From IMG/VR virus record IMGVR_UViG_2630968911_000001: a stretch of DNA of 4,896 nucleotides. One strand, written 5' to 3'. This document shows, one piece after another, positions 1 through 4,896 of this stretch. Source of the DNA: a virus. Lineage: Duplodnaviria; Heunggongvirae; Uroviricota; Caudoviricetes. The translations under genes and the position numbers were made by a program. How positions within the stretch are numbered: the stretch's first letter is position 1; every line of letters starts with the position of its first letter. Under the pieces are notes generated by a model that was not told where the DNA came from, searched no databases, and saw nothing but the letters and a program-made list of their open reading frames with translations.

Positions 1-18
1 CACTTAGCCGCGTGTCCA

Positions 19-723
19 CTATTGCTGGGTAAGATCAAAGGTTGAATCAGAACCTAGATATTTAATCTCTGGATTTTTTGCGTTACCAATAATTTCATAT
101 TTTGCTGGAAGCTCAATGTCTCTGGTCTTCATTCCATATATGCCAGAACCTTTCAAGTGAATTTTTCTTGCGCCTGAAGCGAATGCCTTCTGAAAGGCTA
201 TGCTATTATCTGTTTTTCCAGAATCATCTTTGCCACCAAAGTCTTCCAAAAATACAAAATCATCCAGCTTTTCTTGTACATTCCTGAAGACAGCACCATC
301 AACAACAGAAGGTAATCCATACTTATACTTTACTGTTTCAGGGAATGCCCCGCTTGCAAACTCTCCCTCTAGCTCATGCCGGAACTGGTCCGGGTCATAC
401 TTGAGAATGTTTGGATAGTAGAACTGCTGTGTGCCATATGCGTCATACACAGCCATTGAATGTCCCTGTACGGTAACGAACTTTGCAATCTGTCCGTTAT
501 ATACAGGGTAACCAGCGGCGTTAATGATGATTGGTTGCGAAACAGGAACGTGAGAGCCGTCTTCGTTCTCTACATAAACCTGAATCTGGTTTTCAGGATT
601 TGTCGGGTCAGTGTCAATTTTACCGATATAAATTTTGCCATTGGCAACCGCTTTAAAAGAACGCGCCATAGTGAAAAGTTGCGAAGGCATACTCACTACA
701 ACATTGGCTGTAATGTCTGTCAT
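19..723 (-). CDS. Tailspike protein, N-terminal head-binding domain (P22 gp9-like) plus start of a divergent receptor-binding domain; ends prematurely, so possibly a pseudogene or truncated gene
   Basis: The 234-aa ORF begins [40 protein letters not shown]...TVQGHSM...LKYDPDQ, which I recognise as the conserved N-terminus of P22-type tailspikes (full-length proteins are about 600-700 aa). [21 protein letters not shown] motif at aa 161-180 resembles the start of a pectate-lyase-like beta-helix. On the minus strand GGAG (732..735) sits 8 nt upstream of the ATG at 721..723. The ORF stops at TAG (19..21) and a second in-frame stop follows at 4..6. Confidence 0.8.
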
Positions 724-731
724 TTAATTTG

Positions 732-735
732 CTCC
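732..735 (-). promoter_or_regulatory. Shine-Dalgarno (GGAG) for the tailspike gene
   Basis: On the minus strand the sequence reads ccGGAGcaaattaaATG, an 8-nt spacer to the start codon. Confidence 0.6.
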
Positions 736-742
736 GGACGTA

Positions 743-778
743 GCAATGCCGAACAAGATGCAACTTGCCCAGCATTGC
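743..778. promoter_or_regulatory. 36-bp imperfect dyad symmetry element (possible operator or RNA stem-loop) in the leader of the tailspike gene
   Basis: Plus strand reads gcaatgc-cgaa-caagatgcaacttg-ccca-gcattgc. The outer 7-bp arms are perfectly complementary, the inner caag/cttg arms share the same centre (760/761), and 14 of 18 positions pair. It lies 20-57 nt upstream of the tailspike ATG. Confidence 0.4.
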
Positions 779-887
779 ACTAATGTCAGTTATTATTTGT
801 TAATTATGAGATGAGTCTATGCAAAGAGATCTGTTGAATATTGCGTTCTATATATTTGGTTTTTGCATATTCCTGGTGTTTGCGAAG

Positions 888-2885
888 CTATTCTGACAAC
901 GCATCAGACTTAACACCCTGCGTCATAGCGTTAATAGCCTTTTGTGCCTGCTGCATGGCTTTCTCAAACGCTGTTGATCCGCGTGGGGTATTTGCCATTC
1001 GTAGCATTGCATTTCTGAATGGCTCACTCTCATAGGCGCGAGCAAGAAGGCCGTAGCTTACTGCAGCGCCAGTTGTCGCAGGGTTCATTGCTGTCCCATA
1101 TCCGATAATGAACGGAATGGTTTGCTGACCTGTAGGAGTTGTTACTGCTGCTTTTGCTGCCTGCTGAGTGGACTGAAGGTAGTTTTTCAATCCTTTCAAA
1201 TAAGCGGCTTCCTGACCCTTAAATGTGATGCCAGTCTGGTTTTGCAGGATGTTAAGCTGCCGAAGGAACTGGTCAGGGGCTCCGCCTGATTTCTCCATCG
1301 CTTTTCCAATGATGCCATTGCGCATTTGCGCCCTGCCAACACGACCAACTGAGTTATACAGCGTCTTAATTTCCGATTTGTTCTTGCTGAATAGCATGTT
1401 GTTGACAACTTCCGGCGTCAGGTCTCCTTTCATGAGAACATTCTTCAGCCTGGTATTCTTTAGTTTCGCCGCTTCGTCAGCGTAGACGGCATTGGCCTGC
1501 TGATATTTACGGAGAGTATCGTTGCCAAGATTCTGACCAATGGCACCATTGATATCGTCGGTCATCGCCTTGTAAACACGTTGAATGGCGGCATCGGAAC
1601 GGTTTGGTAACACTGGTCGCTCCCCCTTCACATCCATTCTGAACTGGCTGCGCAGATCGCTTAATTGCTTCAAATCCAGATTTACCGGACCATCAGGGCC
1701 AGCATTGCGAACAAGCTCATCACGATATGACTGAAGTTTTGAAATTGTCTCGTTATCAGCTACCTTACCAAGCTTCTGCAGATTAGATATCTCAGTATCA
1801 ATCTGCTGAATTGCTCGCGCAGGCTGGATATTGACTCCCGCCATTGCATTCTGAACCTGCTCAAGACGGTTCCCTGCAGCACGACGAATTCCTGACGTTT
1901 TAGCTTTAAGGCTGTCAATAACAACCGCTGGATCATACTCACCGAATTTATCAGCAAATCTCTGCACCAACTGGCTTCTCGCTTCCTGTTGCGTTGCTCT
2001 CATTCCGCTTGTGCCAGCCAGAGGGATATTTTCTGCTGTAGTCTGCGCCATTTTTCCGACGCGGGAAGTTGGTTGTAACAGGTCTGTGGTGTGCAGAGGA
2101 ATTCCTTCACGCTCTGCAAATCTGATAGCCTGCTGCGCTTCTGGCGCGATAGCACCACGAACGCCACGATAAGCAGCACCTAATCCACGTCCAGCAGCGT
2201 TAATAGCACCGCCAGCAAGTACACCAACGCCTAAATCGGTGGCGAGTGCTTCCGCATCATCTTTCGCACTATTTGCAGCAAGTGATCCAACTGCGTTTTC
2301 TGCCAGAAGGCGAGTTGCCCCCTGAGCAATTCGACCAGCAAGTGTTGGTGCCTGTGCTGCCGCTCTCTCAACGCCAGCAGGAGTGAGGTAAGGCAATGCT
2401 TCAGCAAATACTCTTCCCTCTGTCGTTTGTGGAGTCAGCGCGCCTTGCTGAAGGCCAAAGTCCTGCTCTAATCCCTGCGTTGTTACTCGTGGAGCTGGTT
2501 GATATGTACCATCGCCAATGCCGAGTTTACCGCCAGCCCAAGCCGCCGCGCTTGTTACAGCATCGGCAACTGATGCAGGTATGTTTGCCACGTTCACGCC
2601 AGCCTGCACCAGTCCGCGACCTGTTTCTTTCGCGGCTTCACCAAGATCAGACATAAATCCACTTTGCTGTGGTTGTTGCTGTGATACTGGTTGTTGTATC
2701 TCCACTGGCTGCACAGATGGCAATGGATAGGCAGCATAGAAAGCTTGCTTAGCCTGCTCTGCATTTTCTCCGGCTTTCGGGGCCACGACTTCATTGAAGT
2801 ATTGCTCCTGAGCCTGCGCTTTTTGTTCTGGTGCTAACGCCTGATACTGTGGAGAGGCGATAACATCTTTCCATGCTTTAGCCAT
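888..2885 (-). CDS. Phage ejection (DNA-transfer / internal virion) protein, P22 gp16/gp20-like
   Basis: A 665-aa ORF sits immediately upstream of the tailspike in the same orientation, which is the position of the ejection proteins in P22-like genomes. It is Ala/Gln/Gly-rich with a Q/P-rich low-complexity linker (aa 57-76) and a Gly/Ala hydrophobic segment (aa 217-239). Its ATG (2883..2885) overlaps the upstream stop as TAATG, and a GGGGTGA Shine-Dalgarno-like sequence (2889..2895, minus) precedes it. The family assignment is by context and composition, not a verified alignment. Confidence 0.6.
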   Translation of the reverse strand: MAKAWKDVIASPQYQALAPEQKAQAQEQYFNEVVAPKAGENAEQAKQAFYAAYPLPSVQPVEIQQPVSQQQPQQSGFMSDLGEAAKETGRGLVQAGVNVANIPASVADAVTSAAAWAGGKLGIGDGTYQPAPRVTTQGLEQDFGLQQGALTPQTTEGRVFAEALPYLTPAGVERAAAQAPTLAGRIAQGATRLLAENAVGSLAANSAKDDAEALATDLGVGVLAGGAINAAGRGLGAAYRGVRGAIAPEAQQAIRFAEREGIPLHTTDLLQPTSRVGKMAQTTAENIPLAGTSGMRATQQEARSQLVQRFADKFGEYDPAVVIDSLKAKTSGIRRAAGNRLEQVQNAMAGVNIQPARAIQQIDTEISNLQKLGKVADNETISKLQSYRDELVRNAGPDGPVNLDLKQLSDLRSQFRMDVKGERPVLPNRSDAAIQRVYKAMTDDINGAIGQNLGNDTLRKYQQANAVYADEAAKLKNTRLKNVLMKGDLTPEVVNNMLFSKNKSEIKTLYNSVGRVGRAQMRNGIIGKAMEKSGGAPDQFLRQLNILQNQTGITFKGQEAAYLKGLKNYLQSTQQAAKAAVTTPTGQQTIPFIIGYGTAMNPATTGAAVSYGLLARAYESEPFRNAMLRMANTPRGSTAFEKAMQQAQKAINAMTQGVKSDALSE

Positions 2886-3511
2886 TAATCACCCCATAGT
2901 GAAGAAAAGTTACTGCCAGTAGTAGATTGTTGCCCTGGCATATTCTGCACCGGCTCCTGATAATCAAACTGTTTTTTAACAGTGCTCAACTTGCTTTCAA
3001 GCTGATTTCTAATCTTTCCGATAGAGTCACGAAAAGCCTTTTCACTCATTTTGGGGCTTAGGGCACCAACCGCATCGGATAATTTTTTACCCTCAGCATC
3101 TGAAAGAGCGCCCATACCCTTCAGGGACTGCACCATAGGAAGGAAAGTTTGAGCTTTAAAGGTGTCGAGCCTTGCTTCAAAGTTAGCCGCATCAGAGCCA
3201 GGAACTGTCGGAAACGCTGAGCGAATTCCTACTGCTTTTGAAAGGCCAGGGCTTTGCTCTATCTCGTTGAGAGAATCAAGCGCGGTGCTGAACGTATCAA
3301 CTGCACCCTGAGCAGCGGCCTGCCTGTCAGCGCGGGCTATGTCAGCCTTTTGCCGAACATCTGCCTGTTTCTGTTTTAGCTCTTCAAGCTTTAACTGATT
3401 GCTTTCTCTGGCTATTTGTCTGTCCAGAGCCTTTTCTTGTAATTCTGCTCTTTGTATTTCGCGGGAAAGAGCAGCATTCTGTGCGCTGATGTTCTGTCCA
3501 CGTAATGGCAT
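2885..3511 (-). CDS. Coiled-coil phage ejection-protein-like ORF, probably the 3' portion of a gene truncated at its 5' end (P22 gp20-like or gp7-like)
   Basis: The 208-aa ORF has a strongly charged heptad-like N-terminal half (REIQRAELQEKALDRQIARESNQLKLEELKQKQADVRQKADIARADRQ) and is translationally coupled to the downstream 665-aa gene. There is no convincing Shine-Dalgarno upstream of its ATG, and an in-frame stop lies only 4 codons upstream (3524..3526). Confidence 0.5.
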   Translation of the reverse strand: MPLRGQNISAQNAALSREIQRAELQEKALDRQIARESNQLKLEELKQKQADVRQKADIARADRQAAAQGAVDTFSTALDSLNEIEQSPGLSKAVGIRSAFPTVPGSDAANFEARLDTFKAQTFLPMVQSLKGMGALSDAEGKKLSDAVGALSPKMSEKAFRDSIGKIRNQLESKLSTVKKQFDYQEPVQNMPGQQSTTGSNFSSLWGD

Positions 3512-3552
3512 TGAGCAGGCAACTCACTGGATGCCACTACCGGAACCGCCGC

Positions 3553-3558
3553 AGGAGG
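3553..3558 (+). promoter_or_regulatory. Shine-Dalgarno (AGGAGG) for the ASCH-like gene
   Basis: AGGAGG is followed by a 6-nt spacer and an in-frame GTG at 3565. Confidence 0.6.
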
Positions 3559-3564
3559 TTAACC

Positions 3565-3849
3565 GTGGCTAACCTGCAACTTGCCGTCAAAGGTGAATAC
3601 TTCGATGCCATTATTCGCGGAGAGAAAACTGAAGAGTATCGCCTGTGTAATGACTACTGGAATAAGCGAATTATGTTCCGGGAGTATGACCGCCTGATTA
3701 TCACAAAGGGATATCCGAAGCGCGACGATTCCAGCCGCAGAATTGACGTCCCGTATGACGGATATGAAATCAAGACAATCACACATCAGCACTTCGGCGA
3801 TAAACCGGTAAAGGTGTTCGCGATAAAGGTGAATATCGGCAATGAATAA
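3565..3849 (+). CDS. ASCH/PUA-like domain small protein (YqfB-like fold), accessory early-left gene
   Basis: The listed ORF 3505..3849 has no ribosome-binding site at its ATG, whereas the in-frame GTG at 3565 has a consensus AGGAGG. The 94-aa product begins MANLQLAVKGEYFDAIIRGEKTEEYR, matching the N-terminal beta-strand and G-x-K-T motif pattern of ASCH domains (compare YqfB ...DDILAGRKTITIRD). Assignment is from motif recollection only. Confidence 0.55.
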   Translation: MANLQLAVKGEYFDAIIRGEKTEEYRLCNDYWNKRIMFREYDRLIITKGYPKRDDSSRRIDVPYDGYEIKTITHQHFGDKPVKVFAIKVNIGNE

Positions 3850-3850
3850 C

Positions 3851-3880
3851 AATCCTCGAACTCGCGGGGATTTCTTTTAT
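3851..3880 (+). terminator. Putative intrinsic terminator-like hairpin 1
   Basis: Stem 3853-3858 / 3865-3870 (tcctcg/cgcgggga, 6 bp including one G-U), a 6-nt loop, then the U-rich run tttcttttat (3871..3880). It starts 4 nt after the ASCH stop codon. Confidence 0.35.
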
Positions 3881-3883
3881 CTG

Positions 3884-3908
3884 AACTCGCTACGGCGGGT
3901 TTTGTTTT
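3884..3908 (+). terminator. Putative intrinsic terminator-like hairpin 2
   Basis: Stem ctcgc (3886..3890) / gcggg (3895..3899) with tetraloop tacg, extendable by A-U pairs, followed by ttttgtttt (3900..3908). It is an imperfect direct repeat of hairpin 1 (gaactcgc...GGG...TTTnTTTTAT). Confidence 0.45.
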
Positions 3909-3921
3909 ATGGAGACAAGAA

Positions 3922-4266
3922 ATGTCAGATTTGGCTATGAAGGTTTTGAAATGGCAATCGACTGGCGATGTCGGCATCAGTAGCGCAACTCTTGCCTCAA
4001 TCGCATGTGGACTGAAAAAGAATATCTATGGTCATCACTTCGGCGCTCCCCATGACGCAGCAGATTTCCGGCGATGCGTTGCGCTTGTTGAGCAGATTAC
4101 AGAAATCAGAGATTCATTCGACAAGGTTGCAAAGCGCGTTCCGGCATTCAAAGGAATCCTCAACGAATGGGATTCCCTCGTTGCTCTGTTGAAGTCTGAA
4201 ATGAAGATACACGGAAACAAAGCACCAGAGACTTACAGAAGAATCAGCGAGCTACGCAAGGACTAA
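3922..4266 (+). CDS. Hypothetical protein (114 aa), accessory early-left gene of unknown function
   Basis: ATG at 3922 is preceded by GGAG (3911..3914). The ORF runs to TAA at 4264..4266 in the same orientation as the flanking genes. I recognise no family; there is a C-x7-HH-x4-H-x7-C spacing at aa 29-51. Confidence 0.55.
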   Translation: MSDLAMKVLKWQSTGDVGISSATLASIACGLKKNIYGHHFGAPHDAADFRRCVALVEQITEIRDSFDKVAKRVPAFKGILNEWDSLVALLKSEMKIHGNKAPETYRRISELRKD

Positions 4267-4269
4267 CCC

Positions 4270-4288
4270 GCCTCACACTCGATGAGGC
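4270..4288 (+). other. Short GC-rich hairpin between the hypothetical gene and xis
   Basis: gcctca (4270..4275) pairs with tgaggc (4283..4288) around the 7-nt loop cactcga. No strong U-tract follows (ctgtacatttctc). Confidence 0.25.
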
Positions 4289-4353
4289 CTGTACATTTCT
4301 CAAGATATCCAGACCTACCGCAATCATGTCAATCCAATAAATGGAGATTCCAG

Positions 4354-4701
4354 GTGGAAGAAGAAATCTTCACTCGTGAAGAAGCTGCGTCGTATCTGAA
4401 GGTAGACAAAGGCACTATCACACAGTGGATACGAAGTGGACGACTTCAGGCCGCAAAGATAAATCCAGATAAACCTAAAAGTCCATATCGCATTTGCAAG
4501 TCAGACTGCATTGCGGCGCTTAAGTCTGTGAGACACAATAGCGCGGTGAATGCGGTTGATGTGCAGGAGGTTAAAGCATGTCAATCAAACTACGCGGTGG
4601 CACGTGGCACTGCGATTTCGTCGCGCCAGATGGATCAAGAGTTAGACGCTCTCTTGAAACATCGGACAAAAGGCAAGCGCAAGAACTTCACGATCGTCTA
4701 A
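4354..4701 (+). CDS. xis: Excisionase-family helix-turn-helix DNA-binding protein (Xis/AlpA-like)
   Basis: An in-frame GTG at 4354 is preceded by GGAG (4343..4346). The product contains TREEAASYLKVDKGTITQWIRSGRLQAAKI, a typical excisionase-type HTH, and sits immediately upstream of the integrase gene. The listed ATG at 4282 lies inside a hairpin with no ribosome-binding site. The 3' end is uncertain because the frame overlaps the int start by 124 nt. Confidence 0.6.
   Translation: MEEEIFTREEAASYLKVDKGTITQWIRSGRLQAAKINPDKPKSPYRICKSDCIAALKSVRHNSAVNAVDVQEVKACQSNYAVARGTAISSRQMDQELDALLKHRTKGKRKNFTIV
4565..4570 (+). promoter_or_regulatory. Shine-Dalgarno (AGGAGG) for int
   Basis: AGGAGG is followed by a 7-nt spacer and ATG at 4578. 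Confidence 0.6.
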
Positions 4702-4896
4702 AAGCAGAAGCGTGGAGAGTAAAAAATCTCGGGGAATCACCGAAAAAGCTATTCAAGGAAGCCTGCATACGGTGGCTGCGTGAGAAATCGGATAAGAAGT
4801 CCATTGATGATGACAAGAGCATTATATCGTTCTGGATGTTGCACTTCAGAGAAACCATTCTCTCAGACATAACAACAGAAAAAATAATGGAGGCGG
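4578..4896 (+). CDS. int: Tyrosine recombinase / phage integrase, N-terminal region (partial; 3' end beyond the window)
   Basis: This frame is open from ATG 4578 to the window edge and is missing from the ORF track only because it has no stop inside the window. The translation MSIKLRGGTWHCDFVAPDGSRVRRSLETSDKRQAQELHDRLKAEAWRVKNLGE... matches the conserved N-terminal arm-binding region of lambdoid and P22-type integrases as I recall it. It has a strong ribosome-binding site and xis immediately upstream. Confidence 0.8.
   Translation, partial: MSIKLRGGTWHCDFVAPDGSRVRRSLETSDKRQAQELHDRLKAEAWRVKNLGESPKKLFKEACIRWLREKSDKKSIDDDKSIISFWMLHFRETILSDITTEKIMEA

Follow-up and report, generated by a model that had tools for sequence, protein, structure and literature searches.

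The tailspike gene at the left end of the window (the whole 4,896-bp stretch of DNA analysed here) is split by transposition of IS3 into a prophage gene, a reading to which a probability of about 0.97 may be given. Both stop codons that close the shortened reading frame are encoded by IS3, and the rest of the gene survives intact.

An exact-protein look-up identified the window as the complete 4,896-bp draft contig JPKJ01000066.1 (GCA_000768415.1), reversed. It is matched over its full length, with 2 mismatches, by positions 3619151-3624046 of the complete chromosome of E. coli G4/9 (NZ_CP060073.1). G4/9 is presumably among the E. coli genotypes that make up the probiotic Symbioflor 2. Coordinates beyond the window are given on the G4/9 locus L001, in which the window occupies 15001-19896 save for the two SNPs. 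These lie at window positions 215 and 4099, neither of them at the stop, so that the context record is not base-for-base identical to the window and one of the two differences falls within the tailspike stub. The SNP at 215 gives K170 in the stub; the corresponding residue is T in G4/9 and ST3 and S in CBA120 TSP3. K170 could be either a base error of the draft or a real variant of the pseudogene. An Rfam scan of the window returned zero matches.

IS3 and the end of the tailspike frame

The following features of the window are needed to read the left end:

1..37, minus strand: left terminal inverted repeat of IS3 (its outermost 37 bp), containing both stops; the remainder of the element lies beyond the left edge
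19..723, minus strand: chimeric ORF of 229 native tailspike residues, 5 IS3-encoded residues (DLTQQ) and an IS3-encoded TAG
38..40, no strand: right copy of the target-site duplication AAG; the left copy (L001 13777-13779) is on the opposite side of IS3
38..723, minus strand: 5' portion of the native tailspike gene (nucleotides 1-686 of 1,764; residues 1-229)

The ORF at 19..723 on the minus strand begins with an ATG at 723 and has 234 codons, ending at TAG (19..21) with a second in-frame TAA at 4..6, and window positions 184..243 on this strand encode tailspike residues 161-180. The preliminary description, which had called attention to the early stop and to a motif at these positions, was accurate in all these particulars. 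It had also regarded the gene as disrupted, by a nonsense mutation, frameshift, deletion or insertion to the left of the window. The disruption is confirmed. It is due to IS3, whose insertion duplicated 3 bp of the target: when the sequence is compared base by base with the intact allele of ST3, IS3 is seen where a nonsense mutation or frameshift had been considered. The bulk of the insertion does lie to the left as supposed, but the end of IS3 (1..37) is within the window. That positions 1..37 are a terminal repeat of IS3 and not tailspike DNA had been overlooked.

Intact alleles match the window from position 38 onward only, while positions 1..37 match IS3 ends in thousands of genomes. The intact ST3 gene reads ...catagtgAAGgttgaatc... 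with a single AAG, and the corresponding DNA of G4/9 reads ...catagtgAAG[TGATCCTACC ... GGGTAAGATCA]AAGgttgaatc.... The insertion point follows tailspike nucleotide 686 in codon 229, the codon for F229 straddling the junction. Because the short-read contig broke at a repeated element, the window ends within IS3; its left edge is a contig break and no biological boundary is to be sought there.

The element is 1,258 bp long (L001 13780-15037), with the ends TGATC...GATCA. Its terminal repeats, TGATCCTACCCA... and ...TGGGTAAGATCA, are imperfect, 28 of 39 positions being complementary by a hand count on the alignment. It encodes orfA (99 aa) and, overlapping it, orfB, which has an rve (integrase catalytic core) domain. 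In RefSeq the IS3 transposase is a joined CDS noted as 'programmed frameshift' (-1), with the Pfam domains HTH_Tnp_1, HTH_21 and rve, and a DDE (rve) transposase domain is accordingly predicted. The features expected of the IS3 family are all present: a length of about 1.2-1.5 kb, TG...CA repeats, a 3-bp duplication, the orfA/orfB arrangement, and multiple copies. There is no material difference from the IS3 of E. coli, with which the element agrees in length, repeats, duplication and orfA/orfB. Relative to known IS3 insertions, what is new is the target site alone, codon 229 of the present tailspike allele.

IS3 ends occur at 10 and 9 places on the G4/9 chromosome according to two junction queries. 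They are at least 99% identical in most of the matching records of one junction search, and in about one quarter of those of the other. A second, identical IS3 is found at L001 5876-7133, in direct orientation and 7.9 kb from the copy at 13780-15037. Between the two copies lie an integrase, gtrABC and the 3' tailspike fragment; such a pair could undergo IS-mediated deletion or behave as a composite transposon.

It had been proposed to look left of the window for the rest of a beta-helix ORF and for an IS. Both are there, 357 codons continuing in frame beyond IS3. RefSeq annotates, in order, a 357-aa 'right-handed parallel beta-helix repeat-containing protein', the IS3 transposase and a head-binding pseudogene. 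When IS3 and one AAG are removed in silico, a 587-aa ORF without a stop is obtained, identical to the ST3 tailspike at 573 of 587 positions with no gaps. With intact tailspikes of other strains it has 98% identity. IS3 is therefore the sole lesion in the tailspike gene, since its excision restores a gap-free ORF of 587 codons.

Division of the tailspike between two fragments

The stub comprises a head-binding domain (residues 1-113; window 385..723), a neck (111-124) and about the first 105 residues of the catalytic domain. Its only Pfam match is Head_binding (PF09008), at residues 1-113, with the whole profile covered (E = 6e-68). Matches in the PDB include the N-termini of the P22 and Sf6 tailspikes. 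The PHROG tailspike profiles that match it are all 343-954 positions long, and the stub covers just 100-200 positions at their N-terminal end. The restriction of the Pfam match to Head_binding and of the PHROG matches to the N-terminus indicates that the ORF is truly truncated. Alignment to full-length tailspikes, which had been suggested earlier, identifies the stub as an N-terminus lacking the receptor-binding body; residues 1-229 match the intact 587-aa ST3 tailspike at 98%.

A contiguous C-terminal beta-helix receptor-binding domain (about 450-550 aa on one polypeptide) is absent from the window ORF. Pfam matches to Beta_helix and NosD are confined to the intact ST3 protein and the separate 357-aa fragment, and a tailspike with its receptor-binding domain is recovered only once IS3 is removed in silico.

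In the reconstituted protein, residues 114-586 align end to end with residues 158-626 of CBA120 TSP3 (PDB 6NW9, 5W6F; E = 8e-223), with a single length difference of 4 residues. A tblastn search of the CBA120 genome gives 66% identity over residues 114-587. The limits of the TSP3 domains are a neck helix at 155-168 and the D3 beta-helix at 169-574, which opens with splayed loops at 169-230 (PMC6517402). With a numbering offset of -44 from TSP3 to the present tailspike, the correspondences are:

TSP3 155-168, tailspike 111-124: neck helix
TSP3 169-574, tailspike from 125: beta-helix domain D3
TSP3 169-230, tailspike 125-186: splayed loops opening D3 (its first 61 residues)
TSP3 Glu362 and Asp426, tailspike E318 and D382: catalytic residues

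The stop had been placed about 80 residues into the receptor-binding domain. It does fall within that domain, but native sequence extends through about 105 residues of D3, about 43 of which belong to the regular beta-helix. E318 and D382 are conserved in ST3 and G4/9, and both are on the 3' fragment, beyond the insertion. TSP3 (ORF212) cleaves the O77 O-antigen (PMC10408124), and by homology across D3-D4 the present allele is predicted to encode a TSP3-type O-antigen glycosidase domain.

The two proteins differ in their anchors: CBA120 TSP3 has the D1/D2 head domain of the Ackermannviridae, whereas the tailspike here has a P22-type head-binding anchor, the PF09008 domain that it has in common with P22 gp9, Sf6 gp14 and HK620 gp9. 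The gene order is that of Sf6 and P22, with the tailspike right after the gp16-like ejection gene and adjoining gtrABC and att, and the flanking DNA is 94% identical to that of Sf6. In contrast, the receptor-binding part bears no relation to its counterparts in P22 and HK620, and the Sf6 tailspike is only 35% identical over residues 1-466. Unlike the P22-like tailspike genes, the present gene is split by IS3.

The course of events is best read as follows. A P22/Sf6-like prophage at thrW received a copy of IS3 in its tailspike gene, and AAG was duplicated. Translation of the 5' fragment would then enter the left inverted repeat of IS3 for 16 nt, add DLTQQ and end at the IS-encoded TAG. The 3' fragment (codons 231-587), with most of the beta-helix and the equivalents of both catalytic residues, was left 1.26 kb from the head-binding domain. 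The stub amounts to a particle-attachment domain without an enzyme, and the 3' piece to an enzyme core without an attachment domain and missing the first part of its fold. Judging from domain content, a functional tailspike is probably not made from the split gene, and neither fragment would act as one.

The prophage remnant at thrW

The rest of the window is occupied by the following features, those from 3505 onward being based on RefSeq annotation, Pfam and PHROG:

888..2885, minus strand: gp16-like DNA-transfer (ejection) gene, intact, 665 aa; full-length match to phrog_770 (E = 1e-237)
2885..3504, minus strand: 3' half of a gp20-like ejection gene, its last ~206 codons; the 5' half is deleted
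3504/3505 (3502..3505), no strand: deletion junction with at most 3 bp shared, GTA at 3502-3504
3505..4896, plus strand: early-left/integration end
to 3572, plus strand: 3' stub of a DUF551 gene
3565..3849, plus strand: ASCH-domain gene; ASCH match below threshold (18.2 bits against a cut-off of 21.2 bits)
3922..4266, plus strand: gene for a conserved 114-aa phage protein, between the ASCH gene and xis; full-length match to phrog_1229
4282..4701, plus strand: excisionase, 139 aa; Pfam HTH_17, phrog_2907
4584 to the window end, plus strand: 5' part of the integrase

The gp16-like gene, for which PF26808 (Phage_P22_gp16) is recorded, is directly upstream of the tailspike as in Sf6, has the same length in ST3, and is 94% identical to Sf6 at the DNA level. 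Next to it, the gp20-like fragment corresponds to positions 229-435 of the 435 of phrog_2534 (P22 gp20-like); the intact ST3 gene is 1,302 bp long. Similarity to both ST3 and Sf6 ends at window position 3504, and the 208-aa ORF listed at 2885..3511 takes its ATG (3509..3511) from foreign DNA past the junction. RefSeq labels this ORF an 'acyltransferase', for which its PHROG match, phrog_2534, gives no support.

At the junction, late-operon DNA meets the 3' end of a DUF551 gene from a lambdoid early-left region, and RefSeq annotates pseudogenes on both sides of it. The head, tail, lysis, replication and immunity genes have all been removed by the deletion, an illegitimate event. The prophage is thus dead in a second way, because the deletion took everything from the middle of the gp20-like gene through to the early-left region. 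The earlier suggestion of a defective prophage is borne out by the IS3-split tailspike together with this large internal deletion.

In the early-left region the PHROG profiles matched are phrog_2907 (excisionase), phrog_625 and phrog_1229; Pfam gives no domain for the protein of 3922..4266. The excisionase ORF overlaps the annotated start of the integrase by about 118 nt. Its true start may lie downstream of the listed ATG, since the PHROG profile covers residues 25-139 only. The integrase ends just beyond the window, 15 bp from tRNA-Thr(CGT).

Exact direct repeats of 64 bp are found at L001 9571-9634 and 20735-20798, the second of which includes 46 bp of tRNA-Thr(CGT). Direct att repeats, overlap with the 3' end of a tRNA gene and an adjacent integrase together mark a phage remnant integrated at a tRNA. 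The remnant is 11.2 kb long and has the order attL - gtrABC - 'tailspike - IS3 - tailspike' - gp16 - 'gp20 / 'DUF551 - ASCH - orf - xis - int - attR(thrW) - proA. As att sites, xis and int are retained, its excision may still be possible. On its left, at L001 1-9574, is a second lambdoid remnant in tandem (ybcN, ren, truncated P, gam-bet-exo, xis, int), which has itself suffered an internal deletion, between P and gam, and contains two IS elements.

Cryptic prophage remnants that keep cargo genes exist at thrW, such as CP4-6 of E. coli K-12. The present remnant resembles the CP4-6 type in its position at thrW beside proA, in a distal att that is a partial tRNA, and in its internal deletion and IS insertion. 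As in the CP4-6 type, it also lies in tandem with other remnants, and in related strains its neighbours are yagJ/yagK-type genes. It differs in being P22/Sf6-like and in keeping an apparently intact gtrABC along with xis and int. The persistence of the remnant may be due to gtrABC or to neutrality.

Related isolates, alternative readings and meaning

Among 5,426 RefSeq complete genomes, searches for both junctions found G4/9 only. Sharing of the insertion was seen in draft or non-RefSeq assemblies, which were reached through exact-protein look-ups. The possibility that the insertion is private to G4/9 or artefactual was rejected, the same junction being present in other public assemblies. The 357-aa 3' fragment is recorded on 47 contigs. 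In three assemblies (L005, L006 and L008) the complete IS3 is present together with the 3' fragment, gtrCBA and att, at 99.9% identity. Four others (L009-L012) start within IS3 and share the IS3 end, the same junction and the rest. All seven are flanked by yagP/paoD-type genes in place of the second integrase. L006 retains the N-terminal junction (window 1-500), followed by another IS; it has nothing beyond window position 500, so that the start of the stub is lost. In L005 and L008 the N-terminal side is wholly lost. In two more (L013 and L014) the match to the window begins at position 40 and runs across the 3504/3505 junction, the contigs breaking at the IS site. Since other assemblies carry the same IS3 junction and the same deletion, both lesions have been inherited within one lineage, with later erosion on top.

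Other elements have entered the same region. In L014 (GCA_047887115.1) an IS21-family element (IstA/IstB) lies in the gp16-like gene, at L014 ~7735-9688 (window ~1031-1035), and the alignments on its two sides have 5 bp in common, as would be expected of a target duplication. In ESC818 (L003 6383-7640), the same tailspike allele contains ISEc31, of 1,258 bp, at window 417-419 (codon ~102), with the target-site duplication AGT, in the opposite orientation and with DNA unrelated to IS3. This insertion is also present in JNE25 and JNE12, and the surrounding prophage in ESC818 otherwise looks complete. An insertion hotspot had been suggested as an alternative. The gene has indeed been hit by different IS in different lineages, but no site was reused: IS3, ISEc31, the second IS of L006 and the IS21-family element of L014 are all at different sites, and a site-specific hotspot is rejected for this reason.

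Three other explanations of the short ORF may be weighed against the IS3 insertion. One is that the gene is in truth continuous and is cut short at 19..21 by a point nonsense mutation, by a frameshift or by an error of sequencing. The window alone shows just an ORF stop, and the two bases at which the draft contig departs from the complete genome show that errors or variants do occur. These bases, however, are 215 and 4099, away from the stop. Similarity to all intact alleles ceases at position 38 and not at the stop codon; 1..37 is an IS3 end with a second in-frame stop at 4..6; and the rest of the gene is 1,258 bp off behind a 3-bp duplication. The ORF is restored by the removal of 1,261 bp and by no base change, which refutes the sequencing error that had been named as an objection and leaves a point change with practically no likelihood. 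It could also be argued that the contig end is chimeric or a collapsed repeat and that the tailspike is intact in the real genome, given that the short-read contig ends 37 bp into a multi-copy repeat, a typical repeat-induced break, and that G4/9 has about 10 IS3-end matches. Yet in the complete G4/9 chromosome the gene halves are separated by an entire IS3 with a clean 3-bp duplication, and IS3 is likewise complete beside the 3' half in no fewer than three further long assemblies (L005, L006, L008). Moreover, L006 has both junctions, and several drafts break exactly at the same site. An assembly artefact is therefore extremely improbable.

The third explanation accepts the 234-aa product as functional, either as a tailspike adaptor or as a head-binding decoy against the assembly of superinfecting P22-like phages. 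It is favoured by the completeness of the head-binding domain and neck, by the crystallisation of the head-binding domain alone (PDB 1LKT), and by the persistence of the fragment in several isolates. Against it, the C-terminus and stop are IS-encoded and not the native C-terminus that an adaptor of about 230 aa would have. Short adaptors with the same C-terminus, which had been named as a finding that would speak against disruption, were absent from the phage records searched, and among the listed top tblastn matches and the PHROG profiles all were full-length tailspikes. Nothing like a late promoter or activator remains upstream after the deletion; a promoter and terminator scan of 1..1000 gave a single promoter-like site where chance alone predicts 2.6. 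Among related isolates, L006 has lost the start of the stub to a second IS, and L005 and L008 have no stub left, which argues against selection for keeping it. A functional short protein is accordingly given very little credence. Hardly more can be said for a wider version, in which the remnant would be an excisable O-antigen-modifying island and its stub an expressed decoy on the tailspike sites of superinfecting P22/Sf6-like virions; this is very unlikely, and sister isolates in which the stub is lost or further disrupted speak against it.

The splitting of the tailspike by IS3 and the erosion of a cryptic prophage at thrW are both textbook phenomena, already known and representing ordinary decay. 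None of these results would surprise a specialist, and their main worth lies in annotation. What looks like a short tailspike is a pseudogene split by IS3; the annotated 357-aa 'right-handed parallel beta-helix protein' 1.3 kb away is the other half of the tailspike; and the 208-aa ORF at 2885..3511 is a deletion-truncated gp20 fragment. More generally, a contig break within a repeat can mimic a premature stop. The locus exemplifies the stepwise erosion of a prophage, by a deletion and IS3 and, in sister isolates, by IS21-family and other IS elements, with gtrABC (O-antigen glucosylation/modification) apparently intact despite the erosion around it.

Follow-up and report, generated by a model that had tools for sequence, protein, structure and literature searches.

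How phage genes of the late operon and genes of the early-left operon can come to lie head to head is the question raised by the locus described here, a stretch of 4896 bp that was analysed as a whole and is called the window in the following. As predicted from the sequence, the minus-strand 208-aa ORF at the end of the late genes (2885-3511) and the plus-strand gene of an ASCH-domain protein diverge from each other at a distance of only 53 bp (3512-3564). The original prediction interpreted this arrangement as the scar of an internal deletion in a defective P22-like prophage. Based on our data, such a deletion is by far the most probable origin of the locus, and the join itself can be placed to the base.

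Chromosomal context and gene content of the window

The window matches the chromosome of Escherichia coli G4/9 (NZ_CP060073.1, 3619151-3624046), a strain from human faeces (Germany), with 100% identity over its full length, and among 5,426 complete E. coli genomes none besides G4/9 reaches 80% coverage of the window. The window also corresponds to the entire draft contig JPKJ01000066.1 (GCA_000768415.1). This contig stops at the left edge of the window because the end of an IS3 element occupies positions 1-37, and the right edge lies inside an integrase gene whose 3' end is duplicated, together with the att site, 11 kb away. Coordinates outside the window refer to L001, the stretch of the G4/9 chromosome that holds the window plus 20-kb flanks (L001 8835-9205 lies at about chromosome position 3608105). 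The features of the window are compiled in Table 1. RefSeq/PGAP lists three of them as incomplete pseudogenes, namely the tailspike gene (C-terminus missing) and the gp20 and DUF551 pieces (N-terminus missing); the gp20 fragment (2885-3505) is misnamed 'acyltransferase' by PGAP.

Table 1. Features of the 4896-bp window, with the evidence for each assignment.
Feature	Position	Strand	Basis
IS3 (1258 bp), right end, inserted in the tailspike gene	1-37	-	ST3 tailspike alignment, IS3 annotation
P22-type tailspike gene, 5' part: head-binding domain and start of receptor domain	38-723	-	Pfam, PHROGs, PGAP
gp16-type DNA ejection (transfer) protein gene, intact, 665 aa	888-2885	-	phrog_770, Sf6 gene 13
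gp20-type ejection gene, 3' fragment, residues ~228-433 of 433	2885-3504	-	phrog_2534, ST3/Sf6 alignment, PGAP
Deletion junction, 3-bp microhomology GTA common to both parents	3502-3504		base-level alignments
DUF551/EaA-like early-left gene, 3' remnant, last 22 codons and stop	3502-3572	+	Pfam, L006 alignment, PGAP
ASCH-domain gene, 94 aa, GTG start	3565-3849	+	phrog_625, weak Pfam ASCH match, PGAP
Two terminator-like hairpins after ASCH	3851-3902	+	hairpin scan
Early-left gene of unknown function, 114 aa, phrog_1229	3922-4266	+	PHROG match
Excisionase (HTH_17)	4282-4701	+	Pfam HTH_17, phrog_2907
Tyrosine integrase gene, 5' part	4584-4896	+	PGAP; extends to L001 25738, abuts thrW and attL

On the late-gene side, the order tailspike/gp16/gp20 of P22 is present, and nucleotide identity to genes 12-14 of Sf6 is 94%. 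The gp16-type gene encodes a DNA transfer protein of phrog_770 (E 1e-237) and shares 94% nucleotide identity with Sf6 gene 13, which has the same length. The tailspike ORF (19-723, 234 aa) matches tailspike PHROGs and contains the full Pfam domain Head_binding (PF09008, E 6e-68, residues 1-113). After codon ~229 the tailspike is split by the 1258-bp IS3 (L001 18780-20037), whose transposase is annotated at L001 18810-19972, and the distal tailspike piece is found at L001 17699-18772. The ST3 tailspike aligns to L001 until 18779 and resumes from 20038, with a 3-bp overlap that represents the target duplication of the insertion. The 234-aa ORF terminates in IS3-derived codons (DLTQQ and the stop). 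An IS3 end recurs at L001 12072, and an identical copy of the IS3 transposase is present 8 kb away within a tandem prophage.

On the right side, the phrog_1229 gene holds the same position in the prophages L015-L024, and an exact look-up of the 114-aa phrog_1229 protein returned the window's own contig only. A segment of 48 bp (3868-3915), overlapped by the hairpins, recurs with 100% identity at the early-left end of the ST3 prophage, which has no other similarity there; it marks a conserved mosaic joint between modules. The true start of the excisionase is probably at 4354, which gives a product of 115 aa rather than the 139-aa ORF: phrog_2907 aligns to residues 25-139 of this ORF, and other assemblies call the 115-aa product. 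The integrase gene abuts thrW, the gene of tRNA-Thr(CGT) (L001 25753-25828), and a 64-bp direct repeat (att) at L001 14571-14634 and 25735-25798 contains the integrase stop region and the 3' 46 nt of thrW.

Position of the junction

Alignment to P22-like genomes, which had been suggested for locating the breakpoint, gave sharp limits on both sides. Late-gene homology ends at position 3504 in hundreds of phages and genomes from the phage collection and the E. coli genomes, and early-left homology begins at 3502 in every match. Base by base, Sf6, ST3 and PSJ-16 are identical to the window on the gp20 side up to 3504 and unrelated past that, and on the DUF551 side 933W and L006, a prophage with DUF551-ASCH, are identical from 3502 and unrelated before. 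The physical junction is therefore the trinucleotide GTA that both parents share. This shifts the scar, which had been placed at 3512-3564: according to the junction alignments the true join (3502-3504) is located 8 bp inside the 208-aa ORF. Likewise, the 53-bp stretch is not a gap, as positions 3502-3572 are not intergenic and represent the 3' end of a truncated DUF551/EaA-like gene. The 24 residues encoded by 3498-3572 give a Pfam match to the C-terminal end of DUF551 (PF04448, E 1.5e-6), covering the final 17 of its 68 profile positions (52-68), and the remnant aligns to the 191-aa DUF551 protein of L006. Its stop codon overlaps the start of the ASCH gene by 8 bp, the usual arrangement for a DUF551 gene. 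The ASCH gene itself (GTG start at 3565, preceded by AGGAGG at 3553-3558) matches phrog_625 over its full length (E 1e-50); a scan of genome contigs with the ASCH protein returned 11 distant loci only. Both gp20' and DUF551' lack their 5' ends, and they meet at one junction.

No insertion sequence is present at this junction, where phage sequence from both sides is joined directly at GTA. An IS-mediated adjacent deletion was considered and rejected, as no IS end is found at the junction and the nearest IS3 is 3.5 kb off. By our own estimate, a microhomology of 3 bp is expected in ~5% of random joins; therefore the shared GTA fits microhomology-assisted joining without proving it.

The 208-aa ORF covers positions 229-435 of 435 only of phrog_2534, the gp20-type family (E 1e-91). 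It is the C-terminal half (3' 48%) of a gp20 homologue of 431-435 aa, of which the 5' 52% has been deleted. Its residue 4 aligns with residue 229 of ST3 gp20 (433 aa) and with residue 227 of Sf6 gp12 (431 aa), and the gp20-derived part starts at about the third residue. Two properties of this ORF had been put forward in support of a deletion, and both were recovered on reading the sequence: four sense codons separate the ATG from an in-frame TGA (3526-3524) at the fifth codon position upstream, and no Shine-Dalgarno-like sequence precedes the ATG, in line with the claimed lack of a ribosome-binding site. The minus-strand ATG (3509-3511) is an accident of antisense DUF551 sequence. Besides, a consensus scan around the junction (near 3400-3650) found no sigma-70-like promoter, and the possibility that the junction created a promoter was rejected on this ground.

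Extent of the remnant and comparison with intact relatives

The att repeats delimit a remnant of 11.1 kb (9.8 kb without IS3), and between the two att copies only gtrA, gtrB, a gtrC-like gene, the distal tailspike piece, IS3, the proximal tailspike piece, gp16, gp20', DUF551', ASCH, phrog_1229, xis and int are found. Reading the 20-kb flanks, we found no head, terminase, lysis, replication or immunity genes annotated between the repeats. The expectation that head, lysis and immunity genes are missing around the window was thereby borne out, and structural genes that continue past the window, which would have pointed to an unusual but complete genome, are absent between the att repeats as well. 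The predicted content of the element, integration/excision functions and a receptor-binding module without structural or replication genes, is correct for the first and last parts, as int and xis are kept and head and replication genes are lacking; it fails for the receptor-binding module, since the tailspike is not intact and is split by IS3. Measured against the criteria for satellites (P4-like, PICI, cf-PICI), genes for own replication, helper hijacking or packaging are absent from the annotation of the 11.1 kb. The element is a defective P22-like (Lederbergvirus-type) prophage at thrW.

At the same att site, a tandem lambdoid DLP12-like prophage carries a head-to-head scar of its own (L001 8835-9205), in which the minus-strand replication gene P (N-terminus missing) abuts a shortened plus-strand gam, with gam homology from L001 8955. 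This P/gam scar is another immunity-region deletion.

A picture of the lost interior is provided by the ST3 prophage (bioA/ybhC), an intact relative in which ~30 kb separates the two points that are joined in G4/9; the predicted distance between the two blocks in an intact P22-like prophage is thus seen directly. Away from gp20, the order in ST3 is gp7, gp14, gp26, gp10 and gp4, then coat, scaffold, portal and terminase, followed by lysis genes, antiterminator, nin region, replication genes, cII, cro, repressor, sieB, recombination and ea genes, and finally xis and int. Sf6 and ST3 share with G4/9 the tailspike head-binding domain and the gp16 and gp20 homologues in the same order and orientation, at 94-96% nucleotide identity, and ST3 additionally has the gtrABC block, with an identical GtrB accession. 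In contrast to G4/9, in which everything upstream of gp20 codon ~228 is gone, both have a full-length gp20 (431 aa in Sf6 and 433 aa in ST3), which is followed by the complete set of virion, lysis, replication and immunity genes. The right half of the locus has its counterpart in the lambdoid early-left region of 933W and mEp213/mEp043, where the order DUF551(EaA-like)-ASCH-small ORF-xis-int is the same: 933W is 96-97% identical to G4/9 over DUF551'-ASCH, and mEp213 is 96.8% identical over phrog_1229-xis-int. In these phages, however, the DUF551 gene is full-length (191-229 aa), and ead/Ea22, recombination and pL-proximal genes lie ahead of it.

Remnants of a related kind are known from other E. 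coli lineages. The cryptic prophage CPS-53/KpLE1 of K-12 is defective and P22-like, and it has kept the tailspike/O-antigen modification end; its integration site and breakpoint probably differ from those of G4/9. A P22-like remnant in E. coli O104:H4 retains the tailspike and an O-antigen acetylase beside a deletion (Scholl et al., 2012; PMC3303846). Like G4/9, it is a defective P22-like element whose tailspike/O-antigen modification end was kept after deletion of the neighbouring DNA; unlike the IS3-disrupted tailspike of G4/9, its tailspike is intact and functional, and integration site and breakpoint are different (PMC3303846). A literature search on strain G4/9 or on Symbioflor prophages returned nothing relevant.

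Recurrence and probable inheritance of the junction

The junction is not a feature of circulating phages as far as these are represented in the collections: none of 50,697 phage records spans it, so that the predicted absence of an intact phage with this divergent order holds for these records, and it was found in 0 IMG/VR contigs. At least 15 contigs, which come from assemblies and samples independent of each other, code for a 208-aa protein identical to the chimeric one of the window. These carriers show 99.5-100% nucleotide identity to the window, and one of them is a 1.78-Mb NCBI contig at proA/thrW. Some carriers have suffered further damage: gp16 is split into three ORFs in one of them (L007), and an IS21 lies between gp16 and tailspike in another (L008). 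The recurrence at 99.5-100% identity, together with separate damage in individual carriers, fits a scar that arose once and was inherited in drifting DNA.

One contig deserves separate mention. L009 (1-2940), a Logan contig (ERR2137892), contains the G4/9 scar and is 100% identical to the window until position 3915; past this point (3915-3924) it switches to a lambda-type hyp-xis-int arrangement beside ybhC, the att-lambda site. Either genuine recombination or a chimeric assembly via the shared 48-bp segment could account for L009. The scar beside a lambda-type int at ybhC is not explained by a purely vertical history, unless L009 is chimeric or recombinant.

A single internal deletion as the probable origin of the locus

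Homology limits, truncated genes, the gap seen in ST3 and the flanks all agree with the proposal of an internal deletion between the early-left region and the ejection-protein genes. We therefore consider it highly probable (roughly 0.92) that one event of illegitimate recombination, in which a P22-like prophage at thrW lost ~30 kb of its interior, left this junction. Since both flanks of G4/9 have the orientation seen in ST3, a deletion rather than an inversion has to be assumed. The size of the deletion and the single step are derived from relatives with 94-97% identity, because a search for a parent prophage with near-100% identity on both sides found none.

Mechanistically, the lost segment would extend from gp20 codon ~228 over gp7 and the head, terminase, lysis, nin, replication, immunity and recombination genes up to a point 22 codons before the end of DUF551. 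This interior would have been removed in a single step, and the broken ends were presumably joined at GTA independently of RecA, by microhomology-assisted joining or end joining. In this way, the promoter-less tail of the late operon (leftward) would have been brought against the equally promoter-less tail of the pL operon (rightward), which should leave the late-gene fragment and the ASCH-xis segment without their normal promoters and the late fragment transcriptionally silent. With the repressor, pL, pR, the late promoter region and the lytic functions gone, a harmless, non-inducible and non-lytic remnant of 11.1 kb would result that keeps attL, attR, int, xis and the gtrABC genes for O-antigen modification. 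Such a remnant would then be passed on vertically while decaying, as suggested by the IS3 that splits the tailspike and by two carriers, one with an IS21 and one with frameshifts in gp16. That gtrABC, int and xis look intact may be due to selection for serotype conversion, or to the mere recency of the event. The G4/9 remnant is a textbook kind of object, i.e., a prophage rendered defective by internal deletion in the course of ordinary prophage decay.

Clustered breakpoints and alternative explanations

Comparable breaks are found in other prophages. Among the 5,426 complete genomes, one other genome, PSJ-16, carries the 5' half of gp16 within 1.4 kb of a phrog_1229 gene. The PSJ-16 remnant (dacD/sbcB) resembles that of G4/9 in that a head-to-head block of oac-tailspike-gp16-gp20' is joined to phrog_1229-xis-int. 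It differs in the length of gp20' (927 bp), in the right break, which falls within the last 13 codons of ASCH, in the microhomology at the junction (TAA), and in the att site and the O-antigen modification gene. The PSJ-16 remnant arose independently of the G4/9 remnant. The distance from the start of gp16 to the start of phrog_1229 is 1037 bp in both, made up of 620+417 bp in G4/9 (window 2885-3922) and of 927+110 bp in PSJ-16 (L004 10492-11529); we estimate the odds of such a coincidence at roughly 1 in 1000. Homeologous recombination as the cause of the equal spacing was rejected, as the in-register identity of gp20 and DUF551-ASCH is 25.6% (z = 0.6).

Further breaks in the DUF551 gene came to light among contigs that encode an identical ASCH protein (L019, L021 and L023). 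In L019 and L021, ninE' is joined to DUF551' with the microhomology TA, 27 bp upstream of ASCH (7974-7975, corresponding to window 3538-3539). The underlying 18.75-kb deletion (L001 4786-23537) has both sides 100% identical to G4/9; it starts from ninE of the tandem prophage and removes int2, att, gtrABC, tailspike, gp16 and the first scar. In L023, located at dsdC (argW region), a head-to-head fusion connects the 3'-terminal 48 bp of DUF551 with a truncated tape-measure gene of another prophage type (phrog_2276, positions 315-656 of 673); the fusion point is at ~7953, corresponding to window ~3517. In the L016 remnant, the break lies 1.3 kb further upstream. Here (6621-6731, yfdC/dsdC), only ead'-DUF551-ASCH-phrog_1229-xis has been kept beside host genes, which shows that prophage deletions from the other side also occur. 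A scan of metagenomes with the 5' end of ASCH returned 45 contigs and no new scars.

An imperfect inverted repeat, GTAATGGCAT/ATGCCACTAC, occupies 3502-3511 and 3531-3540, with 9 of 10 positions paired and a loop of 19 nt, and the ends of its stem coincide with the breakpoints of G4/9 and L021. Breakage directed by this hairpin was not accepted and is kept as a lead only: the fold is weak (-8.1 and -9.5 kcal/mol; z = -1.7 and -3.1), and it is absent from the 933W and L015 alleles. It is conceivable that the 3' end of DUF551 upstream of ASCH is a preferred breakpoint, either as a fragile site, perhaps in connection with the hairpin, or because cells gain by keeping ASCH-phrog_1229-xis-int, although we regard this as unlikely.

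A related alternative goes further and assumes a selected or mobile mini-element, satellite-like or domesticated, which is kept for int/xis, ASCH-phrog_1229, gtrABC and/or the ejection and tailspike genes, and whose junction reflects a recombination hotspot or selection. Such an element would account for three independent junctions with right ends within 37 bp upstream of ASCH (3502-3504, ~3517 in L023 and 3538-3539 in L019/L021), for the stem base of the imperfect 10-bp inverted repeat exactly at both breakpoints of the G4/9 lineage, for the break inside gp20 with identical 1037-bp spacing in PSJ-16, and for the same scar at a second att site in L009. However, the 11-kb remnant contains no replication, packaging-hijack or regulatory gene, and the IS3-split tailspike, the gp16 frameshift in one carrier and the flanking IS21 in another speak for neutral decay. 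The junction is absent from viral contigs, the DUF551 frame is intact in nearly all of the 45 contigs that the metagenome scan for this ASCH 5' end returned, and the hairpin (-8 to -9.5 kcal/mol) is weak and missing from other alleles. Moreover, the junctions are very few and came to attention post hoc, and L009 is possibly an assembly chimera through the 48-bp shared segment. Taken together, we judge a mini-element to be very unlikely.

Integrases that target tRNA genes exchange strands in the anticodon-loop part of the att core. In this context, a site-specific rather than illegitimate event has to be considered, in which the prophage integrase recombined two att-like secondary sites: the junction reads CGTAATG (3501-3507), and its reverse complement, CATTACG, occurs where the thrW att core covers the anticodon loop. 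Yet, the parental sites have GTA alone in common, i.e., 3 bp of the 7-bp overlap, neither endpoint is the att site itself, and the junctions of L021, L023 and PSJ-16 lie at other sequences. By our own estimate, chance alone would produce a 7-mer match in about one of two comparisons of ~60 bp with 64 bp on two strands. We consider an integrase-mediated origin highly improbable.

Finally, an assembly artefact, an inversion or an IS-mediated rearrangement with the missing genes elsewhere has next to no probability. Such an origin could be suspected because repeats (IS3, and int shared with the tandem prophage) delimit the draft contig of the window and three IS3-family copies are present within 15 kb. 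Against it, the junction lies mid-contig and was recovered at 99.5-100% identity from a closed genome, the 1.78-Mb contig and over 10 independent assemblies, no IS is located at the junction, and the native orientation of both flanks excludes a simple inversion.

Implications of the junction

The internal deletion of a P22-like prophage at thrW has consequences for annotation as well as for the view of prophage decay. The junction accounts for two PGAP pseudogenes, including the one misnamed 'acyltransferase', and the 208-aa ORF, which gene callers report in at least 15 assemblies, becomes removable as spurious. Besides, being defined to the base, the junction can serve to mark the lineage of a group of commensal E. 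coli. If the 3' end of DUF551 should indeed be a preferred breakpoint, P22-like and other lambdoid prophages would repeatedly collapse to the same two-ended remnant, and the 1037-bp spacing would be a consequence of this and no coincidence. The locus presents the case of a P22-like prophage that was disarmed, presumably in one step, while the integration module and the O-antigen-modifying genes were kept, and incoming phages may draw on the remnant for tailspike and ejection-gene DNA.

Follow-up and report, generated by a model that had tools for sequence, protein, structure and literature searches.

Two small genes at 3565-4266 of a 4,896-nt stretch of DNA (hereafter the window), directly upstream of an excisionase and an integrase gene, raise the question of whether they belong together as one functional unit or merely lie side by side. 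A preliminary description of the sequence had treated them as a two-gene cassette, consisting of an ASCH/PUA-like protein and a 114-aa partner of no recognisable family, and had suggested that the two may function together. Both open reading frames, at 3565-3849 (94 aa) and 3922-4266 (114 aa), are real genes with widespread homologues, and both are under strong purifying selection (dN/dS = 0.08 and 0.06, respectively; 66 distinct alleles for each). Also as described, they lie in an accessory location of lambdoid/P22-like type, and xis and then int follow the second gene. Their joint function did not hold up. We consider it probable that the two genes are separate, individually mobile accessory genes of a lambdoid/P22-like pL operon, not a pair, and that they are carried as probably silent passengers in a prophage remnant at thrW.

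The window corresponds to positions 3619151-3624046 of the E. coli G4/9 chromosome (NZ_CP060073.1) with two base differences from the RefSeq sequence, at positions 215 (T/G, within a tailspike fragment) and 4099 (A/C, within the 114-aa gene). The tailspike gene is interrupted by an IS3 element, the end of which occupies positions 1-37, as judged from the IS3 transposase coding sequence directly to the left of the window in G4/9 and from intact tailspike homologues, which align only from base 38; we take these 37 bases to be the IS3 inverted repeat. Three late-gene pieces follow on the minus strand: the N-terminal fragment of a P22/Sf6-type tailspike with its head-binding domain (38-723; Pfam Head_binding, E = 6e-68; a pseudogene in RefSeq), a 665-aa DNA-ejection protein of the Sf6 gp13/P22 gp16 type (888-2885), and an ejection protein of the Sf6 gp12/P22 gp20 type without its N-terminus (2885-3504; 'missing N-terminus' in RefSeq). 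The pieces are approximately 94% identical in DNA to Sf6 genes 12-14, and this homology ends at 3504. Within the tailspike fragment, identity to Sf6 stops near 382 (window 368-386), at the boundary of the head-binding domain, while other E. coli prophage tailspikes still align down to base 38; this pattern is the usual swap of head-binding versus receptor-binding modules. The truncated ejection gene resembles an intact 208-aa open reading frame owing to a minus-strand ATG at 3511-3509. This ATG lies beyond 3504, antisense to a DUF551 gene fragment, in DNA that was joined on at a deletion junction. RefSeq labels the same pseudogene 'acyltransferase', which looks like a mis-annotation.

From approximately 3502 onwards the DNA resembles that of HK022, 933W and other lambdoid phages in their early-left accessory regions, so that positions 3502-3504 mark a deletion junction between late ejection genes and early-left accessory genes of one prophage (Sf6-type homology ends at 3504, 933W/HK022-type ea homology begins at about 3502). 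The first feature beyond the junction comprises the last 22 or so codons of an EaA-like DUF551 gene (3505-3572, plus strand; matches to phrog_60 and phrog_924; RefSeq pseudogene 'DUF551, missing N-terminus'). Its tail, HWMPLPEPPQEVNRG followed by the stop codon, is common to full-length genes at other loci and carries the ribosome-binding site of the next gene. The plus strand thus holds, in this order, the DUF551 end, the 94-aa gene, the 114-aa gene, xis and int, followed in G4/9 by a tRNA-Thr gene (thrW) outside the window. Starting from thrW, one reads att, int, xis and accessory genes, then, across the junction, ejection genes and tailspike. This order matches the map of an integrated P22-like prophage and points to one deletion, from an eaA-like gene to a gene-20-like gene. 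The window represents a P22/Sf6-like prophage, now decayed, at thrW of E. coli G4/9. A single deletion fused the gene-20-like ejection gene to the final 22 codons of the eaA-like gene and removed the immunity region, pL and about the whole phage interior. Neither the deletion nor the resulting absence of pL had been recognised in the preliminary description.

Deletions of this kind recur. An independent prophage remnant near sbcB/dacD in E. coli PSJ-16 (NZ_AP027632.1; positions 8492-11303 of the locus L171) carries a similar one, in which a gene-20-like ejection gene, itself truncated, runs into a short C-terminal piece of the ASCH gene, followed by the 114-aa gene, an HTH gene and an integrase gene.

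The 94-aa gene (3565-3849, plus strand) starts at GTG 3565, six bases after an AGGAGG at 3553-3558, and the 114-aa gene starts at ATG 3922, preceded by GGAG at 3911-3914; strong ribosome-binding sites had been noted for both. RefSeq gives identical coordinates for the 94-aa gene. At the position of its start, GTG, ATG or TTG is found in all 80 related loci, where it overlaps the upstream stop codon as (G/A/T)TGGCTAA; the start is thereby fixed, and a longer 114-aa reading from ATG 3505 is ruled out. The gene upstream varies among loci, and only its last few codons (...QEVNRG and the stop), which overlap the ribosome-binding site, are common. An obligate pairing with an upstream DUF551 (EaA-like) gene was rejected on these grounds, and the 5' edge of the 94-aa gene is a recombination junction rather than a partnership. 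The gene is homologous to HK022 gp34, and its product, a basic protein (pI 8.7), belongs to phrog_625, a PHROG without assigned function.

The assignment of this protein to the ASCH family was examined by fold, profile and motif. The PUA-like beta-barrel with flanking helices is present, in agreement with the earlier reading of the protein as ASCH/PUA-like, and the barrel fold and an octapeptide are shared with known ASCH proteins (PF04266; E. coli YqfB, T. thermophilus TthASCH, human EOLA1 and TRIP4). The protein is divergent, shorter than typical members, however, and phage-borne, and its sequence support is marginal: it reaches 18.8 bits against PF04266, below the gathering cutoff of 21.2, with similarity confined to 23 residues (6-28). 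Among 32 homologues, 17 reach E <= 0.1 for the same model. NCBIfam gave no match, and sequence and profile searches of the PDB gave chance matches only, with no significant match to a solved ASCH protein. Alignment to YqfB with hhalign, for which an approximate YqfB query was used, covered 15 residues at a probability of 0.1%.

The octapeptide GxKxx[E/T/S]xR, as defined in a bioRxiv preprint (10.64898/2026.02.27.708502), is present as G19-E-K21-T-E-E24-Y-R26, and G19, K21, E23, E24 and R26 are invariant in the 32 homologues, which range from Escherichia to Pectobacterium. Glu24, at octapeptide position 6, places the protein in the Glu-type ('GKER') subgroup and not with the Thr-type YqfB, which has Thr at this position. 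According to the same 2026 preprint, Glu-type ASCH proteins remove N4-acetylcytidine (ac4C) from tRNA, an activity for which Lys and Glu of the octapeptide are essential (10.64898/2026.02.27.708502). For YqfB-type enzymes, which are ac4C nucleoside amidohydrolases, roles have been described for Thr24, Glu74, His70 and Tyr89 (PMC6972931). By analogy with the Glu-type proteins, the phage ASCH protein possibly binds or deacetylates ac4C in RNA. No other concrete activity suggests itself for this protein.

The second gene (3922-4266, plus strand) is ORF114 of phage 434 and gp32 of HK022, an identity that the preliminary description had missed. Its DNA is 96% identical to HK022 and 93.6% to 434 (M60848), and its product matches phrog_1229 over the full length (residues 1-114, E = 1.2e-50). 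The protein is basic (pI 9.2) and, in an AlphaFold2 model with a pLDDT of 93.7, all-helical with seven helices. It lies outside curated families, as had been stated, with no match in Pfam, NCBIfam or PADLOC, and with chance matches only in sequence and profile searches of the PDB. A word-seeded search found 63 clusters of close relatives, and an exhaustive profile search extended the family to 2779 clusters at E <= 1e-3 and to 602 at 1e-10 (clusters at 50% identity). When 64 diverse members, which share 29-59% identity with the query, are aligned, residues S20, P43, D45, D48, R51, C52 and W83 are invariant, and the family shows the motif h-P-x-D-P-x-D-F-x-R-C. None of the 64 members matches a Pfam model, and the only PHROGs they match are of unknown function. 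The A/C difference at 4099 changes Pro60 to Thr in the window relative to the G4/9 RefSeq protein, at a position that is Pro in at least 90% of the 64 members. This change would fit relaxed constraint but may just as well reflect a difference between strains or in sequencing.

Distant members of the ORF114 family are found in phage early operons, 3' of ERF, RecT or DUF3799 recombination genes, with DNA methyltransferases and a Lar-type restriction-alleviation gene among the neighbours. One of them is immediately followed by a small gene and then an integrase gene, and for many family members the surrounding 4 kb contain no integrase. Fusions include a tandem duplication, N-terminal zinc ribbons, a recurrent N-terminal domain of about 80 aa, and a single CCA-adding enzyme. 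The recurrent architecture of about 190 aa (P0386, P0393, P0402, P0403, P0411, P0414, P0419, P0428 and P0431) combines the conserved N-terminal domain (VVLGFGPQ..DFFSK..CG..AV.D.D.ARMAGA.FA.G) with an ORF114-like domain; at one locus (L164) such a gene follows a DUF3799 exonuclease gene with a 4-nt overlap and precedes an AAA_15/AAA_23 ATPase gene. The CCA-adding enzyme fusion (P0291, 558 aa, on a Logan contig of 1891 bp) consists of a PolyA_pol head, an RNA-binding and an HD part, and a complete C-terminal ORF114-like domain (451-538). In a different phage contig (L169), an RtcB RNA ligase gene lies approximately 3.4 kb upstream of a family member. The fusion and the RtcB neighbour, each a single observation and the former possibly a gene-calling fusion, hint weakly at tRNA biology. 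Kinship of ORF114 with GlnD, CCA-adding enzymes or HD domains, suggested by this fusion and by one JGI name (P0404), was rejected, as Pfam at E <= 10 was empty for P0404. ORF114 is a conserved early-operon protein and, by analogy, is likely to have a host factor or nucleic acid as its binding partner.

The spacer between the ASCH gene and ORF114 comprises 72 nt and contains two hairpins (3851-3872 and 3883-3902, plus strand), each followed by a T-run, in accordance with the terminator-like hairpins first noted there. The spacer folds with a z-score of -2.9, and the scan of 3300-4700 detected three terminator-like sites where 1.2 are expected. Both hairpins are conserved base for base in HK022 and 434, where tL4 is annotated, which identifies 3851-3902 as this tandem intrinsic terminator. 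A hairpin at 4270-4288, after ORF114, lacks a T-run, and its region shows no folding stability beyond that of shuffled sequence (z = -0.08); an equivalence to the t'I terminator annotated in 434 was thus ruled out. In HK022 and 434 the order is ASCH, tL4, ORF55, ORF114, xis and int, with a further hairpin between ORF55 and ORF114. ORF55 is absent from the window, where ORF114 lies directly 3' of tL4. It is missing exactly: the break falls inside the ribosome-binding sequences of ORF55 and ORF114, TTTTATGGAGA and TTTTATTGGAGA, which are nearly identical, and the alignment with HK022 and 434 reveals a ribosome-binding site, TTTTAT(T)GGAGA, shared at the excision point. The variant without ORF55 is common, being found in 13 of 55 evaluable IMG/VR ASCH loci.

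The co-occurrence of the two genes was evaluated in IMG/VR, in complete E. coli genomes and across species. The IMG/VR samples were the 80 closest relatives of each gene (out of 528 ASCH and 353 ORF114 loci) and are redundant in lineage. ORF114 was present in 21 of the 55 ASCH loci with enough downstream sequence and absent from 34; the ASCH gene lay upstream of ORF114 in 20 of 78 loci and was missing from 58, in which ORF114 was preceded by a DUF551 gene, ORF55 or other genes. Of 5426 complete E. coli genomes, 1735 contained ASCH DNA, 963 contained ORF114 DNA and 210 contained the two as a contiguous pair. A one-genome-per-species collection supplied 13 ASCH loci from 12 species, none of which had an ORF114-family profile match within 3.5 kb, and no ASCH gene was found in the loci of distant or unrelated ORF114-family members, except for the truncated remnant in E. 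coli PSJ-16. The ASCH gene occurs in more than 500 clusters across Enterobacterales, as compared with the 63 clusters of close ORF114 relatives. The two genes thus assort independently and are not a functional pair. Their mostly separate occurrence, together with the short conserved junctions, indicates that each is a mosaic module of its own, as is usual in lambdoid phages.

These data bear directly on the proposal that the ASCH and 114-aa proteins form a module acting together, for example as a sensor of RNA or modified bases with an effector or partner. Such a module would account for two small, basic proteins encoded next to each other on the same strand, and for the same arrangement in the 210 E. 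coli genomes and in 13 of 55 IMG/VR ASCH loci. Tight physical or translational coupling is absent, however, with a double terminator between the genes and a third gene between them in HK022 and 434; most copies of either gene are solitary, no ORF114 relative accompanies the ASCH gene across species, and the clusters of the ASCH gene far outnumber those of close ORF114 relatives. The co-occurrence data largely refute the two-gene module, which we regard as very improbable. A toxin-antitoxin pair was likewise rejected, given the lack of overlap or coupling, the terminators between the genes and the lack of co-occurrence. About a fifth to a third of loci carry both genes, and in these the products may interact facultatively.

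An excisionase (matches to phrog_2907, HTH_17 and TIGR01764) is encoded at 4354-4701 on the plus strand, in an open reading frame annotated from 4282. Residues 25-139 of this frame cover the phrog_2907 profile (117 positions) end to end, so that the true start of xis is probably GTG 4354, before which a GGAG lies at 4344-4347. The frame 4282-4701 overlaps the integrase start by approximately 124 nt, and this long xis/int overlap is probably a family trait. The 5' part of the integrase gene occupies 4578-4896 on the plus strand, with thrW just beyond in G4/9; RefSeq places its start at 4584, and an ATG with an upstream AGGAGG is found at 4578. A crude consensus scan of 3300-4700 returned no sigma-70-like site, with 1.7 expected by chance. 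With pL deleted and no such promoter in this interval, both genes are probably silent passengers in G4/9; weak promoters or opposite-strand read-through across the junction could still give some expression. Their retention would be explained by their position next to int at the prophage end.

Taken as two independent accessory genes, the ASCH gene and ORF114 would derive from the non-essential 'exo-xis/ea' stretch upstream of xis-int. An intact phage would transcribe both from pL as delayed-early genes, and antiterminated polymerase would read through the tL4 double terminator into xis and int, as the annotated maps of 434 and HK022 suggest. By analogy with other Glu-type proteins, the ASCH protein would bind RNA and may remove the N4-acetyl group from tRNA cytidine, while ORF114 may bind a host factor or nucleic acid and so modulate early infection. 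In E. coli, ac4C is found at the wobble base of elongator tRNA-Met. Removal of ac4C by the ASCH proteins of temperate phages may retune translation early in infection, or protect it. We see only a low probability for the stronger form of these ideas, namely that the phage ASCH protein is an eraser of ac4C on host tRNA that serves early-infection translation, or that ORF114 represents a very large family, lacking a solved structural relative and marked by an invariant Ser/Asp/Asp/Arg/Cys constellation, with a new nucleic-acid or host-factor activity.

Two other readings assign the genes a role in the lysogen or in phage development. One or both might be morons expressed from the prophage, which would benefit the lysogen by defence or superinfection exclusion or would act as counter-defence during infection. 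Morons are likewise small accessory genes, flanked by terminator-like hairpins and variably present in related phages, and the region adjoining xis-int is, in the exo-xis literature, a classic accessory slot. ORF114 has a terminator upstream, has been kept in two independent prophage remnants (G4/9 and PSJ-16), and has distant homologues near DNA methyltransferases and the Lar-type gene. However, the upstream terminator is tL4 of the operon and not a moron terminator, the downstream hairpin at 4270-4288 is non-significant and without a T-run, and no promoter-like site was found upstream of either gene in the crude scan. Survival of ORF114 in the remnants is explained by its proximity to int at the prophage end, and in the window copy a nearly invariant proline is replaced by threonine (P60T). 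The PADLOC defence-protein models gave no match at E <= 1 for either protein, by which a known defence system was ruled out, and with pI values of 8.7 and 9.2 neither protein is acidic, which makes a DNA-mimic anti-restriction role unlikely. Overall, expression as morons appears unlikely.

A modulation of the lysis-lysogeny decision or of integration and excision, as known for Ea22, Orf60a, Orf61 and Orf63 of the lambda exo-xis region, would fit the shared operon segment and the position of ORF114 immediately upstream of xis in 434, HK022, the window, PSJ-16 and a distant phage (L174). Yet neither gene has homology to any characterised exo-xis protein, ORF114 stands beside at least two unrelated xis/int types, and many members of its family lack a nearby integrase. 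We therefore rate a developmental role of this kind as distinctly unlikely, and retain two independent pL-operon accessory genes as the best explanation.

Comparison with annotated phages places both genes in a known segment of the pL operon. In the pL operon maps M60848 and AF069308, as in the window, ORF114 lies between tL4 and xis. The window gene and 434 ORF114/HK022 gp32 ('N15 early protein homolog', PHROG 1229) are the same gene in length and in position between tL4/ORF55 and xis; the window differs by the absence of ORF55, an xis-int of another type, and P60T. HK022 reads erf-abc-ea22-like ... gp35-gp34(ASCH)-gp33-gp32(ORF114)-xis-int, and only ORF55 has a lambda homologue in its annotation. 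The lambda exo-xis genes (orf60a, orf61, orf63, orf73, ea22, ea8.5 and orf55) occupy the same segment between recombination genes and xis and are non-essential, mosaic and delayed-early. The ASCH gene and ORF114 are unrelated to them in sequence or fold, and lambda itself carries neither. By location between recombination genes and xis and by variable presence among loci, the two genes are lambdoid exo-xis/ea accessory genes; the upstream part of this region is deleted in the window.

Profile searches did not assign a housekeeping phage function to either protein. Such an assignment would have spoken against the preliminary description, as would a lack of the ASCH fold, which is present. No published function for the ASCH gene or ORF114 was found in the literature searched, including by accession and PHROG id, and the lambda exo-xis literature treats neither. 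Both genes are already catalogued: they are RefSeq-annotated, have widespread near-identical copies, and have been on the 434/HK022 maps since about 1990. Between a sixth and a third of complete E. coli genomes have them, and as a genomic feature they carry little weight. The ORF114 family, with its 2779 clusters, confident predicted fold and lack of a Pfam model or structural neighbour, is a clean target for characterisation, and the locus is a tidy example of prophage decay in which the att-proximal end genes are retained.

The surroundings of the window in G4/9 (a 20000-bp region inspected from its position 1) contain further prophage DNA. To the left, beyond the IS3-split tailspike gene, lie gtrA/gtrB-like genes, followed by a second xis-int pair in unintegrated (attP-like) order. 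Farther left, a decayed lambdoid prophage carries exo/bet/gam, ren, rusA, quuD and lysis genes, together with two more IS3 copies. The thrW region of G4/9 thus has the appearance of two decayed prophages arranged in tandem.
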